Virus record (IMG/VR): IMGVR_UViG_3300031949_000008
Coordinates: 32,001 to 96,000 of that record
From: a virus
Length of the DNA stretch: 64,000 bases
Reading direction: 5' to 3' (one strand)
The translations under genes and the position numbers were made by a program. Positions 1 to 64,000 of this stretch are shown here, piece by piece. How positions within the stretch are numbered: the first letter of the stretch is position 1; each line of letters starts with the position of its first letter. The notes under the pieces were generated by a model. That model did no database searches, had not been told where the DNA came from, and was given only the letters and a program-made list of their open reading frames with translations.

Positions 1-1752
1 AGTAAAGGATTATATCTTATAAGCGGCTTTAATAACAAAGGCGGAGACTCAAATGGAGCAGGAAAATCAGCAATTTTATCTGGTATTCTCTGGACATTAT
101 TTGGAAAAACGCAATCTGGATTAGCAGGAAAAGATGTCGTCAGATGGGGAGAGCGTAGTTGTCAAGGTATCCTTTCCATATCAGATGAATATAGAAGATA
201 TGAAACTGCTAAAACTTATAAAATTATTCGATCTACTGATTCTTTGGAATTTTTTATTAATGATAAATCACAAATAGGACATAAGAAAGATATTCAGGAG
301 TTAATTAATAAAACCTTTGGTATTGATTATAGTTTATTTCTAACATTCAATATCTTCACTAAAGCATGGTCTAAGTTTATCACAGAAGTAGGTGATGCTG
401 ATCGTAAGAAGCTATTTAAATCTATATTGATGTTAGACCAATTAGATGATGCATATAAGAAATCTAAAGAAATATATGCTAATCTTTCTGTACAAGCAAA
501 TAAAACAGAAGGAATATTAAAACAGTTAGAGACCACTCTACCTGAATTGGAAGAATTATTAAAGAAGAATATTGAGCTTGCTGAAAATGAGGAGAGGATT
601 AAACAGGAAGCTGTAAAAGCATTAGAAGAACAAAAAGAAGCCCTTAAACCAGACAATATAAATTATATTGATGATATTCTAAAATTAGAAGGCAGCATCA
701 AAGAAATTTCAGAACAGAAACTACATGAACATATAGGATATTTTAACATACAACTTACAAATATATCTAATCTAATTTTTAATGATAAAGCTACTATCTC
801 GGAAATGGAAAGTCAATTAAAGAAAATGGCCACTATAGGTGCTGAATGTCCTACATGCGGCCAGAAAATTATTGCTAAAAATCGACAAATACATACACGG
901 CATCTTCAAATTATGAGAGATGAACATGTAGAATCATTGAAAACTAATGAAACAATTCGTGAGAATATTGAGAAAGAAATATTTAGTGCTGATGAATTAT
1001 TGAATGAAATGAAGGCTTTAGAAGATAGTAGAACAGCTTTGGAACGCAAACAATGGGAACAGGATTTAAAGATTAAGAAGTTTGAAGAATATTGTGCTAT
1101 GATGGAGCATTCTATGCAGCATATGCCTAATTCAAACTATTCACAACTTATTGATATGACTACAAATAAAATAGATAAAATTAAGGCCAGTATAATATAT
1201 AATCAAGATTTATTTCAGAATTATATGAAGGAGATCGACTACTTCAGTTATTTATCCTGGTTATACTCTCGCCAAGGTGTTATTAATTTAATAATAGAAA
1301 AATGCTTTGCTCGTCTAAAATCCTTAACTAATAGAAATTTAAGAAAAATATGTGCTGAAGGATTTAGAATTGATATATCACCACAGAAAGCATTGAAATC
1401 TGGCGAATATAAAGAAGAGATAGATATTTATATTTGGGACGGCACACAGAAGATCCCCTATGCCGCATTGTCTGCAGGACAAGCACAAAGAGTTAATATT
1501 GCTATGTTATGTGCATTATATGAATGGGGAAAAGAGATTGGCGCTAATACATTCTCTTGTTTATTTCTAGATGAAGTATTAGATCTATCATTAGCAGAAC
1601 GTGGACAGGAAGATGTACTTAATCTTATAATTGATCTTAAATCTAAGATACAACATATAATACTTATAACACATAAAGAAAATTTACAATCGAGATGGGA
1701 TCGACAAATTCAAATAATTAGAGGGGAAGATGGAATCAGTAAAGCAACCTAA
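1..1752 (+). CDS. SbcC/Rad50/T4 gp46-like recombination ATPase (5' end outside window)
   Basis: Frame is open from base 1 and in frame with the ORF at 244. Walker A NGAGKS near nt 52-69, coiled coil with zinc hook CPTC, signature LSAGQ, Walker B LFLDE, H-loop ITH. Confidence 0.92.
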   Translation, partial: SKGLYLISGFNNKGGDSNGAGKSAILSGILWTLFGKTQSGLAGKDVVRWGERSCQGILSISDEYRRYETAKTYKIIRSTDSLEFFINDKSQIGHKKDIQELINKTFGIDYSLFLTFNIFTKAWSKFITEVGDADRKKLFKSILMLDQLDDAYKKSKEIYANLSVQANKTEGILKQLETTLPELEELLKKNIELAENEERIKQEAVKALEEQKEALKPDNINYIDDILKLEGSIKEISEQKLHEHIGYFNIQLTNISNLIFNDKATISEMESQLKKMATIGAECPTCGQKIIAKNRQIHTRHLQIMRDEHVESLKTNETIRENIEKEIFSADELLNEMKALEDSRTALERKQWEQDLKIKKFEEYCAMMEHSMQHMPNSNYSQLIDMTTNKIDKIKASIIYNQDLFQNYMKEIDYFSYLSWLYSRQGVINLIIEKCFARLKSLTNRNLRKICAEGFRIDISPQKALKSGEYKEEIDIYIWDGTQKIPYAALSAGQAQRVNIAMLCALYEWGKEIGANTFSCLFLDEVLDLSLAERGQEDVLNLIIDLKSKIQHIILITHKENLQSRWDRQIQIIRGEDGISKAT

Positions 1753-1945
1753 ATGTTATTATTGTCTCTCTTGGAAATTATTAACTGAAGATGGTGAAAC
1801 AGGTTGGTGTAAGATTAAAGATACTTGGACAAACTGGAAGAGTTTATGTAAAGATTATGAAATAGACCCTATCTGTTTAAAATATAGAAAAGAGAAACTA
1901 GATCCAGTGATAGATCCGAAATCTGGAGCCTATCAAGATGTATAA
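1730..1945 (+). CDS. small Cys-rich hypothetical protein
   Basis: 71 aa with CYYC..C..C; overlaps the upstream stop; AGGGG RBS. Confidence 0.6.
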   Translation: MESVKQPKCYYCLSWKLLTEDGETGWCKIKDTWTNWKSLCKDYEIDPICLKYRKEKLDPVIDPKSGAYQDV

Positions 1946-1946
1946 C

Positions 1947-2282
1947 TCATTCACGCAATAGCCCAGCAGAACGAAGAGCACCTGTAAATATTCTACTAAA
2001 GGGGTCTACTATCATTTCTTCTAGATTACCTAATTCATCTAAAAAGTTTGCTGGTATAATTACATCCAATGTTCCATGTGTCAATTCATGTATAATAACC
2101 TGAATTTCTTCTGAAGGAGACATATTATGTTCAAGTTCTAGTATTCTTTTATCAAAATTTATAGATCCCCTAGCGGCTATTTTCTTACCTATTATTATTC
2201 TCGGTCTATAGATTACTTTATATACAATACCACCAATTTCAATAGTCTTACCTTCCAATAATCCTTTACGTTTTTTAGCCAT
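1947..2282 (-). CDS. HExxH phage metallopeptidase-like protein
   Basis: IIHELTHG motif followed by EE, typical of small phage ImmA/IrrE-like proteins. Confidence 0.65.
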   Translation of the reverse strand: MAKKRKGLLEGKTIEIGGIVYKVIYRPRIIIGKKIAARGSINFDKRILELEHNMSPSEEIQVIIHELTHGTLDVIIPANFLDELGNLEEMIVDPFSRIFTGALRSAGLLRE

Positions 2283-2299
2283 TAGTACCTTTCATATAG

Positions 2300-2326
2300 A
2301 AGAAAAAGAAGCCCCCGAAGGGGCTT
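2300..2326 (-). terminator. Rho-independent terminator ending the lysis cassette
   Basis: Minus strand reads AAGCCCC-TTCG-GGGGCTT followed by CTTTTTCTT. Confidence 0.85.
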
Positions 2327-2334
2327 GCATAGGG

Positions 2335-2472
2335 TTATATTTTATCTACAGCCTTCTGTGCTGCATCTTTTGCCTTTATAAGTATCTTACTTTTAATCTT
2401 CCATAGGTATACAACACCCGCTCCAACTACACTTCCAACAATAAAACCAACGACTAGTCCAACCCAAAACAT
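2335..2472 (-). CDS. 45-aa single-TM membrane protein in the lysis cassette (not in ORF track)
   Basis: MFWVGLVVGFIVGSVVGAGVVYLWKIKSK...; GGAGGTGA RBS. Confidence 0.7.
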   Translation of the reverse strand: MFWVGLVVGFIVGSVVGAGVVYLWKIKSKILIKAKDAAQKAVDKI

Positions 2473-2487
2473 ATCAATCACCTCCTA

Positions 2488-2952
2488 TTAAGAATTAGTT
2501 CCTTGCTTTTTATCATAACTACGCATTGTACCTACTCCTAACATTCCAATCAATAATGTTACTAATACGGCCACATCTAAAGTTGGAGGTTGAACTATAT
2601 TAGCTAATTTAGCTATCCATACCCATATAGGATATATAAATGTACTCCATGCTAATCCAGTAACACATAACCATCCAGTAGCTGGTCGCCAAGCATTAAA
2701 AAATCCTGGTTTTACTGCTTCTATTTTATTTATTTCTATTTGGGCTATTTGAATTGATTGATCTATTTCTTTTATTTTTAATTCAAGAGCCAGAGCTTGT
2801 GCCTCAAGTTCAGCTGCTTTATTAGGATCTAATATTTTTTTACCAGTAATCACTTCTCTTACACTAGTAAGAAAACCACCAAATCCAGTAAATATACTAC
2901 CAGCATTAGAAAGAATGTCTTTTAAATCAACATTAACTATTCCTGCTCCCAT
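2488..2952 (-). CDS. holin (3TM/GTA-holin-like)
   Basis: WRPATGW motif, two TM helices, C-terminal LGVGTMRSYDK; adjacent to the lysin gene. Confidence 0.85.
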   Translation of the reverse strand: MGAGIVNVDLKDILSNAGSIFTGFGGFLTSVREVITGKKILDPNKAAELEAQALALELKIKEIDQSIQIAQIEINKIEAVKPGFFNAWRPATGWLCVTGLAWSTFIYPIWVWIAKLANIVQPPTLDVAVLVTLLIGMLGVGTMRSYDKKQGTNS

Positions 2953-2964
2953 CTAAATCACCTC

Positions 2965-3363
2965 CTAGACAGTTTTAATAGTAAGTTCAAATTCATTTAT
3001 ATCCTTAAGTCTATTAAGAAATTCCTCAAAAGCTATGCCACTAGCTAGTACTGCTATATTTGTATCTAAATAACCATATTGCTCTCCTACTATTATACAA
3101 CCATGACTATCATCATCAATATTTCCTTTATGAAATAAAATAGCAGTACGTTCTGGAACATGTGTGACTTCAAATGTATTACCATGCTTAGTAAATTGTC
3201 CTCTTTTACAAATGTAAAATCCATCTGGAATACAACTAATACCAGATTGATTATTAAGCCAAGGTCTTTCAACAGTAAGACAAAATGGAATAGTATCGTC
3301 TATTAACACTCCGAATGTACCATCTATATTAGATGCTATTCTTTTTAAAATAAAATTTTTCAT
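2965..3363 (-). CDS. endolysin, DUF5675-like peptidase
   Basis: TVERPW..N..SCIP.G.Y and R..ILFH.GN..DSHGCIIVG motifs. Confidence 0.85.
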   Translation of the reverse strand: MKNFILKRIASNIDGTFGVLIDDTIPFCLTVERPWLNNQSGISCIPDGFYICKRGQFTKHGNTFEVTHVPERTAILFHKGNIDDDSHGCIIVGEQYGYLDTNIAVLASGIAFEEFLNRLKDINEFELTIKTV

Positions 3364-4502
3364 GATTTAATGCCTTCCTTTATAGTATTACATATCATTT
3401 CAACATCTTCTAATGTTAGATCCAAATGTAATGGCAAACTAATACAGGAATTAAAAAATTCTCTTGCATTTTTACATCCAGCATCTGTCTCAGATTTTCG
3501 ATACATTGGATAATCTATAGATAACCTATAGTGACATCCAGTATGGATGTCTTTTCTATATAAATAATCCATAATATAAGTTTTCATTTTAGCAGGAGCT
3601 TTTATTACCATTAGATGATTAGAAGATTTTCTATTCTCAAATATCTTTAATAGTTCCACTTCTTCTATATTACTCAATAATTCTCGATATTTATCTACAA
3701 GTATCTGACGATAGGCTTTATCTTCTTCATAATGTTGTAGTTGTCCTAAACCAATTGCTGCTTGAATATCATTCATATGTGCTTTATACCCTACTAATTC
3801 CATATCATAATCCCACTTATAACCTTCCTGTGTAGTTCTATTTGTTGTATCCTTATTTATTCCACACCATCTCATTCGGCGAGCAAATTCATTAATTGCA
3901 GGATCATATGTTGTGATTAAACCACCATCACCAATGGCTAATGGCTTAACAGAATGAAAACTAAAACATACTAATTTAGAATGTAGACAACCAATCTTTT
4001 CATTCTGATATTCTGCACCGAAGGCATGTGCTGCATCTTCTATTACGTCTATATTATATTTTGTAGATAATTCATAGATAGCATCTAAATCTACAGGCAT
4101 ACCAGCATAATGCACAGCCATAATTCCTTTAACTCGTGATCCAATAAATGAATCCTTTAGAAATCGTTCTATAGATTCAGGATCAATATTACCTGTATCT
4201 GACTCAACATCACAAAATATTGGATAATATCCTGCCTGCAATATTGAATGATTAGTAGAAATAAAGGTAAGTGGTGTAGTTAAAATAAAACTTCCGTGTG
4301 GAGCATGTAATGACATTAGAGCAATTTGTAGAGCTGCAGTGCCTGAATTCAAAGCAATCGTATAAGGTGTATTAAGATATTTAGCCACAGCCTTCTCAAA
4401 CTCTTCAACTTTTGGCCCCAATCCAGTCCAACCTGAGCGTAAAACTTGTGTGATATTATCTATACTTTCTTGATAAACTTTATGTCTTAATAATTGGATC
4501 AT
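3360..4502 (-). CDS. DegT/DnrJ/EryC1/StrS PLP-dependent sugar aminotransferase
   Basis: NSGTAAL, VHYAG, IEDAAHA, FSFHSVK (PLP Lys), GDGG and ISLPLH. Probable start is ATG 4502 after GGAGA; the ORF track extends it to 4559. Confidence 0.93.
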   Translation of the reverse strand: MIQLLRHKVYQESIDNITQVLRSGWTGLGPKVEEFEKAVAKYLNTPYTIALNSGTAALQIALMSLHAPHGSFILTTPLTFISTNHSILQAGYYPIFCDVESDTGNIDPESIERFLKDSFIGSRVKGIMAVHYAGMPVDLDAIYELSTKYNIDVIEDAAHAFGAEYQNEKIGCLHSKLVCFSFHSVKPLAIGDGGLITTYDPAINEFARRMRWCGINKDTTNRTTQEGYKWDYDMELVGYKAHMNDIQAAIGLGQLQHYEEDKAYRQILVDKYRELLSNIEEVELLKIFENRKSSNHLMVIKAPAKMKTYIMDYLYRKDIHTGCHYRLSIDYPMYRKSETDAGCKNAREFFNSCISLPLHLDLTLEDVEMICNTIKEGIKS

Positions 4503-4971
4503 GATATCTTCTCCGATTTTCTCGATGACATGTCCTACAAAGTCTACATGTTTTTCCATTTGTCTTTATTTGTGTATATGTATTTTCCTTAGTATATTCA
4601 TGTCCTTTGGGGCAATGAGTTTTATTCCGATTATAAGAATGTCTTCCAGGTCTCTTTTTCCAGCGCTCTATTACATCTTTAATTTGTCCTTGTCTTCGTG
4701 GTGACATTAATGAATATAAAGTCATCATCCATTGTATTGCTTTATTACAGGACAAGGAATAATAATATATACTGCGGTTATCTGAATACTGTATACTTCC
4801 TGCTTTAATAATAGATAGTACTTTATCTAATGGCCATCGTTGTTTTTGATTAGCTACAAGTCTAGGATCTCTATCTTCTTCGCTCTTCCCCTTCTTTGTC
4901 ATTATAAATGAACCTTCTCCTTCTAGAAATCCTGCTAACCAGCTAAAATCCTTTACAGTAATTTCTGACAT
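4480..4971 (-). CDS. free-standing LAGLIDADG homing endonuclease with C-terminal zinc finger
   Basis: WLAGFLEGEGSF; C-terminal NKTHCPKGHEY...CRLCRTC. Confidence 0.8.
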   Translation of the reverse strand: MSEITVKDFSWLAGFLEGEGSFIMTKKGKSEEDRDPRLVANQKQRWPLDKVLSIIKAGSIQYSDNRSIYYYSLSCNKAIQWMMTLYSLMSPRRQGQIKDVIERWKKRPGRHSYNRNKTHCPKGHEYTKENTYTQIKTNGKTCRLCRTCHRENRRRYHDPIIKT

Positions 4972-5261
4972 ACTTCTTCCAAAGTTCTTCCTAAATCATC
5001 CACGTAATAATGCGCGTAGACCTTCCCCATTACCAATTGAGAGTATTTAACATTATTTTTCTTCAGCCATTTTTCAGTCATATCATATAGAAACCAACCT
5101 CTAGCTGTATGAATTATAATTCTATGTCCTTGATCAAATAATTTATTTATTTTATCAATATTCTCTGTTATAGGTTGAGCAAATTCATACCTATCTGGTG
5201 ATATAGGTTTAGCTAAAATACCATCTAAATCTATAGCTAAAATCCAGGGTTTATGCGACAT
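4953..5261 (-). CDS. HAD-superfamily phosphatase (capsule-biosynthesis phosphatase-like)
   Basis: IDLDGIL, HTARG, K..A.YYVDD; probable start MSHKPW. Confidence 0.85.
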   Translation of the reverse strand: MSHKPWILAIDLDGILAKPISPDRYEFAQPITENIDKINKLFDQGHRIIIHTARGWFLYDMTEKWLKKNNVKYSQLVMGKVYAHYYVDDLGRTLEEVCQKLL

Positions 5262-5805
5262 TAGTATTTTGTCCTTCATATGAATCTGACATATCATCAT
5301 AAGATTCAATTTTTATTGGTGCATTCCAATTAATATCATTATTAATTTTTTCCATAATAAGAATTGGACGTGTTAACATTTTAAATCCAGATCTATTATA
5401 AATAGCTATAGCATCTTTATTATCTTCAAAAACTTCTACACGAATTTTAAATAAACACATAGAATTGAAAGCTAAATCCAGCATACTTTTCACTGCTTCT
5501 TCTGCATATCCATTTCCTCTATATTCATCTAATAAAAGCACACGACCTAATATCGCTATTCGTTTTCCGATGTCTATATTATAAAGAGCAATTGTACCAA
5601 TACTTTGTCCAGATTTTAATCTAATAATAAACATCTGATCTGTTTTACAATCTTGATATTTTTCATACCATACTCGCTGCTGCTCTTTAGAAATTTCTCC
5701 TGTGTCAAAAAATTTATCTTTATTCTTATTCCTTGTCTCTCTCAACCACTCAATATCCTTCGCATTAATAGGCCATAAAATTAATCTTTCTGATTTAAGT
5801 AGCAT
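5251..5805 (-). CDS. GNAT N-acetyltransferase (RimJ/PseH-like)
   Basis: SERLIL, IGTIAL, EYRGNGYAEEA, N..AIAIY...GF. Confidence 0.88.
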   Translation of the reverse strand: MLLKSERLILWPINAKDIEWLRETRNKNKDKFFDTGEISKEQQRVWYEKYQDCKTDQMFIIRLKSGQSIGTIALYNIDIGKRIAILGRVLLLDEYRGNGYAEEAVKSMLDLAFNSMCLFKIRVEVFEDNKDAIAIYNRSGFKMLTRPILIMEKINNDINWNAPIKIESYDDMSDSYEGQNTNVA

Positions 5806-6682
5806 TTAATATCTCCTTCCAGGTTTTTCCAATAGTCTCAATTGAATATCTATCTATTACATCCTTCCTTGCTTGTTCTGATATTCTAAATCTTAACGAA
5901 TAATTTTTTAGCAATTCTAAATACATCGCAAATTCTTCTTTAGTATTATTAAAACAAATAAATCCATTTTTCCCTTGACGAACAATAGATATATAAGCTG
6001 GAATAGGGCTAGCAATAACAGGCACACATAATATCATTGATTGTGTAATTCGATTATTTCCTTTAGCTAATTCATATTCTGGTAACTCTCCTAGAAATGG
6101 TATTAACATCACATCTGCATCCATCCAATCTGCCCATACGGTCTTTAAATCCCATAATTTGGTAGCTTTTGATGTAGCACTGATTGTAATGTATTTATAT
6201 CCAATGCTTTCTACTAATGGACGTATTTCTTCTGCCTGTGGGAAATGTAATAACGTACCAATCCATATTGCAGTTAGAGGTTCTGTAGGTGTATAACATA
6301 ATTTTCTAAGATGTCTAGGAGTTTCATAAGCATCTAAAAGTACATAAGATTTTTTAATATAAGATTTAAAATAATCCTGAATATATTCAGAACCAAATAA
6401 TGCTACATCTATGACTTGTAAAGCAGGAATTGCTTCTGTATATAAATCATCTAATATATAATATGTTTTAATATTATGTTCTTTATATATTTTAATAATA
6501 TCTGTAATTCGATTATCAATAATTTTTTGAAATATTATTGCATCTAATGTTAAATCTATTTCTGGAAATTGTAATATTGTAGAATTTATATTATGTTCAT
6601 TAAACCAATTATGAACTTGATAGCCCATTATACGACTTGAGGCCGTATTCATATCACCATTCATATACCAACCTATGTTCAT
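5795..6682 (-). CDS. GT-B glycosyltransferase-like protein
   Basis: ASSRI, DD-containing N-domain, K.NNR...M...VPVIASP..Y...G.NG. Confidence 0.8.
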   Translation of the reverse strand: MNIGWYMNGDMNTASSRIMGYQVHNWFNEHNINSTILQFPEIDLTLDAIIFQKIIDNRITDIIKIYKEHNIKTYYILDDLYTEAIPALQVIDVALFGSEYIQDYFKSYIKKSYVLLDAYETPRHLRKLCYTPTEPLTAIWIGTLLHFPQAEEIRPLVESIGYKYITISATSKATKLWDLKTVWADWMDADVMLIPFLGELPEYELAKGNNRITQSMILCVPVIASPIPAYISIVRQGKNGFICFNNTKEEFAMYLELLKNYSLRFRISEQARKDVIDRYSIETIGKTWKEILNAT

Positions 6683-6684
6683 AG

Positions 6685-6843
6685 TTAATCCTTAATTACT
6701 CTTAATATATCACAAGGTTTGCCACACTTACTACATTCAAAAGAACATGTACCAATAGTTTGTTTAGTTGGATCATCTCCTATAAAATCAGGAAGATCTG
6801 AAAATATCATTTTAACTTCTGCATTACAACATTTACTCTTCAT
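6685..6843 (-). CDS. 52-aa Cys-rich (zinc-ribbon-like) protein (not in ORF track)
   Basis: MKSKCCNAEV...FECSKCGKPCD; its start overlaps the upstream stop (ATGA). Confidence 0.65.
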   Translation of the reverse strand: MKSKCCNAEVKMIFSDLPDFIGDDPTKQTIGTCSFECSKCGKPCDILRVIKD

Positions 6844-7409
6844 TTCACCACTCTTAAATAAAATCCTAATTTTTCAAGTATATTATTATATAATTTATAT
6901 TGCATTTTTTGTTCTAGTGTTGCCCATGTAGCAAATCTCTTTTCAATATTTAATAAATCAAATGTTGATGTGTGTTTATAATGAGGTACACTATCATCTC
7001 TTATATCCCAATATTTATAACTATCTTCAGCAAATGTAGTTTTATGAGAATAATCTTTATGCTGGCCTTCCCATGAATAATAAGGCACACCGATATATAC
7101 AAATGCTCCATTCACACACACACGCCAAATTTCTTGCATAATATCTCCTACATTTGATAAATGTTCCAAAATATAATCAGCCCAGATATATTTTACAGTA
7201 TCAGATGGTAAAGGAATAATACCTTCTTCAAGATTACAGACAATATCTGGTTCTAAATCTGTGTCAATATCTAATCCATAAAATCCTACTATTCTCTTAT
7301 CTTTGGGGCCACACCCAAGTTCAAGTCTAATTAAATTACCAGCCTGAATATCATCTATGATCTTAGGATTAATAGGAGCATTGCTATTCAATACATATTT
7401 ATGTAACAT
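6840..7409 (-). CDS. class I SAM-dependent methyltransferase-like protein
   Basis: LELGCG, GLDID, ILEHL, EIWRV...G, D.SH motifs. Confidence 0.85.
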   Translation of the reverse strand: MLHKYVLNSNAPINPKIIDDIQAGNLIRLELGCGPKDKRIVGFYGLDIDTDLEPDIVCNLEEGIIPLPSDTVKYIWADYILEHLSNVGDIMQEIWRVCVNGAFVYIGVPYYSWEGQHKDYSHKTTFAEDSYKYWDIRDDSVPHYKHTSTFDLLNIEKRFATWATLEQKMQYKLYNNILEKLGFYLRVVK

Positions 7410-8786
7410 TTACATGCCTCTCTGAATAGGGATTTCATCTCTTTCCCTACACTTCCAAAAATCATCCATAAAATGATCCCATGTAAAATCCCATCCATGT
7501 TCTAATAAAAATTTAGCCATAAAGAAATTGACCATATCACCAACTTCCCTACTAGTCCAAATTGGCTGATATCGAAGAGTGTATTCACTCCATTCTTTAA
7601 ATGTTTGTGGCATTCTATATCCTTGATCTTTAAAATCTTCATATAGTTCACTACCAGGATATGGCCGTATAAAAAATAATTTAAATTTCATATAAGGATT
7701 AATTTTATGAGCTTCTTGTAACATTAAAATAGTATCTTTAAAATCTCCTATTTCATCAGAATCAGGAAATCCAGTCATTGTACTTAAGTCAGGAATCATA
7801 CCAAATTTAGTTATTTTTTCTACAAATTGTAATATATGGTCTTTAGTTTGATGCTTCTGTAAACGATCTAATATAACTTGGCTTCCACTTTCCGCTCCTA
7901 TAAGTATCTCTTTAATACCTGCCTTAGCTAATAATTTATATAAATCATCTGAGTAAGAAAGAGCTGCTCTTGCATGAACCAAAATAGAAATAGGTATATA
8001 ATTATACCCTCTTTTAATCCATTTTTCACAGAATTCTATAACTCGTGCTTTTTTACAAAACCATTCATCATCATCTATATTAATATGTGATAATTGTCTT
8101 TTATTCTGAAATATATAAGAAAAATCATCTATAACATTATCTATTTCCCTAAATACATATTTACGTTTTGATATAACTTTAAGACAGCAAAATGTGCAGT
8201 TTTCATAGCATCCAAAACTAGTTAAGTATCCGAAATAAGGCCCATATTTGTTTAAATCAATCATCTCAAATGGAATCTTATGAAACTTAGTAGGTAAAGA
8301 AGGACAACCTGTGTCTAAATAACCCTCTGGTTGCTTCCAGATTACTCCAGAACAAGACTTTTTATTATCGACTATATCATCTGCTAACTGAATTATATTA
8401 TGTTCAAATTGGCCTTTTACTACTATATCTACAAACGGTTCTTTAATTAATTGATCTGGAATTAATGAAGCGGCCCAACCACCCCAAACTATTGGAATAG
8501 AATTATCTATTGATTTTACATATTTAGCAAAATTACCTGCTCCTCTAAGTTGTTGCCCGATTAAACTACTAATGCCAATGAAAATAGGTTTATTCTTTAT
8601 GTAAGTATCTAATATTGCAGGATTATCTACACGAGCATCAAATAATTTAACATCATATCCTGCTTCAATTAATGGCCCTGCTAATGTTAAAATAGAAAAA
8701 GGTACACGGTGTAATCCGTCTGTTTTAATATAAGATAATTCTGGATAATATAATAATATCGTACCTTTCGACTTATTCCATCCCAT
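7410..8786 (-). CDS. cobalamin-binding radical SAM protein (class B methylase-like)
   Basis: N-terminal B12-binding domain (P.S..TLAG, IVWGG), TSFGCYENCTFC, GAESGS, GFP, PYPGS. Confidence 0.9.
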   Translation of the reverse strand: MGWNKSKGTILLYYPELSYIKTDGLHRVPFSILTLAGPLIEAGYDVKLFDARVDNPAILDTYIKNKPIFIGISSLIGQQLRGAGNFAKYVKSIDNSIPIVWGGWAASLIPDQLIKEPFVDIVVKGQFEHNIIQLADDIVDNKKSCSGVIWKQPEGYLDTGCPSLPTKFHKIPFEMIDLNKYGPYFGYLTSFGCYENCTFCCLKVISKRKYVFREIDNVIDDFSYIFQNKRQLSHINIDDDEWFCKKARVIEFCEKWIKRGYNYIPISILVHARAALSYSDDLYKLLAKAGIKEILIGAESGSQVILDRLQKHQTKDHILQFVEKITKFGMIPDLSTMTGFPDSDEIGDFKDTILMLQEAHKINPYMKFKLFFIRPYPGSELYEDFKDQGYRMPQTFKEWSEYTLRYQPIWTSREVGDMVNFFMAKFLLEHGWDFTWDHFMDDFWKCRERDEIPIQRGM

Positions 8787-9658
8787 TATTCTTTACCTAC
8801 TTTATACCTCTGGCAGAATATCCAGTTATTCTCACTTCCTGTCATATATTCATCAGACGATGTAAGATAACCAGGATCAAAATGTGAACTTAAATATAAT
8901 GATTTCTTCTCTAAATACATAGCATTATATTTAGAAGCTTTGGATATATTCTTCATATATAATACTTTAGCCAATCCTTTCTGAGGATGTTTATTTTCTT
9001 CTAATTGACATACATTCTGTTTAATAACACAATCAGACAAATAAACATTTTCTAATCCTAATTGATTTATACGGATTGGCATATCTAAATCATCACACTG
9101 TAAGTCTTCATTAAAATAACCTAATTGATCTAATACTTCACCTTTTAAAGCCCATACACATCCAACAACTCCTTGTCCTCTTGGTGATATCTGCATCCAG
9201 AAATGTGGTTCTCGTTCTTCTACTTTAACTTCCTTAAAGAACTCTCGCCTTCCATCGCTCTCCATCCAAAATGTAGGTCGTTGTGCCAATGCTGAACCAA
9301 TATCTTTATAACTTAATGCTTTTAATAACAGATGCAAAAATCCAGGAGTTTCGACTAGGCAATCATCGTCCCACTTTATATATGTCTGACCTGGTTTTCT
9401 CAATGATATTAATTGATTATGACCAAAAACGATTCCTGTATTAACCTCATTTTCTATAATAACATCAAAGTTTTTCCTATAAGTATGTATAACTTGTTTA
9501 ACTTCAGGAGTTGCATCTTGATCTAGTATAGCCCATTCAAACTCTGAACGAATAGAATGCTGTAAAATATCTAATATACATCCTAAAGTTGCTTGTTCAC
9601 GTCCTAAGACACACATTCCTATTAAAGGTTTCATTCTTTGACCGCTAATATATGACAT
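8786..9658 (-). CDS. GT-A (family 2-like) glycosyltransferase
   Basis: N.G....N, WDDD (DxD), LGYFNE, DDLD..IR; the true start may be 9634. Confidence 0.82.
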   Translation of the reverse strand: MSYISGQRMKPLIGMCVLGREQATLGCILDILQHSIRSEFEWAILDQDATPEVKQVIHTYRKNFDVIIENEVNTGIVFGHNQLISLRKPGQTYIKWDDDCLVETPGFLHLLLKALSYKDIGSALAQRPTFWMESDGRREFFKEVKVEEREPHFWMQISPRGQGVVGCVWALKGEVLDQLGYFNEDLQCDDLDMPIRINQLGLENVYLSDCVIKQNVCQLEENKHPQKGLAKVLYMKNISKASKYNAMYLEKKSLYLSSHFDPGYLTSSDEYMTGSENNWIFCQRYKVGKE

Positions 9659-10191
9659 TTAAATTTCACAAAATCTTCAGGAGACATACCTCTACTTAAT
9701 AGTTCTTTGTCATTCTTTAATTCTTCCAGTCGCTCTTCAGTAATATCTTTTACTTCTGAAAATCCAACATCTTTTAGTCGATCAATTAAGAGTTCTGGCC
9801 ACCAGAGCGAACGATGATTATCATATGGATCTTGTCCATTGCCTAAAATATTAGATATAACATATGAAAAATAATTACCACTCTTAAACATTTCTATACA
9901 TCCTTTAAAATTAGGACAAGAAATATATAATGTACCTCGTGGTACTAAAACTCTATAACAATCTTTAAATAATAACCAAAGTTCCGAATAAGTTAAATGT
10001 TCAATAAATTCTATAGTTATAATATCAGATATACTATGATCTTTATAAGGAATCCCTAGACGAAGATCACATTTAAAATCTACTGTTTGATGTTCGATAA
10101 TGTCTAAATTACGATAATTTTTATATTTATCATAGCGATGTTTTAGAGGATTTCTTCCTCCTCCTAATTCTAATTGAATGTTTGTATCCAT
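9631..10191 (-). CDS. class I SAM-dependent methyltransferase (type 11-like)
   Basis: LELGGG, NLDI, FIEHL, YRVLVPRG...CPN. Confidence 0.85.
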   Translation of the reverse strand: MDTNIQLELGGGRNPLKHRYDKYKNYRNLDIIEHQTVDFKCDLRLGIPYKDHSISDIITIEFIEHLTYSELWLLFKDCYRVLVPRGTLYISCPNFKGCIEMFKSGNYFSYVISNILGNGQDPYDNHRSLWWPELLIDRLKDVGFSEVKDITEERLEELKNDKELLSRGMSPEDFVKFKCHILAVKE

Positions 10192-10670
10192 TTTCGTTCT
10201 TCCCCATGTCTTTCTCTATGACAATTTGAACATAATACAATACATTTTTTAATCTCTTTAAATACTATTTCTTTATTTGGAATATTAAATGCTAAAGAAC
10301 TTAGCATTTCAGCAATATTATATTTCTTCTTTTTAGGATTAATATGATGAAAATCAATAGCACCTGTATATTTATGATATCCGCAATTACTACATTTATC
10401 TAATGTTAATGACCGTAACCAGGCATTCCATAAAAGTCTATTCCTAAATCTCCATCTTAATCCATTATTTTTACATTTACATGTATGTTGTTCATAATAA
10501 TTTTTTCTATTAACTTTTACTTGTTGCTTATTATCTACATAATATTTTTTATGTTTTATTGATAATCGTATTTTATTCTGTTTATACCATTCTTGTTTAT
10601 ATCTTTTTATAATTTTCTTATGAGCTGCACGATATATTTTATCATATGCGGCTTTTTCAGAGTTTGTCAT
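10170..10670 (-). CDS. HNH homing endonuclease
   Basis: CSNCG...DFHH..P..K...EI.KCIVLCSNCHRERH after a basic repeat N-terminus. Confidence 0.85.
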   Translation of the reverse strand: MTNSEKAAYDKIYRAAHKKIIKRYKQEWYKQNKIRLSIKHKKYYVDNKQQVKVNRKNYYEQHTCKCKNNGLRWRFRNRLLWNAWLRSLTLDKCSNCGYHKYTGAIDFHHINPKKKKYNIAEMLSSLAFNIPNKEIVFKEIKKCIVLCSNCHRERHGEERKWIQTFN

Positions 10671-10891
10671 TCATGTTCTCTAAATAACTGATCATTATTT
10701 TTGGTAAGAACTCTAATTAAAGAAACATAATTTATAAATTGTGTTCCTTCTGTCACATCTGCATTTGTTATTTCTTGATGGCAACCAGGACATAAAATAC
10801 TCCCTATATTATGTAACTCATCCTGCGAATAAGGGAGTTTACTCCAGCAGTAGGGTTTCTTGTGAAAGCTACTTCCTAATGACTTAGCCAT
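10667..10891 (-). CDS. small hypothetical protein
   Basis: 74 aa with CPGC; coupled to both neighbours. Confidence 0.55.
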   Translation of the reverse strand: MAKSLGSSFHKKPYCWSKLPYSQDELHNIGSILCPGCHQEITNADVTEGTQFINYVSLIRVLTKNNDQLFREHE

Positions 10892-13055
10892 TGATTACCT
10901 CCATATAATTTTTAACTATTTTATTAGCATCAAATTCTTGTATTTTTAATTGCATACCTTTACGAATACTTTGAATAAACTCAATATCGTTTAATTGTAT
11001 ATTAAATATGTAATCTAAATCATCTATTGTATTAAACCCTAGTGCCAAGTCTTCACCAAACATTTCTGATACCACACTGCATTTTTTATTATAGATGATC
11101 GGACAACCACAAGCTGCTGATTCAAGAATAGTATTAGGACATCCTTCATGTTCTGAGGTAAATAATAAAGCATCTACAGACCTATAAAGATTGACTAATT
11201 GTTTTTGTTGTTTAATTGGACCATAATATACAAGATTTTGATATTGCAAAAATTCTTGCATTGTTTTAGCAGTATCAAGTGTATAGAAATTACCTACAAA
11301 ATAAAATTCTATATTAGGATACTTTTTTACAGCATCAATTGCAAGATCTACTCTTTTATGTGGGAAGATCGACCAGTTATTTACTAGAATTTTTGTGGTT
11401 TTTCCTGGTAAAGGTATAACTGGACTTTTAGTATTGAAAATTTCAGTATCTACTCCATTATATATAATCTTATATTTCTTCTCAATATCTACATAAGATT
11501 TCCATTGCTGTCTAGCCCACTCACTCTGCCATATAATTAGATCTGCTAATTTATAATTATCTTTCATTGCTTCCAAAACACTTGTCTGAATCTCACCTGG
11601 CTGTAATCCTGTTTCATCCCCAAGATAGCTCACAAAAGGTAAACCATCTTGTCTTTGTATCCATTGTACTTTGGGATCTCGTATTTTCGCTGCTCTCATA
11701 ATTTCCGCATTTAAAAATGCTACTGAAATCACATGCTTAACAGCAGGAGAATCCTGATCTACTACTTTATATTTTTTGTCAGTTAATTTAGGAATATATT
11801 TCCTAAGTATATTACTGAAACTTCCTGGGCCGCCATCGCTAGATGATGTTAATATACCAATACTATTATCCTTTTCAATAAAAGCACCAGTAATAGCATC
11901 TCTATATAGAGAATATCTTTTACGAATATCATAATTTTCTTCTATATCTTGCCGTGCTTGTTTTCCTATTTTATCCGCTACTTCTGAATTATTCTTAAGA
12001 TATAATATCTTATCCAGGAATTCATCAGCCGTCTTTACAATATATCCTGTCTCTCCTTCTTTAATACTCTCTACATATGATAATGATGGAGATGAGATAA
12101 TAGGAATACTAGCAGCACCTGCCATTGTATATTTTACTGCGCTCTTAGAATTTAGCCATGTATCTTGCCAAGCTGGAGGAACTATATTTACAAGATCCTC
12201 TTTACTGGCAGGATGTAATATTAAATCTACAGATTTACATAATCTATAATATGTCTCAATAGGTATCCAATCTATATATGTTTTGTGTAAGTTTCTGAAT
12301 GCATTAATTAATGTACGCATTTGAGCAACACCAGCAGAATTAATAATCCATTCTACGTCATCAAATTCTTCCCATCTTTCGTTAGCCTTTTGACACATAT
12401 CATGTGTTAATAAAGCGCCAACCCGACCACCACTTGTAATCAATACTTTATATATAGGAATAGATTCTATATAATCTAGTTTAGGTACGAAATCAAATAC
12501 TGGAAGATTTACATGTGTTGGAACATGTATAATAGGAACTGAAAAATTAGATAAACTTTTAAAGAAATTCTTTAATTCGGTAGTTGCCACAAGAACTGCA
12601 TCACATTGACTGGCCAGTTGAATAGGTGCATTTTGATTAGTAGCTACAAGAAAATCATCAAGATAGTATACAACCCGCACACCTAATCGTTTTAAATGTT
12701 GAATAATTCTTACAGCATTTCCCATACCAAGTTCTTGATGAAATCCTGGATTTGTACCTAATCTAAATAATACCACCCATCGTGGAACATAACGAATAAT
12801 ATCTTGCATCCCTTTTCCTAATGTAAATATAATCTGATATCCTTCCTTCTCAAAATAAGGTACATATTCTTTAATAACTTTATCTACACAACAGTCAGAA
12901 GCTGGCCCGACAAATGAAATTGCCTTATCTGATATTTTGATATCAGTAGATGCCATAACTTGTGGAGGAGCATTCATTGGTATCATTTTAGGTTTTATAA
13001 TTTGTTGATTTCTTGCCCAATATGGAATATTGCCTTTTTTATTATGTTCACCCAT
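10884..13055 (-). CDS. tandem two-domain GT-B (family 4-like) glycosyltransferase
   Basis: First module KS..KY..AG...IP...GETG; second module GGPGSF, IYNGVD, EGCPNTILESAACGCP. Confidence 0.88.
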   Translation of the reverse strand: MGEHNKKGNIPYWARNQQIIKPKMIPMNAPPQVMASTDIKISDKAISFVGPASDCCVDKVIKEYVPYFEKEGYQIIFTLGKGMQDIIRYVPRWVVLFRLGTNPGFHQELGMGNAVRIIQHLKRLGVRVVYYLDDFLVATNQNAPIQLASQCDAVLVATTELKNFFKSLSNFSVPIIHVPTHVNLPVFDFVPKLDYIESIPIYKVLITSGGRVGALLTHDMCQKANERWEEFDDVEWIINSAGVAQMRTLINAFRNLHKTYIDWIPIETYYRLCKSVDLILHPASKEDLVNIVPPAWQDTWLNSKSAVKYTMAGAASIPIISSPSLSYVESIKEGETGYIVKTADEFLDKILYLKNNSEVADKIGKQARQDIEENYDIRKRYSLYRDAITGAFIEKDNSIGILTSSSDGGPGSFSNILRKYIPKLTDKKYKVVDQDSPAVKHVISVAFLNAEIMRAAKIRDPKVQWIQRQDGLPFVSYLGDETGLQPGEIQTSVLEAMKDNYKLADLIIWQSEWARQQWKSYVDIEKKYKIIYNGVDTEIFNTKSPVIPLPGKTTKILVNNWSIFPHKRVDLAIDAVKKYPNIEFYFVGNFYTLDTAKTMQEFLQYQNLVYYGPIKQQKQLVNLYRSVDALLFTSEHEGCPNTILESAACGCPIIYNKKCSVVSEMFGEDLALGFNTIDDLDYIFNIQLNDIEFIQSIRKGMQLKIQEFDANKIVKNYMEVING

Positions 13056-13446
13056 ATGTTCTCCTTAAATATTCTTGTGCATTTTGCAATAATATAGGAT
13101 TATCTAATAAATATAAACTTGTGTTGCATTGTATACATAATAATCCTCTCACTTTATTTGTTTTATGATCATGATCTATATGGGGTTTATTTTGTGTTAA
13201 ATCTTTATTACAAATAGCACATTTATAATTTTGTTCATGTAATAATATATCATAATATTCTTCAGTTATATTATATAATTTTTTTAGATCATACTGTCTC
13301 TTTCGTATTTTTATATATGGTAAATTATTATATTTTTTCCTACGCTGGCTATTCATTTGCTTACCTTGTTTTGAATGATTATATTTATCGTTACTTTTCT
13401 TATGTGCCGCGCGTTTTTCGTCAATAGTAAAATATTTTTTCTTCAT
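13048..13446 (-). CDS. endonuclease VII-like homing endonuclease
   Basis: Q..KCAIC...HIDHDH...VRGLLC..CN. Confidence 0.88.
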   Translation of the reverse strand: MKKKYFTIDEKRAAHKKSNDKYNHSKQGKQMNSQRRKKYNNLPYIKIRKRQYDLKKLYNITEEYYDILLHEQNYKCAICNKDLTQNKPHIDHDHKTNKVRGLLCIQCNTSLYLLDNPILLQNAQEYLRRTYG

Positions 13447-14591
13447 ACATCGTTGATTCCTTTAATTATTTTAAGATTTTGTATTCTTTCTGCTTCTTTG
13501 AAATTCCATATTGTATTTTCATATCCTGGAACTTTAAGATCTGTATCTTTAAACTTATTAAAAGCATCATAAAATATAGCAGCGTGTTCAGCTATATTTA
13601 GATTAATATCCTGATTTTGCAGTACCCAATAATATGCTCTACGTGCTTGTGCTTCTCTCTCTTCTTGATGTTCAATCAGGAATGATAATGCTTTTACCCA
13701 ATTTTCCGTACTATTCTTCTCTGGTAAAATTGCTACTTCTTCTTTATCTAATCCTAAATAAGGTAAAATAGGAGATAAAATACAAGGAATACCAAGAATA
13801 GCATATTCAGAAAATTTCCTATGTGTTTTTCCCCAATTAAATGGATTATCTTGCAATGGAGCTATTCCAATATCAAAATCAAGTGATGCAAGAGCTGGAT
13901 AAAAGGCATCTACTGGTACGAAATCAAAGTATTCCCATTTATTTTTAGGAAGTTTTGCTACAGAAGGAGGCAACCATCCCATCATAATCCATCTAACTTG
14001 TGAATATTTTTGAGTAATTGCTGAAATTACATCTTTTATAATTTCAGCATCTGATGAATGATGAACTGTTAAATGCCAACCAATTCTAATTGTATCTTCC
14101 TGCCCTTTATCTCGACCAGGAGCTACAAACTCATTATAATGTGGTTCAACTAAATTGCGTTCAACATAAACATTAGGATTAAATTTTAATGCTAATTTCT
14201 TCAAATATGGTGTTGATGTAGTCAAAAAATCTACTTCACGAAGAATTTGTTCATATCTTGCTAAGGTTTCGCCTTGATATATCTGTTTAGCAGGATTACC
14301 ATCTGGTAATTTCCATACATTATCGTCAATATTGCTTCCGACTATTATTCCTTTTTGTTTCAATGCTCTTGTAAGCATCAACGATTCTGGCAAATATTGC
14401 CGTTGCCACATTACGATATCTGCTTCTGAGGAAGCTATTGCTTTTTCTAAAGTATATTCAATTCTTCCTTTAAGTAAATTATACTTATGAAAATATTGTA
14501 AAGGCAACCATTGCACGTGGAAAGAGGGCCCGCTTTGGTCACTGGCCAAAAATAGCACTTTTAGTTGTCGATTTATATCATTCACAATCAC
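13443..14591 (-). CDS. GT-B glycosyltransferase
   Basis: NIDD, STPYL, IGW...HSSD, DIGIAPL.DN.FN.GK..K..EY...GIP. Confidence 0.88.
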   Translation of the reverse strand: MIVNDINRQLKVLFLASDQSGPSFHVQWLPLQYFHKYNLLKGRIEYTLEKAIASSEADIVMWQRQYLPESLMLTRALKQKGIIVGSNIDDNVWKLPDGNPAKQIYQGETLARYEQILREVDFLTTSTPYLKKLALKFNPNVYVERNLVEPHYNEFVAPGRDKGQEDTIRIGWHLTVHHSSDAEIIKDVISAITQKYSQVRWIMMGWLPPSVAKLPKNKWEYFDFVPVDAFYPALASLDFDIGIAPLQDNPFNWGKTHRKFSEYAILGIPCILSPILPYLGLDKEEVAILPEKNSTENWVKALSFLIEHQEEREAQARRAYYWVLQNQDINLNIAEHAAIFYDAFNKFKDTDLKVPGYENTIWNFKEAERIQNLKIIKGINDV

Positions 14592-14624
14592 TCCTTAAAT
14601 CATTAATTTATAACATCTCCTATA

Positions 14625-14658
14625 TATATAAATAGGAGAATCACTCTTTTTGTGACAT
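14625..14658 (-). promoter_or_regulatory. putative phage late promoter, copy 2 (ATGTCACAA-N14-CTATTTATATA)
   Basis: Same motif and spacing as 62293-62326; directly upstream of the glycosylation cluster. Confidence 0.7.
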
Positions 14659-14672
14659 AAATTTATTAATTT

Positions 14673-14717
14673 TATACCCATTGATTAATAAATTGCTTAA
14701 ATTAATCAATGGGTATA
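14673..14717. terminator. 17-bp perfect inverted repeat separating structural and glycosylation modules
   Basis: TATACCCATTGATTAAT-11nt-ATTAATCAATGGGTATA. Confidence 0.6.
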
Positions 14718-14764
14718 TTTCTAATGAAATTAGATACTTAGGTAGGATTTAAGGTAGGATAAAC

Positions 14765-15160
14765 TTAAGTTAAACTATGACCAAATGCAACAAATCGTAC
14801 TGTAAATCCAGATAAATCAGTTGCACTCGCTACTTCAGCAGCCATAACGGATGTGGATGGTGCTCCACCAGTTCCAGAAGTCTGCCCAAATGCCATGACT
14901 GTTTGATTGTCATAGTTATATTGAGCAACAAAAGACTGTCCTTTTCCTGCCACTCCTGCGCTAGGTTCTACTGAAAAGGTCACAAACATAATGTCAGCTA
15001 AGCCTACATCAGAAGCTGATAAAGCCTCTCCACCAGTAATATAAGAAGAATCCATAACAAATTCTCCCATTGTCATTACGATATCATGACCAAATCCACC
15101 TCTTATAGGTCGTGCTGCTCCTACAGGATTATAACCTGTACGTGTAAAAGTAAGAGCCAA
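14765..15160 (-). CDS. putative virion (head decoration-like) protein
   Basis: TTG start after GGAGG; DSSY.TGGE.L...GL pattern; beta-rich. Confidence 0.55.
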   Translation of the reverse strand: MALTFTRTGYNPVGAARPIRGGFGHDIVMTMGEFVMDSSYITGGEALSASDVGLADIMFVTFSVEPSAGVAGKGQSFVAQYNYDNQTVMAFGQTSGTGGAPSTSVMAAEVASATDLSGFTVRFVAFGHSLT

Positions 15161-15218
15161 ATTAATCGCCTCCTTTTATAATAATATTAATTACTTATAC
15201 AATATTGTATATTGACCT

Positions 15219-15404
15219 TTATTCATATTCCCCAAATGGATTATCTTTCTTCTTCTTTGCTGTTGATCTGCCTTCTATTCGTTTCTTTGATTCACGTACT
15301 GCACCAACACCAGGAATCCAAGAAGGAATATAATCTAAAACATTTTCTACAGTAGATTTCTTCTTTGAAACTTCAGGTGTTTCATTTAATGTTTCATGTG
15401 CCAT
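15219..15404 (-). CDS. hypothetical protein
   Basis: 61 aa, GGAGG RBS. Confidence 0.55.
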   Translation of the reverse strand: MAHETLNETPEVSKKKSTVENVLDYIPSWIPGVGAVRESKKRIEGRSTAKKKKDNPFGEYE

Positions 15405-15417
15405 ATTTTTCCTCCTT

Positions 15418-15603
15418 TTAATAAGATAGAGATTTCAGGTCTTCTTGCTTAGATTCTTCAAGGTCAATTTTAGGGAATGGACCTATTCTACGTGGTTTTA
15501 CTGGTAAATCTTCTATACTATAAAGTTTTCCAACTTTAAATCTCTTCTTTATTCTATTTTGTTCTGCATTATATGCTTTATCAATTTCTGCTAATGTTGG
15601 CAT
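15418..15603 (-). CDS. hypothetical protein
   Basis: 61 aa, TAATG coupling to the upstream gene. Confidence 0.5.
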   Translation of the reverse strand: MPTLAEIDKAYNAEQNRIKKRFKVGKLYSIEDLPVKPRRIGPFPKIDLEESKQEDLKSLSY

Positions 15604-15914
15604 TATTTATCTCCTATTTTATCCAATAATTTATAAATTAAATCAAATATCATATTCTGAGTGGAAATCATATAATCTAAAAATGGACTTAATTGATTAA
15701 AATTATTAGTCTTTTTAGCAATCATATTAGATAGAATTGTTTCTTTAGAATTCTGTAATCCTAATGAAAATCGTTTCATAGGACTAGACCAATTAGGATC
15801 TGATATATTTCCAAGATCATTAGTTCTAGGAATCTCAATTTCATCTTGGTCAACTGGTAATATCCCAAATATATCTTCTATACTCATTTTCATTCTTTTC
15901 ATTTCTAAAGCCAT
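15603..15914 (-). CDS. hypothetical protein
   Basis: 103 aa, GGTGA RBS. Confidence 0.55.
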   Translation of the reverse strand: MALEMKRMKMSIEDIFGILPVDQDEIEIPRTNDLGNISDPNWSSPMKRFSLGLQNSKETILSNMIAKKTNNFNQLSPFLDYMISTQNMIFDLIYKLLDKIGDK

Positions 15915-15922
15915 ATGATCAC

Positions 15923-16387
15923 CTACTTTAGAGCGATAAATTGACTCTTTCTTAATGCTTTTTCAATCAATGCTAATTGTGTACTTTCAGAAGCCGTAAG
16001 TCCACTTACACCCGTTTCAATAATAACACTTTGCGCTTGTACTGGTTGTGAATATTTAATCTGTACATTATAATTTCCTATAGTTGATATGAAAGGATCT
16101 TCACCAGTATCTGTTAGTAAGATACCGCTAGTGACAGTAAGTGTATGACTGGCCTCTTGTGGTCGAATTCTCCATCCATTCATCAAGAAAATATAAGTTG
16201 CAACATAAGTATATGTAGCTGCATTAACTAATTCCCCACCAACGACAGAAAAGGTCATTAGATACTTACTTCCGCCTTCATCTCTGACCCAATCTTTCCA
16301 TCTAGAATATAGATCTTTTACATCTATTCCTGTTACACTTTCTGTACAAATAATGAGTTTAGTAGTTCCATCAAATATACATGACAT
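15923..16387 (-). CDS. putative tail-associated structural protein
   Basis: Shares DLYS..K.W / NGW pattern with the N-terminus of 16397..17986. Confidence 0.6.
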   Translation of the reverse strand: MSCIFDGTTKLIICTESVTGIDVKDLYSRWKDWVRDEGGSKYLMTFSVVGGELVNAATYTYVATYIFLMNGWRIRPQEASHTLTVTSGILLTDTGEDPFISTIGNYNVQIKYSQPVQAQSVIIETGVSGLTASESTQLALIEKALRKSQFIALK

Positions 16388-16396
16388 AAATCACCA

Positions 16397-17986
16397 TTAC
16401 GTTGGATTCTGATAATTTCTTTCGAGAGCGGAAACTAATGAAATTGAATTAGCTGTAGTTCGTGCAATAGTTCCAGTAGTTTTAACAAATTGAGAACCAC
16501 TTAATCCTAATGCCACAGCTGTTATTGGTGCATCTGATCCAGATGTTCTGCCGCCTTGTATATTTGAATCATATTCAAATGTTAACTGTACAGATGACCT
16601 ACTGGAAAGTAATTCTGACATATTCTCTGTAATCGTTCCACCAATATCAGCAGTATATGCCTCATCACCAGCACAACTTAGATATGTAAATACAACAGAA
16701 CTTGGAGTAGAAACTACAACATGAACACCGTTATATGCAGAACCACCAACACTTGCAATTTCAATACCATCACTTGCAGATAATCCATGTGCTGCAGCAG
16801 CTGTAATACTAGTTGTACCAGAACTTCTTGCACGAGCACTAGTACCGACAGTCTCTGCAGTATTTACTAGTATTGCATCACTATCTCCATAATCACCACT
16901 AGGAATACTAGTAAAATATACCCAATATTTTGCTGTTGTATCATTTACTAAATTTTCTCCAAAATTCACAGCCAATACAGCTGTATATGGAAATGTTCTT
17001 TCTGTTTGAGTATCATCAACAAATACTAACCTATTAATATCTGCACTTTGGAAATTATCAATATATGTTCCACCTGTTGGTGTAATTGTATAGAATTCTG
17101 TATACATTGTATCACCAACAAACCGTAGCAAATCAGGTGCAGTCTTTCCAATTTGAGTACCAGCACCAATATCAATATCAGAATCAAGTATTAATAAATA
17201 ATGTACTCTTTGATATATCTCTTCGGCTGTAAGTTGTGCACCATCTATAATCACATGAAAATCTCTATTAGTACCACCAATATCCCGTTGCTGTGCTGCA
17301 GCATACCATGTTATTGAACTATCTGTATAAGGTGCGCCTGACATAGAAGATGCTGCTAAAGTAACTTTAATATCTGTTGCATTAGATAAAGGAAAACGAT
17401 AAGCTTGATATGTTAATGTAGTAACACCAATATCATCTAATTCAGATGCTTCATATGATTTACCCCATGTACGACAAAATAATTTAAGATATGTTCGATA
17501 ATCAAATACTCCAGGTACTCCACCAGATGAATAAACACAGATTCCTTCATTTACTGGGCCAGTTAATTGAAAATTTACAGCAGCACTACCAGCTTCTGTT
17601 GCAGCTCCTTGTTGAAAATATACTTGATCAGCAGCGCCTAAACTTCCTAATGTTACAATACCTGCCCATTCCTGTTCAGATATACCAGTAGTATTTTTCT
17701 TGGCCCAACCACCAGTACGTAATAAATATCTTGTAGTATTATCAGCCCAATCCCATGCATTAATCATTTCAAATTGTTCATCGGTAATTGGCCCCATAGG
17801 AAAGGTATATTTAATATAAGTCTCATTAGATTTCCACAGTTCTTTAAGTTTAGAGTAAACACATTTTATTGTTACTCCATCTGTAGAAAGATTTCCAGCT
17901 ACAAGTAATTGTATAGTTTTACTGCCTGGAGTTATTACAATTTCTGTTCCATCATTTAATTGATCAGGATCTGTTATTAAAGGCAT
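16397..17986 (-). CDS. putative tail structural protein
   Basis: Thr/Gly/Ser-rich beta protein; internal AHGL...YNG (FCCH-like) module; ends RNYQNP like its neighbour. Confidence 0.65.
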   Translation of the reverse strand: MPLITDPDQLNDGTEIVITPGSKTIQLLVAGNLSTDGVTIKCVYSKLKELWKSNETYIKYTFPMGPITDEQFEMINAWDWADNTTRYLLRTGGWAKKNTTGISEQEWAGIVTLGSLGAADQVYFQQGAATEAGSAAVNFQLTGPVNEGICVYSSGGVPGVFDYRTYLKLFCRTWGKSYEASELDDIGVTTLTYQAYRFPLSNATDIKVTLAASSMSGAPYTDSSITWYAAAQQRDIGGTNRDFHVIIDGAQLTAEEIYQRVHYLLILDSDIDIGAGTQIGKTAPDLLRFVGDTMYTEFYTITPTGGTYIDNFQSADINRLVFVDDTQTERTFPYTAVLAVNFGENLVNDTTAKYWVYFTSIPSGDYGDSDAILVNTAETVGTSARARSSGTTSITAAAAHGLSASDGIEIASVGGSAYNGVHVVVSTPSSVVFTYLSCAGDEAYTADIGGTITENMSELLSSRSSVQLTFEYDSNIQGGRTSGSDAPITAVALGLSGSQFVKTTGTIARTTANSISLVSALERNYQNPT

Positions 17987-18001
17987 CTTTTATGTCACTC
18001 C

Positions 18002-19561
18002 TTAAGGATTTTGATATTGTCTATCTATTTGTTGTGCAATAGGCAAGCTAGAATTAGCATCTAATAATAAATAATCTTCTACACGATAATATTCATAATC
18101 TACTTTATATACAACAATATCTACATATGTACTTGCAGAATAAGTATAACTATATTGAAAAGTTGTATCAGAACTTTCACTTCCACCCAATTCAGTTGGA
18201 GGTGGGCCTGATTGATCAAAAATACGAACTTCACTACCAGAAACTATACCGGTTAAAGTTAGAGTTCGTTGGCCAGTAACTATTTGGGTTGTAGCACCTG
18301 AACCATTTCTATATGATGGTACATCTCCTCCATCAATAGTCAATTTTACGTGTTGTCCAGAGTTATTATAAATTGATTCATTACCACTAGTTCCACTAAC
18401 ACCAGTTCCACCAGCAACATAATTAGAATATGTTAATCCTGTTAATACATAAGCAGCACTTGCACCTAATGTTGGAATTTCTAGTGCATGATTACTTCCA
18501 TCTGATATAAATGAGGTATTAGAAATTAATCCTGGATTATCAGATAAGATAGATCGTGAATCACGTGTGTTATCAAAAAGACATCCATTAAGTGTTGCAC
18601 CACTTTGATATACAGATGCACATCGATTCATTGTAGTTGAATATATTGTACTATTTGACTGTAATGAAAATGTATCCATATCAGTAAATACACAGCCAGT
18701 CATTTGAATAGTTGCATTATCAATCGCAGATAATGCTCCTCTAGACACAGTGCCTAATGCTGTAAAGTTTATATTCTTCCAGCCTATACTAGATGTAGCC
18801 TCGCGCATATCAATACGATTAAATCCAGATGTAACTTTTCTAGTATTTGCTATAACTATATTTTTATTTTCATCATAGAAATTAATAGCACTAGTTCCAT
18901 AGCCTAATGTCATTAATCCAAACCATTGGTATCCACCAGATATAGATTGGAATATACCCCACCTATTAGATACATAATCTGCGCTAGTTGCGAATCCTGA
19001 AAATGTACATTGATTGCCTACTTCTCCATTGCTAAGGCGCATTTCGCCCCGACCATAACGCAGTCCATCTATGCCATGAGGTGCGCCTTTTAATGTACTA
19101 ACAACATTCGCCAATGAGCCAAACCACTGATTAGTACTTGTTGGTGATCCACCTGTTATTTCTGGTGTGACTGATCGGCATACAGGAATACATTCCCAAC
19201 CACCATATTGATATGTATCAGAACCTCTTATAATCCAACCAAAGGTATTCGCTTGGCTACTGCCAATTAATACAGATCGGCCACTACTGGTCTCTGTTTG
19301 TATATTATTAGGTGCACCAAAATAATACCAACCAATAACTGCATCATCAGCATTAAGGGTGATGCCAGTAACATTATTATATACTATGCCACAGAAACCT
19401 GCACCAACAGCTTGTGCAATACATGAAGCACCTTGTATAAAATAGTCAGTTTCAACGGCTGGAATACCACCAGCTTTCCATGTTGAATGTTCAACCCATG
19501 TACCAAGAACTTCACCTAAACTTATCTCTGTTAAATCATTAGAATAGTAAGGTACAGCCAA
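18002..19561 (-). CDS. putative tail spike-like structural protein (beta-helix-like central part)
   Basis: G/S/T-rich with GC.F repeats; C-terminus TLTG.V.GSEVRI...DRQYQNP. Confidence 0.6.
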   Translation of the reverse strand: MAVPYYSNDLTEISLGEVLGTWVEHSTWKAGGIPAVETDYFIQGASCIAQAVGAGFCGIVYNNVTGITLNADDAVIGWYYFGAPNNIQTETSSGRSVLIGSSQANTFGWIIRGSDTYQYGGWECIPVCRSVTPEITGGSPTSTNQWFGSLANVVSTLKGAPHGIDGLRYGRGEMRLSNGEVGNQCTFSGFATSADYVSNRWGIFQSISGGYQWFGLMTLGYGTSAINFYDENKNIVIANTRKVTSGFNRIDMREATSSIGWKNINFTALGTVSRGALSAIDNATIQMTGCVFTDMDTFSLQSNSTIYSTTMNRCASVYQSGATLNGCLFDNTRDSRSILSDNPGLISNTSFISDGSNHALEIPTLGASAAYVLTGLTYSNYVAGGTGVSGTSGNESIYNNSGQHVKLTIDGGDVPSYRNGSGATTQIVTGQRTLTLTGIVSGSEVRIFDQSGPPPTELGGSESSDTTFQYSYTYSASTYVDIVVYKVDYEYYRVEDYLLLDANSSLPIAQQIDRQYQNP

Positions 19562-19894
19562 TTAGTCTGTTATCTCCTTTTCAGTGTTATCAAAATAATA
19601 ACAGCCAGCCACTATATCTGCAGTACTTGGTGGATAAGCTTTACAAATCGCTGGACGTTTTTCATAGATTAAACATCTACTTCTATCCTTAGATAAATAA
19701 GGACATGGCCCCATAAATAGAATTAATTGTCCATTATCCATCCTTTCCACACGAGACGCCCCGACTCTTCGCATAGCAAATTCTGCTTCTGCATTAGTCA
19801 TTAATGGATCTAAACGAATCCATGTGATCAAACAACAATTACCACATCTTTTACAAGTTCCTTCAGATTTCTTTTCTTCCATTATAATAGCCAT
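19562..19894 (-). CDS. YkgJ-family cysteine-cluster (Fe-S/Zn) protein
   Basis: CKRCGNCC...CPYL...CLIYEKRPAICKAYP...C. Confidence 0.85.
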   Translation of the reverse strand: MAIIMEEKKSEGTCKRCGNCCLITWIRLDPLMTNAEAEFAMRRVGASRVERMDNGQLILFMGPCPYLSKDRSRCLIYEKRPAICKAYPPSTADIVAGCYYFDNTEKEITD

Positions 19895-19916
19895 TATAAC
19901 GCCTTAGTTAGGCGGA

Positions 19917-20165
19917 TCATCCGCCTAACTTGAAGACAATATTAAAATAATCATATGTTAATATTGTTCGATTAGTCCATGCGGTGATATATGGAGATGC
20001 GTTACTTCCACGACAATATCTTACTTCCACGACAATATCTATATCTGTTACTTTTATAATATACCAATTTCCAATTCCATCTAAATATCCATAGTATTCT
20101 GGTGAAGATATTGAATCCATATCTGATATTGCGTAACCATCTTTAATAAATAATTGTTTTGACAT
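19917..20165 (-). CDS. small putative virion protein
   Basis: YYGY...G.WYI.K...RY..G...W..R..L.Y pattern. Confidence 0.55.
   Translation of the reverse strand: MSKQLFIKDGYAISDMDSISSPEYYGYLDGIGNWYIIKVTDIDIVVEVRYCRGSNASPYITAWTNRTILTYDYFNIVFKLGG
20002..20039. repeat. 19-bp tandem duplication
   Basis: TTACTTCCACGACAATATC x2. Confidence 0.85.
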
Positions 20166-20197
20166 GTCACAAAATCCTTGCTCAAACTACTTATATA
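20164..20197 (+). promoter_or_regulatory. late-promoter-like motif, copy 3, antisense orientation
   Basis: ATGTCACAA-N14-CTACTTATATA on the plus strand. Confidence 0.5.
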
Positions 20198-20224
20198 AGT
20201 GAAAACTGAGTGAAACGAAAGTAT

Positions 20225-20467
20225 TCACTTTATAAACAATTTAATAAATATAGCCGTACAGACACTAGCAATAATACCCATCATAGCACCCCACATAGAT
20301 GCCTTTGTTTTTAAAACAGCTTGATCTATAACACATAAATCCAATTTAGTATCTATATGTACAAGAGCTGTTTTAAGTTCTTGATGTACTATATCATTAG
20401 TATTTAATCGTTCTACAATCTGTCCTAATATATAATTAAGATCTTTACTAAGGTCTTTATCTTCCAT
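20225..20467 (-). CDS. small coiled-coil protein with C-terminal TM helix (XhlA/holin-like)
   Basis: Hydrophobic C-terminus MWGAMMGIIASVCTAIFI. Confidence 0.55.
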   Translation of the reverse strand: MEDKDLSKDLNYILGQIVERLNTNDIVHQELKTALVHIDTKLDLCVIDQAVLKTKASMWGAMMGIIASVCTAIFIKLFIK

Positions 20468-20469
20468 AT

Positions 20470-23400
20470 TTATTCACTTTCTGATTCAGTCTGTGGCGCT
20501 GCAGACCACATGGAACGTTCAGCAATAGTTTCTATTTTGCCAAACTTATTAGGCATTAAAAATTGATTTAATTCATCTACACGCTTCTGCATAGGTGCTC
20601 TAAGATGTTTTGGAAGTCTTTCTATCTGTGATTCCAGGTATGTCTTAGTTTTGTGTATTCTATGATACTTATATAGTTCTGAATAAGTTATTACTACATT
20701 ATGGTCTTTAGCAGATTGAAACATCTTTCGAACATCTTCCATACTACCTTTATCCAGAGCTTTAATACCTTTAAGGACTAAATCTTGTTTCTCTTTCTGA
20801 TATTCGTCTGCTTGATCTCTCATTTGTTGAGTCAAATCATAGACATGTCTAGGGCCTACAAATGGCATACCCATAAGATCCATCATAGCAATAAGTGGAC
20901 TTGTTTCCATAACTTCTAATTCACGTTTTCCTGCTACTTTATATCCTCTCTCTAAATCAGTGAATGTCTTCAAAACTTTCTTACCATATCTAAATTGTGG
21001 TACTGAAAGAATTCCTGCTGCATTTATAACGTCATCAGAACCCTTTGACCTATCTTGTTCAGTCTGGCCAAATGTCATATTATATGTACCTTTCATCAAA
21101 TCCCAGGGTACGGAGAATAATTTTACTGGCATTAAACCCACACCAAAAATAGAACCAACATCCAATCCTAATTGAGCTAAAGCTGTTGCTATTGTTAATT
21201 GAAATCCCATATATAATGCAAATCGAGTTGTTTTAGCAATATCACCACTTTTAAGTCCATCTGTTAATCCTCGTGCAATAAATTGTACAGTATTTGCTGG
21301 GTAAGACCAGAAAATAGTACTTATTTTAGCCAGTGGGCCTCTAGTAAGAGGATTTCGCATAACTTTAGAATATCCATATTGAGACTGAATAGTATGCTTA
21401 AAAGCATTCCAATATGCATCAGGAATGACTAAATCAGGCACACCTTCCATTGCTCTAAGTAGTCCTAATCTAACACCTTTCTCAAAACTCAAACCTTTTT
21501 CTCCAGCTTCACTTAAAGCTGATTGAAAAGCCAAAAATTTATTGAAATGTTCAGTTGCTCGCATTGGTGTAAGTGCCATATCAGCAACCCAATTATAAAA
21601 AGCACCAGTTTTTGCTAAAGACCCTTCGGCTTTACCCCATCTACCTTTAAGAGTTTTAGCAACAGGTTCACCTTCATAGTATTCTTCTGCACCAAGTAAG
21701 ATATCAAACATTCTACGATCTTCTGTTGAGCCTTTTTTGAAAAAGCCCTTAAATTCTTTATCTGTTATCATTGAATGCAACCCCTTAGCAAATGCACCTG
21801 GACCCTCATTTACAAGTGTTTGTACTGATTGCATAATATTACGAATAGCAGTATCTGGACCTAATGCTCCACGTGCAACCTGACCAGATATCTTGCCAGC
21901 CATCCAAGTTGGAAAATTAGGATTAATAACATCTTTTCCAATCAAACCATTTAATCTTTCTGTTTCTTGACTAAGCCAACGAGCACCTACTGTACGGGTT
22001 CCAAGTGCTTGTTTTACCTGACGTTCCATATACCAACGAACTGATCTAGGTATATCACCACGTGGATAAGCATTCATTATAGGAGCAGCTTCATGTTTCA
22101 TTAATGCATCTGCTTCTTTATTAATCATAGTATAGATATATTGTCTTAATACTTCTTGTGCGTCATATTTAAATAATAGTATATCTCCACCTGTTCTTGC
22201 TTGTAAATGCTGATTGAATGTCTTTTTACTTGTTCGTTCTTGAACATCAGAAGGTAAAAATGCCCATTCATCATAGATACCTTCATGCTGTAGAACATCA
22301 TATCTTATTCTATTCTTCTCATAACTTGAGAGATTATTCCAAGAGTCTTTTCTTATTATAGATTTTATTTCATTAAACTCTGCGTCTTCTAACATAGATT
22401 TACCTGCCACAATATATCTATCTGGAATACCTTTAGAATTTGTATCTTTATTATAAGGTCTATTATTCTCAATATTACTCCACATCCCTCTTATTTTCTT
22501 ATAAGTATTCTCCATATCTGCAATTAGGGGGAAATATTTATTAATAAAGAATCCACGTTCTCGTAAATCATGCATATCACCAAATGTATCCAAAAATTTT
22601 ACAATTTCTTGTTTTGCTTCAATAATTAATGGATTATTAGAGGCATTTATACGTGCTTTAGAATAACCTTTAGTTTCAGCAATAAATTCATTGCCTAAAG
22701 CTTCTCGTAATGCTTTTGCATTAGGTTGTGCATTAATCTTTGCAAAAATCTTATTTAATCGACTATCCTCACCATAAACTAATTTTTCTTTTAAATATCG
22801 CTTCACCATTTCAGTTTTTATGGTTAATTCCTGTAATTTAACTATATCTGGATTAGCATTGGCCATACTTTGTCCAAGAATATCAGTTGGTTTTACCATA
22901 GGAACTTCGCCTTTAGCAATTGCTGCGGCTGCATTTGGGTCTGTTTGTGCTACTGCTTGAGTTATCTTTGCTTGAGTTTCGACTTGTTTTATCTCATTAG
23001 TTTTAGTTATTTTTGATATTCTTCCAAGTTCTTGTTCCATCTGTTCTGCATGCATAGCAGTTATTTCTCGTTCTTTGAGTTTTAATGTATCTGCATCCAT
23101 TATATCTTTCATTGCAGAAGACACATTTTCTCTAGAAATACTTTTATTAGCACCTTTTCTAGCCGCAAAAGTCTGATAAATTGCTACAGTTTTGGCTCTT
23201 AGACGCTGACCCATCTCCTTCAATAAGTCAATATCTATACCACTTCTTAACTTTATACCATCAGATATACCTTTACCTTGATTTGCATAGTAAGTTTCTA
23301 TAGTTTTTGAAAATTGTTCTTTAAAAAATTCTGATTGAGGAATACTTAATGTTTCAGGTAATATAGATCTTACAGGTTTATTTAAATGTTTATCAGTTAT

Positions 23401-26343
23401 AATAACTTCTGCTACAACCTTTAAATTTGTATCACCAGGAAGTGGTGTTTTACCATCTTCTGTGGTAATAAATTGGAATTTATCAATCTTATCAGATATA
23501 TTTGTTTTTACAACAATACCGCCATTATCATCTTTTATAAGTGTAGCTAGTTTTTCTTCACCACCAAGTTTAACTCCAGCTCGTTTCTTCTCATTCGCTA
23601 TATTATGTCGTCGTTGAGCAATTTCTCTAATAACCTTATTTCGTTCATTTTGAATAGTGTTTAAATCTAATCTATCAACATTACCAATTGCTACTAATGG
23701 TTTTAATTCCTCAATTTTCTTATCAACTCTTGCCAATCTTGAATTTAATTTGGTAAGTTCAGGATCACTCATAGGATCTTGTGAGATAGTTTTATTAAAT
23801 GTCTGTGCAGCCTTGGTTTCGCCTTTATCAATAGTTTCTCCAAGTTTAGTAATTTCACCAATATGTTCAGCTATATATTTCTTATGTGAATCAACCATTT
23901 GCTGCATATCAGCCTTAGTTAACTTTTGAAATATTGAAGAATCAGGATCAATTTCCATCCATAAAGCTGCTGATCTAACTTCTGCTGGTGTGAATCCAGG
24001 ACTTGTTGGCTTTATATTCTCTTTGATAGGTGCTGCTTCTTCTGGCGATGCACCAAGAATAGTAGCTAATGTCTTATCTTCTGCTGTAAAAATAAGTAAC
24101 TTACCAGTAGGTGTAAGAGTAGCTTTCTGAGGAGTTATATTCTTATCAACAATCTTTTTTAAATCTTCATCTGAAAGTGTAGCTAAATCTAATCTTCGTC
24201 TTGGCCATAACTTCTCCGCCTTATCTATGAGTGCTGCATGCTCAGGTGAAGTGATATTTGTCTCTTCAGGAGCTTTCATTATTTCTTCTAATTGTTTTGC
24301 AGTAGTCTTCTTCCTACTTACTGCCTTTTCAGGAACTGAAGGTTTCACTTCTGAAATAATTTCTTTAGGAGGTAATTTTTCTAACTCAGCTTTAATCCAA
24401 TCTAACTTTATATTGAGATCATCAGGTGTTATACCTTTCTTATCAACAGTTAGATAAGTTTCAATATCTTTTGCAATAAGAGTTTTATCTCCAAGTAATT
24501 CAGCAATCTTTGTTTTTATTTCTTTTCGTTTGGTTGTATCTTTTTCTTTCTTATAATCTAACCATAAATTCTTTGCTTCTTCACGTTTAACAGATGCTTG
24601 CGCTTTAACTGGTTTAATTGGTCCTACTTGTTTAGCTTTTACTTCAGCTTCTAATACATGGGTCGCCAACGATTTACCTTTAGGCAATAATGGAAGATTA
24701 ATAGTTTCAAAGAATGTTGTAGCTTGAGTAGGAATAGTAATTCCACGTTCCTGCAATAATTTAGCAGTCTTCTTTGCCTCAGCTATACCAACCTGAAATT
24801 TAAATCTTAATTGACTAACTAATGTCTTATCAAGAGGTTTAGTCATATCAACTTTAGGTTTGCCTATTTTCTCTTCTAAAATAGATACCTTGGCTTCACT
24901 TATGGCAATGTTCTTCTCAATCTCTTCTATTTTAGCTGGTTTTGTTAATTCAGTAACAGTCTTCACTGTGGCTTTCTTAGTCAAGATATCAATCATAGCA
25001 TCTCGATCTAAAGTACCAGGATCTAAACCAGTTTCTCTAAATTTAGTCTTAATTTCATCAGTTGTTATACCCTGGAAAGGTTCCATCAATTTTTCAACAT
25101 CAACACGACCAGGAAGTAATTTAGTTTTTAAATGTTCTACAATTGCAGCAGTTTTAACTGGATCAGCAGCTAAATCTTCTACTGTAGCTCCGCCTTTAGT
25201 AACAGGTTGTTCAATAACTGGTTCTTTTACAATATCAGTTAATGTCATAGCACCAGAAATTGGATCTATTTTAACTGTCTTAGAATTATGTGCTGGATCA
25301 TTGGTAATGGCTATTTTAACTTCAATAGACATAGCGCCTATATCTTTATCAGTAAATCCACGACTTGTTAATATCTTATTATAGATAAGTGTTTCAGGAT
25401 CAATAATAGTGCGTATCTGTAAAGGAAGTCCTAATTGACCAGTGGTTTCACCTACTGTAGTACCAGGAACTTCAATAGCTCTCTTCTCTTGTAAAGGAAG
25501 ATTTAACTGATCTAGTGTTGGAATAGTTGTAGCGGCCACAGGTTCTGGAGGAGTATATTTCTCTTTATTTCTTACTACCTCTCTTGCTCGTTTAATAGAT
25601 GCAATAGACTTAATTGCTTCATTTGAATATCCTAATTTATGTAATTGATTTGATAAGTTATGTGGTAGTCGTGGTCCAATTGCACGCATACCAGCCATAG
25701 TCAAACCAGTAATAGCCAATTCTTCAGGTCTAGTTTCACCTGCCAATGCTTGAACACCAGCAGCTCCACCACCTAATAAAGCCATACCTGCTTTACGAGG
25801 TAACCGACCGGCTCCTGCAAATAAACCACCTGTTACAGCTCCAGCTAATCCAGCTTTTGCAATATCTCCTGGAGGTGCACCTTGGCCCCATGCAGTCGCA
25901 GCTTCTATACCACCAATCACCGGAATCGCAGCTAAAGCCGCAGCTCCACCTGTTAGACCTGTTAAAGCAAGAGGAATACCATATTTTGGTAATCCAATAA
26001 GCAAACCACCAAATACTTGACCAAATTTTGCTGCTAATGTATCAGGATTTTGAAAATCTTGAGGTTCAACTGCTTCAGCAAGACGAGCAAATATATCAGT
26101 TCTAACAGGATTAACACCTTGTCTAATTGCAGCATTATTAAGAGCATCAGTAACTTTATTCAATACTCTTGGTAAATCTGCAAGTCCTGATCTAACTTCA
26201 TTAATTGCAGCACTAGATAAATCCTTGAAAAATCCACCTGTTTCTTGTTGAGGAATATAAGCTTCTAAACCAACTGGAGGTGTACCTTGCGGTAATTGTA
26301 ACTTAGATTGTAAATCCTGTGCAAGATCAATTGTCTCTGCCAT
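20470..26343 (-). CDS. large internal virion / DNA ejection protein
   Basis: 1957 aa with Gly/Ala hydrophobic N-terminal stretches and a helical body; last of three genes after the tail stabiliser, as in podoviruses. Confidence 0.7.
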   Translation of the reverse strand: MAETIDLAQDLQSKLQLPQGTPPVGLEAYIPQQETGGFFKDLSSAAINEVRSGLADLPRVLNKVTDALNNAAIRQGVNPVRTDIFARLAEAVEPQDFQNPDTLAAKFGQVFGGLLIGLPKYGIPLALTGLTGGAAALAAIPVIGGIEAATAWGQGAPPGDIAKAGLAGAVTGGLFAGAGRLPRKAGMALLGGGAAGVQALAGETRPEELAITGLTMAGMRAIGPRLPHNLSNQLHKLGYSNEAIKSIASIKRAREVVRNKEKYTPPEPVAATTIPTLDQLNLPLQEKRAIEVPGTTVGETTGQLGLPLQIRTIIDPETLIYNKILTSRGFTDKDIGAMSIEVKIAITNDPAHNSKTVKIDPISGAMTLTDIVKEPVIEQPVTKGGATVEDLAADPVKTAAIVEHLKTKLLPGRVDVEKLMEPFQGITTDEIKTKFRETGLDPGTLDRDAMIDILTKKATVKTVTELTKPAKIEEIEKNIAISEAKVSILEEKIGKPKVDMTKPLDKTLVSQLRFKFQVGIAEAKKTAKLLQERGITIPTQATTFFETINLPLLPKGKSLATHVLEAEVKAKQVGPIKPVKAQASVKREEAKNLWLDYKKEKDTTKRKEIKTKIAELLGDKTLIAKDIETYLTVDKKGITPDDLNIKLDWIKAELEKLPPKEIISEVKPSVPEKAVSRKKTTAKQLEEIMKAPEETNITSPEHAALIDKAEKLWPRRRLDLATLSDEDLKKIVDKNITPQKATLTPTGKLLIFTAEDKTLATILGASPEEAAPIKENIKPTSPGFTPAEVRSAALWMEIDPDSSIFQKLTKADMQQMVDSHKKYIAEHIGEITKLGETIDKGETKAAQTFNKTISQDPMSDPELTKLNSRLARVDKKIEELKPLVAIGNVDRLDLNTIQNERNKVIREIAQRRHNIANEKKRAGVKLGGEEKLATLIKDDNGGIVVKTNISDKIDKFQFITTEDGKTPLPGDTNLKVVAEVIITDKHLNKPVRSILPETLSIPQSEFFKEQFSKTIETYYANQGKGISDGIKLRSGIDIDLLKEMGQRLRAKTVAIYQTFAARKGANKSISRENVSSAMKDIMDADTLKLKEREITAMHAEQMEQELGRISKITKTNEIKQVETQAKITQAVAQTDPNAAAAIAKGEVPMVKPTDILGQSMANANPDIVKLQELTIKTEMVKRYLKEKLVYGEDSRLNKIFAKINAQPNAKALREALGNEFIAETKGYSKARINASNNPLIIEAKQEIVKFLDTFGDMHDLRERGFFINKYFPLIADMENTYKKIRGMWSNIENNRPYNKDTNSKGIPDRYIVAGKSMLEDAEFNEIKSIIRKDSWNNLSSYEKNRIRYDVLQHEGIYDEWAFLPSDVQERTSKKTFNQHLQARTGGDILLFKYDAQEVLRQYIYTMINKEADALMKHEAAPIMNAYPRGDIPRSVRWYMERQVKQALGTRTVGARWLSQETERLNGLIGKDVINPNFPTWMAGKISGQVARGALGPDTAIRNIMQSVQTLVNEGPGAFAKGLHSMITDKEFKGFFKKGSTEDRRMFDILLGAEEYYEGEPVAKTLKGRWGKAEGSLAKTGAFYNWVADMALTPMRATEHFNKFLAFQSALSEAGEKGLSFEKGVRLGLLRAMEGVPDLVIPDAYWNAFKHTIQSQYGYSKVMRNPLTRGPLAKISTIFWSYPANTVQFIARGLTDGLKSGDIAKTTRFALYMGFQLTIATALAQLGLDVGSIFGVGLMPVKLFSVPWDLMKGTYNMTFGQTEQDRSKGSDDVINAAGILSVPQFRYGKKVLKTFTDLERGYKVAGKRELEVMETSPLIAMMDLMGMPFVGPRHVYDLTQQMRDQADEYQKEKQDLVLKGIKALDKGSMEDVRKMFQSAKDHNVVITYSELYKYHRIHKTKTYLESQIERLPKHLRAPMQKRVDELNQFLMPNKFGKIETIAERSMWSAAPQTESESE

Positions 26344-26352
26344 ATTAATTCC

Positions 26353-28290
26353 TTATTTTATAATAGGTAATGGAACTTTCCGCTGAGTTAAAATTTCTGC
26401 TACTGTTTGCCATACTAATTCTGGATTACCTGAATTAGATGCTGTAGCAATTCTATAACGTTCATCTTGTGTCAAAAATGGTTGTTTTTTACTCTGTAAA
26501 AATGTATTTACACTATCAAATACAGGTTTATTTTTATGTAATATAACTGTATCTATACTTGACCTAACAGCAGGATCATCTGTCCATGCTTTTAAAGTAT
26601 CATATGTTTTTGCCACATTAGGTGGGGCCATTTTAGCAGAAGTACTAAAAGGTTCTGGTAAATTGGCTGCAGTTGCGTCATCTGTAAATAATATCTCTAA
26701 TGGAGAGTGTTTATATTTATCAGAAAATATTTTTTCTTTAATTGGATTACCAACTGCTGCTTTAGCTTCTTGTTTAATCTTCTCAGCGACTTTAACTTCA
26801 ACTGGTGCATGTGGAGTTGGTGTTTTTGTTTCCAAACCCAATGCTGTACGCATTGTATCATTTTTAAAGAAATTTGCAGTGTCTTTATCTGTAAATATCT
26901 TATCAAATGACTTTAATCCAGGATCTCTTTCTATTAATGCTAATGCTTTTGCTTGAGCAGTATTCACATTTGTCATTGCTTGATATGCTTGTATATTTTT
27001 AGTTATAGCTTTTGCTCTTGCTATATCAGGTGGAGTCTGTGACATAGTACTTTGTAACTGTGTCCCCATATAATCTAAATATTCTTTACTCCCACCACGA
27101 GATATAAAACGTGCGCGATCTCTAGGCATTCCAGTATCTACTAAACCTTGTTCTGCTATATTCCAAAGAGCTTTCTGTTGGGTTTCCATTCGTTCTTCTG
27201 GAGTCTGATATAATTTTAATTGTCCAGTAGTTGGATCATACCCTTGTCGAATAATCTTAGCAGCTTCTTCAGATGGAACACCAAGATTTGATGCTACAGC
27301 CTTAATAAAAGGAAGGCTATTCATTAACTCTGGTTTTGATTTGGCAGCCACTTCTAAGAATTTTGCTTGTCTTTCTCTATCTGCTTCTTCTTTCTGTATT
27401 GTTTGTTGCAAGCCAAGAAGTTTAAGATTCGCTACTTGAGCTGCTCGTTGAACAATAAAATTACGTTTCTGAGTTGCTTTAGCTTCTATATCTGCTTCTT
27501 CTGTACGTATAACATCATAAGGTTCTTTTCCAGCAGATCGCTTTAAAGCCAATAATCGTCCAGCCTCACCTAACCATTCCAGCATATTACCAGGTTTTTT
27601 ATATTCTGGTTTAGGCAAATCTTCCCATTTAGGAATTACTTCATCCATAATCTGTTTAAGACTTTCCATAAAATCCGTCTTAGGTTTCCACGGCGTTATA
27701 CCTGCAGCAATATCTTCTTCTGTTGGTATTTCAGCTGGAGGAGGTACAACCGTAGGTGGTGTAACTTCTTCTGGTATAGGTACAAATTCTGGAGTTTCTA
27801 GTTTAGGAATTGTACTATACTGTGGCCCTCCAACTTGTTGTCCACTTTCAGGTATAGAAGGTGTTTGTCTTGTTGCTTTACTTACTGGTGCTGGCGAAAT
27901 TGGCTCATTGCCTTCATCTACATTAAATACTGCTGTTGATGGTTTAGTTTTACCAGTTTTACTTATAGAAATACCTTCTGGAGTTAAAGAAAGACGTGAA
28001 AGAAAATCTTCTATACTACCTTTAACATATTGAGATGCTCGTACTGGAGCAAATAATGTTTTTTCAATCCCTTCTTGTAGTGCTTGTGCCGAAGGGCTGG
28101 GGCCGATAACTGTACTTTCTGGAGTTTGTTTTATAGATATTGGAGAAAGTGATTTTAGAAAATTCATTAAAACTGATTGACTCTCTCCAGATGCTATCTG
28201 TGGTTCTGTTGTTAAATCTGGAACACTTCCAGGAAACATCATTTGTTGGTAATACTCCAAGATTCTTGGATTAATGCTATTTATATCCAT
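26353..28290 (-). CDS. putative internal virion / ejection protein
   Basis: 645 aa, Pro-rich linker, helical Q/A/E-rich; position. Confidence 0.6.
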   Translation of the reverse strand: MDINSINPRILEYYQQMMFPGSVPDLTTEPQIASGESQSVLMNFLKSLSPISIKQTPESTVIGPSPSAQALQEGIEKTLFAPVRASQYVKGSIEDFLSRLSLTPEGISISKTGKTKPSTAVFNVDEGNEPISPAPVSKATRQTPSIPESGQQVGGPQYSTIPKLETPEFVPIPEEVTPPTVVPPPAEIPTEEDIAAGITPWKPKTDFMESLKQIMDEVIPKWEDLPKPEYKKPGNMLEWLGEAGRLLALKRSAGKEPYDVIRTEEADIEAKATQKRNFIVQRAAQVANLKLLGLQQTIQKEEADRERQAKFLEVAAKSKPELMNSLPFIKAVASNLGVPSEEAAKIIRQGYDPTTGQLKLYQTPEERMETQQKALWNIAEQGLVDTGMPRDRARFISRGGSKEYLDYMGTQLQSTMSQTPPDIARAKAITKNIQAYQAMTNVNTAQAKALALIERDPGLKSFDKIFTDKDTANFFKNDTMRTALGLETKTPTPHAPVEVKVAEKIKQEAKAAVGNPIKEKIFSDKYKHSPLEILFTDDATAANLPEPFSTSAKMAPPNVAKTYDTLKAWTDDPAVRSSIDTVILHKNKPVFDSVNTFLQSKKQPFLTQDERYRIATASNSGNPELVWQTVAEILTQRKVPLPIIK

Positions 28291-28301
28291 ATTATCCCTC
28301 T

Positions 28302-29249
28302 TTATGCTGTTTTAACTCCACCTAATGCTGCTAACACTCCACCTAACTGACTCAAAAGTGACTGATCAGTTGATGCTTTATTAAATCCACCTGTACCACG
28401 TTCTACTGCTTGTAGAATATTTGCTAAATTAGCAATATTTCCTTGTGTATAAGTCTGTGGATAATTTGCCATTCCTAGTGCACTAGATAATTGATTAGGC
28501 ATAGCTATATTAGATGCTTGTTGTGCTTGTGCTTTAGCTTGTTGTAATGCTGTAGCTAATTGTGTCATATAATCATTTTCTTGAGAAACCTGTGAAATCA
28601 TATTCTGAACCACAGGGCCTTTAGAATATGCATTAGGAGCCACTCTACCTAATTTAGATGATAAGGCAGCTTCTCGTGCAGCCTGTGTCTGTGGTATCAT
28701 ATTTTCTGCATTCTGCCAAGTCTGTGCTGGAAATACATTTAAAAGTGATCCTAAATCCATTTGATTATATAATGATTGAGCTTGTGGTGTCATGGTAAGT
28801 GGTTGCTGTTGTGCAAGATTAAATACACTTTGTCCAGCTGGAGATGCGATAGGTGTTCTATTAATATCCATAGTCTGTGTTGGCGTTCCACCAGCTATTG
28901 ATGCAGCTGCTCCTCCTAATCCAAGTAAACCTTTACCTGTGGATGAAGATAAAAAGTTCAACAATCCAGAACCTAATGATCCAAGTGTACTACCAATTCC
29001 ACTAAGAAATGATCCACCAGTAGATGGAGAACTTGGAGATATCCAATTTCCTGCATCATCGCGCATATATCCTAAAGCTTCTGGATCAAACTGACTTACC
29101 CAGTCTTGGGCTGACTGAGTAGAATTATAAGGAGATGAATATGAGTCATTCATCCAACTCGTATCACTCAAAAATGAATTGAGATCAAAGCCTCCCATTC
29201 CACTTAAATCTCCACCAAAATCATATCCTGAGAAATCCCAATCTTCCAT
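28302..29249 (-). CDS. putative pilot/ejection protein
   Basis: G/S/L-rich segments and Q/A-rich helix; position. Confidence 0.6.
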   Translation of the reverse strand: MEDWDFSGYDFGGDLSGMGGFDLNSFLSDTSWMNDSYSSPYNSTQSAQDWVSQFDPEALGYMRDDAGNWISPSSPSTGGSFLSGIGSTLGSLGSGLLNFLSSSTGKGLLGLGGAAASIAGGTPTQTMDINRTPIASPAGQSVFNLAQQQPLTMTPQAQSLYNQMDLGSLLNVFPAQTWQNAENMIPQTQAAREAALSSKLGRVAPNAYSKGPVVQNMISQVSQENDYMTQLATALQQAKAQAQQASNIAMPNQLSSALGMANYPQTYTQGNIANLANILQAVERGTGGFNKASTDQSLLSQLGGVLAALGGVKTA

Positions 29250-29265
29250 ATTATTCTAGCTCCTT

Positions 29266-29811
29266 TTAGAAATGTATCCGAAATATTGTTAAATTGATAT
29301 GTTGTATAGTAATATCATTAGTATTTGTTAAATTTTGTACTTGTAATTTTATTGTATCATCATAACGTATTTCAAATGTACTATTACCAGATACATTGAA
29401 TACTTGATTTACTGCTAATACAGGGGCTACTAGATGCATTGTTGCAGTTGTCTGCCATACATTATTAATAGCAATAGCAAATTCAAAATCTTGTGTTCCA
29501 ACAGATACTGGATCAAATGCTATTGAATATAATATAATAGTATGACCTGTTATTAAACTTCTAAATTCTTTTGTATTTTCAAATATAAAACCACTTTCAT
29601 GATCAGCAGTATAACCATCAATATCTACAGGTGTTGCTGTAGCAGCAATACTTATTAACTGATTAAGATTATTAGCATACGCATGAGCATGTGGTGTCTG
29701 TTCTAAATCATTTATATGTTGTTCCAGTAAACGAATTCGCTCAGATAATGCAATTGCATTTTTCTGTGTCCATTTATCATCTAAAAGTAATGTTCCTCTA
29801 CTAATTCCCAT
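29266..29811 (-). CDS. putative tail protein with coiled coil and BclA/C1q-like C-terminal domain
   Basis: N-terminal heptads; jelly-roll pattern G...I.Y.I.F...D.I.LQV. Confidence 0.55.
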   Translation of the reverse strand: MGISRGTLLLDDKWTQKNAIALSERIRLLEQHINDLEQTPHAHAYANNLNQLISIAATATPVDIDGYTADHESGFIFENTKEFRSLITGHTIILYSIAFDPVSVGTQDFEFAIAINNVWQTTATMHLVAPVLAVNQVFNVSGNSTFEIRYDDTIKLQVQNLTNTNDITIQHINLTIFRIHF

Positions 29812-29833
29812 TATAATACCTTATTATATTTGA

Positions 29834-31450
29834 TTAACTAACAAGTGTTCGTCCTTTAACAAGAAAATCTATTATTACTTTATGTATTGTCACAGTTGCA
29901 TTTAATTGATTTATAGCTAATTTAAATTTAAAAGAACGTAATGGTAATGTAAAATCTAATCTCTTTTCTGCAATATCTTTATTGTTGGCTAGAGATGAAA
30001 ATGTTTTTGTCACTACTGAACTAATATCATTCCAATCTGAATAACCTGTAAATGTTAATGTATAATCCTCTATACCTGTAGAATCAACAAATACAGAGAC
30101 TCTTAATATTCGTTTATTTATATCCGGATATCCAAAATCAATCCAAGGACTTATCCAATAGGAATTTAATGCAATACCTAAGTCATTTTCTGAGACACCA
30201 AATCGTTGTATAAATCCATCATATGATCCCATAGCCATAAATGTATCATGGGCGCCACCAGCATCTCCAATTTTTAAAGAATAGGTTTCATATGCATTTG
30301 GAAAATCTATATGCATTAACGCTCCACCATATAAAATATTAGATAAAGAAGCGATAGAAATTTCCCATTTACTCCAATTTTTAATGACTGGATCATAAAT
30401 ATATATCTTATTTTTTCGTTCAGAAGAACCATCTGCAATATTAAAAAATATTTGACCTTTTTCACCAAAATTATCAGCTTCAAATGCATATGAAGGCTCT
30501 AAATTAAATCTATTTGCGCTTCTTTCTATTTTATCTGTAATTGAGGAAGGTGGATTTACACCATTAAACATATAAAATCCATCATCAGAGATAAAATATA
30601 AAAGTCCTCCATCTTCACATATTGCATTGGGGCCAACACAACCAATACCACTATCAATTCTTTCCCAATCAAAAATAGATACTCCACCTACATATTTTAT
30701 AATATAGGTTCTATAACGTTTAAATACAACTAACATATCTTTAAATAACCACATAGCAGTAATAGTATCACCATCTTCATTATCTAAATCAATGAAGTTA
30801 GCAGATGGCCATACATTAGGATTAAGTCCATCATTCCATACAATACGATATCTATATCTTGTTCCACTAACAAGAATATTACCTGCAAATAAATAAGAAC
30901 CCCAAGAGGCAATAACTTTTGCACCAGATGGTGCTCCAGTATCTAACAATGGAGCAATATAATTACTACCTGTATATACGGCCAGAGGTAAATCACTACC
31001 ATAAGTCATAATAGCTGATCCAGCATATGCAGCGATATCTATCATATCATTAAGCCCAGGACTCCACGCTGCTAGAGCTGATCCAGATGCTGATACGGCT
31101 GTAAATATAGCCGAACCACCAGATACAGTGACAGATGCAATTGAAGCAGATGCAGCACCAGATACACAAGAAAAAGCTAAAGTAAATTCAGATGAGGAGG
31201 GATTTTGCCATTGATACATTCTAGTAATTGCTGAATTTTTCCAGGTAGATAGGTGTAATACTTCTCGTCCCTGTATCTTATTTAATGCATGTCGTGTATA
31301 AAAATCCATAGCATTGATATCAGAAGCAGGACAATCAGATAGTCTTATTTCCTGTTTAGTTATACCTTCTTTAGGAGATGCTAAACCCATACGAGTTACA
31401 ACATCTTCATCTATTAAACCTTGAGAAAATCCTTCAATTATTAGTCTCAT
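29834..31450 (-). CDS. tail tubular B / P22 gp10-like stabilisation protein
   Basis: Beta-propeller patterns DGDTIT, LVVFK, IGCVGP..I, YFISDDG.Y.FNG, W.SPWIDFG.P...KR. Confidence 0.78.
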   Translation of the reverse strand: MRLIIEGFSQGLIDEDVVTRMGLASPKEGITKQEIRLSDCPASDINAMDFYTRHALNKIQGREVLHLSTWKNSAITRMYQWQNPSSSEFTLAFSCVSGAASASIASVTVSGGSAIFTAVSASGSALAAWSPGLNDMIDIAAYAGSAIMTYGSDLPLAVYTGSNYIAPLLDTGAPSGAKVIASWGSYLFAGNILVSGTRYRYRIVWNDGLNPNVWPSANFIDLDNEDGDTITAMWLFKDMLVVFKRYRTYIIKYVGGVSIFDWERIDSGIGCVGPNAICEDGGLLYFISDDGFYMFNGVNPPSSITDKIERSANRFNLEPSYAFEADNFGEKGQIFFNIADGSSERKNKIYIYDPVIKNWSKWEISIASLSNILYGGALMHIDFPNAYETYSLKIGDAGGAHDTFMAMGSYDGFIQRFGVSENDLGIALNSYWISPWIDFGYPDINKRILRVSVFVDSTGIEDYTLTFTGYSDWNDISSVVTKTFSSLANNKDIAEKRLDFTLPLRSFKFKLAINQLNATVTIHKVIIDFLVKGRTLVS

Positions 31451-31451
31451 A

Positions 31452-33473
31452 TTAAAATAAGTCTACTGGCAATCGATGCATTGCAAAATATGTAAATGCA
31501 GTATTACCAAATATATAATCGTTTTCTAATGTTTTAGTATATGCTATTTTTATTGTATCACCTGGAACAAGAAATAATATAGAAAATGTATTTACTGTTT
31601 GGTATGGAGATGTTACAGCTTCATGTATGGGTCTATAAGTAGATTGATATAATATATTATTTTTATATACATGTAACCCCATAACAGGACGAGACGGAAA
31701 CCATTGTAATGATAAATAACATTGACTTATATCAGCAGAACATCCAGCAGAGGCTAGAGTTGCACTATAGCCGAATCCTTGTATACCAGATACTGAAGCA
31801 GCAGTCCAAGCTAAGCCAGTAGATGGATCAAGAGTCCAACGTTCATTATAATCTACGAAAGATGATGTCAACATAGTAGAAGTACCAAGATAATTAATAT
31901 CACCTTTTCGTAATACAGTAGCTGGTATTGTTTCAGCTTCTAAATAACATGTAGTATCACAGGTACAACCTGCTGATCCATATGTGGTATTATAACAAGT
32001 AACACAATCATATACATAACATGTAGCATTACAAGAACAAGCTGCATATCCATAACAGACATTATAACAAGTACAAGATCCTTTAATATATACATAACAT
32101 GTATTATTACAACTACAAGAGCTATCTCCATAACAGGCATTATTACAACTACAACTATATCCATAACATGCATTATTACATGTACAGTTTTCACCATAAC
32201 ATGTATTATTACATATACAACCACGCCTTCGACTTCTAAAATTTACAGTAACTACAAAAGGGCTAACTTCTGTATATAGTGTTCCTAATCCCCCTGAAAA
32301 AATATCTGTTGCACCGCATGTTTGTGTAGTATTAAAATCTGCATCATTTGCAGTTGGATAATCATCAATAGCTAAAAGATTACTTGCAGCACCAGAAACT
32401 GTCCATGTAACAATAGGAGCACCGGTCTGTAATTCTATTCTCCTAACCCCCATGTAGGTAGCATTTCCCCAATTGTCTGCAAACTTGAAGGCATAATAAC
32501 GATAGGAGGTTGTATTTGTGACTTCAATATATTTAGGATCAGAAGCATCAGCAACAGCATGCTGGTCAAAGGTAGATTGTGCTGTCGTTAGCTGTACCCA
32601 TGTACCATCATTCGCATAAACTAAATCAGCAAAATCACCAGAGGCAGTTGATCCCCAAAAAGTAAAATTTTCAACTCCACGATCTGTCTGTGTTCCGACG
32701 TGGTGGAAATTTTCATAATAAATTCGTTTTATAATTTTTTCTGAACCAAGGTCTATATGAAATCTTTGATTAGTCACAACCCCACTTTGAGACATCCAAG
32801 AATTATTTTCATAAGTTCCAGTCAAAGATTTTGCCGGATCTGTGGCAAAATAAGGCCAAGAATCTGTAGCATATTTAGTTGTGGCCTTAACATAGGTATC
32901 ATTATGAGCGGGTGGATATTGAGATCCTTGTCCTGGAGGTATTCCTGTAGCTGATGTCACACTACTTGTAAGTTGTGTTCCAGATGCTACCATTGTAAGT
33001 TGTCCTATAAGTAAATAATATCCAGATGCTAATGCTGTAAATATACCACTTGTATGATCATATTCATTTAAAGTATCATAATCCTCTGTATCAAAAACTA
33101 AAGTATTAGCAGATGCTCCTGCAGTTACTATCACAGTATTTGTACAGGCTGCTTTAAATCTAGACCAATAATTCTGACTCAATCGTAGCCAATTACTACC
33201 ACTATATTTAACTAATACACCTAATGTAGTATCAAATGCCAATGCTCCAGACATTGGACTAGTTAATGCAGCAATTTGAGTTGTTGTTCCCTCATATATT
33301 GCGCCAACAGAGCCAATCCTATGTTCACCAGATAACCCAACACTACCAGATGCTGGACTATAATGTTCTATATTATATGCATCTTCGATAGCAGAAAAAT
33401 TCTGTTGTAGGATATTGGGAATTTGTTTAATTTCATTTTCACTATTAGGGTATACCTTTTTCCATTGTCCCAT
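31452..33473 (-). CDS. tail-fibre-like protein: split C1q-like domain with inserted F5/8C-like domain and CxCxxxCY repeat array
   Basis: N-terminus is paralogous to the two upstream genes; FDTE.YD...EYD...G.FTA..SGYY; discoidin-like IDLG..K.I...YRYY..F...ELQ; Cys array. Confidence 0.75.
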   Translation of the reverse strand: MGQWKKVYPNSENEIKQIPNILQQNFSAIEDAYNIEHYSPASGSVGLSGEHRIGSVGAIYEGTTTQIAALTSPMSGALAFDTTLGVLVKYSGSNWLRLSQNYWSRFKAACTNTVIVTAGASANTLVFDTEDYDTLNEYDHTSGIFTALASGYYLLIGQLTMVASGTQLTSSVTSATGIPPGQGSQYPPAHNDTYVKATTKYATDSWPYFATDPAKSLTGTYENNSWMSQSGVVTNQRFHIDLGSEKIIKRIYYENFHHVGTQTDRGVENFTFWGSTASGDFADLVYANDGTWVQLTTAQSTFDQHAVADASDPKYIEVTNTTSYRYYAFKFADNWGNATYMGVRRIELQTGAPIVTWTVSGAASNLLAIDDYPTANDADFNTTQTCGATDIFSGGLGTLYTEVSPFVVTVNFRSRRRGCICNNTCYGENCTCNNACYGYSCSCNNACYGDSSCSCNNTCYVYIKGSCTCYNVCYGYAACSCNATCYVYDCVTCYNTTYGSAGCTCDTTCYLEAETIPATVLRKGDINYLGTSTMLTSSFVDYNERWTLDPSTGLAWTAASVSGIQGFGYSATLASAGCSADISQCYLSLQWFPSRPVMGLHVYKNNILYQSTYRPIHEAVTSPYQTVNTFSILFLVPGDTIKIAYTKTLENDYIFGNTAFTYFAMHRLPVDLF
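31944..32219 (-). repeat. eight tandem Cys-rich peptide repeats (CxCxxxCY)
   Basis: CICNNTCY, CTCNNACY, CSCNNACY, CSCNNTCY, CTCYNVCY, CSCNATCY, CVTCYNTTY, CTCDTTCY; 23 Cys in 92 aa. Confidence 0.97.
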
Positions 33474-33481
33474 AATAATTC

Positions 33482-34198
33482 CTAGCAGATTCTATAAATA
33501 TTAAGGAAGTTACGGTCTGAACCTCCTACTAATACAATACTTGTTGTACGTGAATGTGTTACTTTTACCTTTATTTTATCTCCAGCTATTAATGATAAAA
33601 TAGTTGTAATTCCCTGATACAATTCATCAGATGATAATGTGTAACAATATGTCACAGGAGATGTTTGTAATATATCACTAGAATTATATTGCTCAATTAA
33701 CATATTAATTGCAATAGCACCAATAGCAGTAAAACTTGCCTGTGCACGAATAAAATAGAATCCAGCAGCTTTAGCTATAAATGTATAGGTTGTATTATTA
33801 TATTCATCCAAATTATCTATAGATTCTGTATCAAATGGAATAAGTCCAGTTGTTCCAGCAGTAATAAGATAATCTGTACTACGATATGCTATTACTTCAC
33901 TATGATTCAATAAATTTATCTGTTGCCAAGTAGCTCCAGTAAATACATTAGATACTCCTAATACTGTATCTTGTGCCATCGCTCCTGTTGAAGGATCTGT
34001 AATAGCCGTGATACCAGATGTTGTAGTAGATGTTATAACAGGTAAAATACCAGGTTTATGTCGCCCAGATAATACAACAGTTAATCCATTATGCTCTAAT
34101 GCACTCATATCTTCAATAGCTGTCCAATTACCTACATAGATACTAGAAATATCTACAATAAATGAACCTGTGGTAGGTACTGTTTTACTCCATGCCAT
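33482..34198 (-). CDS. short tail-fibre-like protein with C1q-like domain (paralogue 2)
   Basis: MAW...NW.AIE...EH...SG.H..G; IPFDTE...F.A..AG.Y; L.AGDKI. Confidence 0.72.
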   Translation of the reverse strand: MAWSKTVPTTGSFIVDISSIYVGNWTAIEDMSALEHNGLTVVLSGRHKPGILPVITSTTTSGITAITDPSTGAMAQDTVLGVSNVFTGATWQQINLLNHSEVIAYRSTDYLITAGTTGLIPFDTESIDNLDEYNNTTYTFIAKAAGFYFIRAQASFTAIGAIAINMLIEQYNSSDILQTSPVTYCYTLSSDELYQGITTILSLIAGDKIKVKVTHSRTTSIVLVGGSDRNFLNIYRIC

Positions 34199-34205
34199 AA
34201 TAATC

Positions 34206-34919
34206 CTAAGATAATCTTATAATATGTAAACTTGCATTTACAAGTGTAATAGAAGATGTATGTTCCTGATAACCATATAGTTCAATTTCATCACCTGTTA
34301 CCAATGATAAAATATCTGCTACATCTACATTTCGCATGGCTGCACCATAAAGCACTGATTTACTCCATAGTATACTATTTAAACCTATTGCAATACCTTT
34401 TTGATAATTTAGTACTGTTTCATGAGGAAAACGAATACTAGCTTTAATAAAATAAATACCAGTATTAAGTACAGTAAAACGTCTTGTAGTAGAATTAAAT
34501 TCTGACAAGGTATCATAATATACTCCACTAGTAGCACCTGCTGATGTTAACTTTGTCCATGCACTAGTAGGAATTGTCTGTTCATTAAAAACTACTCGTA
34601 ATCTAGAATATTTATTAGCTGTAAGTTGTCCCCATCCAGTTGATCGATAAATTAAAGTTTGTCCATTGGTAGTATCGTAACCAATAGCTCCAGTTCCTGG
34701 TGATGTTGCTGTTGTAATAGTAGTATTAGTATCTACAAGAAGTATTCCAGATTTACCTGCAATATGTTGTCCACTGCCGCCGCTGGTAAAAGTTTGATGA
34801 TCAATATCCCACCAATCCTCAATAGCTTTCCAATTATTTCTAATTTGAGAATTAGGATCATCTGCAACTGATCCACTCACTGATGTTGAACCTAGCGGAA
34901 AATTAGCATTCCAAGTCAT
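34206..34919 (-). CDS. short tail-fibre-like protein with C1q-like domain (paralogue 1)
   Basis: MTW...NW.AIE...DH...SGQH..G; YDT..EF....RFTV..TGIY; L.TGDEIEL. Confidence 0.72.
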   Translation of the reverse strand: MTWNANFPLGSTSVSGSVADDPNSQIRNNWKAIEDWWDIDHQTFTSGGSGQHIAGKSGILLVDTNTTITTATSPGTGAIGYDTTNGQTLIYRSTGWGQLTANKYSRLRVVFNEQTIPTSAWTKLTSAGATSGVYYDTLSEFNSTTRRFTVLNTGIYFIKASIRFPHETVLNYQKGIAIGLNSILWSKSVLYGAAMRNVDVADILSLVTGDEIELYGYQEHTSSITLVNASLHIIRLS

Positions 34920-34922
34920 ATA

Positions 34923-35273
34923 TTAGTTCTCTAGATAATGTTTTATATTCTCTATTTTGTCTATATAAGGTTCAAAATGACCAAGCATTAAATTACATGC
35001 ACGATGTAAAAGTCCTCGTATTTTATTAGTATCATGGTCATGGTCTACAACAGCTGAAGAAAAGTCAAGAGGTTGTTCACAAATAGGGCATATCCCATTT
35101 TGAGATTTCCATATATTCATATACTCATCTTGTGTTAGACCATAGGAATATAATATTTTACGCCATTTGTTATAATCTTTATTTGCAACATACCATTTAC
35201 GAGAATTTTTGGTAATTTTATCTTTATGTTCTTTATAATATTGTTTTGCTTCTATTTTAGTTTTGAAGGGCAT
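34923..35273 (-). CDS. endonuclease VII-like homing endonuclease
   Basis: YGLT...QNGICPIC...VDHDH...IRGLLH..CN. Confidence 0.88.
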   Translation of the reverse strand: MPFKTKIEAKQYYKEHKDKITKNSRKWYVANKDYNKWRKILYSYGLTQDEYMNIWKSQNGICPICEQPLDFSSAVVDHDHDTNKIRGLLHRACNLMLGHFEPYIDKIENIKHYLEN

Positions 35274-36262
35274 TATTTATTTTCCCACCGTGTATTTAAT
35301 TTCATAAGTAAAGGAAATAATTTCTTAAATTCTTCACAAAAAGGACTCTTATGTCCATACTCACCAAAGGTGAGCTTTTGAACATAAGGGCATCCAGCCT
35401 GACAAAGAGTTACCCATTCACAGTCATGACATTCTGGTATATTCTTAGCACTCCATCTTTGAGGACATTTTAAATCACTCCAATGTATATGAGTATCTAT
35501 ATGTCCAATTACTGTATCTTTGTCAGGATTACAACTTCTTAATGTTCCATCAGGATCTATAATCACTAACCACCGACCACAGGAATACGGATTTTTCACA
35601 CTTTTCCAAGATGGGTATGTAGATTCCACAATCCAGTTAGGCCAGATTGGTCGTGGAGAGGCCAATAAAATTTCTAAAACTTCCTTCATTTGCTTTCCAT
35701 ATTCTTTTACATATTCAGAATCTTTTCCACCATCATATAATCTATTAATTCTCATTTGACAATGATGCTTAACTGCCAATTGAGCTAAATTAGTAATCCT
35801 TGGCATGTTAACTTTATTCAATACTATTGAAAGAGTACAACCACCACATATGGCTTTAATCTGGCAAATTTTATCTTCTATTCGTGCCAAACTGTCATAT
35901 GTGGGATTCAGTGCTATTTTTATTCTTCGCACTTTAAATACTTTTAAAATATCCTTTGTTAAAAGATCACCATTTGTATGAAATATATGACCATCAGGAG
36001 GTAGAGGTGTCACCCACCCTATGTTCGATTCCATCTGGTCTACTAGATATAATACAGTATCTACAACATTTAATGGTTCTCCACCAAGAAATGACACCCT
36101 GAGATGTTCAACTTTCTCTTCAATACAAATATTTTTAAGCCAATTAATTGCTTTATCTGCTATTTCTATAGACATATTTTCATTGACTGATGGATTGTAG
36201 CAACCATCACATCCCCTATGACATATATTTGTAGGAAAAAAGAATACCATTAAATTATGCAT
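35273..36262 (-). CDS. radical SAM/SPASM-domain protein 2
   Basis: CHRGCDGC, GGEPL, TNG.LL; SPASM Cys pattern CG...DG...C...CHDC.....CQAGC...C. Confidence 0.92.
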   Translation of the reverse strand: MHNLMVFFFPTNICHRGCDGCYNPSVNENMSIEIADKAINWLKNICIEEKVEHLRVSFLGGEPLNVVDTVLYLVDQMESNIGWVTPLPPDGHIFHTNGDLLTKDILKVFKVRRIKIALNPTYDSLARIEDKICQIKAICGGCTLSIVLNKVNMPRITNLAQLAVKHHCQMRINRLYDGGKDSEYVKEYGKQMKEVLEILLASPRPIWPNWIVESTYPSWKSVKNPYSCGRWLVIIDPDGTLRSCNPDKDTVIGHIDTHIHWSDLKCPQRWSAKNIPECHDCEWVTLCQAGCPYVQKLTFGEYGHKSPFCEEFKKLFPLLMKLNTRWENK

Positions 36263-36971
36263 TCTGTAACTTCTTTACCTGTTTTGCTGCATTATCCATT
36301 TCTTTTATCCAACGTTTAATTGTTTCTAAACTTCTATTAGGAACTGCACTCATATATGTTACTAAATCCATACTATTATAGATCTCACCATTAAATTCAA
36401 GTATAGCAAAATGATTATCATTATATTTAAAAGGATGGTTTATACTAATATATTTCTGAACATCTGGTGTATCACTTATATATCTTTTACCAATACACGG
36501 CATCTTATTCATATCGATAATATCATAGAAAAATAAAGATGCACTTGATTTAATAGGAACATAAGCATATAAATACTTTGCAATTCCAGATTTAAACATT
36601 AAATGAAGAAAATCTGACATTAAATAACGCACGTATTTTGTTTGTCGATATTCAGGATATACTAATTTAATATTCTCAAAATCATATTTACCATACCCAT
36701 CAGGATTGTCTAATATTTCCTGAGATAAAATACATCCAATACATATATCGTCTTTATACGCATAAATACAATATTTACGATCAATCTGACTTCCTTTATT
36801 AATATTTATAGAAGTAGTATGAGTTAAATATGTTGGATTATATTTAAAGAACTTTCTTGTGATCTCACGTTCTTCAAGAGAAATATCGTTTACATCTTTA
36901 TATAATATGTTAGGAAATATAATAATACCTTCTGAAGGTAGTAATCTATCCCAATTTTGCAAAAAATACAT
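36255..36971 (-). CDS. GNAT-fold-like protein
   Basis: YAYKDDICIG and VYPEYRQTK..R.L resemble GNAT motif A. Confidence 0.5.
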   Translation of the reverse strand: MYFLQNWDRLLPSEGIIIFPNILYKDVNDISLEEREITRKFFKYNPTYLTHTTSININKGSQIDRKYCIYAYKDDICIGCILSQEILDNPDGYGKYDFENIKLVYPEYRQTKYVRYLMSDFLHLMFKSGIAKYLYAYVPIKSSASLFFYDIIDMNKMPCIGKRYISDTPDVQKYISINHPFKYNDNHFAILEFNGEIYNSMDLVTYMSAVPNRSLETIKRWIKEMDNAAKQVKKLQNA

Positions 36972-37602
36972 GTCGTTTGTAGCCCTCTAGATCAGTAATT
37001 TCATCTGCTATAGGTGTCATATCGTCTATATAACTAACTGGTAGAATTCTATATAATTCAGATTTCTTCAATTCTTTAAAACAAAATTCCATAAATGTAT
37101 TTGTACATTCTTGTACTATTGCTTTATCTTTAGAAGCAATAGCTCGTTCCCAATGTGATTTATCTTTATAATTAAATAATACCTCTCGCGATATAGGTTC
37201 CCAATTATATATTACATACCACGAATCTGCAGAATCATATACAACATCATCTACTAAATAAGCCATTAAATATTCATTAGTTATATGACTATCATTAAAG
37301 AATGATTTCATATATCTTGTAGCTGCACCAACACTCATTATCTCAACTTTATCTTTTTTATAATGAATAATAGGTGCATCTCTATTAATTGTTAATTCAC
37401 CTTTAATATAACGACTAATCATATCTTCTGGTGAATAAGTTGCTAATTTTAAATTAGTATATTTATTAACTAATTCAGTCCAAGGAGCAATAGCTATAAA
37501 AAATAAATTATCTCCTTCAGCTTCTGGAATAGGGTACTTAATATTCTGACGTAAGCGTAGGGCATTTGCAAATGGGTAAATTCTAGGCATCAGTCGCCTC
37601 AT
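36946..37602 (-). CDS. hypothetical protein in the radical SAM cassette
   Basis: 218 aa, coupled to both neighbours; no motif recognised. Confidence 0.6.
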   Translation of the reverse strand: MRRLMPRIYPFANALRLRQNIKYPIPEAEGDNLFFIAIAPWTELVNKYTNLKLATYSPEDMISRYIKGELTINRDAPIIHYKKDKVEIMSVGAATRYMKSFFNDSHITNEYLMAYLVDDVVYDSADSWYVIYNWEPISREVLFNYKDKSHWERAIASKDKAIVQECTNTFMEFCFKELKKSELYRILPVSYIDDMTPIADEITDLEGYKRHVFFAKLG

Positions 37603-38396
37603 TATTTCTCATAGTCTATCTCCTCAATTACTATGATGCCTTCATCTGTTGGAAATGTAAACTGTGCAACCTCTAAACGACCTGGAACTAGACCACCTTC
37701 AAATACCAAAATATCTTTAATTTTACATGTATTTAATACATATGCATCATTTAATTCCTGTACAAGTTTGTCATTTTTACCTATTTTATATCTATCTTTA
37801 GCGCCATCAAGCATATATCTTATTCTATTTATAAAATTATTATACATAGATGGTATTTTATTAAAAGAACTTTGTTCTCTAATTTTTGTTATTGAACTTT
37901 TAATAACTTTAGGAAAGATTTCTATATCAACACTATTTCCTAATTTACTCACAGATTTTTGAAAAAATGATGCAATATCTGGTCCTTTGATAATAATATC
38001 ATTTCTACTAACAGTTGAATGTTGAAAAGCCATTGCACCCATTACTATAGCAGTAGCTCTTTGAATATAATCATCAGTCAATAAAAAATCTTTATATAAT
38101 GATACAAATGCAGCAGCTTTTTGAGCCATTGGTGCTCTCCAACTTTCGTCTATTTTAAATGCATTTTGATCTTCAACTATAAATCCTTTATCTATAATAT
38201 CTTGTACCATTTTTTGTGATTTCTTTTCAGGAGCAAAACCCAAACCTAGTGTTAAATGGTTTAACCAATCACGAGGTCGTCCTACAACTTTTACTACATA
38301 TGTTCCAGGAAATGTTTTAGCAAAATCTAATAATGCCTGATGTCCAGCATGTAGACCTTCAGAATGATTTGCTATCGGGACTATTACTCTACCCAT
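37602..38396 (-). CDS. divergent PanC-like (HxGH nucleotidyltransferase-fold) ligase
   Basis: GLHAGHQAL (HIGH motif), KGPD and IREQSS at positions matching PanC GEKD and LALSSRN. Confidence 0.6.
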   Translation of the reverse strand: MGRVIVPIANHSEGLHAGHQALLDFAKTFPGTYVVKVVGRPRDWLNHLTLGLGFAPEKKSQKMVQDIIDKGFIVEDQNAFKIDESWRAPMAQKAAAFVSLYKDFLLTDDYIQRATAIVMGAMAFQHSTVSRNDIIIKGPDIASFFQKSVSKLGNSVDIEIFPKVIKSSITKIREQSSFNKIPSMYNNFINRIRYMLDGAKDRYKIGKNDKLVQELNDAYVLNTCKIKDILVFEGGLVPGRLEVAQFTFPTDEGIIVIEEIDYEK

Positions 38397-38398
38397 AT

Positions 38399-39619
38399 TT
38401 AACCCCTTCGCTCCAGTGCAGAAACACGATTATTCAAATCTGATATTAATAATGCTATCGTTTCCAAAGAAATCGTGGGAGGATTGTCTATTACTGGACC
38501 TGTATAATGTTCAAAATTGCAAATACAGTTTTTATCTTGTGATATAGCCTTATCACCTATTTTTTCTTTATAATACATTGATATCTTTTTTTGTACTTCG
38601 ACATATTTACATAATCCTATATGAGGAATTTTTATATCACCAGTAAAGTCAAAGTTGACCGCATAACATCCCGAATTGCAAGGAGTATCTTTAAGCCTTG
38701 CACATCCATTACATTGATTATGAGAAAAATCTATAAATGACTGTCTAAATTCTGATCTAGTAATTCCATGATCAATATGACCAATACAAATTTCTTTATC
38801 TTGCCATGCTCGTTTATCGTCAAATTTGAAAAATCGGTGACAGGGCGCTATGGCTCCATCAATATCTATTCCAACATAATTACGTCCTCCACCACATGGA
38901 TATTTGCTATTATCAGCTGCCTGATATGATTTAAAATGTTCTATTTCAATAATATGACCATTATCACGATAAGTTTTTAATAGATCTACTATCTTATATC
39001 CTTGTTCTTCAAAGATTTTCCACTTTTCATCTGTCCATTTTGTCTCATAAACTGGAGAAAAGATTATAGAATTAAAACCAAAATCGATTAAGTACTTAAC
39101 ATCATTATATAAGTTATGAATGCTATCAGCCGTGAGGCCTAGTCTTGGTCTATAGAATGGCCATCTCTCTAATACTTTTTCCATATTTTTCATAATGGTA
39201 GCATGAGAACCCTGACCATCTTTAAATCTTCTATAGAAATCATGTGTTTCTTGTGTACCATCTAAACTGACTAAGAAAAATATCTTATGTTCATCTAAAA
39301 AATCAAATTTCTCTTCAGTCAATAATGTACCATTAGTCGTACCACCAAAAGTAACAGGCACCACAACCTGTACACTTTTCTCCTTTGCGTAAAGAACAAT
39401 CTTTTGTAATAATGACCACTCTAGTAATGGTTCGCCTCCCCAAAAACTAATTTCAACAGGATTAACTTTATCAGCATTTTTGAAAAGAAAATCTACAGCT
39501 TTATAAGCAATTTCTTCTGACATACGGCCAACTCTACATCCATATGTAAAACAGTATGAACATGCTAAGTTACAGTTTCTAGTTAAATTTAATGATGCAC
39601 GTGTTATTGGATAGTTCAT
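38399..39619 (-). CDS. radical SAM/SPASM peptide-maturase-like protein 1
   Basis: CNLACSYC, FWGGEPLL, TTNGTLL, SLDG...HD..R; SPASM CGGG...G...PCHRF...C..C......C..GC.A.N...C. Confidence 0.94.
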   Translation of the reverse strand: MNYPITRASLNLTRNCNLACSYCFTYGCRVGRMSEEIAYKAVDFLFKNADKVNPVEISFWGGEPLLEWSLLQKIVLYAKEKSVQVVVPVTFGGTTNGTLLTEEKFDFLDEHKIFFLVSLDGTQETHDFYRRFKDGQGSHATIMKNMEKVLERWPFYRPRLGLTADSIHNLYNDVKYLIDFGFNSIIFSPVYETKWTDEKWKIFEEQGYKIVDLLKTYRDNGHIIEIEHFKSYQAADNSKYPCGGGRNYVGIDIDGAIAPCHRFFKFDDKRAWQDKEICIGHIDHGITRSEFRQSFIDFSHNQCNGCARLKDTPCNSGCYAVNFDFTGDIKIPHIGLCKYVEVQKKISMYYKEKIGDKAISQDKNCICNFEHYTGPVIDNPPTISLETIALLISDLNNRVSALERRG

Positions 39620-41166
39620 ATAAGTTTTAAAAGTTCTTCCATAAATTGAGAATTTGTTCCTAATTGTTTTGATAAACTTTGTGGATCTCCTATACGTTGT
39701 AATACACCAAATGATGGATTAAGAGATGATGGTATCGGAGTCAGTGGTTGTATATCAGATACTTCTCCTAATGAAGTAGATGTTCCTGCTTGTTGTTCTA
39801 ATACTGATGTTAGTGATTGTGGTTGACTTCCTAATGTAGAAGATATTGCTGGTTGTATTTCATTAGTCTTATTAAAAAAAGCTGCTTGTTGTTCTGGAGT
39901 CATTTGCCAAAGTGGTGTTGTTATTTCTTTTGAAACATTATATGCAGCATAAGGATTTGGTGGGCTTTGATACCATCCTCCCTCCATATAAGGCCACATA
40001 TTTCCCTCAAGATCTGTCTGACGTTGGGCCTCTGCTGTATATTGATTATACCCACTTTCACTATAAGTAGGATTTGCTACTGTTTGATACCAAGGAATTT
40101 TAGATGTATTTTCACCAGATAAAGTAGGACTTCCTAATAACTGTTCATGAGTACCAGCTACGGTAGTTCCATAATTCAATGCTAATCCAGATTCATTCGT
40201 GGGAGATATTCCCTCATATGGATTTCCTGTCATAGACATTAATAGATTTGAAGGAGCTTCTTTTTGATATTGTTGTTCCCACCAAGATGAAGGCAGATTT
40301 GCAACATCACCAGTTCCATATGCTCCTGTATACATACTTGCTGGACTATATGAAGTCCATCCTTGAGAAGGATCATATACCCAACCAGTTGGCCCACCTC
40401 CTGTAGTTGCTCCACGAAGTTGAGACATAGCAGTCGTTTCTTCTCCTGTATACATGCCTGTTATTTGGCCATTATTACCTTCTACATACATATTATTCAT
40501 TTTTGCTATACCATAGATATCATAATCAGTATAGCCCTGTGCTTTTAATTGTTCAACTCGTTTAGCTCCACTATTGAATATAGGTGTTATTGCCTCACCA
40601 ATTCTTTTTTGCATTTTTTCATCTCTGCTACCAAATGCTTCAAATAACATAGCAATTCCAGGCCCGATTAAAGGAATATTACTAGCATAACTAGCATATG
40701 GATTAGTGTAATTTTGACCTGCTTCCATAGTGACCATAGATTGAAAAGGAGCGATTTGAGATGCAAGACCACTAAAAGTATTTCCCACTACATTTCCTAA
40801 TACCGTTCCTAATCCTTTACCAATCAAATTTCCAGCCATACTATTAACACCTGGGGATATAGTCGCTCCTGTTCCAAGGGCAGGTATATTTAATAGTCCA
40901 CCAAGAGTACTTGATAATTGTGAAGTCATCCAAGGAAGAACAGGATTATCTCCCATTATTCCACCAGCTGATTTAAGTCCTGCTGATCCCAGTAGTCCTA
41001 ATATACCAGAAAGAGAGAGTTCAGGTGTAGTTCCACCTAAACCCAATTGAGATGCTAGAGCTTGTATTCCTGTACTACCAGCGTTCTGTCCAACATTAGA
41101 TAGAACACTATTTAAATAACTTGAAAGTGATGGTTGTGCTGTCGGAGTTGTATCTGTTATTGCCAT
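39616..41166 (-). CDS. putative internal virion protein
   Basis: 516 aa, G/S/L/Q-rich low-complexity sequence. Confidence 0.5.
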   Translation of the reverse strand: MAITDTTPTAQPSLSSYLNSVLSNVGQNAGSTGIQALASQLGLGGTTPELSLSGILGLLGSAGLKSAGGIMGDNPVLPWMTSQLSSTLGGLLNIPALGTGATISPGVNSMAGNLIGKGLGTVLGNVVGNTFSGLASQIAPFQSMVTMEAGQNYTNPYASYASNIPLIGPGIAMLFEAFGSRDEKMQKRIGEAITPIFNSGAKRVEQLKAQGYTDYDIYGIAKMNNMYVEGNNGQITGMYTGEETTAMSQLRGATTGGGPTGWVYDPSQGWTSYSPASMYTGAYGTGDVANLPSSWWEQQYQKEAPSNLLMSMTGNPYEGISPTNESGLALNYGTTVAGTHEQLLGSPTLSGENTSKIPWYQTVANPTYSESGYNQYTAEAQRQTDLEGNMWPYMEGGWYQSPPNPYAAYNVSKEITTPLWQMTPEQQAAFFNKTNEIQPAISSTLGSQPQSLTSVLEQQAGTSTSLGEVSDIQPLTPIPSSLNPSFGVLQRIGDPQSLSKQLGTNSQFMEELLKLI

Positions 41167-41181
41167 ATTATTTTATAATTT

Positions 41182-41658
41182 CTAAATCCACAGTGATCCT
41201 ACTATTGTATAAACTCGTCCTTGTATTGAATAAGGAGAATAAGCATCTAGTGTCCAACTTGCTTTCGTTGATGTGGTTATAATATCTCCATTTTTATTGT
41301 ATCTTGTACCTCCACCAGTAGCACAACTAATTGTTCCAGAAGCTTGATAACTACCAATACGATCATTCTTTTCAACCGGTATCCAGCATAACAAATCAGA
41401 ATTTAATCCTGCGTTAAGAGAATATGCTGGACTTTCTCCTATAAAAATAAAGTTAGTGCCATCATCTCTAAATATTTTTAATTTAAATACAGTTACATTT
41501 GCAACTATATAGACAGAAAATGATTTCATTATACCTCTACATTGAGAAATAGAAGCACTATAAGCATCTATAGCTGTAAATGGGCCTCCGGCTTCTCCAC
41601 GGACTATAGGATCAGAACCAAATAATTGATAAGACATATTATATTTCTGTCCATTCAA
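41182..41658 (-). CDS. putative virion beta-sandwich protein
   Basis: K.KIFR..G......GES...I.V...D.IG.Y pattern; tail module position. Confidence 0.5.
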   Translation of the reverse strand: MNGQKYNMSYQLFGSDPIVRGEAGGPFTAIDAYSASISQCRGIMKSFSVYIVANVTVFKLKIFRDDGTNFIFIGESPAYSLNAGLNSDLLCWIPVEKNDRIGSYQASGTISCATGGGTRYNKNGDIITTSTKASWTLDAYSPYSIQGRVYTIVGSLWI

Positions 41659-42724
41659 GAGTAAAGAACATTATACTAGCAGTATTTAATAAAGTATCTC
41701 CAACTGCCCCAGAGGCGGTACGACTTTTTCTCATAATTTCCCATACTGAATCATAACCAGAGAGCATTACTGATGGTGTAAAGATAAATGGAGATAAGTT
41801 TAAAGCATTAGCTGTTGTACCAGCTGACACCGCAGCTGATGATATTTCTGTCAATGCAGAATCAAATATCTGGCCGCCTGATACTCCCACACCATAAATA
41901 GTAAATACGACTCCAGCTGGAGATGCACTAGTAGTTGATGTTTTCCATCCTATTGTACCAGTCATAGCAGTCTGATTCCAACTACCTAATGTTATAGATG
42001 GAGTAAACGCCTTTGTATCATTTCCACTTGGAGCATTTATTTGACCATAGTCAAAATTAGTCCCTTCTGTTTGTGCAAAGGCCATCCAAGCAGAAGTAGG
42101 TGTTGCTCGTGATTCAAATGCACCAGCTGGAATTATTACTCTTTTAGCTCCTCCAATACTTGTAGGAGCTACATACGTTCCATCTCCTCTAAAGAAAGTA
42201 GTAATATTGCCTGGAAATTTTGGGATTAAACCATGTGCTCCAGATGTGACATTTAAATCTGTATTGTCATCCGCAGAAGCTAAATCATCTAATTTTATAG
42301 AGTCTGCTCCGCCTGATAGATGCTGTGAGGCATGTGCAGATGCAGCAAAAGCTAATGAATCTAATCCATCTAATAAATTAGAATCATTAGCATTTAAAGA
42401 ATTTGTAGCTGTTGAAGCACTTAAAGCATTCACTGCACAAGTTGCAGAAGCCACTATTGACGTAATCTCTGTTCCTGAATGTGTATGTGCGGATGAAGCA
42501 AATGCATCAAAGTCATATCCATCAACTTTATCTGCATCTAATCCCTTACCTGCTCCTTCACCTGTAAATGTTAGTCCATGTACATTAGAAGTAGCTTGTC
42601 GATGTGTCTGTACTAATAATAATTCTGAATCTGCACACACAAGCCCAGTATCAAATAATGTATATTCTGCTATACCTTGTGCGGCATATGTAGGTCGATA
42701 AATAAAAGATGCCCAATTTCCCAT
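41639..42724 (-). CDS. tail fibre-like protein
   Basis: DADKVDG / DSNLLDG, HTH, H..GG.D and FFRGDG motifs common in fibres. Confidence 0.7.
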   Translation of the reverse strand: MGNWASFIYRPTYAAQGIAEYTLFDTGLVCADSELLLVQTHRQATSNVHGLTFTGEGAGKGLDADKVDGYDFDAFASSAHTHSGTEITSIVASATCAVNALSASTATNSLNANDSNLLDGLDSLAFAASAHASQHLSGGADSIKLDDLASADDNTDLNVTSGAHGLIPKFPGNITTFFRGDGTYVAPTSIGGAKRVIIPAGAFESRATPTSAWMAFAQTEGTNFDYGQINAPSGNDTKAFTPSITLGSWNQTAMTGTIGWKTSTTSASPAGVVFTIYGVGVSGGQIFDSALTEISSAAVSAGTTANALNLSPFIFTPSVMLSGYDSVWEIMRKSRTASGAVGDTLLNTASIMFFTLEWTEI

Positions 42725-42736
42725 TAATATTAATCC

Positions 42737-42907
42737 TTATATTATTGTCCAATTAGTAATAATTTTTGGTAATGTGTCCCAAGATGTAGTTCCAACAAAC
42801 CATCCTAATACAAACCAATCTCCTACAAACCAGTCACCTGCAATAGTAGGTAACTTATCTATTTTTGTAAACCCATCTGCTGATTTGGTTACTTTTGTCC
42901 AAGCCAT
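42737..42907 (-). CDS. 56-aa Trp-rich peptide with WFV repeats (not in ORF track)
   Basis: MAWTKVTKSADGFTKIDKLPTIAGDWFVGDWFVLGWFVGTTSWDTLPKIITNWTII; TAATG-coupled to the adaptor gene and fills the gap to the next gene. Confidence 0.75.
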   Translation of the reverse strand: MAWTKVTKSADGFTKIDKLPTIAGDWFVGDWFVLGWFVGTTSWDTLPKIITNWTII

Positions 42908-43620
42908 TAATTAGCTATCTTCATTATACGTTTTATTTGTATTGGAGAAAAATCTTTATAAGTTTTCCATCTTATTAATGTATCTGCATTTTGCCTATTT
43001 TTTTCATGTTGTAATATTGCTTTTATTTCTTGTGAATATAATGTATCAAATTTTTGTGCTTTTTTATCGTCTTCTAAATAAATAGCTCCTCGTAATGTGG
43101 CACCAAATATTACAGCCTCATTATGAAATGTAGATATATAATCATATTCTACATCACTTGTCCAATCTGCTGGATTAGCATAATATCTTATTGTTAATGT
43201 ATATGTTCCATTAGGAATAGGATATAAATCAAATTCCATACCTCTATCTATATAATAATCAGGTTCATCTTGTTCACTAGAACCTATTGTAGTCAAATAT
43301 TTTGTTGTACCATCAGTACTTTGTATATCTATATCTGTACCATGAATTGAATCAAATTCATTAGTACGTAATCTTATCAACTTCTTTGTTCCAATAAATA
43401 AATTTAAATGTCCTAAATAATCAGCAGGTAATGCATAGCGGGCTATTCCTGCTGATGTGGTTGCTGTTGCTTCTGTAAATAAGTATGCGAAATCATATTT
43501 TGTTGCTATATTTCTACGAGTATCATTAATCCACGAATTAATAGATGTATCTAAATCAGTACGACCATCTAAATACTCAATAACTCTTGTACGAATTGTA
43601 CCACGATCTGAGAAAGCCAT
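42907..43620 (-). CDS. head-tail adaptor / tail tubular A-like protein
   Basis: I..WIN, Y.LP.DY, G.P.YY, LYP.P...YTL..RYY; position after the capsid gene. Confidence 0.78.
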   Translation of the reverse strand: MAFSDRGTIRTRVIEYLDGRTDLDTSINSWINDTRRNIATKYDFAYLFTEATATTSAGIARYALPADYLGHLNLFIGTKKLIRLRTNEFDSIHGTDIDIQSTDGTTKYLTTIGSSEQDEPDYYIDRGMEFDLYPIPNGTYTLTIRYYANPADWTSDVEYDYISTFHNEAVIFGATLRGAIYLEDDKKAQKFDTLYSQEIKAILQHEKNRQNADTLIRWKTYKDFSPIQIKRIMKIAN

Positions 43621-43635
43621 GTTTATTCCTCATAA

Positions 43636-43686
43636 AACGTACTTACCATATGTTAGCGGACAGTAAGTACGTTGAGACAGTCCGCT
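43636..43686 (-). promoter_or_regulatory. H-type RNA pseudoknot upstream of the adaptor RBS
   Basis: Interlaced perfect stems AGCGGAC/GTCCGCT (7 bp) and AACGTACTTAC/GTAAGTACGTT (11 bp). Confidence 0.65.
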
Positions 43687-43701
43687 TGCCTATAGGTCAA
43701 G

Positions 43702-44268
43702 TTATGTACTTGTATGCTCCATTTGTTTATGTTTTCCAATCTCAACTCCACTTTTCCCAATAAATCCACATCCAGGTACTGGGCATGTAAATACCTTTTT
43801 AGCCTTTGATGTTTCTACTTGTAACGCACTTGAGATATTAAGTTTAGCAAATAGCTGTTCAGCAAAAGCATTCAACTTGGTATCTAATTTACTATCAATA
43901 ATAGAATCTAAATCTACTACAGGATCACTTCTCTTGTCTGGTTGTATATGTGATCTTGCAGCTTGTGCTAAAGGTGATGGTGTATTAATAGTAGCTATTG
44001 CTCCAGTAACCATTTCAATAGAAGGACGAAAATATTCAGGATGGTTTGCAATCCATTCCTTTTCATCTTCTACTGGTGCAAATCTAATGTTGCAATAGTC
44101 ATGTTTCAGCATCATCGCAATAATTTCTGGATCTTCAATTTCTAGACGACCATTCATAAATTCTACTGTACGTCCAGGAATTTGTACTCGTTGTCCATTT
44201 GCGTCCAGAATGTAAAATGCTGGTTTAAGTATTACCCTCAATCGTTTATTTCTTGCCATAAATATCAT
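43702..44268 (-). CDS. hypothetical protein with C-terminal C2H2 zinc finger
   Basis: CPVPGC...GKHKQMEH; immediately downstream of the capsid region. Confidence 0.7.
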   Translation of the reverse strand: MIFMARNKRLRVILKPAFYILDANGQRVQIPGRTVEFMNGRLEIEDPEIIAMMLKHDYCNIRFAPVEDEKEWIANHPEYFRPSIEMVTGAIATINTPSPLAQAARSHIQPDKRSDPVVDLDSIIDSKLDTKLNAFAEQLFAKLNISSALQVETSKAKKVFTCPVPGCGFIGKSGVEIGKHKQMEHTST

Positions 44269-44281
44269 AATATTACTCCTT

Positions 44282-44680
44282 TCAATCGTCTATATCTTCT
44301 CTTTTAAGAAGTTTCAAGCGTTTTGACAGAGGCATGACATAGGTTTTAGGATCTTTTGCTGTAGATTTATATTGCATAAATTCTATACCTAAATCTGCTT
44401 GATCTGTTTTAATTTGTAAATAAGGCATTATTAATAATAGAAAATCTGCAGCTGCTTTATCTTTCCATTTTGCTTTATATTTACCATCTGCTCGTTTTCC
44501 TATTACTGCACCAAATTTCTGTAAAGCAGTCATAAGCTTAAAATTTGAAGCAGTTATCCATACAAATAAACAATGTTCATCTACCACTTCTTCAGGAATA
44601 ATTGTATGAATAATATTAATACTACCTATTGTATCAAAAACTCCTGCCGCATAAGCAATATCGCAATCTTTGTACTGCAT
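44282..44680 (-). CDS. free-standing degenerate LAGLIDADG protein
   Basis: YAAGVFDTIG (catalytic acidic position replaced by I); FL..I.PYL.IK..QA. Confidence 0.7.
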   Translation of the reverse strand: MQYKDCDIAYAAGVFDTIGSINIIHTIIPEEVVDEHCLFVWITASNFKLMTALQKFGAVIGKRADGKYKAKWKDKAAADFLLLIMPYLQIKTDQADLGIEFMQYKSTAKDPKTYVMPLSKRLKLLKREDIDD

Positions 44681-44698
44681 AGATTCTCCATTGAATTT

Positions 44699-44728
44699 TA
44701 TAGGGGCCGAATCTAATCAGCCCCTATA
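44699..44728. terminator. GC-rich hairpin downstream of capsid exon 3
   Basis: Minus strand TATAGGGGCTGA-TTAGAT-TCGGCCCCTATA; no clear U tail, so it may be a stabilising stem-loop. Confidence 0.5.
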
Positions 44729-44741
44729 GTTAAAGATTAAA

Positions 44742-45422
44742 CTAGATTAGCCGGTCACTCCTGTGAGCATTCCCATTTTTGTTAATGATATCTAAATTAT
44801 TGATATCATACTTGGACATTTCTGCCAAGTTCTGCATATTCAAATTATATGCAGATCGGACTGTAGCATCATCCTCTTTAATAGGAGCCTCTCGCTCAGT
44901 CTCTACGCCTGACTTCTGTCTTGGCTCGGAATTATCATCGCAGACTTTTCCCGATTTCAGAGAGGTTTTACAAGAGAAATTACTTTCTCCAGGCACGCTT
45001 TTTAAACCTGACAGTTTCTCTTTATAATATTCACGAACTAATATATCGGCTTTTGTCATTCCTCTAATATAAGCATGACAAACTTTTTCTTGATATTCAA
45101 TTGCTATTAAAGCTTGTTCATACTTTTCTTTTAGCCAAGGAAGAATAGTTTGTAAGAATTGTTTTGCATTTTCTCGTTCCACTACATAAACAAATAGTTC
45201 ACGATAACCATGTTCTTTATTTTTCTTACAACTAGTTCTTGTAACAAAACCAATATTAATAGTGTCTTTTATCCATTGCAAAAGTTTTCTATTAGCCATA
45301 GTAATTTGTATACGTAAGTAATAATGAACTTTACCAGTTTTAGCTCGTTTATTACGAACAATATATACACATCCTTCACTATCAAAAACTCCAGCAATAT
45401 AAGATAAATCTTCTTTATTCAT
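44742..45422 (-). CDS. intron-encoded LAGLIDADG homing endonuclease (intron 2)
   Basis: YIAGVFDSEGCV; the frame starts in the P1 loop and runs through the ribozyme core and past the 3' splice site. Confidence 0.85.
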   Translation of the reverse strand: MNKEDLSYIAGVFDSEGCVYIVRNKRAKTGKVHYYLRIQITMANRKLLQWIKDTINIGFVTRTSCKKNKEHGYRELFVYVVERENAKQFLQTILPWLKEKYEQALIAIEYQEKVCHAYIRGMTKADILVREYYKEKLSGLKSVPGESNFSCKTSLKSGKVCDDNSEPRQKSGVETEREAPIKEDDATVRSAYNLNMQNLAEMSKYDINNLDIINKNGNAHRSDRLI

Positions 45423-47365
45423 AAATATTATCCAGTTACTCCGGTCAATAAGGCATGCTTCTCTTCATTATGGAACTCAAAGCCGATTTCGCAAATATAC
45501 TGATCTTTTACGAAATCGTCTCCTGGATGCTGAATATCAGCTTCCATCGTTACGTCTCTATTCTGAAGATAGCGATAAACCATCTCGTCGAGTTTCAACG
45601 CAAACGCATAGCCACCATACAAAGAAGTATTCGACACAGAACCAGCGTTTTCTAGCATATAGTCCTTGATCAAATTCAAGGTTCCATGAGGAGAGAGATA
45701 CTGAGCAATTGCAATTCCGTAGGTTTTATCCTTGGAATACATCTGCAATTTGCCCTGCGCCCATTGACTAATTACGGATATGATAAGAGGAGAAGCCAAT
45801 AAATACACTTCGTCTCCACCAAATCTCGTCACTGTCCTAATGAAAGCCTCAAAATCGGATTCAGTAAGAATTCCGCCAACTGCTGTCACGTTTGTGCTGA
45901 TAAAATAATCAGCTCCACCTGACGTTCGCCGTGCGTGAGAGATAGTTGCATCTAACCCACTCGACGTGTCTTCTAACCGCTCGCCATATAAAGCCATACG
46001 CTCGATGTCTCGCATTAACTCAATACCCTTTACCTTCCGCTCATACGCACGATAATTTCCGCCGTACAATTCAGAATTTAACATCGAATTAGTCACCTCA
46101 ACGGATTTTCTAATAGTCTGTAGATAATTGAAAACACGAGCAGCTTTGCGACTCTTGGACACTAATGCAGTAGAAGCAGAACCTTCCTCAAATGCCGCAC
46201 CGATGATCACCATAGTAGAAGAATTTGCTGCACTAGCTGCAGTTGTTGCGCCATACGCTCTAATAGCCGTAACCGCACATGCTGCAGTTGCTGTAATAAG
46301 AATAACTTCACCAGTAGCAGGAATCTTAACGAGATCATACTTGTTAAAGTAGTTACCTTCGTTAGTTGCCACAGTAAAATTAGTCGCAGCAGATGTAGCA
46401 GAAGCTGCCAAAGATGACCAAGATGGATTTAAGTCGTTTTCAGGCCATTCGATTGTAGTATTAATAGCAACTCGTTTATTAAGACGAGAAACTAGAACAT
46501 ACAAAGGCAATCTGTTACTTTAAGACCTATTTCTAGGCGGATAGTTATTTCTAACTATCTCTACATATCACTATGTAGTTCGGACTATATCATCAACGAA
46601 GTATTAAAACTTTGTTGGCTTCCCGTATAGTCTCTGAGGGAGATGGTGGATTATGTTTTAAATCTAGTAATTCTTGAATTAACTTATTAAGTATTTCATC
46701 TTGATCAAGTGGTTTCCAATCAGGATCAACATTCCATCCCGTCCATCGTGATCCTTGAATCTTTTTAAAACCACCTTTATAACCAAGACTATCTCTATAT
46801 TCAATTAATTCTAAGAACTTATGTACTTGATCTCGCTTATTGTAAATGTAAGGTAAAATTCCTAAAAGAACTTTCTTACAATTTCCTTTTCCTTGTACTA
46901 CAATTGAGATTGCCCATTTTCTATTAGGTCTATTATCTTTATAAGTTCTATAATAAAACCCAATCTTATTTTCTTTATAAATTATACTAACTTTCTCAAT
47001 CATACGAGGATCAGTATTATCAATTTTAATTCTACAATAAAAGCCCTTGGTTACTAATAATTCACCAGTTTTTTTACTTAGATTCTTTCTGGTACACCAA
47101 TTAGCTTCTAATGATCCTTCTCCATCAATAATACCTGCGAGCCAAGACCACCTTATCTTCCTGCTGATTGTCTCTTCGTCCATACTTTATTCCTCCTTGG
47201 GAAATGGATATGAGATATTCCAGCATCAGGGATGCTTTATAGCCACCCATTTTACTAAGCGGCTTCTGGCTGTAAAAGATAAATTTTATCAGCCATGTCA
47301 ACGACTCTCAAGTTCGACAATATATTCTGAGAACCAGTTGCATTCGTTACCATTGTAGCTGCCAT
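44747..47365 (-). CDS. major capsid protein (SU10/DUF5309-like), spliced; exons 47365-47258, 46507-45455, 44773-44747; 395 aa
   Basis: Exon 1 MAATMVTN...IYLLQPEAA joins PLYVL; G.AFEEG, NYLQ, RDIE..ALYG, SPHG.L, E.G.E patterns; follows the scaffold gene. Confidence 0.9.
44774..45454 (-). mobile_element. group I intron 2 in the major capsid gene
   Basis: P3 CCTCTC/GAGAGG, P AAATCGGGAA, Q AATTCCGAG, R GTAGAGACTGA, S GCTACAGTCCG, P2/P9/P9.1/P9.2 hairpins, terminal G 44774; IGS GTGC pairs with exon GCAT. Confidence 0.85.
46508..47257 (-). mobile_element. group I intron 1 in the major capsid gene
   Basis: P1 GCCGCT/GGTGGC with U.G at the splice site, P TGATGCTGGAA, Q AATCAGCAGG, R TCAGAGACTATA, S GATATAGTCCG, terminal G 46508; in-frame TAG TAA directly after exon 1. 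Confidence 0.93.
46593..47183 (-). CDS. intron-encoded LAGLIDADG homing endonuclease (intron 1)
   Basis: WLAGIIDGEGS; AAGGAGG RBS inside the intron. Confidence 0.88.
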   Translation of the reverse strand: MDEETISRKIRWSWLAGIIDGEGSLEANWCTRKNLSKKTGELLVTKGFYCRIKIDNTDPRMIEKVSIIYKENKIGFYYRTYKDNRPNRKWAISIVVQGKGNCKKVLLGILPYIYNKRDQVHKFLELIEYRDSLGYKGGFKKIQGSRWTGWNVDPDWKPLDQDEILNKLIQELLDLKHNPPSPSETIREANKVLILR

Positions 47366-47406
47366 ATTTTTATTTCACCCCTTTCTTTTTTAAGTATTTT
47401 CTGGCC

Positions 47407-48399
47407 TTACCTTTTTGCTGCTGCTAAATCAAGCCCATGCAAGAAATTAGTAGAAGGAGGTCCAGATGCCATCATCTCTGCAAACATTTTTTCCTCTTCA
47501 GTCATTGGTTTATCTGTTGCAGTTGGTGTCTGCCGATCAGCCGGACTTATAGGAGTTGTCTGAGATGCTGTTAGTGTACCCGAAAGCGATCTTCGTTTTT
47601 TAATCTTCTCTGCAATCCTTTGTTCAAGTTTTGTAAGAATCTCTTCTTCTGATAATGATGGAGCTGGTACTGGATTCGTAGTAGAAAGATTTAATTCTTT
47701 CTTCATAGTATCCAACATTGCAGCTTTTCTAGCTTTGGCTTCATCGTAAACACGAGGAAGAGAAGCTATTGTATCATTAACCTTTGGATTTTCTGCAACA
47801 ATTTGACGCATTAAAGGACGTAGTTCTTCAAAGTCAGAATGATCTGCTCTAAATTTTTCTATATATTCTTTAACCGATCTACTATTGTCATATTCTACAA
47901 ATGCTTGTGGAAGCACTTGCTTCAAAATGGCATGAACGAGAGGTGGAACCATTTTTACAATGGATTCTTTTGGTCGTTCAATAATAGCCTGATCATCCAC
48001 CTCATCTAATGGATTAGATGGAGTTACTATTGTTGCATCTGTCGGAGATGTCTGAGATTTCTTTAAAAGTTCTTGAACAATAATATTCAAAGAGGCCAAT
48101 TTATCATTGGCAGCCTTTAAAGAAGATTCTAAGTCCAACGACTTAGGCGAAGATGTTACAACCTGCGTAGATTCAGGTACTACAACAGGAGGTGCCACAA
48201 TTGCAGGAACTATTGGTGTAGTTACTGCAGGTGGCAGGTTCACCGGCTCTACAGTCGGGGTGGCTGGCACAGTAGTCGGAACTAAAGCTGCTTCAGCAGC
48301 TGTGTCCTCAAACAGAGCCTGCAAATCTGCGTCGGAAATACCAAAATTACTATTTAATGTGTCATTAACTATCTGATCTAATGATTTCTTTTCAGCCAT
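47407..48399 (-). CDS. capsid scaffolding protein
   Basis: Acidic/Pro-rich N-terminus, coiled coils, F...H.DF; directly upstream of the capsid gene. Confidence 0.75.
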   Translation of the reverse strand: MAEKKSLDQIVNDTLNSNFGISDADLQALFEDTAAEAALVPTTVPATPTVEPVNLPPAVTTPIVPAIVAPPVVVPESTQVVTSSPKSLDLESSLKAANDKLASLNIIVQELLKKSQTSPTDATIVTPSNPLDEVDDQAIIERPKESIVKMVPPLVHAILKQVLPQAFVEYDNSRSVKEYIEKFRADHSDFEELRPLMRQIVAENPKVNDTIASLPRVYDEAKARKAAMLDTMKKELNLSTTNPVPAPSLSEEEILTKLEQRIAEKIKKRRSLSGTLTASQTTPISPADRQTPTATDKPMTEEEKMFAEMMASGPPSTNFLHGLDLAAAKR

Positions 48400-48418
48400 T
48401 TAATTTTCTCCTTTCATT

Positions 48419-48757
48419 CTATGCACTCTTCTTGAGTGTTTTAAATGCTTTATCTCCTTCATCAATGCGATTCTTGATGAAATTTAAGAGAGTAAAAAGT
48501 GATTTTTGTTCTGCTCTAATATCGGCTAATTGATCATTAGGAGCTTCTAAATATCTCTCCTGAGAGATCTGTCTATTAATATGTTTCTCCATAAGATCTT
48601 TCCAGCCTGGAGAATCTTTCATAGATAAATACATTGCTCCGACTTCAGCAGCTTTCCGTAATTTTACTTCTTCTTCTGTAGTAATCTCTTTATGCACAGA
48701 AGATTCTAACAATAATTCCTTACGATCCATTGTCACCTCCGTAATTAAAATTCCCAT
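48419..48757 (-). CDS. conserved small head-module protein
   Basis: SPGWK helical protein between portal and scaffold; probable start ATG 48730 after GGAGG. Confidence 0.55.
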   Translation of the reverse strand: MGILITEVTMDRKELLLESSVHKEITTEEEVKLRKAAEVGAMYLSMKDSPGWKDLMEKHINRQISQERYLEAPNDQLADIRAEQKSLFTLLNFIKNRIDEGDKAFKTLKKSA

Positions 48758-50184
48758 TTACGACCAAGTTGATTAACTTCTGTTGGGCGTGGTATATCTT
48801 CTAAATATGTACTTAATTTGTCAGATTCAGTGGACATCATACCTCCACCTTTTTTAGAAGTAATTGTGCCGCCACGTCCTGGTTTTTGTATATATTTACC
48901 TATTTCTTCTTTTATAATATCTTGTATTTCTTTAGATTTTGCAATATCTTTTTGTTTCTCAATAGTTTTACGTCCAGGTGATGCTGTTTTAAGTAATTTA
49001 ACTTTGCCTTCTTCTAAAGGATTCAATACATTATTCCATAATTTAGATATAATTTTAGGAGCATCTTCAGAACCAAATTCGGCAAATAATAACATTTCTT
49101 GTTTTGGAATCAATGCTCTTAATCCTTCATGAACATGTTGTGCTACAAATTCTAAATCTAAAGCAGCTGAAGGATCTTTAGGATCTTTTATATTACTTAA
49201 TAATGTAGTAGCCTGTTTTTTATATGAGCTCTCAGGTAAATTTTTTACTCTAGTTTTTAATTCGTTATAAAATTTTACTCTTGCAAAAGGATTTTCTTCA
49301 ATTTTTGATCTTAAAGGATGAAATTCTGATGTTAAATTCATCATATCTGTATATGTCTGTTGTAATATTTCTGAAGTTTTAGGAACTTTAGTTTTAGTTA
49401 ATTTTGTACTTTCTTTAAGTGGAACATAATTACTTTTAGCAGGTTCGCTCTGTAACAATTTCCACATTCTATCTTTAGCTTCTGAAGTAAATGGAATTTT
49501 ACTTTGAGGAAGTGATATACCTAATTTATTTCCTACATGTTCAGCCATTAAATTCTCAATTAATCTGGCTCCAAAATCTTGCCTCAGTATATAAGGAGAT
49601 ACTCCAACTTTTGTAAGAGCTGCTTCTGTTCCTATTGGAGATTTGGCATATAGTACATTTAAAAGATTATTAACTTCTGGATCAAGTGATTGTAATCCAT
49701 GTGCTCCTTCATGAATAACCGCAGTAGGATCAGGTCTATATAATTGTGCTGTTCCTAATGGACGCATTTGAGATGGCTCAAGATATTCAGCAATAGTTAA
49801 TGGTGATTTTGGTATAGGTTTCATTACATTCACTGGCATCTTTGCTGTAACTGCACTCATACGTGGAGAAAGTTCCTCTGCTGTTGCTCCAACCTTTTTT
49901 ATCGTATCAAGCATTTTTAATAATTGTGGGGATGTTTGAGATGATGTATTATAGATAAATCCAGACGGTCCACCAATCATACCTGTAGGATCAAGAAGAT
50001 TTAACAATGATCCTAATGCAGATGGTCCTGTTCCTATATTAGGAAATTTTATTTCTTTACCTCTATATGATTCTATCATTTCAGGTGTAAACATGTTTAA
50101 CAGAGAAAAATCACGCAGATTTTGTATATCTGCTTCTCTCTGTTGAGACATACTTTCTCCAATTTGACCACCTAAAATTGCCAT
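48745..50184 (-). CDS. hypothetical protein with HExxH motif (possible internal virion protein)
   Basis: IHEGAHG followed by a downstream E..AE; N-terminus resembles ejection-type proteins. Confidence 0.5.
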   Translation of the reverse strand: MAILGGQIGESMSQQREADIQNLRDFSLLNMFTPEMIESYRGKEIKFPNIGTGPSALGSLLNLLDPTGMIGGPSGFIYNTSSQTSPQLLKMLDTIKKVGATAEELSPRMSAVTAKMPVNVMKPIPKSPLTIAEYLEPSQMRPLGTAQLYRPDPTAVIHEGAHGLQSLDPEVNNLLNVLYAKSPIGTEAALTKVGVSPYILRQDFGARLIENLMAEHVGNKLGISLPQSKIPFTSEAKDRMWKLLQSEPAKSNYVPLKESTKLTKTKVPKTSEILQQTYTDMMNLTSEFHPLRSKIEENPFARVKFYNELKTRVKNLPESSYKKQATTLLSNIKDPKDPSAALDLEFVAQHVHEGLRALIPKQEMLLFAEFGSEDAPKIISKLWNNVLNPLEEGKVKLLKTASPGRKTIEKQKDIAKSKEIQDIIKEEIGKYIQKPGRGGTITSKKGGGMMSTESDKLSTYLEDIPRPTEVNQLGRKWEF

Positions 50185-50620
50185 TATTCTGTTACCTCTA
50201 AATATTTTATTGCATTACCTAAAATTTCTTTATTATCACCAGCATTGCCTAATATTAAATTACACTGATTACATAATAATCCTCTTACTTTATTAGTTTT
50301 ATGATCATGATCTACACATAACATATCATAGATTTTACCGCATATAGCACATTTATTTTCTTGTTGTAAAAATAATTGTTTATATTGATCTTCTGTTAAT
50401 CCATATTTATAACAATTTCTACGTATTCTTAATTTATCTTTATTACGTACTTTATAGACTTTATCCCATATTTTAGCTTTATCAGGATTATTCTTTTTAT
50501 ACTTTGCATTTCGCTTTAAAATTATATCTTTATTTATATTATAATAAGTTTTGCCTTGTTGTAAGAGGTTTTCTTTATGTTTAAGATAATATTGTCTACG
50601 ATATTCTTTAGACTGTGACA
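50184..50620 (-). CDS. endonuclease VII-like homing endonuclease
   Basis: KYGLT..Q..KCAICG...VDHDH..VRGLLC..CN..LG; probable start MSQSK (ORF track starts at 50696). Confidence 0.88.
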
Positions 50621-50622
50621 TA

Positions 50623-52416
50623 TTATTCTCCACTAACTCCAGGCATAGTTCCAGTTGTTGGCCGTGGGCCTCCAGTAGCTCTTGATAGCAGACCACCTCC
50701 TGCAGCCCGTGCTAATTCTTGCATTTGTGTTTGTGGACTGATCACTGGCTGTCCTGGTGGGGCGACAGGTGGTGGACCACCTTTACCACCTGGTGCTTCT
50801 TGACCAGTTTGTGCCATCATGGCTTGTTGCTGTTGCTGCATTGCCATTGCTTGCTCAGGTTTTAATAATCTTCCGATATTTCTAATATCCAATACATCAA
50901 GAACCATTTTTCGTAATTCAACTTGATCCATATAAGGATCTTGATTGAACATTTTATAAGCTTGCATAATCTGCTGAATTCTAACTTCCTTAATAGCAGT
51001 AGTTGAAGAGCCCATGGGCTGAAAGTTATATTGTTTCAGCATCTCATTAATATCTTGCTGATAAAAAGACATACCATTATATCTCTGAAACTCTTCAATT
51101 CCAACAATTTTAGCAAATTCTTCAGGTGGTAAGAAATGATAATCTAACCATACAAACATTTTTGCAATACTGCGTAGAACAGTAAACTCTAACATCTTAA
51201 TAATTGTATCAAATCTAATATTTGATGCTTGTTGTAATCTTATAATTCCTGTAGCAGTTTCTCTACGTTCAGGTGGTTCTCCTTTTGAATATGAATACTC
51301 GCCTGTGGCAGTATCCATATCTCGTTTTATAATATCTTCTTCCATATATGCAGATTTAGTAACATCACGAGTATCTAATGGTTTAATAGCATTAACATCA
51401 TTAGATAAAATAACATTACCTGGGTAAGATATCATGTTATCAAAATCTATATCAGCATATTTGTTAGCAATCCACATACGGTTAATAATCAAGTTCACAT
51501 TATCCATACGCTGATTTCTAACGCTATTTAACTCTTCTTGTAGATTTTCAGCTACTTCAGGAATTCCTATACCATACAGTTCATGTTGTACTGGAATATA
51601 TCTTGCCATAATAAAAGGAAGCAATCCCTGAAATGGATTATCTTCTATTTTTAATACAAAATTCTTAGCACCAATTACAATTATTTTATCTCTATCCCAA
51701 TATTCTAATACTTCTACAATATTTCTATTATTATCAAATCCATACTCATCCAAAATACCGACACTGGATAAACGATCTTTCTTAAACTGATCTACATTTG
51801 CCATTGATTCAGTATGATTAAGTAACTCTGGAACATTGGTATAAAAGCCCTGCTCATATAATCTCTGTAATTCGTCATAATCCATATATGCCAATTGGAT
51901 TATATGCTTCATTCTACGAACAGATTTAGCTCTATAATCAGGAAAAACATTAAATAAATCCAATGGTTCAATATCAATATAATTAAAACTTACAAGTTCA
52001 TCATCACTAAACTTTGGAATTATCTTAGCAAAAGATGTACCATAAATAGCAGTTTCCTTAAAAAATTCAAGTATCTTACTGAATAACTCTAACTGTTCTT
52101 CATCTAATTGATATTCTAATAATCTTTCCAATAATATAGCCATTCCTTCTGCTGCACTTTTACGAGATATAACAGAAAGAATAGGTCGAGTATTGAATAT
52201 CGTGCCTAACATTTTTGGAACGACTGATTCTACGATTGAGAAAATATATGGAACAAAAATATTAGATTTAAATGGAGTTGTAGTTACATCACGCCAGCTT
52301 CTGTAAAGTTTATAAAATCTTTTCCAGCGATCTTCATAAGGTGTACGCCATCGCTTGGAAGCTTCATAAAGATTTGTCACAAAGAGAGCGGGATTTTCTT
52401 CTCTTGATACGATCAT
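50623..52416 (-). CDS. portal protein (P22/SU10-like)
   Basis: YGTSF.K, P...LYG.G, NQRMDN, ETATG; Q/P/G-rich C-terminal tail; follows TerL. Confidence 0.9.
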   Translation of the reverse strand: MIVSREENPALFVTNLYEASKRWRTPYEDRWKRFYKLYRSWRDVTTTPFKSNIFVPYIFSIVESVVPKMLGTIFNTRPILSVISRKSAAEGMAILLERLLEYQLDEEQLELFSKILEFFKETAIYGTSFAKIIPKFSDDELVSFNYIDIEPLDLFNVFPDYRAKSVRRMKHIIQLAYMDYDELQRLYEQGFYTNVPELLNHTESMANVDQFKKDRLSSVGILDEYGFDNNRNIVEVLEYWDRDKIIVIGAKNFVLKIEDNPFQGLLPFIMARYIPVQHELYGIGIPEVAENLQEELNSVRNQRMDNVNLIINRMWIANKYADIDFDNMISYPGNVILSNDVNAIKPLDTRDVTKSAYMEEDIIKRDMDTATGEYSYSKGEPPERRETATGIIRLQQASNIRFDTIIKMLEFTVLRSIAKMFVWLDYHFLPPEEFAKIVGIEEFQRYNGMSFYQQDINEMLKQYNFQPMGSSTTAIKEVRIQQIMQAYKMFNQDPYMDQVELRKMVLDVLDIRNIGRLLKPEQAMAMQQQQQAMMAQTGQEAPGGKGGPPPVAPPGQPVISPQTQMQELARAAGGGLLSRATGGPRPTTGTMPGVSGE

Positions 52417-52418
52417 AT

Positions 52419-53168
52419 TTACCTACTTGGTTGTCCTAAATATTGTAATAAACTTTGTATAAAAGGATTAATCAGTCCTGATTCTCCTATAGGAACTGCT
52501 TTCTGATTTGATATCTTATTCATTAATATATCCATGAGTGAAGGAGAATAAATAGTATTTACCATATCTGGATTTGTCTTTACTTGTTCAGCTAATCTAG
52601 CTACTCTTTGTGCTTGTGGTTTCTCTTTAGCATAATTAATTTGATTATAAGGCTTTCCAAATGCTCTTTTGCTTCCTAAATTATATTCTACCACATCAGG
52701 ATTTCCACCATATAATGTATTACCTAAACCAGAATATGCCTGTAATGCTGTCATTCTATCATTAGGATATTGTTTAAACTTTTCAGCCAAAAATTTAGCC
52801 GCAAAGTCTAAGGATATCTTTCTAGATTCATCTTCTGGTAACATAAATGCTAAATTTCCAGAATCATCGCCACCACTAAGAGCTTTCATTAAACTAGGAT
52901 GCTTGCTCCAAAATACTCGTGCTGGATTACCAGGATCAAAATTTCCTAACCCACTTTCTGACATACCTAATGCTACAAAATCAGCAGGATCAAGTCCATA
53001 CTTTCTAGCTGCATTTGCAAATTCTAAAATAGTTGGTAAGTTATACCAATCGGTGTGTGTACTAGGTTTAGACTGATCAACAAACCATGTCCAATCTTGT
53101 GGATTTTCACTAACTCCTAAAACATCTGCTCGTTTTGCATTCGAAGAATTAATTTTAGATTCTGACAT
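52419..53168 (-). CDS. lytic transglycosylase (SLT/lysozyme-like) domain protein
   Basis: A.KYGLDP..FVAL...ESG (catalytic Glu), AAKFL, ALQAYSG. Confidence 0.7.
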   Translation of the reverse strand: MSESKINSSNAKRADVLGVSENPQDWTWFVDQSKPSTHTDWYNLPTILEFANAARKYGLDPADFVALGMSESGLGNFDPGNPARVFWSKHPSLMKALSGGDDSGNLAFMLPEDESRKISLDFAAKFLAEKFKQYPNDRMTALQAYSGLGNTLYGGNPDVVEYNLGSKRAFGKPYNQINYAKEKPQAQRVARLAEQVKTNPDMVNTIYSPSLMDILMNKISNQKAVPIGESGLINPFIQSLLQYLGQPSR

Positions 53169-54526
53169 TAAAAATATCCAGTTACTTTATTTAATCTATC
53201 AGGAGTTTTTGGTAAAAATTTATATCCTGGATGACGGTAAATTATTGGAACCATACATATATATCTAAGACTATCAATTAAATGATCATCTCGCTTTAAT
53301 ACTCTCTCTTTAGGATCTTTTTGATTCTTATTTCTAGCCCAATCATCCCATAGATAATGACGTAATTCTCTTTTTAGATTTACACAATTTTTAGTAATAG
53401 ATAACTTTGGCTTCTTATTCTCAGAATCAAATAATGAGTTTAATGTTAAAATACCTGCTGGAACATCTTTATCTGCATCAGTAGTATAAATACCAGAAGA
53501 CATTAATTGATCTTTAATACTTTTACCAGATGTTGCTTGTACAATTTTACCAGATGTATCCATCACACTAATCTGTGGTACTCGTCCATGTAATTTCTTC
53601 TTTATTTCAGGCACAAGTTCTGTAACTGTACCTGCTTGTAATATTTCATCATATACAATATATTCATTTTCTTTATTAAAGGCTACAAATAGAATACCCC
53701 AAGGATTTCGATCATGTGGATCTATTCCAATAAATATCATATGATCATCAGTTATCTTAATAGGATCTATCATATTTTTATCAGAAAATGATTTTAATAC
53801 TAATCCACTTCTAGGAATAAATTCACCCATCAAAGCAGCTTCCAAGTTATCCTTCATTGCTGGATTGGCCCTCACTGAGTCAATTTCTTTCTTTGTCACA
53901 TATGGATTTTCATCAGTCCGAACATGCCAATGTTCTACTGCTGGAGGAATAGCTTCAGGATTATCATATAATTGGTCATAGAGCCAGGTTAATCCGTGAA
54001 GAGGGGTACAGGTAATAATTAATTTTCCACCAACATCAATAGTTCGCATAAAATTACTTTGAAATACATCTAAAGGTGGTTCCTCATCCATAGATACTAA
54101 ATTACGAGATACACCTTCAAAGGATTCCAAATCAGATTCATAACTTTTAAATTCTATTTCTGTACCATTCTTTAATATTAAAATAGGACGTTCTTTACTA
54201 CAATGACCATCCCATGCGTCAGGATATAAAAACTTTTTAAAATAAGGTAATGCAATTCTAAAAATACCATTAAAATCTACTGTACAATATCTAATCTGTA
54301 AAGGTGGTTCTGGATAATCTAAATATGGATGAATACCCAAAGCTGCCCAACAAACTTCTCCTATATTACTATAAGTTTTTGAACTTCGCTTTCCACCTAA
54401 AATAAGTCTAGTTTTAGCTGTACTTTTATGAAACTCAGCAATTTTAGAATTTGCTGGTTTATATTTCAGCAATTCCATATTTGCTAACTTCATAGTAGTA
54501 CCATCATCAAATTGAGAAAAATCCAT
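53168..54526 (-). CDS. terL: terminase large subunit
   Basis: Walker A variant GGKRSSKT, Walker B MDEEPP, TCTP, ENPY, nuclease GIDPH and DDHLIDSLRY. Confidence 0.93.
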   Translation of the reverse strand: MDFSQFDDGTTMKLANMELLKYKPANSKIAEFHKSTAKTRLILGGKRSSKTYSNIGEVCWAALGIHPYLDYPEPPLQIRYCTVDFNGIFRIALPYFKKFLYPDAWDGHCSKERPILILKNGTEIEFKSYESDLESFEGVSRNLVSMDEEPPLDVFQSNFMRTIDVGGKLIITCTPLHGLTWLYDQLYDNPEAIPPAVEHWHVRTDENPYVTKKEIDSVRANPAMKDNLEAALMGEFIPRSGLVLKSFSDKNMIDPIKITDDHMIFIGIDPHDRNPWGILFVAFNKENEYIVYDEILQAGTVTELVPEIKKKLHGRVPQISVMDTSGKIVQATSGKSIKDQLMSSGIYTTDADKDVPAGILTLNSLFDSENKKPKLSITKNCVNLKRELRHYLWDDWARNKNQKDPKERVLKRDDHLIDSLRYICMVPIIYRHPGYKFLPKTPDRLNKVTGYF

Positions 54527-55905
54527 TATACACCAAAAATATGTCTAGTTTTATCATAATATGATTTAATTTCATGTGCTGATAAAGCACGATTAAATAT
54601 AAGGACTTCGCCAATTTCACCTATTAGATACTGTCCAGCCTGTGACGCCCAACTCCCAATTTCAAGAGTGGCTGCATTGGTTAAATCAATATTTCCGGCT
54701 GCAGATGAACCATCTAGACTACCGTTAGTATATGCACTACACAGATTACCAGAATAATTTCTAGTAGCTCCCAATAAAGAAAACTTATTCATGGTAATAG
54801 GTGTATTATTTGTTACGCCAACTCCTGCGGCAATTTCAAGTTGAAAGTAGGCAAGGCTTGAAATTAAATATAAGCTATACCATGCTGCCCCATCACGTTT
54901 GGTCACTAATCTATGAAGAGTCGAAGGATATCCAGATGGTCTTACCCAAACCAATATTGTTAAATCACTTATACCAATGGTAAGACTTGCATTAGCACCA
55001 CAATTTACATAATCATCCACCCCATCAAAGTACCATCCTATTCCTACTTTTGGTCTAACTTTATCTATTCTCCAGCTTGTTATCGTATTTGGATTAAATC
55101 CACTCTCAACGCTTGCCCAATTTCTCGTTGTGCCATTTAAGGCACTGACGATATGGACGGCGGTTGCGGGAGGATCGGTGACACGCTTAAAGGAGACATC
55201 GTCAGCATCTAATGAAGCAATTGTTCCGGCAATGATGTAAAATCTTCCGTTTGAAGACCCAATAATATATCCTGTTTTTAAGCCATTCCCAGTTGATAAA
55301 CTAACGCGAGTTAAACTCGAAATATCCAAATTGCCTGCAACGTGATTTGAAACCGTTAGTATTCCTTTGTAGAGAGCCAAATACGTTAACAGAGCTGCAT
55401 TCTGATTTAATCCATAGTTTACAGCTACGGCAACAAAATGAGCTACCCCGACAGCTATGGTACATCCAGCATCCTTAACCCAAAATCCCGTGTCTGAAGA
55501 AAATTCCCTGTCGGCAGCATTGGTTATAATTTCACTCCCCAACGTCTCCCCTGCCCCGACTCCAGCAAGGTAGCCGGTGGCTTTCTTGCCTGCGGCGTCG
55601 AGGACTTCAATATAGTGAGGAGTATAACCTAAATCTGTTCCAGCAAGAGCACTTAGGTCAAGAGATGACCAGAAGAAGGCATTACCAGAGGTGAAGTCAC
55701 CATAGTTATAGGTTGAGCCGATACTAGTCATCTGAGGATTACCAGCATATGGTACTGCTCCATTAATAATACCATCATTATGATTATCTGATTGATCCCA
55801 AATTTTAGATGCTTCTTTACCATATTTATAAAATGGTAACCAAAGGACACAGCCACCTAATGACATAGGATTCCATTCATGTTTACGAGTAGATCGTCTT
55901 CTCAT
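54526..55905 (-). CDS. LamG/concanavalin-like virion protein with inserted domains
   Basis: VLWLP...DQS..N.G, FDGVDDYV, G.IGEV.IFNRALS..EI. Confidence 0.8.
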   Translation of the reverse strand: MRRRSTRKHEWNPMSLGGCVLWLPFYKYGKEASKIWDQSDNHNDGIINGAVPYAGNPQMTSIGSTYNYGDFTSGNAFFWSSLDLSALAGTDLGYTPHYIEVLDAAGKKATGYLAGVGAGETLGSEIITNAADREFSSDTGFWVKDAGCTIAVGVAHFVAVAVNYGLNQNAALLTYLALYKGILTVSNHVAGNLDISSLTRVSLSTGNGLKTGYIIGSSNGRFYIIAGTIASLDADDVSFKRVTDPPATAVHIVSALNGTTRNWASVESGFNPNTITSWRIDKVRPKVGIGWYFDGVDDYVNCGANASLTIGISDLTILVWVRPSGYPSTLHRLVTKRDGAAWYSLYLISSLAYFQLEIAAGVGVTNNTPITMNKFSLLGATRNYSGNLCSAYTNGSLDGSSAAGNIDLTNAATLEIGSWASQAGQYLIGEIGEVLIFNRALSAHEIKSYYDKTRHIFGV

Positions 55906-55906
55906 A

Positions 55907-56398
55907 TTATTTCTCTAAATATTCTATTGCTTTCTTTAATATTTCTATATTTTCTTTTAAATGACCTAGACCAACATTACAACTATGACACAGTATGCCA
56001 CGAACAGTATTATTATAATGATTATGATCAATACATCTTCTTGTTTCAGCTAATAAAATACCACAAATAGGACACATATGATTTTGTTGTATCAATATAT
56101 TATCTACATCTTCTAAAGTTAAACCATATAAATGTTTAATTTGGTTTTTTCGTTGTCCTACCTTACCTTTTTCAGATAATGCATATTTACGATTTGACGC
56201 TTTTCCTGAATCTGTTTTTCTATATTTCTTTTTAATTTCTCTAGTAATTATCTTCCCTTGTTCTGTAGCATGATATCTTTTACTACATTCATCTTGACAT
56301 AATTTACACCATCCATCATACCCATCTTTAGATCTAGAATGTCTATAAAACTCATCTATAGATTTTTCTATATGACATTTACTACATAGTTTAGTCAT
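55907..56398 (-). CDS. endonuclease VII-like homing endonuclease with N-terminal zinc finger
   Basis: CSKC..EK..EF...DG...CK.C; CPICG...IDHNH..VRGILC..CN. Confidence 0.88.
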   Translation of the reverse strand: MTKLCSKCHIEKSIDEFYRHSRSKDGYDGWCKLCQDECSKRYHATEQGKIITREIKKKYRKTDSGKASNRKYALSEKGKVGQRKNQIKHLYGLTLEDVDNILIQQNHMCPICGILLAETRRCIDHNHYNNTVRGILCHSCNVGLGHLKENIEILKKAIEYLEK

Positions 56399-56400
56399 AT

Positions 56401-56736
56401 CTATTTCTCAAGTTGTATCTTAATTGTTACATTAGGATCTCCAGGCCCAATATCGCCACCTGTGGTCAGGCGAACTGAATCTTCAGGAAATACATCAACA
56501 TCTGTTATAAAATTATAACTAGCTGTTGGGGCTATTGTAGCTGACTGATAAAGTAATTCTCCTGTTTCTGCAAAGATATTTATATTGCCACTCACAAGAG
56601 GAGTAAAAGATCCCATTGTTCCATAAAAGCGGCATATTTTCATAGGCGAATTACTAGAATCAAATGTTACAGCAATTGCAGACGCAGCCGCACCACTTGT
56701 GATCGACGTTATAGCAACTATTCTATCTAAAATCAT
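56401..56736 (-). CDS. small putative virion protein
   Basis: 111 aa, beta-rich, S/T/G/A-rich. Confidence 0.5.
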   Translation of the reverse strand: MILDRIVAITSITSGAAASAIAVTFDSSNSPMKICRFYGTMGSFTPLVSGNINIFAETGELLYQSATIAPTASYNFITDVDVFPEDSVRLTTGGDIGPGDPNVTIKIQLEK

Positions 56737-57200
56737 TTTATTTCTTCTCCTTTAGGTGTATCTACAACTTCACCTTCAATAACATCAGGTTCTTCAATAT
56801 GTGCTTTGATTATATCTCTTAATTGCTCTGGCGTTGCAGCCCCAAAAATACTTACTTGTTTCATTTCTACTTGTTCTGGTGGTTTTAAACCAGCACCATA
56901 TAGGATTTCTTTATTAGCATCCAACTTAACTCGCTCATTTTCAGCATTCTCTGCTAACTGTTCTATACGAGCAAGCGCATCAGGAGCTAACATAACAAAC
57001 TGAGCACGCATACCCTGTTGAATTTCTGATATAAGCTCTTTTATTTTAGGATTATCTAGTTTATGATAAGCTGTACTAGCTAAAAATTTTACTTTTTTAG
57101 CATTCTCTCCGTAGGCAAGCTTATACGCCAAAATTGCATCGCCGCTCTCCGCGTATGCTTTAGCAAATGTAATCTGATTTGGTGAGGGATTATTTGACAT
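56733..57200 (-). CDS. terS: terminase small subunit
   Basis: Q..FA..Y...G....AY..AY...A..LL.NPKI...I HTH pattern; upstream of terL. Confidence 0.8.
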   Translation of the reverse strand: MSNNPSPNQITFAKAYAESGDAILAYKLAYGENAKKVKFLASTAYHKLDNPKIKELISEIQQGMRAQFVMLAPDALARIEQLAENAENERVKLDANKEILYGAGLKPPEQVEMKQVSIFGAATPEQLRDIIKAHIEEPDVIEGEVVDTPKGEEIK

Positions 57201-57201
57201 A

Positions 57202-57450
57202 TTATATAAAGTCAGATAACTTTTCTGATTCTTGTTTAATTTCTTTTTGTTTTTCTATTCGTTTCGATGGAGATAAAACTATCCGACAAGATGTAATCTT
57301 TCCAGGAATAGGAAGTTCAAACTTTATTTCTTCTCTTACTGGAACACGTCCTGCGGGATCTCTATTATCTTTTACTAGACTCTTTGGGTCAATTTTAGAT
57401 TTACTGACTTTGGTATGAGCTTTATGGATAGGGAATTTAAGGTCTGCTAT
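57202..57450 (-). CDS. 82-codon basic ORF with probable ATA start (not in ORF track)
   Basis: ATA GCA GAC...TTT ATA TAA fills the gap before terS; AAGGA upstream; no ATG in frame. Confidence 0.45.
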   Translation of the reverse strand: MADLKFPIHKAHTKVSKSKIDPKSLVKDNRDPAGRVPVREEIKFELPIPGKITSCRIVLSPSKRIEKQKEIKQESEKLSDFI

Positions 57451-57454
57451 TTTA

Positions 57455-57589
57455 TTACATTCCTTTCGGTATCATTTTCTTTTTCTTCATATCAGCATTC
57501 ATAAGAGTATGATGAGCATCTTTACAAGGTGAGGGAGGAGCCACTGCTTTCCTTGGATCTTTAAATGTTCCATTACTTTTCTTTGCCAT
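57455..57589 (-). CDS. 44-aa basic peptide (not in ORF track)
   Basis: MAKKSNG...KKKKMIPKGM; AAGGAG RBS. Confidence 0.6.
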   Translation of the reverse strand: MAKKSNGTFKDPRKAVAPPSPCKDAHHTLMNADMKKKKMIPKGM

Positions 57590-57599
57590 AATTTCTCCT

Positions 57600-57749
57600 T
57601 TAAATCTTACCAAACTTTATTGTAGGAAGTTTAAGTTTATGTTGCACAGGCATTTTCAGAGAGATGGAAGGATCTTTGCTTAATTTACGAGCCTTGGGCA
57701 ATTTAATCTTTACTTCTTTAAAATAAGATGTATCAGTTTTCTTAGCCAT
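57600..57749 (-). CDS. 49-aa Lys-rich peptide (not in ORF track)
   Basis: MAKKTDTSYFKEVKIKLPK...; TAATG-coupled. Confidence 0.6.
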   Translation of the reverse strand: MAKKTDTSYFKEVKIKLPKARKLSKDPSISLKMPVQHKLKLPTIKFGKI

Positions 57750-57982
57750 TATTTATTTGGGCGCATTCTGGTTGAACCTCTATATGTCCTTTGTCCAAAT
57801 CCAGTCTTTTCTCCCTTTTTACCTTCTGAATAAAAGATGGCCAAAGCCTGCCTTACATCTTCTGGTTTATGTGGATCTAATTTCTTTCCTGCTGAAGTGC
57901 GAAGTAACTTACCTTTCTCAAAACGTTTCATCTGTTCTGATACATGGACCTTCCCTTTTTCACCTAATTCTGTCTTTGCCAT
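57749..57982 (-). CDS. small basic protein (DUF6496-like pattern)
   Basis: M..F..GKL..S.GK......QALAI..SE pattern. Confidence 0.6.
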   Translation of the reverse strand: MAKTELGEKGKVHVSEQMKRFEKGKLLRTSAGKKLDPHKPEDVRQALAIFYSEGKKGEKTGFGQRTYRGSTRMRPNK

Positions 57983-58050
57983 ATCTATATCTTTAAATGG
58001 AAAGGTCTGTATTTACAGACCCTCAGCGAGACGCATTCTCTGCCTCTCAT

Positions 58051-58239
58051 TTAAATTATTGGATTCTTGATACTCGTTTTTTTCTTAGCTGATCGATGTT
58101 TTATCTTTATACCTTTAGATTTATTAGGATATCTCTCTAGATCAGCTCCAGCGATATCTGGTCTTCCAATATGTGTCTGAGTATTTTCTGGTCCGCTGGT
58201 TCCTATGCCAGCATATCCTCTACCTGCTACTGTTGCCAT
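58051..58239 (-). CDS. small basic hypothetical protein
   Basis: 62 aa, Lys-rich C-terminus. Confidence 0.5.
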   Translation of the reverse strand: MATVAGRGYAGIGTSGPENTQTHIGRPDIAGADLERYPNKSKGIKIKHRSAKKKTSIKNPII

Positions 58240-58246
58240 GATACCC

Positions 58247-59008
58247 TTATTCTATATGATCAGCTAGACCAAATTCTATAACTTCTTTAGCATCTAACCA
58301 TAGTTCTTTTTTATCAATACGTGATTGAAGATCTGTTAGTGAGAATTTACTATGTGCAGATATATATGCATTAATATTATTTTGAATCTTTCTTAATATT
58401 TTTGCTTCTTCTTCTTTAGATGTAGGTGTCTCTACTTTAAGAAATGTAAAACTCTGTAATTCATGAAACATTGCCATTGCATTTCTATCAATATACCTAT
58501 ATCCAGTACTTCCTGAAACAAGAATAATGATTCCAGCAGAAGCTGCAAGACCTTTTGCTCTAACTTCTACAATAGTTCCATTACGCTTAACATCTTCAAT
58601 TAAACCTGCCATAGCTAATGCATCAAATACTGATCCACCAAAACTGAATAAATGTATTACAAGCTTTTTTGGAGATCTAATTTTAACATATTGTAAATTT
58701 TTCCATAATGAAGAGTAATCTATATATTCAAGGTATAAATGAATAGAATCGCCTTCTGCTCTTATTCCCTTAGCTATACTTTCCTTAAGAGCCATATCAT
58801 ATGTAAGTTCATTTATTTTCTTATCTTGTTCTACTTTTTCTAGATCGGATTCTATTTTCTTGATTGTTAATTCCTTGATTTTTACATCAAGGTCTGAACA
58901 TTTATTCGTTATATTATTATCCTGAGCAAATGCTACTGAAAAACATGACAGCATTCCGATAGTTAAAACTATCGCTATTGCTTTCTTGAGCCAAGATTTC
59001 ACATTCAT
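58247..59008 (-). CDS. ClpP-family (S14) serine protease with N-terminal signal peptide
   Basis: SFGGSV, AASAG (Ser), MFHE (His), WL.A.E..EFGLAD; N-terminus KK-hydrophobic-AFA. Confidence 0.85.
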   Translation of the reverse strand: MNVKSWLKKAIAIVLTIGMLSCFSVAFAQDNNITNKCSDLDVKIKELTIKKIESDLEKVEQDKKINELTYDMALKESIAKGIRAEGDSIHLYLEYIDYSSLWKNLQYVKIRSPKKLVIHLFSFGGSVFDALAMAGLIEDVKRNGTIVEVRAKGLAASAGIIILVSGSTGYRYIDRNAMAMFHELQSFTFLKVETPTSKEEEAKILRKIQNNINAYISAHSKFSLTDLQSRIDKKELWLDAKEVIEFGLADHIE

Positions 59009-59376
59009 GTTGTCTCCTTCTTCTTACTAGATTTTTCTAAATATTCACTTGCTTTTATTAATACCTGTGAATTGTCTTTAAAATGTCCAAGACCTTTATT
59101 ACATCTTCGACAAAGAATACCACGTATTTTTCCAGTTGAATGATCATGATCTATAGCACTATTTTTAATAGTTATATTTGTATTACAAATAGGACACATA
59201 TTTTCACATTTAATAAGCATTTCTTCTATATCTTGTAATGTAAGATTATAGTGTGATTTATAATGTTTCTCTTTCTTATATACCTGATGTTCTGAATTCC
59301 ATTTTCTTCTATAATCTTGAAGATACTGTTTATGAGTATCTCTCCATTGTTTTTGATATTCTTTTTTATTATACAT
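59005..59376 (-). CDS. endonuclease VII-like homing endonuclease
   Basis: CPIC...IDHDH.TGKIRGILC..CNKGLG.F.D. Confidence 0.88.
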   Translation of the reverse strand: MYNKKEYQKQWRDTHKQYLQDYRRKWNSEHQVYKKEKHYKSHYNLTLQDIEEMLIKCENMCPICNTNITIKNSAIDHDHSTGKIRGILCRRCNKGLGHFKDNSQVLIKASEYLEKSSKKKETT

Positions 59377-59442
59377 TTTTACCTCCTATTAGGTATTGGG
59401 GGAGAATAGGCTCCCCCACTTTAGGTCATGACTCCTAAAGTC

Positions 59443-59568
59443 CTAAATTTTCTTGGGATGTTTACGAACTTTTCTCTTCTTGGAAACAATTTTCCAGGAC
59501 ATCTCAGGTATTCTTAAACCTGGTGAGATATTTGCTGTACTTGTTGCTCCTGTAACTACTTCAGCCAT
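59443..59568 (-). CDS. 41-aa basic peptide (not in ORF track)
   Basis: MAEVVTG...KKRKVRKHPKKI. Confidence 0.5.
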   Translation of the reverse strand: MAEVVTGATSTANISPGLRIPEMSWKIVSKKRKVRKHPKKI

Positions 59569-59632
59569 AATATGTTTCCCCAACCCCACCCTCGCCCTTT
59601 ATTTATTATAGGGTTACGCTCTACTTTATTAC

Positions 59633-59779
59633 TTATTTATTCTTTTTACCTTTTATACTTTTAAACATTTTTAATTGCGCAATTCTCTTATCTGCAGTAG
59701 TATCAGAAGGATAGACTTTTGGAAGTAATTTTCCAGATTCTAAACGAATTTTCCATCCACCACTTACCTTTACTTTCAT
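59633..59779 (-). CDS. 48-aa basic peptide (not in ORF track)
   Basis: MKVKVSGGWKIRLESGK...; AAGGAG RBS. Confidence 0.6.
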   Translation of the reverse strand: MKVKVSGGWKIRLESGKLLPKVYPSDTTADKRIAQLKMFKSIKGKKNK

Positions 59780-59808
59780 AATATGCTCCTTACATATAGA
59801 GTATGTTT

Positions 59809-60105
59809 TTAGTCACGCTTTTTGCGTATGTTTTTAATATGTTGACGAAGAGATTCCCTAGTCATATTAAGCATTTGACAGATTTCTTCACGTGTTTTAC
59901 TATCTAACAAGGCGTGAAGTATTTTTCTTTCTGTTTCCGTATACTTAGACTTTTCTATAAAATCTGGCCAATTACCTGACTGTGGATTAGAAAGAAGTAG
60001 TTCTCTTTGCTCCTTATTATCTTGATTTACATACATTTCTGCTTCTGGACAGAGACAAGAACATAGAGATTTATTAGGACATTCATTACATAACATATTG
60101 ATCAT
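59809..60105 (-). CDS. Cys-cluster plus LuxR/sigma-region-4-like HTH regulator
   Basis: CNEC....C..LC; TETE..IL...KTREEICQML.MTRESL..HI..IR. Confidence 0.7.
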   Translation of the reverse strand: MINMLCNECPNKSLCSCLCPEAEMYVNQDNKEQRELLLSNPQSGNWPDFIEKSKYTETERKILHALLDSKTREEICQMLNMTRESLRQHIKNIRKKRD

Positions 60106-60359
60106 ATTGGTCTAATTAAATTAGCCCCACCTATCCTCTGTAATTTTCGTTTACGGATATAAGTTGGACAGAATACATGTCCACATCCAGGACATTCAAT
60201 CCATCCATAACCAGAAAGCATTACCAAGTACTCAAAAGTACTGATTAATTTACTACAGAAGGGACAAGATGCAGTCTCTGCCTCCTTTAGCATTTCTGCC
60301 TCATCGGCCTCTAAAGCCGCAACCTCTTCTTTTTTCTTTTGAGCCATTTCTTCTGACAT
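60102..60359 (-). CDS. zinc-ribbon protein
   Basis: CPFC...CPGCG. Confidence 0.6.
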   Translation of the reverse strand: MSEEMAQKKKEEVAALEADEAEMLKEAETASCPFCSKLISTFEYLVMLSGYGWIECPGCGHVFCPTYIRKRKLQRIGGANLIRPI

Positions 60360-60371
60360 TATAATTTCTCC

Positions 60372-60590
60372 TTAGCAAGATCTCAATATTATAACTAGTA
60401 TAAAAAGTACTATACATAAACCTATAAATGATATTATAGTATTTATGAAACCGTCATCCCTGTGTGCCCAATAATTACATCTTGAGAGATTATATTGAAT
60501 TCGTCCTGGATATATACATACCCACCATTTAACCTTATCTATCCCTTTAAATTTATATAGTCTATTTCCACATTTAGGACATATTTTCAT
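60372..60590 (-). CDS. zinc-ribbon protein with C-terminal TM helix
   Basis: CPKCG...C...C; hydrophobic C-terminus. Confidence 0.55.
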   Translation of the reverse strand: MKICPKCGNRLYKFKGIDKVKWWVCIYPGRIQYNLSRCNYWAHRDDGFINTIISFIGLCIVLFILVIILRSC

Positions 60591-60775
60591 ACTTCTTCTA
60601 CCCCTATCTCAATGATTGGACAATCTTCATAGTAATACCATTTGTCTATTCTTTTCTTTAGCCAATTACACCAACATGTTCCTTCTTCAAAGAAAGGACA
60701 GTCTATGCACTTCTTATTAGGTCTAATGGTTACTTTATTTGTGATAGCGTAACATCCTAAGATCTCAGTTTTCAT
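60587..60775 (-). CDS. small Cys-rich hypothetical protein
   Basis: CIDCPF...C...CP. Confidence 0.55.
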   Translation of the reverse strand: MKTEILGCYAITNKVTIRPNKKCIDCPFFEEGTCWCNWLKKRIDKWYYYEDCPIIEIGVEEV

Positions 60776-61136
60776 GCTTCTTCCATTTCTTATAAACTTT
60801 GGCTAGGTCAGGTAATGCTTCAACCAAAAAGTCAGCAGCTCTAGCGCAGACTTTTGAGAATTGAGGATGATTAAATACCATTAAATAAGTATCATGCCCA
60901 TGACTTAAATCATTAGAGGGTCTATATCTACAATCAGCCCTAGTAATTACGAACTCCATAACTTCATGTAATAGAGTTTCTACTACATCTATCCATGTTC
61001 CATTAACACCAATCTTAATTATAGGTAACTTACCTCTTTCTGGACAGAAAGTATATGAACCACCATTTCCTTCAAAAATAATGAGTTCACATTGTTCAAA
61101 ACCAATATAATATGTACCAACTATTTTTTGCTTCAT
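60765..61136 (-). CDS. hypothetical protein (HExxE metallopeptidase-like)
   Basis: TLLHEVME. Confidence 0.5.
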   Translation of the reverse strand: MKQKIVGTYYIGFEQCELIIFEGNGGSYTFCPERGKLPIIKIGVNGTWIDVVETLLHEVMEFVITRADCRYRPSNDLSHGHDTYLMVFNHPQFSKVCARAADFLVEALPDLAKVYKKWKKHEN

Positions 61137-61294
61137 GCGTCCACCAATATTAAACTATCTAGTTGAAATGTACTTCTATGTAATATTGCTCCGTCAAACC
61201 AAACACAATAAACTGTTTGGCCAAAAATGTCTTCTACTGTCATTTCAGGACCACCTGTAATTTTTACTACATCTCCTACTTTTAATGGTTCCAT
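61133..61294 (-). CDS. YodC/DUF2158-like protein (not in ORF track)
   Basis: KVGDVV..TGGPEMTV...CVWFDG...F...L; GGAGG RBS. Confidence 0.75.
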   Translation of the reverse strand: MEPLKVGDVVKITGGPEMTVEDIFGQTVYCVWFDGAILHRSTFQLDSLILVDA

Positions 61295-61302
61295 AATTCC
61301 TC

Positions 61303-61629
61303 CTATGCTGTTGTAACTGGTGTCTTTTTCATTGCTGGCTTTTTATTTCTCTTAGGCACTAAAAAATAATATATCATAGGTGGCCATCTCTCAGCTACAC
61401 ACTTATCTCCAATTGTATCACCTATAATATCCATTATAATCAAAGGAATACTCCAATCAGTGATCTTACCTACAATATAGAAACTTATCCAGGTAAATGT
61501 CTTGGTTATTAAAGATACAGGAATTACTGTATTTCCTTTCTTTCCTATTACAGTCATAGCACTTATATTTACCAAATAAGAGGCTATGGTACTGGAGATA
61601 AAAACAATTATGATCCATAAGAGCATCAT
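61303..61629 (-). CDS. small membrane protein
   Basis: Several hydrophobic segments. Confidence 0.55.
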   Translation of the reverse strand: MMLLWIIIVFISSTIASYLVNISAMTVIGKKGNTVIPVSLITKTFTWISFYIVGKITDWSIPLIIMDIIGDTIGDKCVAERWPPMIYYFLVPKRNKKPAMKKTPVTTA

Positions 61630-61898
61630 ACATGTTTATGCTCCATAACTGCAGCATTTAATTCTCTTGTAAAAGTTGATACTTTATTAAAGTCACCTGT
61701 AACTTCAAAGAATACTGTTTCTCGTAGAATTCGTTTATGCACATCCAAAGTTATGTTAACTTCATTATCAATGGCTAATTCTTTTAAGAATTCAGGTAGA
61801 TGGGCAAATTTTGGACCTTCTATATAGGATTTTATATAACCTTCTTGTTCAATTGTGGATATATTAGAAGTTCCACTGGTACAATATGTTTCAGGCAT
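61626..61898 (-). CDS. hypothetical protein
   Basis: 90 aa, AAGGAG RBS. Confidence 0.55.
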   Translation of the reverse strand: MPETYCTSGTSNISTIEQEGYIKSYIEGPKFAHLPEFLKELAIDNEVNITLDVHKRILRETVFFEVTGDFNKVSTFTRELNAAVMEHKHV

Positions 61899-62061
61899 GC
61901 TTTCTCTCCTTATATAACTTCTTTGTTCGCTGATATACTGATCTTAGGCTATATTCTTTATTAACAACCTGACCTGTATGTAATGTCTCGTATTCTCTAT
62001 CTCTAGGATCAACATTCCCATAAACAGTCTTCCTCAATAGTTTTGCCTTCTTATCATTCAT
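61891..62061 (-). CDS. 56-aa hypothetical protein (not in ORF track)
   Basis: MNDKKAKLLRK...YQRTKK; AAGGAG RBS. Confidence 0.6.
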   Translation of the reverse strand: MNDKKAKLLRKTVYGNVDPRDREYETLHTGQVVNKEYSLRSVYQRTKKLYKERKHA

Positions 62062-62093
62062 TTACGACTCCTTACCAGCTGAGGTTCCTATTA

Positions 62094-62279
62094 CTATCCA
62101 TATAGGGCGTCTTTAAAATAATTAAATTCTGTTATCCTGTTATCAGAGTTCATGCATTCATTAGAGCAATAAGCTATCTGTAAATCTGGATTAATTAAAG
62201 CTTCTGGACTTAATGTAATAAATCTTATAAGAAAAGGATAAATACAAGGTTTGCCACATATAACACAATTTCTATTCAT
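62094..62279 (-). CDS. small zinc-finger protein (first late ORF)
   Basis: CVICG...YCSNEC. Confidence 0.6.
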   Translation of the reverse strand: MNRNCVICGKPCIYPFLIRFITLSPEALINPDLQIAYCSNECMNSDNRITEFNYFKDALYG

Positions 62280-62292
62280 AACATCTCCTACT

Positions 62293-62326
62293 TATATAAA
62301 TAGTAAAATCCTTAAAGTTGTGACAT
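62293..62326 (-). promoter_or_regulatory. putative phage late promoter, copy 1 (ATGTCACAA-N14-CTATTTATATA)
   Basis: At the head of the 60-kb minus-strand region; matches 14625-14658 including the downstream AGGAGATGTTAT. Confidence 0.7.
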
Positions 62327-62340
62327 GATTATAAAAATAT

Positions 62341-62410
62341 AAAGGACGACAATGATAGGTATTACTATACATATAAGAAATATAGAAAACTATGACATGT
62401 GTCGTCCTTT
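62341..62410. repeat. 11-bp inverted repeat in the divergent intergenic region
   Basis: AAAGGACGACA ... TGTCGTCCTTT. Confidence 0.6.
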
Positions 62411-62733
62411 TGAATAAAAAGAGCATAAGGGGTCTATAAACTACCTTTGAAATATAATTTTATAGTATACGGCACTGACACCTTTTTATGGTGATAGGTG
62501 GCCCCCCTCATGGTGTGATAGTCATAGTTTCATAGTCCATAAGGTTGATAGTATTCACAATCACAAATTATCATAACTATTTGATATGATTAATCTATCT
62601 TAGATTGCTCACCATTCCTTATGTGAACTTCTAATTACCTTTACAGTTCAATCCTTTAGATAGTCAAATATTTTCACTTAAAAATCCAATAAATTTAATT
62701 TTCTAATAATTTCAAAGGTTTAATCCCTATCTA

Positions 62734-62762
62734 TTGACAAAAACATTGTTATTTTTTATAAT
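62734..62762 (+). promoter_or_regulatory. consensus sigma70 early promoter
   Basis: TTGACA-17nt-TATAAT with AT-rich upstream sequence. Confidence 0.9.
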
Positions 62763-62830
62763 TTGGCCAAAATCGAAAATCTAAAAGGAAATGGAGAGGA
62801 AGGAAATGGCCTATTGAGAGGAGAGATAAC

Positions 62831-62947
62831 ATGATAATATATGTGGCTCACAGATCAGATTTTAGAGTGTGTAAGTATTGTCTCACAAAAGTAAACAAGA
62901 GATACCGAAAAGCACACAAGAGAAACTGTAGAGCAATCAAACAATGA
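62831..62947 (+). CDS. 38-aa C2HC zinc-finger-like peptide (not in ORF track)
   Basis: MIIYVAHRSDFRVCKYCLTKVNKRYRKAHKRNCRAIKQ; GAGGAG RBS. Confidence 0.5.
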   Translation: MIIYVAHRSDFRVCKYCLTKVNKRYRKAHKRNCRAIKQ

Positions 62948-63266
62948 TTGGGGGTTCAGAAACCCTACTGGTACACAATACAGTAAAAAACTGATAAGCA
63001 TTACGCTGTATGCTTAGGTTTGACCAAACAGATACCGAATAGGTGATAATCAGCACCTAACAGCAGGAATGGAAGTTTGACAAATGGTTTGGCATATGTG
63101 TCGCTTCCCTACCGTCCAAACGCCAATGACGGTCATAATTCAGGGCTATATACCTGAATATCCTTAAGGCTGCTGATTACATTCCTATCTGGAATATGGC
63201 TTCAGATAGGCCAATATGGATTCTCATACTTGCTCTATCCTACAATCAATAAAACAGGAGAATACC

Positions 63267-63629
63267 ATGAATAACACTGTCACATTGAAGGTAGGAAAAG
63301 CAAGTATTGTATGCAGACCAGAGGATGTTGCCAAGATTATGGCACAAATCGGCGGAACGACTGGCACCGGCACTCCAGTGTATGAAAAGAGTGCTGAAGT
63401 CCACAAGGCCATCAGAAACATCAAAGCAGACAATGCTGAAGAACTGGTCATCAAGTCATTAGCCGGTCGAACAGGACTGCATACCGTGTTTAGTGGTCTG
63501 AATGATGAAATCCGAACACGGTATAATCTTGATCCTGTCAAGGTGACCAACGACATGATCGCTAATGGAATTCTTGATGAAAAGAAAAGTCGTCCATCAA
63601 AAAGGGGTTTTTGGATTGTATTGAAGTAA
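63267..63629 (+). CDS. early hypothetical protein
   Basis: ATG 63267 after AGGAG (ORF track starts at 63216); G.H.VFSG.N...DPV.VT pattern. Confidence 0.65.
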   Translation: MNNTVTLKVGKASIVCRPEDVAKIMAQIGGTTGTGTPVYEKSAEVHKAIRNIKADNAEELVIKSLAGRTGLHTVFSGLNDEIRTRYNLDPVKVTNDMIANGILDEKKSRPSKRGFWIVLK

Positions 63630-64000
63630 AGTCAATTAAAACGCATACATAACAACCAGCATCTGTCAAATGCTGAATTGTAGGATAGAGCAAGAATGGG
63701 AATCCATATTGGTCTTTAGAATACTGCAACCTGTTGTGTAAATTTATACATTGTCAGTACATTATGCCTTATAGTCTGTTCTGTTGTAAGACTATCTCAA
63801 CATAATGTTATGAAATGTATAGATTGCATATCCTTTTCCTAATCCTGTCAAACTAAGTAAATATATGAATGGGCAGAGTATAGGTGGAAGTCCTATAACT
63901 ATATCTATCTAGAATAGGACTAGTAAGCTCATTAAGCCTTACTTATCACTATTGGATATAGGTTTCATCAATGTCATATATCTAAAAGGGAGATGCCTTA

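Follow-up and report, generated by a model that had tools for sequence, protein, structure and literature searches.

A radical SAM cassette lies beside three tail fibre genes

Why does a phage keep two radical SAM enzyme genes beside its tail fibre genes, and could these enzymes act on the cysteine repeats of a fibre? In the window (the 64,000-nucleotide stretch of viral DNA analyzed here) nine genes follow one another on the minus strand: rSAM1, a PanC-fold ligase, a 218-aa protein, a GNAT-fold protein, rSAM2, an endonuclease VII, and three fibre paralogues. The ends of the cassette genes abut or overlap, and the five packed enzyme-cassette genes lie on the strand shared by all nine, exactly where the original prediction had placed them. 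The order rSAM1, PanC-like, GNAT, rSAM2 is common to loci L006, L007, L011/L012, L014, L147, and L178. The endonuclease VII gene (34923..35273, minus strand; Pfam Endonuclease_7, E = 9e-19) has no match in the syntenic loci L006, L007, and L014, and it is probably a mobile insertion that separates the cassette from the fibres and stands outside the system.

The locus differs from a canonical RiPP cluster, which has a short precursor made of leader and core and a protease and/or an exporter. No Cys-rich small ORF was present in or beside the cassette among the listed ORFs of at least 20 aa between 34900 and 41200, in line with the earlier remark that no free-standing Cys-rich precursor accompanies the enzymes. 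Protease and transporter families were absent from the ten proteins scanned with Pfam, PHROGs, and NCBIfam, and family searches including Pfam and NCBIfam detected no separate RRE protein in the cassette.

rSAM1 resembles thioether-forming maturases

rSAM1 (38399..39619, minus strand) is a 406-aa radical SAM/SPASM protein (Pfam Radical_SAM, E = 2e-15; best NCBIfam match, PapB family). Its CxxxCxxC cluster motif, CNLACSYC, occupies residues 16-23 (39551..39574, minus strand), and with C16, C20, and C23 in place and a PF04055 score of 57.7 bits against a cut-off of 29.5 it belongs to the radical SAM superfamily. The Pfam SPASM model gave 18 bits (cut-off 21.5). The stretch 242-337 of rSAM1 is aligned with the CteB SPASM region, and every family member has C242, C260, and C318; rSAM1 falls within the SPASM subgroup, which is defined by a C-terminal Cys-rich domain with two auxiliary 4Fe-4S clusters.

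Among NCBIfam models the PapB-family model (NF047865) scored highest, at 261.3 bits, with residues 8-331 of rSAM1 matching positions 5-329 of the 330 in the model. The equivalog cut-off of this model is 340 bits, and by this measure rSAM1 is a relative of PapB and not an orthologue. A nif11-like maturase model came second (193 bits), followed by QhpD (164), SCIFF (160), CcpM (159), and the CXXX-repeat family (149). These best matches are mostly maturases of Cys-rich peptides or thioether formers; cyclophane-forming families scored lower (YhhB 71, FxsB 60, and GrrM/OscB 54 bits). Because rSAM1 reaches the curated cut-off of none of the named families, its reaction is not transferable by orthology.

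The nearest solved structure is CteB (5WGG, E = 1e-32), residues 100-437 of which align with residues 9-339 of rSAM1, and the structural relatives include anaerobic sulfatase maturase. No RRE was found in rSAM1: the cluster motif starts at residue 16 and the alignment at CteB residue 100. Judged by these alignments, rSAM1 is an enzyme of the thioether-maturase kind that has no N-terminal leader-binding RRE domain.

Behind the SPASM region, the tail of rSAM1 carries a motif that is itself repeat-like, CICNFEHY (residues 365-372; 38504..38527, minus strand), and after it a heptad-like end at 38411-38452. A CxC...Y motif of the form CxC[Y/N][N/F][T/A]xYxG occurs in the post-SPASM tail of 96 of the 111 rSAM1 family members. 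Both the radical SAM motif and the SPASM cysteines remain fully intact.

The other cassette proteins include a second radical SAM enzyme

The 264-aa protein encoded next to rSAM1 (37602..38396, minus strand) matched no Pfam, PHROGs, or NCBIfam family, and its assignment as a putative HxGH adenylate-forming ligase comes from an AlphaFold model (pLDDT 94) searched with Foldseek and from its family profile. All of the best 50 Foldseek matches listed were pantothenate synthetases (PanC; E = 1e-9 to 1e-7, TM 0.5-0.66), so that the "PanC-like" label first given to this protein is right at the level of the fold. The family profile also matched PanC structures (E = 7e-5), and in the HxGH motif H16 is nearly invariant and H19 invariant. 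The family is small, with 57 representatives among 1.8 billion proteins.

The 218-aa protein (36946..37602, minus strand) belongs to no family in Pfam, PHROGs, or NCBIfam. It is the least conserved member of the cassette and was present among related loci only in L014 and L174. The next gene (36255..36971, minus strand) encodes a 238-aa GNAT-fold acyltransferase; its Pfam Acetyltransf_1 score of 18.5 bits is under the cut-off, and the assignment draws on atlas features (0.96) and on structural matches to GNATs (TM 0.5-0.8).

rSAM2 (329 aa; 35273..36262, minus strand) belongs to both the radical SAM superfamily and the SPASM subgroup. It has the motif CHRGCDGC (C14/C18/C21; 36200-36223, minus strand) and scored 36.5 bits with the SPASM model TIGR04085 (cut-off 27), 29.2 bits with Fer4_12 (cut-off 22), and 26.5 bits with PF04055, the last being below the cut-off of 29.5. 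Its NCBIfam matches to PapB (49 bits) and DynA (47 bits) are weak.

The third fibre paralogue carries a cysteine repeat array

The first two fibre genes encode proteins of similar size without Cys repeats: P0008 (237 aa, C1q/BclA-C-like; 34206..34919, minus strand) and P0009 (238 aa, C1q, Pfam score 23.9 against a cut-off of 23.7; 33482..34198, minus strand). The third, P0001 (673 aa; 31452..33473, minus strand), has a C1q-like domain interrupted by about 450 inserted aa, among them a discoidin-like domain and the Cys array. P0008 and P0009 share 30% identity over their full length, P0009 and P0001 share 36% in their first 160 aa, and the last strands are also common to the latter pair; the proposal that the three fibres are paralogues therefore holds. 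The PF00386 (C1q) score of P0001, 22.4, is just under the cut-off of 23.7, and the homologues P0129, P0132, and P0139 carry PF00386. The core of the AlphaFold model is all beta (pLDDT 70-88). The discoidin/DUF5000-like domain (residues about 184-352; 32418..32924, minus strand) scored below the Pfam cut-offs (DUF5000 22 bits, F5_F8_type_C 17 bits); it is absent from the 12 aligned fibre homologues and has relatives in L003-L005.

The array, a candidate substrate, spans residues 419-510 (31944..32219, minus strand) and consists of eight units of the type CxC[N/D]xxCY. The count of eight CxCxxxCY-type repeats made at the outset was correct, with seven canonical units and one degenerate one (CVTCYNTTY). 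These 92 residues hold 23 of the 27 cysteines of the fibre. The array is not a product of chance, because its Cys columns are invariant across 13 homologues that are 37-71% identical. Three positions after each Cys stands a conserved residue: N/D after C1, T/A/S after C2, and Y/Q/E after C3. The confidence of the AlphaFold model is low in the array (pLDDT about 35), and its geometry therefore lends no support to cross-linking. A conserved basic motif, RSRRRG (32220..32237, minus strand), in which R413 is nearly invariant, directly precedes the first repeat; it is possibly a recognition element.

Enzyme and repeats occur together in both search directions

In the forward direction, 19 viral loci had an rSAM1 relative, and in 15 of them a Cys-repeat ORF lay on the strand of the enzyme gene and no more than 10 kb away. 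In two of the remaining four, the contig begins no more than about 850 bp from the enzyme gene. Only L009 is clearly without repeats, and its rSAM1 relative is also without the tail motif.

For the reverse search, 57 metagenome loci (median about 3.4 kb) were collected only through a DNA pattern for CxCNxxCYGYxxCxC. An rSAM1-family gene was present in 43 of these repeat loci and in none of 113 control loci that were artefact hits (Fisher p = 2e-28; many loci come from related phages, and the counts are not independent events). Beyond the 43, L187 has rSAM2 and GNAT genes beside the repeats and L190 a GNAT gene. rSAM2 and GNAT can thus directly adjoin the repeat protein where no rSAM1 is seen, the adjacency of rSAM2 being found in L119 and L187. 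One locus of 8 kb, L158, encodes a repeat protein with 115 Cys and has no radical SAM gene in view.

The carriers of the repeats are unrelated. They include C1q fibres, J-like central tail fibres (phrog_31, E = 1e-35 to 1e-54), tail/baseplate-like proteins, and small stand-alone proteins encoded directly upstream of the enzyme gene. Partner proteins have 3 to about 47 units, compared with one or two motifs in the rSAM1 tail. In a survey of 535 units from 47 proteins, in which the three Cys and the Y/H at +7 were fixed by the pattern that collected them, the period was 11-12 residues; N/D occurred at +3 in 85%, T/A/S at +5 in 83%, and G at +8 in 63% of units, and Y in 58% two residues after the Y/H position.

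The link between enzyme and repeats is thus strongly supported by co-occurrence. Independence of the radical SAM homologues from Cys-repeat proteins, which the original prediction had named as evidence against itself, was not seen in either direction. The pairing in both directions and the change of carrier also support its central proposal, in which a Cys-repeat core within a structural protein would be the target of the enzymes.

A model for modification of the fibre

Because a radical SAM enzyme of the peptide-cross-linking type adjoins a tail protein with Cys repeats in dozens of phages, the phage probably modifies its host-binding fibre chemically. We favor the reading that the cassette is a phage-encoded system for post-translational modification of tail proteins in which rSAM1 forms thioether cross-links on the fibre array, and from these sequence comparisons we consider it reasonably likely. 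rSAM1, as an RRE-less SPASM enzyme of the thioether-forming group of PapB, CteB, and QhpD, would act in the cytoplasm of the infected cell, before or during fibre assembly, and its target would be the CxC[N/D]x[T/A]CYG[Y/Q] units in the tip domain of the third paralogue. Recognition would proceed without leader and RRE, more likely through the repeat, the preceding basic stretch, or the repeat-like tail of rSAM1. The most likely product would be a ladder of Cys-to-side-chain thioether (ranthionine-type) cross-links. Such links would lock the array into a rigid form that reducing conditions do not open, and this form would be displayed where the fibre binds the host. The remaining enzymes, rSAM2, the GNAT, and the PanC-fold ligase, would probably carry out further steps on the array, for instance a second kind of cross-link, an acylation, or a ligation.

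One alternative is that the array is modified, but by chemistry other than thioether formation: a Tyr-centred C-C or C-O cyclophane, formylglycine made from Cys, or S- or C-methylation, with rSAM1 and rSAM2 perhaps making different links. Some of the most conserved positions of the unit are aromatic (the Y/H after C3, which the pattern required, and the Y two residues on), rSAM1 does match cyclophane families, rSAM2 matches DynA about as well as PapB, and sulfatase maturase is a structural relative of rSAM1. However, enzymes that form Cys-to-carbon thioethers are the best matches of rSAM1 by a wide margin, and the three Cys of each unit would have no role if Tyr alone were modified. We regard this alternative as unlikely.

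It seems less probable still that the array stays unmodified and has a structural or metal-binding role (zinc, iron, or disulfides) and that the cassette makes a small molecule or modifies another protein, their adjacency being ordinary gene packing. Metal-binding proteins typically have CxC motifs, the folds of the GNAT and the PanC-fold ligase are those of small-molecule enzymes, and the repeat protein of L158 has no visible radical SAM partner; yet this explanation leaves unaccounted for both the two-way pairing across unrelated carriers and the repeat-like motif within the enzyme, and rSAM1 belongs to peptide-modifying families. The conserved repeat-like tail and heptad segment, present in most family members, could instead mean that rSAM1 modifies its own C-terminal tail, or that it serves as a chaperone of assembly, binding the array by its tail and coiled-coil end and not catalyzing array cross-linking. 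This we consider very improbable, as the intact radical SAM motif and SPASM cysteines argue for catalysis and, given the number of units in the partner proteins, the arrays are more plausible as the main substrate.

Thioether cross-linking of the array can be extended, more tentatively, to a general picture in which many uncultured phages mature their own virions by a multi-enzyme pathway: an RRE-less rSAM1 would use its substrate-like tail to recognize a portable 11-12-residue repeat and would build a thioether ladder on it, at the tip of any tail protein that bears the repeat, and rSAM2, the GNAT, and the PanC-fold ligase would decorate it. To our knowledge, enzymatic cross-links of virions have so far been mainly self-catalyzed bonds, for example the isopeptide links of capsids. 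If true, a radical SAM pathway devoted to the tail proteins that bind the host would add a new layer to phage biology and would be the first known case of RiPP-type chemistry on a virion. It would take receptor-binding structures beyond disulfide chemistry in reducing habitats, and it would show how adsorption organs are stabilized or diversified, perhaps especially where habitats are anoxic as well as reducing. It would also make available cross-linking enzymes that need no leader and have a short portable target; these would be of use in protein engineering, a field that already draws on PapB-type enzymes (PMC12373016).

Relation to known systems

The original prediction knew of no described equivalent. 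Our literature search likewise found no phage or virion case of a SPASM-cross-linked protein; cellular precedents do exist, the nearest being QhpD/QhpC and CrpC/CrpA (PMC13692751). QhpC and CrpA form the very small set of whole proteins with known RiPP-type thioethers that the phage fibre would enlarge.

QhpD, from quinohemoprotein amine dehydrogenase maturation, is a thioether-forming SPASM enzyme whose substrate, as proposed for rSAM1, is a structural subunit within a larger complex. Its model TIGR03906 matches rSAM1 under the cut-off of 453 bits, and the QhpD/QhpC system differs in using an RRE and a leader, in making three defined cross-links where the phage target would be a repeat array, and in being non-viral. 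The CXXX-repeat maturases (TIGR04115) are also radical SAM/SPASM enzymes paired with targets that have Cys every few residues, and more distant genome relatives of rSAM1 adjoin CExx or CQxx repeat proteins. However, rSAM1 reaches 148.7 bits against a cut-off of 350, and the phage unit is an 11-12-residue CxC[N/D]xxCYGY with three Cys and not a plain CXXX. We know of no biochemical characterization of the CXXX-repeat maturase family. As for the ligase, it resembles pantothenate synthetase in length, in its two-domain PanC fold, and in having an HxGH motif, but is only 11-16% identical and has no Pfam or NCBIfam PanC match.

CrpC of Methanococcus voltae is a SPASM enzyme that makes ranthionine links at C-x-x-Q/D on CrpA (Dieter et al. 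2026, PMC13692751). As in the phage, the target is a Cys-rich, repeat-rich protein and not a peptide, and the C-x-x-acceptor spacing shown for CrpA would be that of all three Cys in the array units, for example from C1 to N/D. CrpA is a cellular protein with a 17-residue repeat, its N-terminal domain is used by CrpC, which has an RRE, and phages are not mentioned (PMC13692751). rSAM1 and rSAM2 scored 66.5 and 39 bits with TIGR04463, the cut-off of which is 525.

PapB/PapA (freyrasin) and CteB/CteA (SCIFF) are similar to the phage system in that a SPASM radical SAM enzyme is paired with repeated Cys-rich motifs. PapB and CteB, like QhpD and CrpC, use an RRE, whereas rSAM1 has none; the phage locus has no leader peptide, protease, or exporter, and the phage target would lie inside a virion protein of 673 aa, as an internal loop. 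The candidate acceptor in the array is mostly Asn, more often than Asp, whereas PapB needs an acidic acceptor.

Gene order and genomic setting

The parent IMG/VR virus record is 110 kb long and was judged 98% complete. Genes of the region studied here are all on the minus strand and lie within the virion module: the major head protein is matched at 45428-46510, and matches to tail or virion proteins flank the region on both sides. Ten genes, whose ends overlap or abut, occupy the stretch from 41166 down to 31452: a 516-aa protein, the first radical SAM enzyme (rSAM1, 38399-39619), a 264-aa protein (37602-38396), a 218-aa protein (36946-37602), a 238-aa protein (36255-36971), the second radical SAM enzyme (rSAM2, 35273-36262), an endonuclease VII and three fibre paralogues. 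Promoter and terminator scans gave signals at or below the shuffle level, and operon boundaries were therefore not taken from them. The gene set and Cys-repeat array described in the original prediction were confirmed as a whole. Its statement that a free-standing Cys-rich precursor is missing also held, as no Cys-rich small ORF was found in or beside the enzyme genes.

The 516-aa protein (39616-41166) is directly upstream of rSAM1 and overlaps its start; it is rich in Gly, Ser, Thr, Gln and Pro, and searches of Pfam, PHROGs and NCBIfam gave no match for it. The endonuclease VII gene (34923-35273) separates rSAM2 from the fibre genes. It has no match in the syntenic relatives L006, L007 and L014, and so looks like a recent mobile insertion. 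In the GenBank phage collection there was no DNA match and no protein match for the third fibre, while relatives of rSAM1 were present only at <32% identity.

The Cys-repeat array of the third fibre

In the third fibre paralogue (673 aa, 31452-33473) the C1q-like domain is interrupted by approximately 450 additional residues. This insert contains a discoidin-like domain followed by the array, in which a basic RSRRRG stretch precedes eight CxC[N/D]xxCY units (residues 419-510; window positions 31944-32219) that hold 23 of the 27 Cys residues of the protein. Every Cys column is invariant among 13 homologues (37-71% identity), while the number of units varies. AlphaFold modelled the full-length fibre poorly, with a mean pLDDT of 50 and values of about 35 in the array.

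The discoidin/DUF5000-like domain (32418-32924, residues ~184-352) was found in none of the 12 aligned homologues, two of which have unrelated inserts at the same site. Copies that are 50-63% identical occur in other viral contigs (L003-L005).

The radical SAM enzymes and their accessory proteins

rSAM1, whose cluster motif is at residues 16-23, gave a full-length match to the NCBIfam model for PapB-family ranthipeptide maturases at 261 bits, against an equivalog cut-off of 340. The next-best NCBIfam models were the nif11-type, QhpD, SCIFF, CcpM and CXXX-repeat maturases. Its closest solved structure is CteB, a SCIFF thioether synthase (E 1e-32), and because the alignment starts at CteB residue 100, rSAM1 is without the N-terminal leader-binding domain. 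rSAM2 is more divergent, yet it passes the SPASM domain model.

The 264-aa protein matched no sequence family; its model has a pantothenate-synthetase (PanC) fold (pLDDT 94) with a conserved HxGH motif, and its own family is tiny, with 57 representatives among 1.8 billion proteins. The 238-aa protein was identified as a GNAT from atlas features and structure. Searches assigned neither a family nor a function to the 218-aa protein.

The order rSAM1, PanC-like protein, GNAT, rSAM2 is kept in the related loci L006, L007, L011/L012, L014, L147 and L178. In more distant phages only rSAM1, or rSAM2 with the GNAT, is found beside the repeats, so each radical SAM enzyme is independently tied to them. 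Of the other cassette members, the PanC-fold ligase and the GNAT occur often but are optional.

Some relatives of rSAM1 are much longer. P0086 contains an intein domain (PF14890), and two others are ORFs of 700-790 aa (L180, 3-2123; L189, 1-2382). One phage (the contig of L007 and L055) has two tandem rSAM1 copies, at L055 1546-2763 and 2872-4128.

Association of enzyme and repeat in both search directions

To determine whether the radical SAM homologues occur apart from Cys-repeat proteins, we searched from the enzyme and, separately, from the repeat. An alignment of the rSAM1 family identified 19 viral loci, and 15 of them have a Cys-repeat ORF no more than 10 kb away on the enzyme's strand. 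Among the remaining four, two have the enzyme gene at the start of the contig, one enzyme is only 28% identical, and one locus (L009) is a real exception.

Starting from the repeat, we used a DNA pattern encoding CxCNxxCYGYxxCxC. This had no match in 185,579 prokaryote genomes and identified 57 metagenome loci (median length ~3.4 kb), 43 of which contain an rSAM1-family gene when stop codons are read through. At one further locus, L187, rSAM2 and a GNAT directly adjoin the repeat protein, and L190 contains a GNAT. When a looser DNA pattern was applied to viral contigs, most hits were artefacts within repetitive genes, lying antisense or out of frame, and 113 such artefact loci were used as a negative control. 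The enzyme occurred in none of these, while all five genuine repeat proteins in the looser set had a radical SAM neighbour. Fisher's test comparing repeat-found with control loci gave p = 2e-28, a value that overstates the case as the loci are not phylogenetically independent. At the level of co-occurrence in both directions, these data support the proposal that the cassette enzymes act on the Cys repeats; we infer the chemistry and the function.

The repeat unit, its carriers and the tail of rSAM1

Pooling 535 units from 47 proteins gave the consensus [A/S/G]-C-[S/T]-C-[N/D]-x-[T/A]-C-[Y/H]-G-[Y/Q]-x(1-2), which recurs every 11-12 residues and has a conserved residue three positions downstream of each Cys. 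Arrays range from 3 to ~47 units. As a module the repeat is portable: its carriers vary by lineage and include C1q fibres, proteins resembling the central tail fibre J (phrog_31), tail- or baseplate-like proteins, and small stand-alone proteins that adjoin the enzyme gene directly upstream.

A motif related to the unit is found in the enzyme itself. In 96 of 111 rSAM1 relatives the SPASM domain is followed by C-x-C-[Y/N]-[N/F]-[T/A]-x-Y-x-G, which approximates a repeat unit minus its third Cys, and then by a heptad-like end. The L009 enzyme, whose locus is without a repeat protein, does not have this motif. We interpret this as indicating co-evolution of enzyme and repeat. It could be speculated that this tail stands in for recognition through a leader and an RRE (RiPP recognition element, the leader-binding domain).

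Two conserved C-terminal caps occur among the stand-alone repeat proteins, each of which has either ...CxC[D/N]xMKYAPGxW (L013, L015, L119) or ...AYRYPWT (L017, L019, L021, L201). In both caps the last unit is without the third Cys, as in the tail motif of the rSAM1 family.

Candidate stop-to-Ala recoding in one lineage of relatives

One lineage of metagenome relatives (L144, L151, L155, L157, L159, L162, L169, L173, L176, L186, L188, L191, L194, L197 and L198) has repeat genes and rSAM1 genes that are both interrupted by numerous in-frame TAA codons and by a smaller number of TAG codons. In the L176 rSAM1 gene, TAA is used more often than any other codon (35 of 471) and GCN codons do not occur. 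The GC dinucleotide is nearly missing (observed/expected ratio of 0.0-0.17 across six loci checked). The TAA positions correspond to Ala or Gly in the family; in log-odds, Ala scored +14.5 bits and Ser, the second-ranked residue, -33. One possible source of in-frame stops, a GC-to-TA read-out artefact, was rejected because TAT still aligns with Tyr. The pattern makes the lineage a candidate for stop-to-Ala recoding in which the Ala codons have been abandoned.

Comparison with known systems

SPASM enzymes are known to introduce thioether cross-links into Cys-rich repeats, both in peptides (PapB, CteB) and in two cellular proteins, QhpC and CrpA (PMC12373016; PMC13692751). CrpC cross-links CrpA at a C-x-x-acceptor spacing (PMC13692751), and the spacing from Cys to the conserved residue in the phage unit is the same. 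rSAM1 falls below the curated cut-offs of the PapB, CteB, QhpC and CrpA enzyme families and is therefore a member of none, and unlike the enzymes of those systems it has no RRE.

The original prediction knew of no described equivalent. For the phage particle our literature searches agree: none of the papers found describes phage tail proteins modified by radical SAM enzymes or such chemistry on the particle, and in one cyanophage paper a radical SAM gene appears only as an ‘antibiotic synthesis’ entry. The statement does not extend to cellular proteins, given QhpC and CrpA (PMC13692751). The particular features of the locus are the nesting of the array in a C1q-tip loop, the full five-gene cassette and the repeat-like enzyme tail.

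Among more distant rSAM1 relatives, those from MAGs and from a single Phycisphaerales chromosome lie beside repeat proteins of the CExx or CQxx type that are very large. In the chromosome (CP070678; L203, 3130-5115) a 662-aa protein has 144 Cys in CExx repeats after an N-terminal stretch resembling a Tat-type signal, and lies ~3 kb upstream of an rSAM1 relative with 34% identity. The arrangement seems to be a cellular equivalent of the phage pairing, one that is apparently secreted.

Follow-up and report, generated by a model that had tools for sequence, protein, structure and literature searches.

A portable cysteine-repeat array in a phage short fibre accompanies one radical-SAM enzyme and is a candidate for thioether stapling

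CrpC, a SPASM enzyme of Methanococcus voltae, installs thioethers on the Cys-rich protein CrpA, which carries 10 repeats (PMC13692751, 2026). This pair is the closest precedent for the phage locus described here. The likeness lies in a SPASM radical-SAM enzyme, in ranthionine-type thioethers (proposed in our case) and in a protein-sized tandem Cys-rich substrate (PMC13692751), and the AlphaFold repeat region is of low confidence there as here. CrpC belongs to TIGR04463 and has an RRE, whereas the phage enzyme, rSAM1, reaches only 66 bits against TIGR04463 and is without an RRE. CrpA has a leader-like N-terminus and a 17-residue repeat with C-x-x-Q/D; the unit here is C-x-C-[N/D]-x-x-C-Y, set into the loop of a virion protein that is itself folded, and the system is viral. 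The PapA/PapB (freyrasin) system also has a substrate with repeated Cys-acceptor motifs and S to C-beta crosslinks, and PapB is the best family match of rSAM1. PapB works with a leader and an RRE on acidic acceptors only (PMC12373016), while the array here has neither leader nor RRE-bearing enzyme, mostly Asn, and three Cys per unit.

Three more systems share single features with the locus. In QhpC/QhpD, Cys-to-Asp/Glu thioethers made by a radical-SAM/SPASM enzyme replace disulfides as staples in a subunit made in the cytoplasm (PMC7876137), and rSAM1 matches TIGR03906 (QhpD) at 164 bits; QhpC, however, is just one small subunit, which has three bridges and loses its 28-residue leader by cleavage, and it is neither a tandem repeat nor part of a virion. 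The streptococcal RaS-RiPP pair NxxcA/NxxcB forms a beta-thioether to Asn in N-x-x-C (PMC9389541), and every canonical unit here holds [N/D]-x-x-C, but NxxcA is a small quorum-regulated peptide and the NxxcB-type family is absent among the best 25 of 75 NCBIfam matches of rSAM1. The CXXX-repeat system (TIGR04114/TIGR04115) has Cys at every fourth residue; rSAM1 matches TIGR04115 at 149 bits, yet it is nearer to PapB, and the array is a different repeat that matches no Pfam or NCBIfam model. As for the fibre, the C1q/BclA-type heads of phages (cyanophage A-1(L) short fibre 8ke9, TM4 gp23 9n6a, PRD1 P5) have the same jelly-roll fold. Those heads are uninterrupted, whereas the head here is split by ~400 residues, which comprise two further domains and the array.

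The window analysed is a 64,000-nucleotide stretch of a viral metagenomic record (IMGVR_UViG_3300031949_000008, positions 32,001 to 96,000). The fibre gene and its parts are as follows.

31452-33473, minus strand: fibre ORF, 673 aa
33177-33473, minus strand: N-terminal adaptor, common to both paralogous short fibres
32952-33176, minus strand: C1q/TNF-like head, N-terminal half, residues ~100-174 (Pfam C1q 116-163, hhalign, structural match)
32433-32864, minus strand: putative discoidin/galactose-binding-like accessory domain, residues ~204-347, first insert of the split head
32220-32411, minus strand: CBM-like beta-sandwich, N-terminal half, residues ~355-418 (AF2 pLDDT 85-90)
31944-32219, minus strand: Cys-repeat array, residues 419-510, with 7 canonical C-x-C-[N/D/Y]-x-x-C-Y units and 1 degenerate unit
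31743-31943, minus strand: CBM-like beta-sandwich, C-terminal half, residues 511-577 (AF2 pLDDT 75-97)
31455-31742, minus strand: C1q/TNF-like head, C-terminal half, residues ~578-673 (structural match, weak hhalign)
33482-34198 and 34206-34919, minus strand: two uninterrupted C1q/BclA_C-like fibre paralogues

A preliminary description of this DNA had placed 23 Cys in 92 aa at bases 31944-32219, and both count and coordinates are exact. It had counted eight CxCxxxCY repeats. Seven of them fit C-x-C-x3-C-Y, while the eighth (C-V-T-C-Y-N-T-T-Y, 2 Cys) is degenerate; Tyr closes every one of the eight, and the linkers between units measure 3-6 aa, just as described. The motif RSRRRG does stand directly before the array in the fibre but is not part of the module: among the fibre relatives only R413 never varies, and other host proteins have their arrays without the motif. 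Its candidacy as a processing or recognition site was dropped for this lack of conservation beyond R413. In a six-frame scan of the 110-kb genome, C.C...C[YHFW] occurs seven times, always in the fibre ORF and nowhere outside it, and the fibre array is the sole Cys array of that genome. Codons had been said to differ between repeats, yet codon diversity within the gene is minimal, with TGT for 23/23 Cys, TAT for 14/14 Tyr and AAT for 11/12 Asn. The 8-codon cores show 82% DNA identity vs 70% protein identity, and Tandem Repeats Finder reports a 33-nt period with 81% matches. The broader claim, that the peptide pattern rather than the DNA is conserved, is upheld through the relatives, which mix TGT and TGC. 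The odd Cys number, put forward as one that disulfides within the array could not satisfy alone, is arithmetically true but not diagnostic, as relatives also have even counts (odd in 36, even in 19, with rough array boundaries). Fibre relatives hold 15-57 Cys. Since parity varies among relatives, it is no conserved property.

The nesting proposed earlier, an array in the loop of a sandwich that itself lies inside a split C1q-like domain, is upheld by AF2 models and a fold match. The whole-protein model matches the C1q domain 4oul_A with Z 18.1, an rmsd of 2.4 and 131/132 residues aligned. In the model the alignment runs from residue 103 to 672, and the C1q jelly roll is thus composed of ~100-174 and ~578-673. 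As modelled, the host domain is a complete C1q/TNF-like jelly roll; its matches to phage receptor-binding domains score Z 13-15. Pfam C1q gives 22.4 in the array fibre, against a cut-off of 23.7, and 23.9, above the cut-off, in a paralogue, whose profile aligns by hhalign to fibre residues 1-167 and weakly to 599-648. In a separate AF2 model of residues 350-600, a beta-sandwich of pLDDT 85-97 is found, and the array, with pLDDT 33-42, lies between strands 403-417 and 515-523. Its pLDDT is <50 in both models. The array is predicted to sit at a beta-hairpin tip of this CBM-like sandwich: the N-terminal half ends in a strand ...VTVNFRSRRRG, the array follows, and the return strand starts at ~515. 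The N-terminal half is kept in the fibre family alignment A1, and the C-terminal half alone recurs in many other proteins. The best fold match of the sandwich has a Z of 8.0 (9qrm_B, CBM36, CBM32), within the range of common beta-sandwich arrangements, and its matches in BFVD are uncharacterised phage proteins. The first insert of the head has sub-threshold Pfam matches to DUF5000 (22.0 vs 25), F5_F8_type_C (17.4 vs 28.2, gathering scores) and Sad1_UNC. More than 100 of its homologues carry PF00754 or PF16391, and PF22633 is also present among them. In the AF2 model it has low confidence and a shallow alignment. Among the fibre relatives only this phage has the discoidin-like insert, which is absent from the other 12 members.

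Judged from the sequences, phage tail proteins carry the array as a portable cysteine-repeat module. We find the repeat family in 55 metagenomic proteins with 470 units, with a consensus C-[TS]-C-[N/D]-x-T-C-Y-G that recurs every 11-12 residues in 3-28 copies. Asn or Asp occupies position 4 in 85% of the 470 units vs 12% N+D outside the arrays, position 6 is Thr in 55% and position 8 is Tyr in 88%; apart from Tyr, N/D at position 4 is the strongest non-Cys signal. Insertions of the array are found in at least five unrelated contexts among tail proteins. Its hosts are the C1q fibre, a J-like central fibre, a baseplate-like protein, small leaderless proteins and proteins whose last residues are YPWT; where the array stands free, the protein begins directly with the repeat. 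In sequence searches the array does not match any well-known disulfide or metal-binding domain unlinked to radical SAM, the kind of match by which the preliminary description proposed to judge its idea. Comparison with Pfam, NCBIfam, PHROG and PDB families gives no match; six array sequences searched against Pfam/NCBIfam at E <= 10 return one noise hit and nothing else; the best matches among PDB sequences have E >3, and the ESM Atlas holds nothing usable. The CXXX-repeat target models (TIGR04114/TIGR04117; Pfam) do not describe the array, in which the Cys spacing is 2, 4, then 4-7. The same fibre gene was recovered in a second, independent soil study. Repeat-number variants are not seen in the reads of two runs, one of which has a contig that may be the source of this DNA while the other covers the gene piecewise. 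DNA and protein searches of a phage collection with the fibre give no match, and a search of 185,579 species genomes with a few patterns, which is weak evidence of absence, finds no relatives. Related C-T-C-N-C-N-Y heptads occur beside more distant radical-SAM enzymes.

The radical-SAM cassette is encoded near the fibre on the same strand.

38399-39619, minus strand: rSAM1, PapB/CteB-like radical-SAM/SPASM enzyme without an RRE
35273-38396, minus strand: cassette remainder beside rSAM1, which comprises the next four genes
37602-38396, minus strand: HxGH nucleotidyltransferase-like protein
36946-37602, minus strand: unknown protein
36255-36971, minus strand: GNAT-like protein
35273-36262, minus strand: rSAM2, second radical-SAM/SPASM enzyme

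The best NCBIfam match of rSAM1 is the PapB ranthipeptide maturase NF047865, with 261.3 bits over profile positions 5-329 of 330. This lies below the equivalog cut-off (261 vs 340 bits), and by these scores rSAM1 is a PapB relative, not an equivalog. The next matches are nif11-like maturase, QhpD, SCIFF, CcpM and CXXX-repeat maturases. Among solved structures the best match is the thioether synthase CteB (5WGG, E 7e-53), aligned from CteB residue 98. Furthermore, rSAM1 begins at the radical-SAM motif and aligns to TIGR03974 from profile position 100; in these alignments it is without the leader-binding RRE domain. Both rSAM1 and rSAM2 have the CX3CX2C motif and the 7-8 Cys SPASM motif of radical SAM/SPASM enzymes. 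The invariant Cys of rSAM1 are C16, C20, C23, C242, C260, C278, C303, C314, C318 and C337, and its PF04055 score is 57.7 bits, above 29.5, with Pfam SPASM sub-threshold (18 vs 21.5). In rSAM2 they are C14, C18, C21 and C278-x2-C-x5-C-x3-C291, with TIGR04085 at 36.5 bits, above 27, and weak matches to the DynA, YhhB, XyeB and AmcB families. In the phage collection rSAM1 matches only uncultured gut-phage contigs, at <=31.5% identity. The arrangement departs from that of a classical RiPP, in which an RRE reads a leader: the array lies inside a 673-aa protein, and the enzyme has no RRE.

The tie between the array and radical-SAM genes, which was implied in the preliminary description, proves to be tight and to concern one radical-SAM clade. 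We define a close rSAM1 homologue by at least 32% identity, which gives 18 viral loci. An array is present in the locus or record for 16/18 of them, and the remaining 2/18 are fragments, 14% and 27% complete. Within 10 kb, the array is found in 13/18 by the looser criterion and in 10/18 by the strict Y-type motif; three further array loci are L025, where a 246-aa protein beside the enzyme had been missed, and G002 and G003, in which the array is 22-24 kb away. In these last two records the distance speaks against enzyme-array pairing. Among 61 loci with distant radical-SAM genes, the repeat type is found in none (0/61). An earlier tally with the strict motif (14/18 vs 0/61) gives a Fisher p of 2e-12, which overstates the evidence because of phylogenetic dependence among the loci. 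In fibre relatives that lack arrays (L007, L012/L099, L100), neither rSAM1 nor rSAM2 is present within 10 kb, and two more (G001, G004) have no radical-SAM gene in the whole record. The link survives a change of host protein, and the only conserved neighbour of the enzyme in other phages is the array protein. The rest of the cassette is kept with arrays in the C1q-fibre and J-like lineages and is missing elsewhere; of the two radical-SAM enzymes, rSAM1 alone goes with the array in all contexts. In addition, the C-terminal tail of rSAM1 bears a reduced version of the repeat unit, which in its homologues reads C-[IV]-C-x-N-M-C-Y. Thus arrays are almost confined to phages that encode this radical-SAM enzyme, and for this reason the phage probably staples part of its fibre by sulfur-carbon bridges.

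On balance, from gene context and homology, we lean towards rSAM1 as the maker of thioether staples, probably from Cys to Asn/Asp, that would turn the array into a rigid, redox-proof finger on the receptor-binding tip. The short fibre would be a trimer of the C1q type with the array at the hairpin tip of its distal sandwich domain, and rSAM1 would act directly on the embedded repeats during fibre synthesis in the host cytoplasm. Cysteine thiols would be converted to thioether bridges of the ranthionine type, from sulfur to a side-chain carbon. In almost every unit an Asn/Asp comes directly after the second Cys, and it would be the likeliest acceptor; NxxcB, PapB and QhpD use Asn and Asp in this role (PMC9389541, PMC12373016, PMC7876137). 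rSAM2 and the other cassette genes may add more modifications. In the product, stapled turns of 11-12 residues may be stacked like a solenoid into a rigid finger that withstands proteases and redox change, with a surface rich in Tyr, Asn and Thr at the receptor-binding end of the fibre, where it could serve in adsorption. Disulfides would be unable to give such rigidity in the reducing cytoplasm or in anoxic soil. The array pLDDT of 33-42 next to a flanking sandwich of 85-97 is what would be expected if folding needs the crosslinks.

Several observations speak against such staples. Asn dominates in the array, whereas PapB accepts only acidic acceptors, C-terminal to the Cys (PMC12373016). With three Cys for a single N/D in each unit, most cysteines are left without an obvious acceptor. 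The conserved Asn, Thr and Tyr could equally be solenoid ladders and stacks. The source is a soil metagenome and not evidently anoxic. To be noted, it would be unusual for enzymes of this kind to work on a folded protein of 673 aa whose array is buried between two strands.

The array could also be an enzyme substrate that undergoes a different chemistry, such as sactionine formation at the alpha-carbon, links to the Thr gamma-carbon or to Tyr, or inter-chain links across the trimer. We regard this as rather unlikely. The excess of Cys over N/D in each unit would fit with it, as would the conservation of Thr at position 6 and Tyr at position 8, Thr being used by CteB-type enzymes (PMC9389541). 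The cassette has two SPASM enzymes, of which rSAM2 weakly resembles cyclophane- or dynobactin-type enzymes, and the trimer fold of the C1q head would allow links between chains. However, all top matches of rSAM1 are Cys-thioether maturases, the enzyme that follows the array through every context is rSAM1 and not rSAM2, and the N/D signal at position 4 is exceeded among non-Cys residues only by Tyr.

A slightly less probable reading is that of an unmodified array, which would be a disulfide-knotted or metal-binding (Zn, Cu, Fe, Fe-S) mini-solenoid, with the radical-SAM genes serving something else on the tail. The array is 25% Cys and has CxC motifs, and the N, T and Y conserved in it could serve as ladders of the structure. 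Such a solenoid would compare with metallothionein or with the beetle antifreeze protein, which is built of 12-residue disulfide-braced coils. In the array the step from C1 to C3 measures six residues and the period 11-12, which we take to be the spacing of that coil. The soil habitat would also permit oxidation after lysis. Against it, virions assemble in a reducing cytoplasm, and the array has no sequence match to metallothionein, antifreeze or other Cys-rich families or to PDB chains. Such a reading further leaves unexplained why one radical-SAM clade tracks the array through at least five unrelated host proteins, why the array is absent where the enzyme is missing and why the enzymes hold a copy of the unit.

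It is improbable that the cassette matures a free peptide, for example from a small ORF with the MPLEILENK start, and that the fibre array is a mere neighbour. The classical substrates of PapB, SCIFF and QhpD are indeed small leader-bearing peptides, and the genome has 11 small ORFs with a common N-terminus, some with 5-6 Cys. But these ORFs lie on the other strand in early regions, and their bodies are unrelated and hold no repeat and no array-type unit, for which they were rejected as alternative substrates; rSAM1 has no RRE for reading a leader, and its conserved neighbour elsewhere is the array protein only. Last, despite the 33-nt period and an AT-rich genome, a low-complexity feature or DNA tandem repeat devoid of protein-level meaning is refuted by a unit confined to the fibre ORF and its frame, by a peptide kept in 55 proteins despite mixed codons and differing GC contents, and by the same gene in a second soil study: the array is a real, rare repeat module, and chance is ruled out.

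Returning to thioether stapling by rSAM1, we see about an even case for a broader form of it. A leader-independent SPASM enzyme would recognise a portable C-x-C-N/D-x-x-C-Y unit in folded tail proteins and convert it to a rod stapled by thioethers. Virion proteins would thereby gain a new class of covalent modification, and the module would be part of a wider, undescribed family of CxCN-type repeats and radical-SAM enzymes in phage fibres, which may include the C-T-C-N-C-N-Y heptads.

Known covalent stabilisation of virus particles relies on a few chemistries, for example the isopeptide bonds of the HK97 capsid and disulfides. The literature searched holds no report of radical-SAM crosslinking of a virion protein. 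If true, the proposal would add a new virion chemistry, in which phages harden their host-recognition gear by RiPP-type radical chemistry, and it would account for disulfide-like rigidity of a fibre assembled in a reducing cytoplasm. SPASM maturases would then work without leader or RRE on a short motif grafted in folded proteins, and the motif would be a genetically portable stapling tag, useful to protein engineering. The array module can further serve as a marker by which unexplained Cys-rich ORFs in phage metagenomes are re-annotated. Confirmation would also widen the range of ranthionine chemistry beyond small antibiotics and one archaeal protein, to include phage receptor-binding tips.

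The array of the 673-residue tail-fibre protein consists of seven units that match C-x-C-x3-C-Y and a degenerate eighth (C-V-T-C-Y-N-T-T-Y). Translation gives 23 Cys, 14 Tyr and 12 Asn in 92 residues, with linkers of 3-6 residues between units and RSRRRG directly N-terminal of the array. Coordinates, cysteine count, linkers and the RSRRRG segment all agree with the preliminary description. The genes considered here are:

31944-32219, minus strand: Cys array, residues 419-510 of the 673-residue ORF at 31452-33473
33482-34198 and 34206-34919: two uninterrupted C1q/BclA_C-like short fibres, upstream of the array fibre
34923-35273: endonuclease VII-type gene (PF02945, E 9e-19), with the radical-SAM cassette directly on one side and the three fibre genes directly on the other
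35273-36262: rSAM2, a second SPASM enzyme, more divergent than rSAM1
37602-38396: protein with an invariant HxGH motif
38399-39619: rSAM1, best family PapB ranthipeptide maturase

The source record, a virus contig of 110 kb and about 33% GC, is 98% complete and was assembled from a soil metagenome; identical fragments of the array gene are present in a second soil study. A six-frame scan of the whole record finds the unit seven times, always within the fibre ORF, and no further genuine Cys array exists outside this ORF in the 110-kb genome. All Cys codons of the array are TGT, all Tyr codons TAT and 11 of 12 Asn codons AAT; unit cores are 82% identical in DNA versus 70% in protein, and a period of 33 nt with 81% matches is detected by Tandem Repeats Finder. 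The earlier statement that codons differ between repeats thus fails within this gene. Its conclusion that the peptide pattern is conserved rather than the DNA is nevertheless right, as relatives mix TGT with TGC and TAT with TAC at other GC contents. A short contig from the source soil sample (sequencing run X1, record 3) matches the 3' end of the array (window 31885-32001) with about 87% identity, which suggests that a relative with a similar array is present there too.

The array fibre shares its N-terminal adaptor with both upstream short fibres. An AF2 model of the whole fibre (mean pLDDT 50) matches the C1q domain 4oul_A with Z 18.1 and rmsd 2.4 over 131 of 132 residues. This alignment spans model residues 103-672, and thus the C1q jelly roll is built from residues ~100-174 and ~578-673. 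Phage receptor-binding heads score Z 13-15 against the same model. The first part (~204-347) of the ~400-residue insert splitting the head is discoidin-like, with sub-threshold Pfam matches and many homologues; among the fibre relatives it is present in the window phage only. The following β-sandwich is common to all of them and resembles CBM/jelly-roll domains only with Z ≤ 8. Modelled alone from a 36-row alignment, the sandwich reaches pLDDT 85-97 and the array 33-42. The model places the array at a hairpin tip, with the long strand 403-417 leading into it and the return strand 515-523 following. The nesting proposed earlier, an array in a sandwich loop inside a split C1q head, is confirmed by the AF2 models and the 4oul_A alignment. 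The split site appears as a hot spot for differing accessory inserts in the fibre-family alignment (A1, columns ~190-400 and 440-600): two relatives (P0006 and P0007) carry an unrelated ~170 residues at the position of the discoidin-like domain, and a third (P0020) has a second insert of ~160 residues within the sandwich.

The repeats form a genuine family, though a rare one. Twelve relatives that share the fibre plan, with 5-19 units each, came from a word-indexed search. HMMER, run exhaustively against 1.84 billion cluster representatives, returned only 79 matches; 28 of these carry the array, within proteins that differ greatly and reach 2213 residues. Comparison with Pfam, NCBIfam and PHROG models, PDB chains and Atlas clusters gave no match to the array, even at E ≤ 10.

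Consensus of the unit, pooled from 55 array proteins (464-470 units)
Position 1: C
Position 2: T 35%, S 33%
Position 3: C
Position 4: N 53%, D 32%, Y 9%
Position 5: variable
Position 6: T 55%
Position 7: C 82%
Position 8: Y 88%
Position 9: G 52%

Most linkers have 3-4 residues, so that the period is 11-12. Asn or Asp occupies position 4 in 85% of units, versus 12% N+D outside arrays. Arrays comprise 3 to 28 copies, with even as well as odd Cys counts. Where PHROGs or neighbouring genes are informative, the host proteins are tail parts (C1q fibre, J-like central fibre, baseplate-like protein, host-range protein); further carriers are small free-standing proteins in which the repeat starts from the first residues without a leader. 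In variant arrays the terminal Tyr is replaced by Asn or Asp (C-x-C-[N/D]-x-x-C-N-[GS]-D), and free-standing or C-terminal array proteins have short conserved aromatic tails, ...Y-[RE]-Y-P-W-[TS] or ...K-Y-A-P-x-x-W-[LM]-F, which could be docking or follower motifs. The loci with variant arrays or such tails are:

L028:4614-6554 and 6583-8925
L009:7627-8481
L031:207-1067
L023:496-894
L017:6619-6951
L025:708-1448

The five-gene cassette lies 3-6 kb upstream of the array fibre, beyond the endonuclease VII gene. This gene has no match at that site in the syntenic relatives L004, L005 and L006, and therefore looks like a mobile insertion. rSAM1 matches the PapB maturase family over its full length with 261 bits, under the 340-bit equivalog cut-off, followed by Nif11-like maturase, QhpD, SCIFF, CcpM and CXXX-repeat maturases. 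Its family profile aligns with the thioether synthase CteB (E 7e-53) only from CteB residue 98; rSAM1 therefore lacks the N-terminal RRE, the leader-peptide reader. In the homologue alignment (A2), the cysteines of the radical-SAM and SPASM motifs do not vary. There, the C-terminal tails of five of eight rSAM1-type enzymes contain a perfect C-[IV]-C-x-N-M-C-Y unit as well as a C-x-C-Y-N-A-N-Y-T-G-P element, and end in a short heptad-like helix; the window rSAM1 tail (38399-38527) has only a reduced copy, N-C-I-C-N-F-E-H-Y. The HxGH protein had been called PanC-like. It has a weak match to phosphopantetheine adenylyltransferase (E 8.5e-4) and a poorer one to pantothenate synthetase (E 0.3), and appears to be an enzyme of the nucleotidyltransferase fold.

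The pairing of enzyme and array was followed in both directions. Among viral contigs fetched by fibre and array patterns, three syntenic relatives keep the order rSAM1, HxGH protein, GNAT-like protein, rSAM2, two plain fibres, array fibre (arrays of 22, 7 and 14 units), and four array proteins stand in other gene contexts. No record with an array lacks an rSAM1-type enzyme; in two cases its gene lies 22-24 kb from the array (56% and 34% identity). Array-less fibre relatives (L007, L012/L099, L100) have no rSAM1-type gene within 10 kb, and two such records contain no radical-SAM gene at all. In one syntenic relative (L006:1840-5546) the enzymes are duplicated, and two genes each of the rSAM1 and rSAM2 types stand in tandem before the fibre genes; further upstream is a 111-residue array protein with 19 Cys (L017:6619-6951). 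The reverse scan with the rSAM1 alignment gave 79 loci, 18 with close homologues and 61 with distant radical-SAM genes. An array lies within 10 kb in 13 of the 18 by a looser criterion and in 10 by the strict motif; in three more it was missed by the looser criterion or lies elsewhere in the record, and the remaining two are fragments, 14% and 27% complete. The window-type repeat occurs in none of the 61. An earlier strict-motif tally (14/18 versus 0/61) gives Fisher p = 2e-12 for loci that are related to one another, so the pairing across at least five unrelated host proteins is the better argument. Only rSAM1 accompanies the array in all contexts; rSAM2, the HxGH protein and the GNAT-like protein do so in the C1q-fibre and J-like lineages only.

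The simplest account is that rSAM1 would act on the embedded repeats and install thioether bridges. The best candidate acceptor would be the conserved Asn/Asp following the second Cys. The native acceptor of NxxcB is Asn, within an N-x-x-C motif (PMC9389541), and those of PapB (PMC12373016) and QhpD (PMC7876137) are Asp and Glu. The SPASM enzyme of CrpA/CrpC (September 2026) crosslinks a protein of ten Cys-rich repeats (PMC13692751), and in QhpC, a cytoplasm-made protein, thioether bridges can stand in for disulfides as structural staples (PMC7876137). The lack of both RRE and leader is consistent with an enzyme that recognises the unit directly, its own unit-like tail perhaps assisting. The product would be a stack of 11-12-residue stapled turns projecting from the sandwich and displaying Tyr, Asn and Thr side chains. 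The disulfide-braced 12-residue coil of beetle antifreeze protein has the same C1-C3 spacing as the units.

Four problems bear on this account: each unit has three Cys for a single Asn/Asp; Asn dominates the acceptor position, although PapB needs a carboxylate (PMC12373016); the conserved N, T and Y might serve only as structural ladders; and the array is modelled between two strands of a folded domain. We see some chance, if a small one, that rSAM1 modifies the array by other chemistry, such as α- or Thr-linked bridges, Tyr links made by rSAM2 or inter-chain links in the trimer; against this, the top rSAM1 matches are all Cys-thioether maturases, and rSAM1 alone tracks the array. It is improbable that the array is an unmodified disulfide or metal module. 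The spacing shared with the antifreeze coil and ladder-like N, T and Y would suit such a module, but it leaves the clade-specific pairing and the unit copy on the enzymes unexplained. A free peptide as the enzyme's substrate is very unlikely, given an rSAM1 without RRE. Eleven small ORFs with a MPLEILENK-like start were considered as precursors:

Whole genome C1, 2589-14123, 31744-31932 and 102564-105359, plus strand: MPLEILENK-like ORFs, outside the window or at its edge

None of the eleven contains the array unit; their bodies are unrelated and non-repetitive, and they look rather like early-strand genes with a common start region. Chance or low complexity is practically excluded by a unit confined to one ORF in 110 kb and a peptide kept in 55 proteins with mixed codons.

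Six loci fetched via distant radical-SAM homologues (23-28% identity to rSAM1) each encode, 0.3-4 kb from the radical-SAM gene, a fibre-like protein ending in C-T-C-N-C-N-Y heptads:

L042:11905-12780 (59 Cys in 292 residues)
L044:13742-14482 (same as L045:10185-10925)
L046:5584-6870
L077:12648-13361
L080:13238-13834

In three, the repeat runs straight into a YSDxRLK-type motif, which we take to be the start of an intramolecular-chaperone fibre end. Heptads and window unit have a C-x-C-N core in common, which hints at a wider family of fibre repeats paired with radical-SAM enzymes. Our full-text literature search turned up no description of a phage structural protein crosslinked by a radical-SAM enzyme; in one cyanophage paper, a radical-SAM "maturase" is classed as an antibiotic gene. 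Thioethers that SPASM enzymes install on Cys-rich repeats are already known; what is new here is their proposed place in a virion, a repeat embedded in its host protein with no leader, and the repeat family.

Follow-up and report, generated by a model that had tools for sequence, protein, structure and literature searches.

The radical SAM/SPASM enzyme rSAM1 ended in a 61-residue C-terminal extension past its SPASM domain, in which a short cysteine unit (CICNFEHY) was followed by an amphipathic helix with a trimerisation motif. Across the enzyme family this unit had its skeleton in common with the cysteine repeats of a fibre protein from the same gene cassette, the presumed substrate. In our preferred reading, to which we assign a probability of roughly 0.4, the extension both oligomerises the enzyme and tethers a substrate-like module to it in place of leader/RRE recognition, with the unit serving as a substrate mimic.

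Genomic context of rSAM1

rSAM1 was encoded in the window (the whole 64,000-nucleotide stretch of DNA analysed here), which belongs to a viral record of 110 kb that was 98% complete. The gene was part of a cassette within the virion module, all genes of which were on the minus strand:

38399-39619, minus strand: rSAM1, open reading frame of 406 amino acids
37602-38396, minus strand: HxGH protein, directly after rSAM1 in cassette order
between the HxGH protein and rSAM2, minus strand: a 218-amino-acid protein, then a GNAT-like protein
35273-36262, minus strand: rSAM2, a second radical SAM/SPASM enzyme (open reading frame, Pfam and NCBIfam), tail absent
34923-35273, minus strand: endonuclease VII gene (PF02945), between rSAM2 and the fibre paralogues
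between the endonuclease VII gene and the 673-amino-acid fibre protein, minus strand: two C1q-like paralogues
31452-33473, minus strand: 673-amino-acid fibre protein, carrying CxC(N/Y)xxCY units
31944-32219, minus strand: presumed substrate, the array of CxC(N/Y)xxCY units in the fibre protein (seven strict units and one degenerate)

The whole cassette was kept in the same order in the close viral loci L001, L002 and L007, and rSAM2 was conserved in L001, L002, L004/L005 and L007. The endonuclease VII gene is probably a mobile insertion, as it had no counterpart in the syntenic L001, L002 and L007. At the other end of the cassette, the last codons of rSAM1 (…CTG GAG CGA AGG GGT TAA, window 38394-38415) included GGAG/AAGGGG, a Shine-Dalgarno-like signal for the following gene, which has its ATG 2 nt past the rSAM1 stop; the terminal ERRG of the enzyme may be constrained by this signal.

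Units of the fibre array were spaced by about 11-12 residues. In many loci, CxCNxxCY array proteins were encoded between a few bases and about 4.5 kb from the enzyme gene, and near rSAM1 homologues the arrays took two forms, either embedded in a fibre or found as small stand-alone proteins consisting almost wholly of repeats. Stand-alone CxCNxxC(Y/H)GY proteins (L009, L093-L095, L099, L123, L131, L132 and L142; for example, L095:102-734) were located directly upstream of the rSAM1 homologue and had a conserved ...LVSWIGWE or ...VWFFWR end.

Catalytic core and enzyme class

The catalytic part of rSAM1 contained two cysteine-rich regions:

39551-39574, minus strand: CX3CX2C radical SAM cluster motif (C16, C20, C23), from the sequence and conserved in the family
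38609-38896, minus strand: SPASM region with eight cysteines (C242, C260, C278, C303, C306, C314, C318, C337), from CteB and anSME alignments and a cysteine occupancy table

Going by its motifs and profile matches, rSAM1 belongs with the CteB/PapB-type radical SAM/SPASM enzymes, in a family that is related to the curated ones but separate. Pfam matched Radical_SAM (E 2e-15), Fer4_12 and SPASM, the last at 18 bits and so short of its cut-off of 21.5. All eight SPASM cysteines were conserved according to the CteB alignment and the cysteine table, in line with the 7-8 expected for two auxiliary clusters. Residues 8-331 matched positions 5-329 of the 330 in the NCBIfam PapB model (NF047865), at 261 bits against a cut-off of 340, and rSAM1 was likewise below cut-off for the SCIFF maturase (TIGR03974, 160 against 425) and QhpD (TIGR03906, 164.5 against 453 bits) models. 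Among the family models, that of the PapB-type ranthipeptide maturases ranked best for rSAM1, followed by those for nif11-peptide, QhpD and SCIFF maturases, each with a score under its curated cut-off. CteB was the best solved relative by both sequence (5wgg, E 1e-32) and fold (Foldseek TM 0.77 to 5why).

Among known SPASM thioether maturases, substrate recognition depends on an RRE-leader pair. rSAM1 lacked an N-terminal RRE, since it begins directly at the catalytic core: residue 9 paired with CteB residue 100, and homologues started at the same point. The start codon is fixed by the upstream gene, which ends at 39616. Several homologues were 554-1096 amino acids long (P0079, located at L008:1449-3119, P0124, P0126, P0131 and P0133) and look like cases of inteins inside the rSAM gene; P0079 had the Pfam intein splicing domain PF14890, and P0124 had extra sequence directly after the CX3CX2C motif.

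A conserved two-unit module in the C-terminal tail

The extension was outside the known cores, as the PapB model (330 positions) was exhausted by residue 331 and the CteB alignment stopped at residue 339. Translation of 38399-38560 (minus strand) ends in ...SQDKNCICNFEHYTGPVIDNPPTISLETIALLISDLNNRVSALERRG followed by the stop codon (38399-38401), and the tail sequence reads ...KNCICNFEHYTGPVIDNPPTISLETIALLISDLNNRVSALERRG. From the last shared element onward, its layout was:

38558-38620, minus strand: post-SPASM helix, residues 334-354, the last element common with CteB-type enzymes (AF2, high pLDDT)
38528-38557, minus strand: variable linker, residues 355-364, the site of M1 or an SCMPY remnant in relatives (tail alignment; pLDDT about 50)
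38495-38527, minus strand: array-like unit M2, CICNFEHYTGP, residues 365-375 (translation, family alignment)
38468-38494, minus strand: second linker, residues 376-384 (low confidence; pLDDT below 50 at 377-382)
38408-38467, minus strand: terminal amphipathic helix, residues 385-404, three heptads (AF2 pLDDT 85-89; helix HMM)
38411-38428, minus strand: R-h-x-x-h-E trimerisation motif RVSALE, residues 398-403 (motif definition PMC3653964)

A first-pass annotation of the window had placed CICNFEHY at 38504-38527, after the SPASM domain, and this was exact: the motif comprises C365-Y372 (38527-38504) and is found beyond both the last SPASM cysteine (C337) and the post-SPASM helix. AF2 modelled residues 355-384 of the window enzyme with low confidence (block means 46-74). 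Tail units of the window enzyme and of P0059, a relative with the longer tail described below, had pLDDT values of about 50-58, with a confident terminal helix in both, and the P0059 tail otherwise showed a small hairpin only. Low confidence of this kind fits a flexible or a cofactor-dependent segment alike.

We compared about 120 relatives with 31-68% identity to rSAM1, of which 113 had scorable tails. Four modules were apparent in the tail alignment: M1, with the consensus s-C-(I/V)-C-(Y/N/H)-N-M-C-Y-(L/A)-E-(G/N)-T-x-x-E-(I/V); M2, with C-x-C-(Y/N/H)-(N/F)-x-x-Y-(T/S)-G-(P); often (L/I/V)ARPL; and the terminal helix. Together, the two units followed the pattern CxC(Y/N)NMCY-E(G/N)T...CxCYNxNYTG with five invariant cysteines. 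A CxC...Y unit was present at the tail position in 99 of 113 relatives, close as well as distant, so the motif did not disappear among close homologues, as it should have if the first-pass annotation had been mistaken about it. M1 and M2 occurred together in 66 tails, M2 alone in 25 (the type seen in the window) and SCMPY with M2 in eight, and the remaining 14 had no cysteine unit. Among 62 homologues, C365, C367, Y372 and G374 were at least 90% conserved. In the long form (67 sequences), C351, C353, N355, C357, Y358, C377 and C379 were invariant and E360, T362, E365 and Y384 were at least 90% conserved, a level that matches the catalytic core. Relatives nearest to the window enzyme (58-68% identity) had a nearly invariant C-(I/V)-C-N-F-x-x-Y-(T/N)-G-P between two linkers that varied freely, indicating purifying selection on the unit.

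A FastTree phylogeny built on the core only placed the two-unit form on either side of the midpoint root, and this form appears to be ancestral. The tree requires no fewer than seven losses of M1, one of them in the clade of the window enzyme (three rows, support 98). Tail alignment and tree thus indicate that CICNFEHY is the retained second unit, with the third cysteine absent, of an ancestral two-unit module. When 1.84 billion representative proteins were searched with an M1-M2 profile, 29 matched; the 27 strongest were C-termini or fragments of these enzymes, and the other two were large unrelated proteins with weak and partial matches. Within this protein set, the tail module occurs only at the C-termini of rSAM1-type enzymes. 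The repeat arrays gave no significant match to the profile in the same search, and a word-index search with one long tail as query returned only the query. No match to the 61-residue tail was found in Pfam or PHROGs, fibre chaperones included, which leaves the likeness to chaperone ends drawn in the first-pass annotation as an analogy and not a homology.

One alternative explanation is that the cysteine units form an accessory metal or iron-sulfur mini-domain, either structural or acting as an extra electron relay, that they resemble array units because the arrays, too, use this CxC...C arrangement to bind metal, and that the helix serves only to oligomerise the enzyme. CxC motifs are typical of metal-thiolate proteins. 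The five invariant cysteines of the long form, with glutamate, threonine and tyrosine conserved to the level of the catalytic core, would suit such a site, as would a module that is a distinct domain unmatched by the arrays at profile level and the low AF2 confidence, which is common for cofactor-dependent folds. However, M1 was lost repeatedly with M2 retained, and the window enzyme has just two tail cysteines, making a single obligate five-cysteine centre unlikely. Nor did the tail match any known iron-sulfur or zinc family in Pfam, and enzymes without tail cysteines had no compensating change in their core cysteines. We therefore regard a metal site as unlikely overall. The core cysteine pattern did not differ between the 99 enzymes with tail cysteines and the 14 without, so the tail cysteines are unlikely to be obligatory cluster ligands. 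The first-pass annotation had considered cluster ligation for them alongside self-modification and autoinhibition, which are putative roles.

Tail units compared with the fibre repeat arrays

To the fibre repeats, the tail units were related by a skeleton common to both at family level, C-x-C-(N/Y)-x-x-(C)-Y. Tails were scored with a matrix derived from 195 repeat units, all taken from loci other than the window. The window's own tail unit, KNCICNFEHYTG, reached 2.9 bits compared to 31-41 for the seven clear fibre units, and ranked ninth of 22,720 scanned windows and second among non-fibre matches. Of 118 homologue tails, 53 scored more than 20 bits, against a 99th percentile of 8.8 in 1,605 control ORFs. 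As a sequence comparison, the likeness between tail and fibre is thus marginal from the window alone and clear across the family. The best non-fibre score in the window belonged to TPCNSGCYAV (38561-38596; rSAM1 residues ~342-353 in ORF numbering), a SPASM segment conserved as TPC(H/N)GGCY that scored 8-11 bits; its resemblance to array units is probably a trivial C...CY likeness.

The units nevertheless differed from array repeats at defined positions. Enzyme units had I/V at position 2 and M at position 6 where arrays had S/T and T/S, respectively; position 5 was always N, and positions 9-12 were (L/A)E(G/N)T compared to GY.. in arrays. The tail units are best described as a distinct conserved subtype, not as copied fibre repeats. 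Array units without the third cysteine do exist (CSCNNTNHGY, CYNTTYGS) and resemble M2. The first-pass annotation had aligned CICNFEHY with the first fibre repeat, and while the common skeleton upholds this at family level, the specific identity, an Ile at position 2, is no more than suggestive. The first array unit followed RRG-C(I/V)C..(T/S)CY-GE (window 32183-32221, fibre residues ~418-430; L007:15746-17278). In the window, L002, L007 and L013, no other unit of the same array was as M1-like, a distinction not seen in stand-alone arrays; this first unit may serve for entry or recognition.

Enzyme and array were usually neighbours, and this, with the common skeleton, agrees with the earlier idea that a shared motif links enzyme and target, except that the tail is not a copy of a repeat. 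Across the homologue loci compared, tail units did not visibly covary with the arrays near them, a check that the first-pass annotation had suggested. Where at least 8 kb of flank was available, an array accompanied eight of nine enzymes with tail cysteines and two of five without, a weak trend in a small sample of loci that are not independent. Enzymes with cysteine-less tails were found beside arrays in L106 and L111, and also in L008 and L006 if shorter arrays are counted. The tail unit therefore seems to be accessory and not essential, given that 14 of 113 relatives lack it, some of them adjoining arrays, and that M1 was lost repeatedly.

A second explanation is that the cysteine unit of the window enzyme is a decaying remnant of the two-unit module and that only the terminal helix is functional. 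M1 has been deleted from this enzyme and repeatedly elsewhere, the remaining unit scored just 2.9 bits on the array matrix, and some relatives have lost all cysteine units. A decaying unit would not be expected to stay nearly invariant in the nearest relatives between linkers that are free to vary, and we consider decay improbable. Comparably improbable, if not slightly more so, is a genuine substrate role in cis, in which the enzyme would cross-link its own tail unit for stability or as a priming turnover. Tail units do have the skeleton of array units, M1 of the long form keeps all three cysteines, the asparagine and the tyrosine, and the tether, flexible in the models, would be long enough to reach the active site. 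Against this, the Ser/Thr positions of true units are systematically different in enzyme units, the third cysteine is missing from the unit in the window, and a self-substrate used for a single turnover gives no evident benefit. To our knowledge, there is no precedent for a self-substrate among SPASM maturases. A coincidental likeness of two cysteine-rich sequences is close to refuted: the window score was marginal, with ~0.1 such matches expected among five cassette proteins, but the family-wide match was far above controls and enzymes and arrays are genomically linked.

The terminal helix

The heptad helix proposed in the first-pass annotation was recovered by AF2 as residues 385-404, with three heptads in the register L(a)..I(d)...I(a)..L(d)..R(g)V(a)..L(d)E(e) and L/I, I/L and V/L at successive a/d positions. 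RVSALE (398-403) matches Arg(g)-h(a)-x-x-h(d)-Glu(e) exactly. R-h-x-x-h-E is a trimer motif of short parallel three-stranded coiled coils, though not fully trimer-specific (PMC3653964). It occurred within the last 60 residues of 55 of 113 homologues compared to 18 of 1,153 control ORFs (1.6%), and elsewhere in the protein in only four of the 113. A helix HMM run over the proteins of the loci matched rSAM1 homologues only and found no partner helix in other locus proteins, which makes a homo-oligomer the simplest reading. The helix accompanied stand-alone as well as fibre-embedded arrays and was missing from some fibre-linked enzymes; it is thus not tied to a trimeric fibre, onto which it had been suggested to dock.

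In L002, adjacent rSAM1 paralogues divided the modules between them. One (8657-9874) had the terminal helix with R-hxxhE only and no cysteine units, and the other (L002:9983-11239) had M1 and M2, ended at ARRLI and had no helix. This split suggests that the modules function independently of each other or together in a hetero-oligomer.

Possible mode of substrate engagement and known systems

If the extension indeed pairs oligomerisation with a tethered mimic, it would be a substrate-engagement device for a leaderless array buried in a large fibre protein, standing in for leader and RRE. The enzyme, which is presumed to cross-link the cysteine-repeat array of the fibre and probably does, would probably form a parallel homotrimer through its terminal helix. 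On its flexible linker, the array-like unit would occupy the peptide groove of its own enzyme or lie close to auxiliary cluster I, where it may gate or prime the site until real array units displace it or pair with it. In CteB, auxiliary cluster I has an open iron to which a substrate cysteine binds. Enzyme units keep the Cys/Asn/Tyr skeleton and swap the Ser/Thr positions for Ile/Val and Met, as we conjecture would be expected of a mimic that binds and is left unmodified. A further and distinctly tentative proposal, which we think doubtful, is that rSAM1 is a natural leader-free maturase in which the tethered repeat-unit mimic and the trimerising coil replace the RRE and allow processive cross-linking of an array in a folded phage structural protein.

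Like CteB (SCIFF maturase, 5WGG/5WHY) and the PapB-family ranthipeptide maturases, rSAM1 has a radical SAM core, a SPASM domain with two auxiliary-cluster cysteine sets and a cysteine-rich substrate encoded alongside. It differs from them in scoring below every curated family cut-off, in lacking the N-terminal RRE, in having as presumed substrate an internal array of a 673-amino-acid virion protein instead of a leader-bearing peptide, and in its C-terminal extension of array-like units and trimer-type helix, which neither the PapB model nor the CteB alignment covers.

Tethering of a substrate- or recognition-like element within the enzyme chain is known from kinase pseudosubstrate segments and engineered leader-in-cis RiPP enzymes. 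The rSAM1 tail would be a candidate natural case in a radical SAM enzyme, mimicking the core repeat and not the leader. Protein-level thioether cross-linking by SPASM enzymes has been described for QhpD/QhpC and, since 2026, for CrpC/CrpA; in both, a ranthisynthase-like rSAM/SPASM enzyme acts on a cysteine-rich protein, and CrpA too has a repeated cysteine motif (PMC13692751). Its repeats are C-X-X-Q/D with 17 residues, compared to the 11-12-residue CxCNxxCY units of the phage arrays. QhpD engages its leader via an RRE, and the same domain is predicted in CrpC (PMC13692751), so an enzyme without an RRE needs another device for a protein substrate. In contrast to both, the phage family has neither leader nor RRE and is found in a viral, virion-structural setting. 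The terminal helix resembles coronin-1-type trimeric coiled coils in having R-h-x-x-h-E in register with the a/d positions of a short C-terminal helix (PMC3653964), but it is only about three heptads long and its assembly is predicted from the motif.

In a literature search we found no phage rSAM enzyme acting on fibres and no maturase with a substrate-like tail. There are very few validated examples of RiPP-type engagement of large leaderless proteins (QhpD, and CrpC in 2026), and in the rSAM1 family a candidate device for it is well delimited and simple to delete, namely a substrate-like unit plus a trimer-type coil. Because natural variants lack either part, the question of engagement is directly testable. 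The family also marks a viral lineage in which radical chemistry probably cross-links the virion fibres.

Follow-up and report, generated by a model that had tools for sequence, protein, structure and literature searches.

An element in a phage major capsid gene that appears to record the merger of a homing-endonuclease gene with an intron

The sequence analyzed here is a 64-kb window of a 110-kb genome, recovered as a metagenome-assembled virus contig. It carries a major capsid gene of the SU10 type (395 codons, minus strand) that is interrupted by two group I introns. The second of these holds, in order, a 27-nt in-frame copy of the 3' exon, a LAGLIDADG open reading frame (ORF) and a complete ribozyme, after which the native tail of the capsid gene follows. 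The locus is laid out as follows:

47258..47365, minus strand: capsid exon 1, codons 1-36
46508..47257, minus strand: intron 1 of the capsid gene, group I, of the same family as the second intron
45455..46507, minus strand: capsid exon 2, codons 37-387 (351 codons), ending in EEKH
45454-44774, minus strand: second intron, 681 nt, after codon 387; group I, probably composite
45428..45454, minus strand: intron-internal 3'-exon copy (copy 1), ALLTGVTG and TAA, in frame with exon 2
44742..45422, minus strand: homing endonuclease ORF, 226 aa (PF14528, PF00961, phrog_5046)
44747..44773, minus strand: copy 2, the native 3' exon, GMLTGVTG and TAA
44699..44728, minus strand: GC-rich hairpin past the native capsid stop
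44282..44680, minus strand: conserved gene of LAGLIDADG-like type, 132 aa, beyond the capsid gene (phrog_5046, E 4.5e-6)

A tblastn search with P0005, a relative of full length, recognized exon 1 (residues 1-36, 97% identical) and also covers residues 37-395 at exon 2, where the profile of the SU10 major capsid protein also matches (PF17236, E 2e-38, with an alignment reaching the end of the profile). Intron 1 shows a P1 pairing at the exon end, read from the sequence, and its 3' core (46718-46561) matches at 24.6 bits the family model R1, a leave-one-out covariance model built from eight ORF-less introns of other phages, with the second intron excluded. It carries a LAGLIDADG ORF of its own at 47183-46593, which matches phrog_5046. 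No further ribozyme copies were found in the 110-kb genome besides the two capsid introns. The hairpin past the native stop, read from the sequence, is possibly the capsid terminator, and a comparable one stands at the same place in the related locus L001. It was not called by the consensus terminator scan because it has a long loop and no T run, and the promoter and terminator scan of the locus returned nothing informative. The LAGLIDADG-like gene further downstream lies outside the second intron and belongs to its context; in 14 relatives the capsid gene is directly followed by a homolog with 36-47% identity. Among GenBank phages, blastn of the region gave no match and tblastn found distant capsids only.

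Read without splicing, exon 2 runs from EEKH directly into ALLTGVTG and a stop codon (45454-45428). Joining T45455 to G44773, past the terminal G of the intron (44774), leads instead into GMLTGVTG and a stop. The predicted product is 395 aa long in both readings, and spliced and unspliced RNA should thus both encode a capsid protein of this length, as the first-pass annotation of this DNA had proposed. Its coordinates all hold on the minus strand, and so does its claim that the intron carries an in-frame surrogate of its own 3' exon. The different codon usage that it had reported for the two copies is also found: 17 of the 27 bases are identical, all six of the last six codons differ, every time synonymously (6/6), and the amino-acid changes are confined to the first two codons (A/G and L/M). 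A loose pattern for the C-terminal tail plus stop, searched in six frames of the window, matched at copies 1 and 2 only. In the relatives, wherever any match occurs, there is one at the capsid stop, with two stray minus-strand matches elsewhere, in L081 and L112. The two copies are not chance matches.

The native tail, GMLTGVTG, is that of six of the 11 closest relatives (P0004-P0008 and P0011; 78-87% identity) and the commonest among them. Alanine at the first tail position is restricted to relatives that are about 54-62% identical, and none above 70% has it. Both the alanine and the leucine of copy 1 occur naturally at the two variable positions in the capsid family; the two tails are therefore within its natural variation, from which it follows, at the level of the sequence, that splicing would be optional. 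At the protein level the native copy is nearer to the close relatives than the inserted one. Nucleotide distances to L001 (21 versus 20 of 27 bases for copies 1 and 2, too few sites for a decision) and to other relatives (mixed) favor neither copy, so that the foreign origin of copy 1 rests on two residues. The flank 3' of the copy 2 stop resembles the stretch of L001 just upstream of its terminator-like hairpin.

The ribozyme of the second intron was resolved into the following elements (helix coordinates were read by hand from the numbered sequence):

45453..45458, minus strand: 5' strand of P1 (last four exon bases and first two intron bases), complementary to 44998-44993
between 45455 and 45454, minus strand: 5' splice site, U45455 opposite G44996
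44993..44998, minus strand: internal guide sequence, the 3' strand of P1, aligning with the guides of sister introns
44973..44990, minus strand: P2 hairpin, 7 bp with a GUAA tetraloop, the first hairpin of the Rfam group I model
44832..44972, minus strand: ribozyme core, by RF00028 and family model R1
44965-44960 with 44893-44888, minus strand: P3
44954-44949 with 44931-44926, minus strand: P4
44945-44934, minus strand: P5
44925-44907, minus strand: P6
44901-44897 with 44863-44859, minus strand: P7, the guanosine-binding helix, forming the P3/P7 pseudoknot
44886-44872, minus strand: P8
44854-44832, minus strand: P9
44774..44831, minus strand: P9.1 (44829-44811), P9.2 (44810-44783), 3' tail and terminal G (44774)

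Two covariance models agree on a complete core, in line with the first-pass annotation. On the 271-nt ribozyme stretch RF00028 aligns end to end (model positions 1-253; 31.4 bits, E 1.6e-6), with a score below the Rfam gathering threshold of 50 bits, and whole-window Rfam scans gave no match to the second intron. The ORF-less sister introns in the L001 capsid gene also go undetected by this model, which is thus insensitive to this intron family. R1 matches the second intron over its full length (positions 1-142; 88.1 bits, E 7.6e-19), the highest R1 score among the searched sequences outside the model-building set, the next being 79.7 (L129), 77.0 (L132) and 76.5 bits (L128). Compensatory changes preserve the helices of the family (24 of 29 pairs in one alignment, 19 of 54 in another) and affect all seven pairs of P3, while the closing pair of P7 covaries as G-C or A-U in 25 of 25 members and P2 is retained through compensatory changes in a sub-family. 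The P9.1 loop and the 3' tail are likewise conserved in the family, the tail ending at the terminal G 44774, and the region 44774-44831 shares 82% identity over 95 nt with the ORF-less intron A of L001. Joining after G44774 restores the frame and the tail of the close relatives, and guide sequence and terminal G fall exactly at the two borders of the duplication. These comparisons support the assignment of the second intron as a full-length member of a compact family of phage group I introns.

P1, described as short by the first-pass annotation, is indeed so, if slightly longer than had been noted: six contiguous pairs can form a duplex of -9.6 kcal/mol, in which the splice-site pair is a U-G wobble. 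Upstream of the ribozyme, the 5' strand of P1 is the only stretch to match the guide by Watson-Crick pairs throughout. P1 has only four exon-side pairs and closes over about 450 nt, and P10 amounts to one pair at most. In the sister introns with P2 (L013, L128, L129 and L132) the guide begins with G-U at the same position, 2-6 nt 5' of P2, and the exons end in A-U; L013 has the identical four-base exon end and guide. The P1 loop measures 4-13 nt in the ORF-less sisters versus about 450 nt here.

Other arrangements of the 5' end were considered and set aside. An alternative P1, modeled on the P2-less introns A and B of L001, would pair the purine run that immediately precedes the exon end with the pyrimidine strand 44979-44972; this strand is the 3' half of P2, is aligned as such by Rfam and shows compensatory changes in the sub-family, and the pairing would bring a 1x2 internal loop to within two pairs of the splice site. 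A second, proximal 5' splice site at 44995 is discarded, these bases being the guide itself. A 10-nt similarity between 45460-45451 and 45000-44991 is better explained by the P1 complementarity over a six-base palindrome than as a target-site duplication.

The endonuclease ORF, which begins 5 nt past the stop of copy 1, is located in the loop of P1. Its single-motif LAGLIDADG domain occupies about 45422-44997; the remainder traverses the ribozyme and ends 5 nt beyond the capsid stop. It matches PF14528 (28.4 bits, cut-off 22.5), PF00961 (25.2 bits, cut-off 23.1) and phrog_5046 (E 5e-23), and residues 2-113 align weakly with I-CreI and I-MsoI. The LAGLIDADG motif ends in Glu-Gly where I-CreI has Asp-Gly, the Glu being a putative acidic catalytic residue. 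At the reconstructed intron-less junction, 45459-45455 and 44770-44766 form an inverted repeat of 5 nt per arm around a 3-nt spacer, and its right arm is destroyed by copy 1; this hints at a candidate cleavage site in the intron-less allele. Two close homologs from other samples, P0121 (93% identity) and P0122 (85%), also translate through the ribozyme, to residue 193, and thus confirm the right-hand fusion of endonuclease and ribozyme, while they do not inform on the left side. Their differences in the ribozyme part, hand-mapped from the codons, fall at the P6 and P8 loops and at the P4/P5 junction. Peptide-pattern scans of viral and metagenome contigs for the DNA of P0121 and P0122 returned no relative, and an exact 20-nt ribozyme pattern run on metagenome contigs found sister introns and not the P0121/P0122 contigs.

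Both halves of this arrangement have counterparts among the relatives. In L001 the capsid stop and the conserved downstream gene are separated by a free-standing LAGLIDADG gene (L001:5377-5841). Its product shares 32% identity with the second-intron endonuclease over residues 8-141 and ends opposite residues about 135-142 of the latter, where the guide begins. In L122 the last capsid intron carries an endonuclease in its P1 loop, with its own ribosome-binding site and without an exon copy, and the guide comes right after the endonuclease stop. ORF-less sister introns exist at other sites and in other genes, and no intron after codon 387, with or without an ORF, was found among about 150 capsid homologs and 68 loci. 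There were no short capsid fragments ending in the surrogate tail, and the junction of exon 2 and copy 1 appeared in no second assembly.

We therefore propose that 45454-44774 is probably a composite mobile group I intron, in which an endonuclease cassette, together with the piece of capsid tail that abutted it, was merged into an ORF-less intron. The cassette would formerly have lain directly behind an intron-less capsid gene, as the related one still does in L001. A one-sided illegitimate recombination would then have joined it to an ORF-less intron at the codon-387 site, bringing along the abutting capsid tail, which became copy 1. The filler of the P1 loop would accordingly consist of the surrogate last eight codons and stop, a 5-nt spacer and the single-motif LAGLIDADG gene. 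Spliced mRNA would yield the native tail and unspliced mRNA the surrogate one, the endonuclease being made from unspliced RNA only, likely by ribosomes that stop at the surrogate stop and restart 5 nt on. Since the endonuclease ORF spans the whole ribozyme, translation and folding should exclude each other on any one transcript, and owing to the surrogate tail the transcripts that make endonuclease would still give a complete capsid protein. The first-pass annotation had offered, as one possibility, that recombination with an intron-less allele had stranded a still-intact intron. The comparison with relatives that it had called for favors such a recombination as the origin, with an intron-less allele of the endonuclease-bearing type and an intron as partners, and the ribozyme looks as intact as that of any sister; that the intron is stranded does not follow from this comparison.

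Several points count against the composite intron: ribosomes on the endonuclease ORF would unfold the ribozyme; P1 has four exon-side pairs over about 450 nt and P10 is minimal; RF00028 stays below its cut-off; the codon-387 intron is absent from the relatives compared; the junction of exon 2 and copy 1 is in no second assembly; and nucleotide distances favor neither copy. The most serious alternative, which we regard as rather unlikely, holds that the ribozyme no longer splices usefully in vivo, so that the capsid always ends in copy 1, the endonuclease works like a gene standing free after that stop, and ribozyme plus copy 2 decay as untranslated 3' sequence, like the displaced native C-termini of the fungal mitochondrial elements. 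The long span of P1, the minimal P10 and an endonuclease ORF whose translation would oppose folding all speak for it, as do the fungal precedent, where the displaced native C-terminus is often unexpressed (PMC3630166), and the consideration that splicing is no longer selected for once copy 1 is present. Against it, every helix is intact, the ribozyme tops the R1 scores among sequences outside the model-building set, copy 2 retains the exact tail of close relatives with frame and stop, and the hand-mapped changes in P0121 and P0122 fall in loops, as structural constraint predicts. A very recent event would also account for this intactness, so that the evidence against a stranded intron is weak.

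That the arrangement is an artifact of assembly appears improbable. Two alleles occurring together might have been fused by the assembler within an endonuclease gene that they share in nearly identical form, one of them lacking the intron and having its endonuclease free-standing after the capsid stop, the other carrying an ordinary composite intron. The record is a metagenome-assembled virus contig, both parental arrangements are found in relatives (L001 and L122) and the left junction is in no independent assembly. For such a chimera, the endonuclease genes of the two alleles would have to match exactly over one assembler word or more, and this would in itself imply a very recent transfer between the two contexts; the sequence bears no mark of a join, and P0121 and P0122, from other samples, confirm the right-hand fusion, though they are silent on the left. 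Even less credible, to the point of being nearly negligible, is the idea that there is no intron at all, only an endonuclease with a duplicated C-terminus and a chance likeness to a ribozyme. The lack of an Rfam match at the gathering threshold would fit; the full-length R1 match (E 7.6e-19), the end-to-end RF00028 alignment, the 82% identity (95 nt) to an ORF-less intron of the L001 capsid gene, and the position of guide and terminal G exactly at the duplication borders all contradict it.

A further reading, which we consider possible but less likely than not when taken as a whole, takes the exon copy for more than a scar: selection would maintain it as a means of making what happens to the host gene independent of what happens to the intron. 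On one route the ribozyme would fold and splice, giving the native tail and no endonuclease; on the other, ribosomes would stop at the surrogate, restart and melt the ribozyme, giving the surrogate tail and the endonuclease. If this were true, both routes would give functional capsid protein and virions would hold two isoforms, the selfish element would tap the most heavily translated late message free of cost, and the locus would represent the first preserved intermediate on the way from a free-standing to an intron-borne endonuclease.

To come back to the composite intron that we favor, the element has the appearance of an endonuclease gene in the course of its merger with an intron. The product of such a merger between a free-standing endonuclease and an ORF-less intron with the same target had previously been inferred, and is not known to have been seen with its scars. 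Three stages would thus coexist in one phage group: the free-standing endonuclease, the clean intron with an endonuclease in P1, and the merged element that still holds a piece of its host gene. Selfish elements are known to limit their cost in two ways, by splicing themselves out or by replacing the gene end that they displace, and both would be combined here, in the most highly expressed late gene, where the element should be harmless whether spliced or unspliced. As automatic annotation deems the capsid gene complete at the surrogate stop, such elements will go unnoticed.

Several known systems share parts of this architecture. The small core recalls the Azoarcus-type (IC3) introns and the tRNA introns of cyanobacteria. 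With them the intron also shares a short P1, with an exon end C-A-U opposite a guide starting G-U-G, and a P2 with a GNRA loop just 3' of the guide. The Azoarcus intron has a similar sequence in the 3' strand of P4, P6 and J6/7. In contrast to these introns, the host gene here codes for a protein, there are extra P9.1 and P9.2 hairpins, and P5 is much reduced.

The td, nrdB and sunY introns of T4 are phage mobile group I introns that encode homing endonucleases (PMC3984707). Like them, the second intron combines a predicted self-splicing ribozyme in a conserved protein-coding phage gene with an endonuclease ORF in a peripheral loop and an in-frame stop soon after the 5' splice site, and it would be expected to spread by homing into intron-less alleles. 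It differs in that the in-frame stretch before the stop is a surrogate 3' exon, in having its ORF in the P1 loop with a reading frame that continues across the whole catalytic core, and in its host, the major capsid gene, as opposed to those of introns such as T4 td. A report on Cluster J mycobacteriophages describes intron splicing in capsid genes (PMC3706429).

The closest parallel for the exon copy comes from the endonuclease elements of fungal mitochondria that carry a duplicated foreign C-terminus, in atp6 of Allomyces and in atp6, atp9, cox2 and nad3 of Glomus (PMC3630166). Gene body, in-frame C-terminal copy, LAGLIDADG gene and displaced native C-terminus follow each other in the same order, the DNA identity between the copies is about 63%, most differences being synonymous (in Glomus atp6 63.5%, PMC3630166; here 17 of 27 bases), and the native copy matches close relatives at the protein level. 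The phage element is distinct in its host, in a copy of only eight codons and in the complete group I ribozyme between endonuclease and native C-terminus. Because the borders of the duplication coincide with the predicted splice sites, unlike in the fungal elements, its native tail would still be usable.

Mobile introns have been proposed to originate when a free-standing endonuclease enters an intron by illegitimate recombination, and collaborative homing and such a proposed merger are summarized for psbA of phage S-PM2 and for the DNA polymerase genes of T3 and phiI (PMC3984707). The present phage group likewise holds free-standing (L001) and intron-borne endonucleases (the second intron and L122), and the second intron resembles the product of the postulated recombination. 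In the published cases the partners are either separate or cleanly merged, whereas the merged element described here keeps a flanking piece of its host gene.

The window spans bases 32001-96000 of a virus record that measures 110,227 bp, with completeness judged at 98%; every relevant part of it lies on the minus strand. An SU10-type major capsid protein is encoded by the ORF at 46510-45428 (-) (PF17236, E 2e-38; the alignment reaches the profile's last position). Full-length capsid relatives have about 395 residues, and when one homologue, P0005, was mapped onto the window, its first 36 residues fell at 47365-47258 and the rest (37-395) at 46507-45431; these separate matches delimit a first capsid intron, whose guide/exon-end pairing and in-frame join are readable in the sequence. 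A second intron (45454-44774) lies near the end of the gene. The features are:

47257-46508 (-): intron 1 of the capsid gene, with a LAGLIDADG ORF inside
45454-45428 (-): copy 1 of the capsid tail, eight codons ALLTGVTG plus stop, in frame after the His codon ending at 45455
Beginning five bases after the copy 1 stop (-): endonuclease ORF of 226 codons
44998-44993 (-): guide sequence, pairing with 45458-45453
44773-44747 (-): copy 2 of the tail, GMLTGVTG plus stop, immediately 3' of G44774

The endonuclease ORF of intron 1 overlaps its own ribozyme core, its last codons running over P7, P3' and P8 (46593-46640, -) and its stop, as read, lying on P8's 3' strand. This group of phages has an intron hot spot in its capsid gene: relatives together show nine or more insertion sites, near codons 25, 31-36, 60-65, 184, 287-298, about 320, 372-374, 379 and 387 (loci L001:1643-5349, L068, L071, L074, L081 and L122; proteins P0043, P0051, P0078, P0080, P0105, P0113 and P0120). 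In the related locus L001 (91% capsid protein identity), a single gene of 395 codons is broken by at least five introns, of which two carry no ORF and are as short as about 170-220 nt.

The first-pass annotation had proposed an in-frame duplication of the capsid tail written in different codons, and both points are borne out. A loose tail-plus-stop pattern, searched in six frames over the whole window, matches at copies 1 and 2 only; in relatives, wherever it matches at all, it does so once, at the capsid stop, except for two stray minus-strand matches elsewhere, in L081 and L112. The copies share 17 of 27 bases, and the six codon differences that they show over the final six codons are all synonymous (6/6). 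Joining at G44774 gives the tail of six of the 11 closest relatives (P0004-P0008 and P0011), and copy 2 is typical of the lineage at the protein level, 27 bases being too few to place the copies at the DNA level. The Ala opening copy 1 occurs, among relatives, only in those of about 54-62% identity. Past its stop, copy 2 is followed by sequence similar to the part of L001 that immediately precedes the terminator-like hairpin there, which puts copy 2 in its native context.

P1, described initially as short, comprises six contiguous pairs (-9.6 kcal/mol) between the guide and 45458-45453 (four bases at the exon's end plus two at the intron's start); U45455 faces G44996. This site is the sole full Watson-Crick match to the guide upstream of the ribozyme. 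Another pairing, favoured first, was dropped when a sub-family sharing a P2 hairpin capped with a GNRA loop and maintained by compensatory changes (the window element, L013, L128, L129, L132 and L028) decided for guide 44998-44993. Four of its members, L013, L128, L129 and L132, have 5' exons finishing A-U and a guide that begins G-U and is set 2-6 nt 5' of P2. The ORF-less sister intron at L013:12675-12944 (-), in an unrelated, capsid-like gene whose exon finishes ...VALH, shares its four-base exon end and its guide with the window intron, which is what one would expect were site choice in the family determined by a few P1 pairs. The 3' end of the window element carries the conserved family tail and terminal G, and P10 amounts to at most one pair. 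The reconstructed intron-less junction (45455-45459 plus 44766-44773, -) would show two inverted 5-nt arms separated by 3 nt, their centre lying 1-2 nt 3' of the insertion site, and copy 1 abolishes the right arm; a homodimeric LAGLIDADG enzyme could plausibly use the arms as its two half-sites, and the repeat could be due to chance.

Rfam gave no match in the whole window, nor in the 3.3 kb around the site. Run against 44740-45010 alone, RF00028 aligns over its full length (positions 1-253 to 44996-44832) at 31.4 bits and E 1.6e-6, under the curated 50 bits; it leaves two ORF-less L001 introns undetected when 600 nt are searched at a threshold as loose as E 10. The first L001 capsid intron, ORF-less and about 220 nt long, shares a 95-nt stretch of 82% identity with the 3' part of the window element, and a motif search found the P7-P3'-P8-P7' segment recurring in many viral contigs, with P8 hypervariable yet always paired and the P7 closing pair covarying in 25 of 25. 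A covariance model, R1, was built from eight ORF-less introns of other phages, leaving the window element out. It matches the window once in full length (44972-44832, 88.1 bits, E 7.6e-19) and, weakly, the 3' part of intron 1; its search of the genome returned no further copy. Among searched sequences outside the model the window element ranks top, followed by 79.7, 77.0 and 76.5 bits. Consensus folding recovers P3, P4, P6, P9 and P9.1, 24 of whose 29 pairs show compensatory changes, and the helices of the RF00028 alignment agree with it. The complete core claimed earlier is thus recovered end to end by both models and, judged from sequence, the ribozyme genuinely belongs, with no apparent damage, to a group I family to which Rfam's model is almost blind.

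This compact family, which R1 readily finds and RF00028 misses, is widespread in phages (L001:1718-1937 and 1971-2141; L013, L024, L033, L053, L056, L126-L132), its hallmarks being a conserved P7/J8-7 segment, the P9.1 loop and the 3' tail. Pairs on the same strand, no more than a few hundred bases apart, occur in two other contigs, at L033:48-500 (-) and L128:501-635 plus 882-1030, so multi-intron genes are not confined to this capsid family.

The P1 loop measures 4-13 nt in ORF-less sisters versus about 450 nt in the window element, where it holds copy 1, a spacer and the endonuclease gene, the first ~130 residues of whose 226-codon ORF form a single-motif LAGLIDADG domain. This placement is not unique, since the last capsid intron of L122, within codon 379, also carries an endonuclease in its P1 loop. 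There, the ORF is preceded by a Shine-Dalgarno sequence of its own, starts about 30 nt past the splice site and stops just 5' of the guide, followed by the core (R1 48.7 bits); an exon copy is absent, and if read unspliced the gene yields a capsid that is truncated and aberrant (P0149). The window element, in contrast, has a surrogate tail, lacks an evident ribosome-binding site because the endonuclease starts 5 nt after the surrogate stop, and has no stop before the ribozyme, which is read through entirely. Read-through, to residue 193, recurs in P0121 (93%) and P0122 (85%) from other samples, whose amino-acid differences, hand-mapped to codons from protein sequence only, fall in the P6 and P8 loops and the P4/P5 junction; those of P0122 would allow P8 a GNRA loop like that of the sisters.

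A 132-aa LAGLIDADG-like gene (44282-44680, -) follows the capsid gene; 14 relatives, with or without capsid introns, have it immediately behind theirs (36-47% identity; L001:5934-6323 plus 13 other loci). The window and L001 versions have Ile or His in the motif instead of the acidic residue; the product has probably been domesticated into a LAGLIDADG protein that does not cut, and we would guess at a maturase-like or DNA-binding role.

With the frames of copies 1 and 2 as read, spliced and unspliced RNA are both predicted to encode a 395-aa capsid, as the first-pass annotation had it, and both tails fall within the family's natural variation. The endonuclease would be made from unspliced RNA only; since the catalytic core falls inside its frame, any one molecule should be either translated or folded, a choice that the surrogate tail would render cost-free for the capsid. 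We consider it fairly probable that the element still splices. That it is instead an intact intron left stranded is rather unlikely, and an assembly chimera is very improbable; in favour of the latter, the left junction (exon 2/copy 1) was confirmed by no second assembly among those searched. Other readings take the remaining probability.

As to origin, L001 carries a free-standing 154-aa LAGLIDADG gene, 32% identical, between the capsid stop and the conserved downstream gene, and its C-terminus aligns with window protein residues about 135-142, exactly at the guide start. In the simplest history, a single illegitimate junction would have fused the left part of an L001-type allele (capsid, tail, endonuclease) to an ORF-less intron that already occupied the site after codon 387. 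Among the capsid homologues and loci compared, no relative has an intron at the codon-387 site, and the order of events is therefore inferred. This simplest history matches a postulated step in which a free-standing endonuclease and an intron sharing its target merge into a mobile intron (PMC3984707). It also fits fungal mitochondrial elements, where an endonuclease gene displaces a C-terminus and brings along a foreign copy of it; there the copies agree at 63.5% of DNA positions and most changes are synonymous (PMC3630166).
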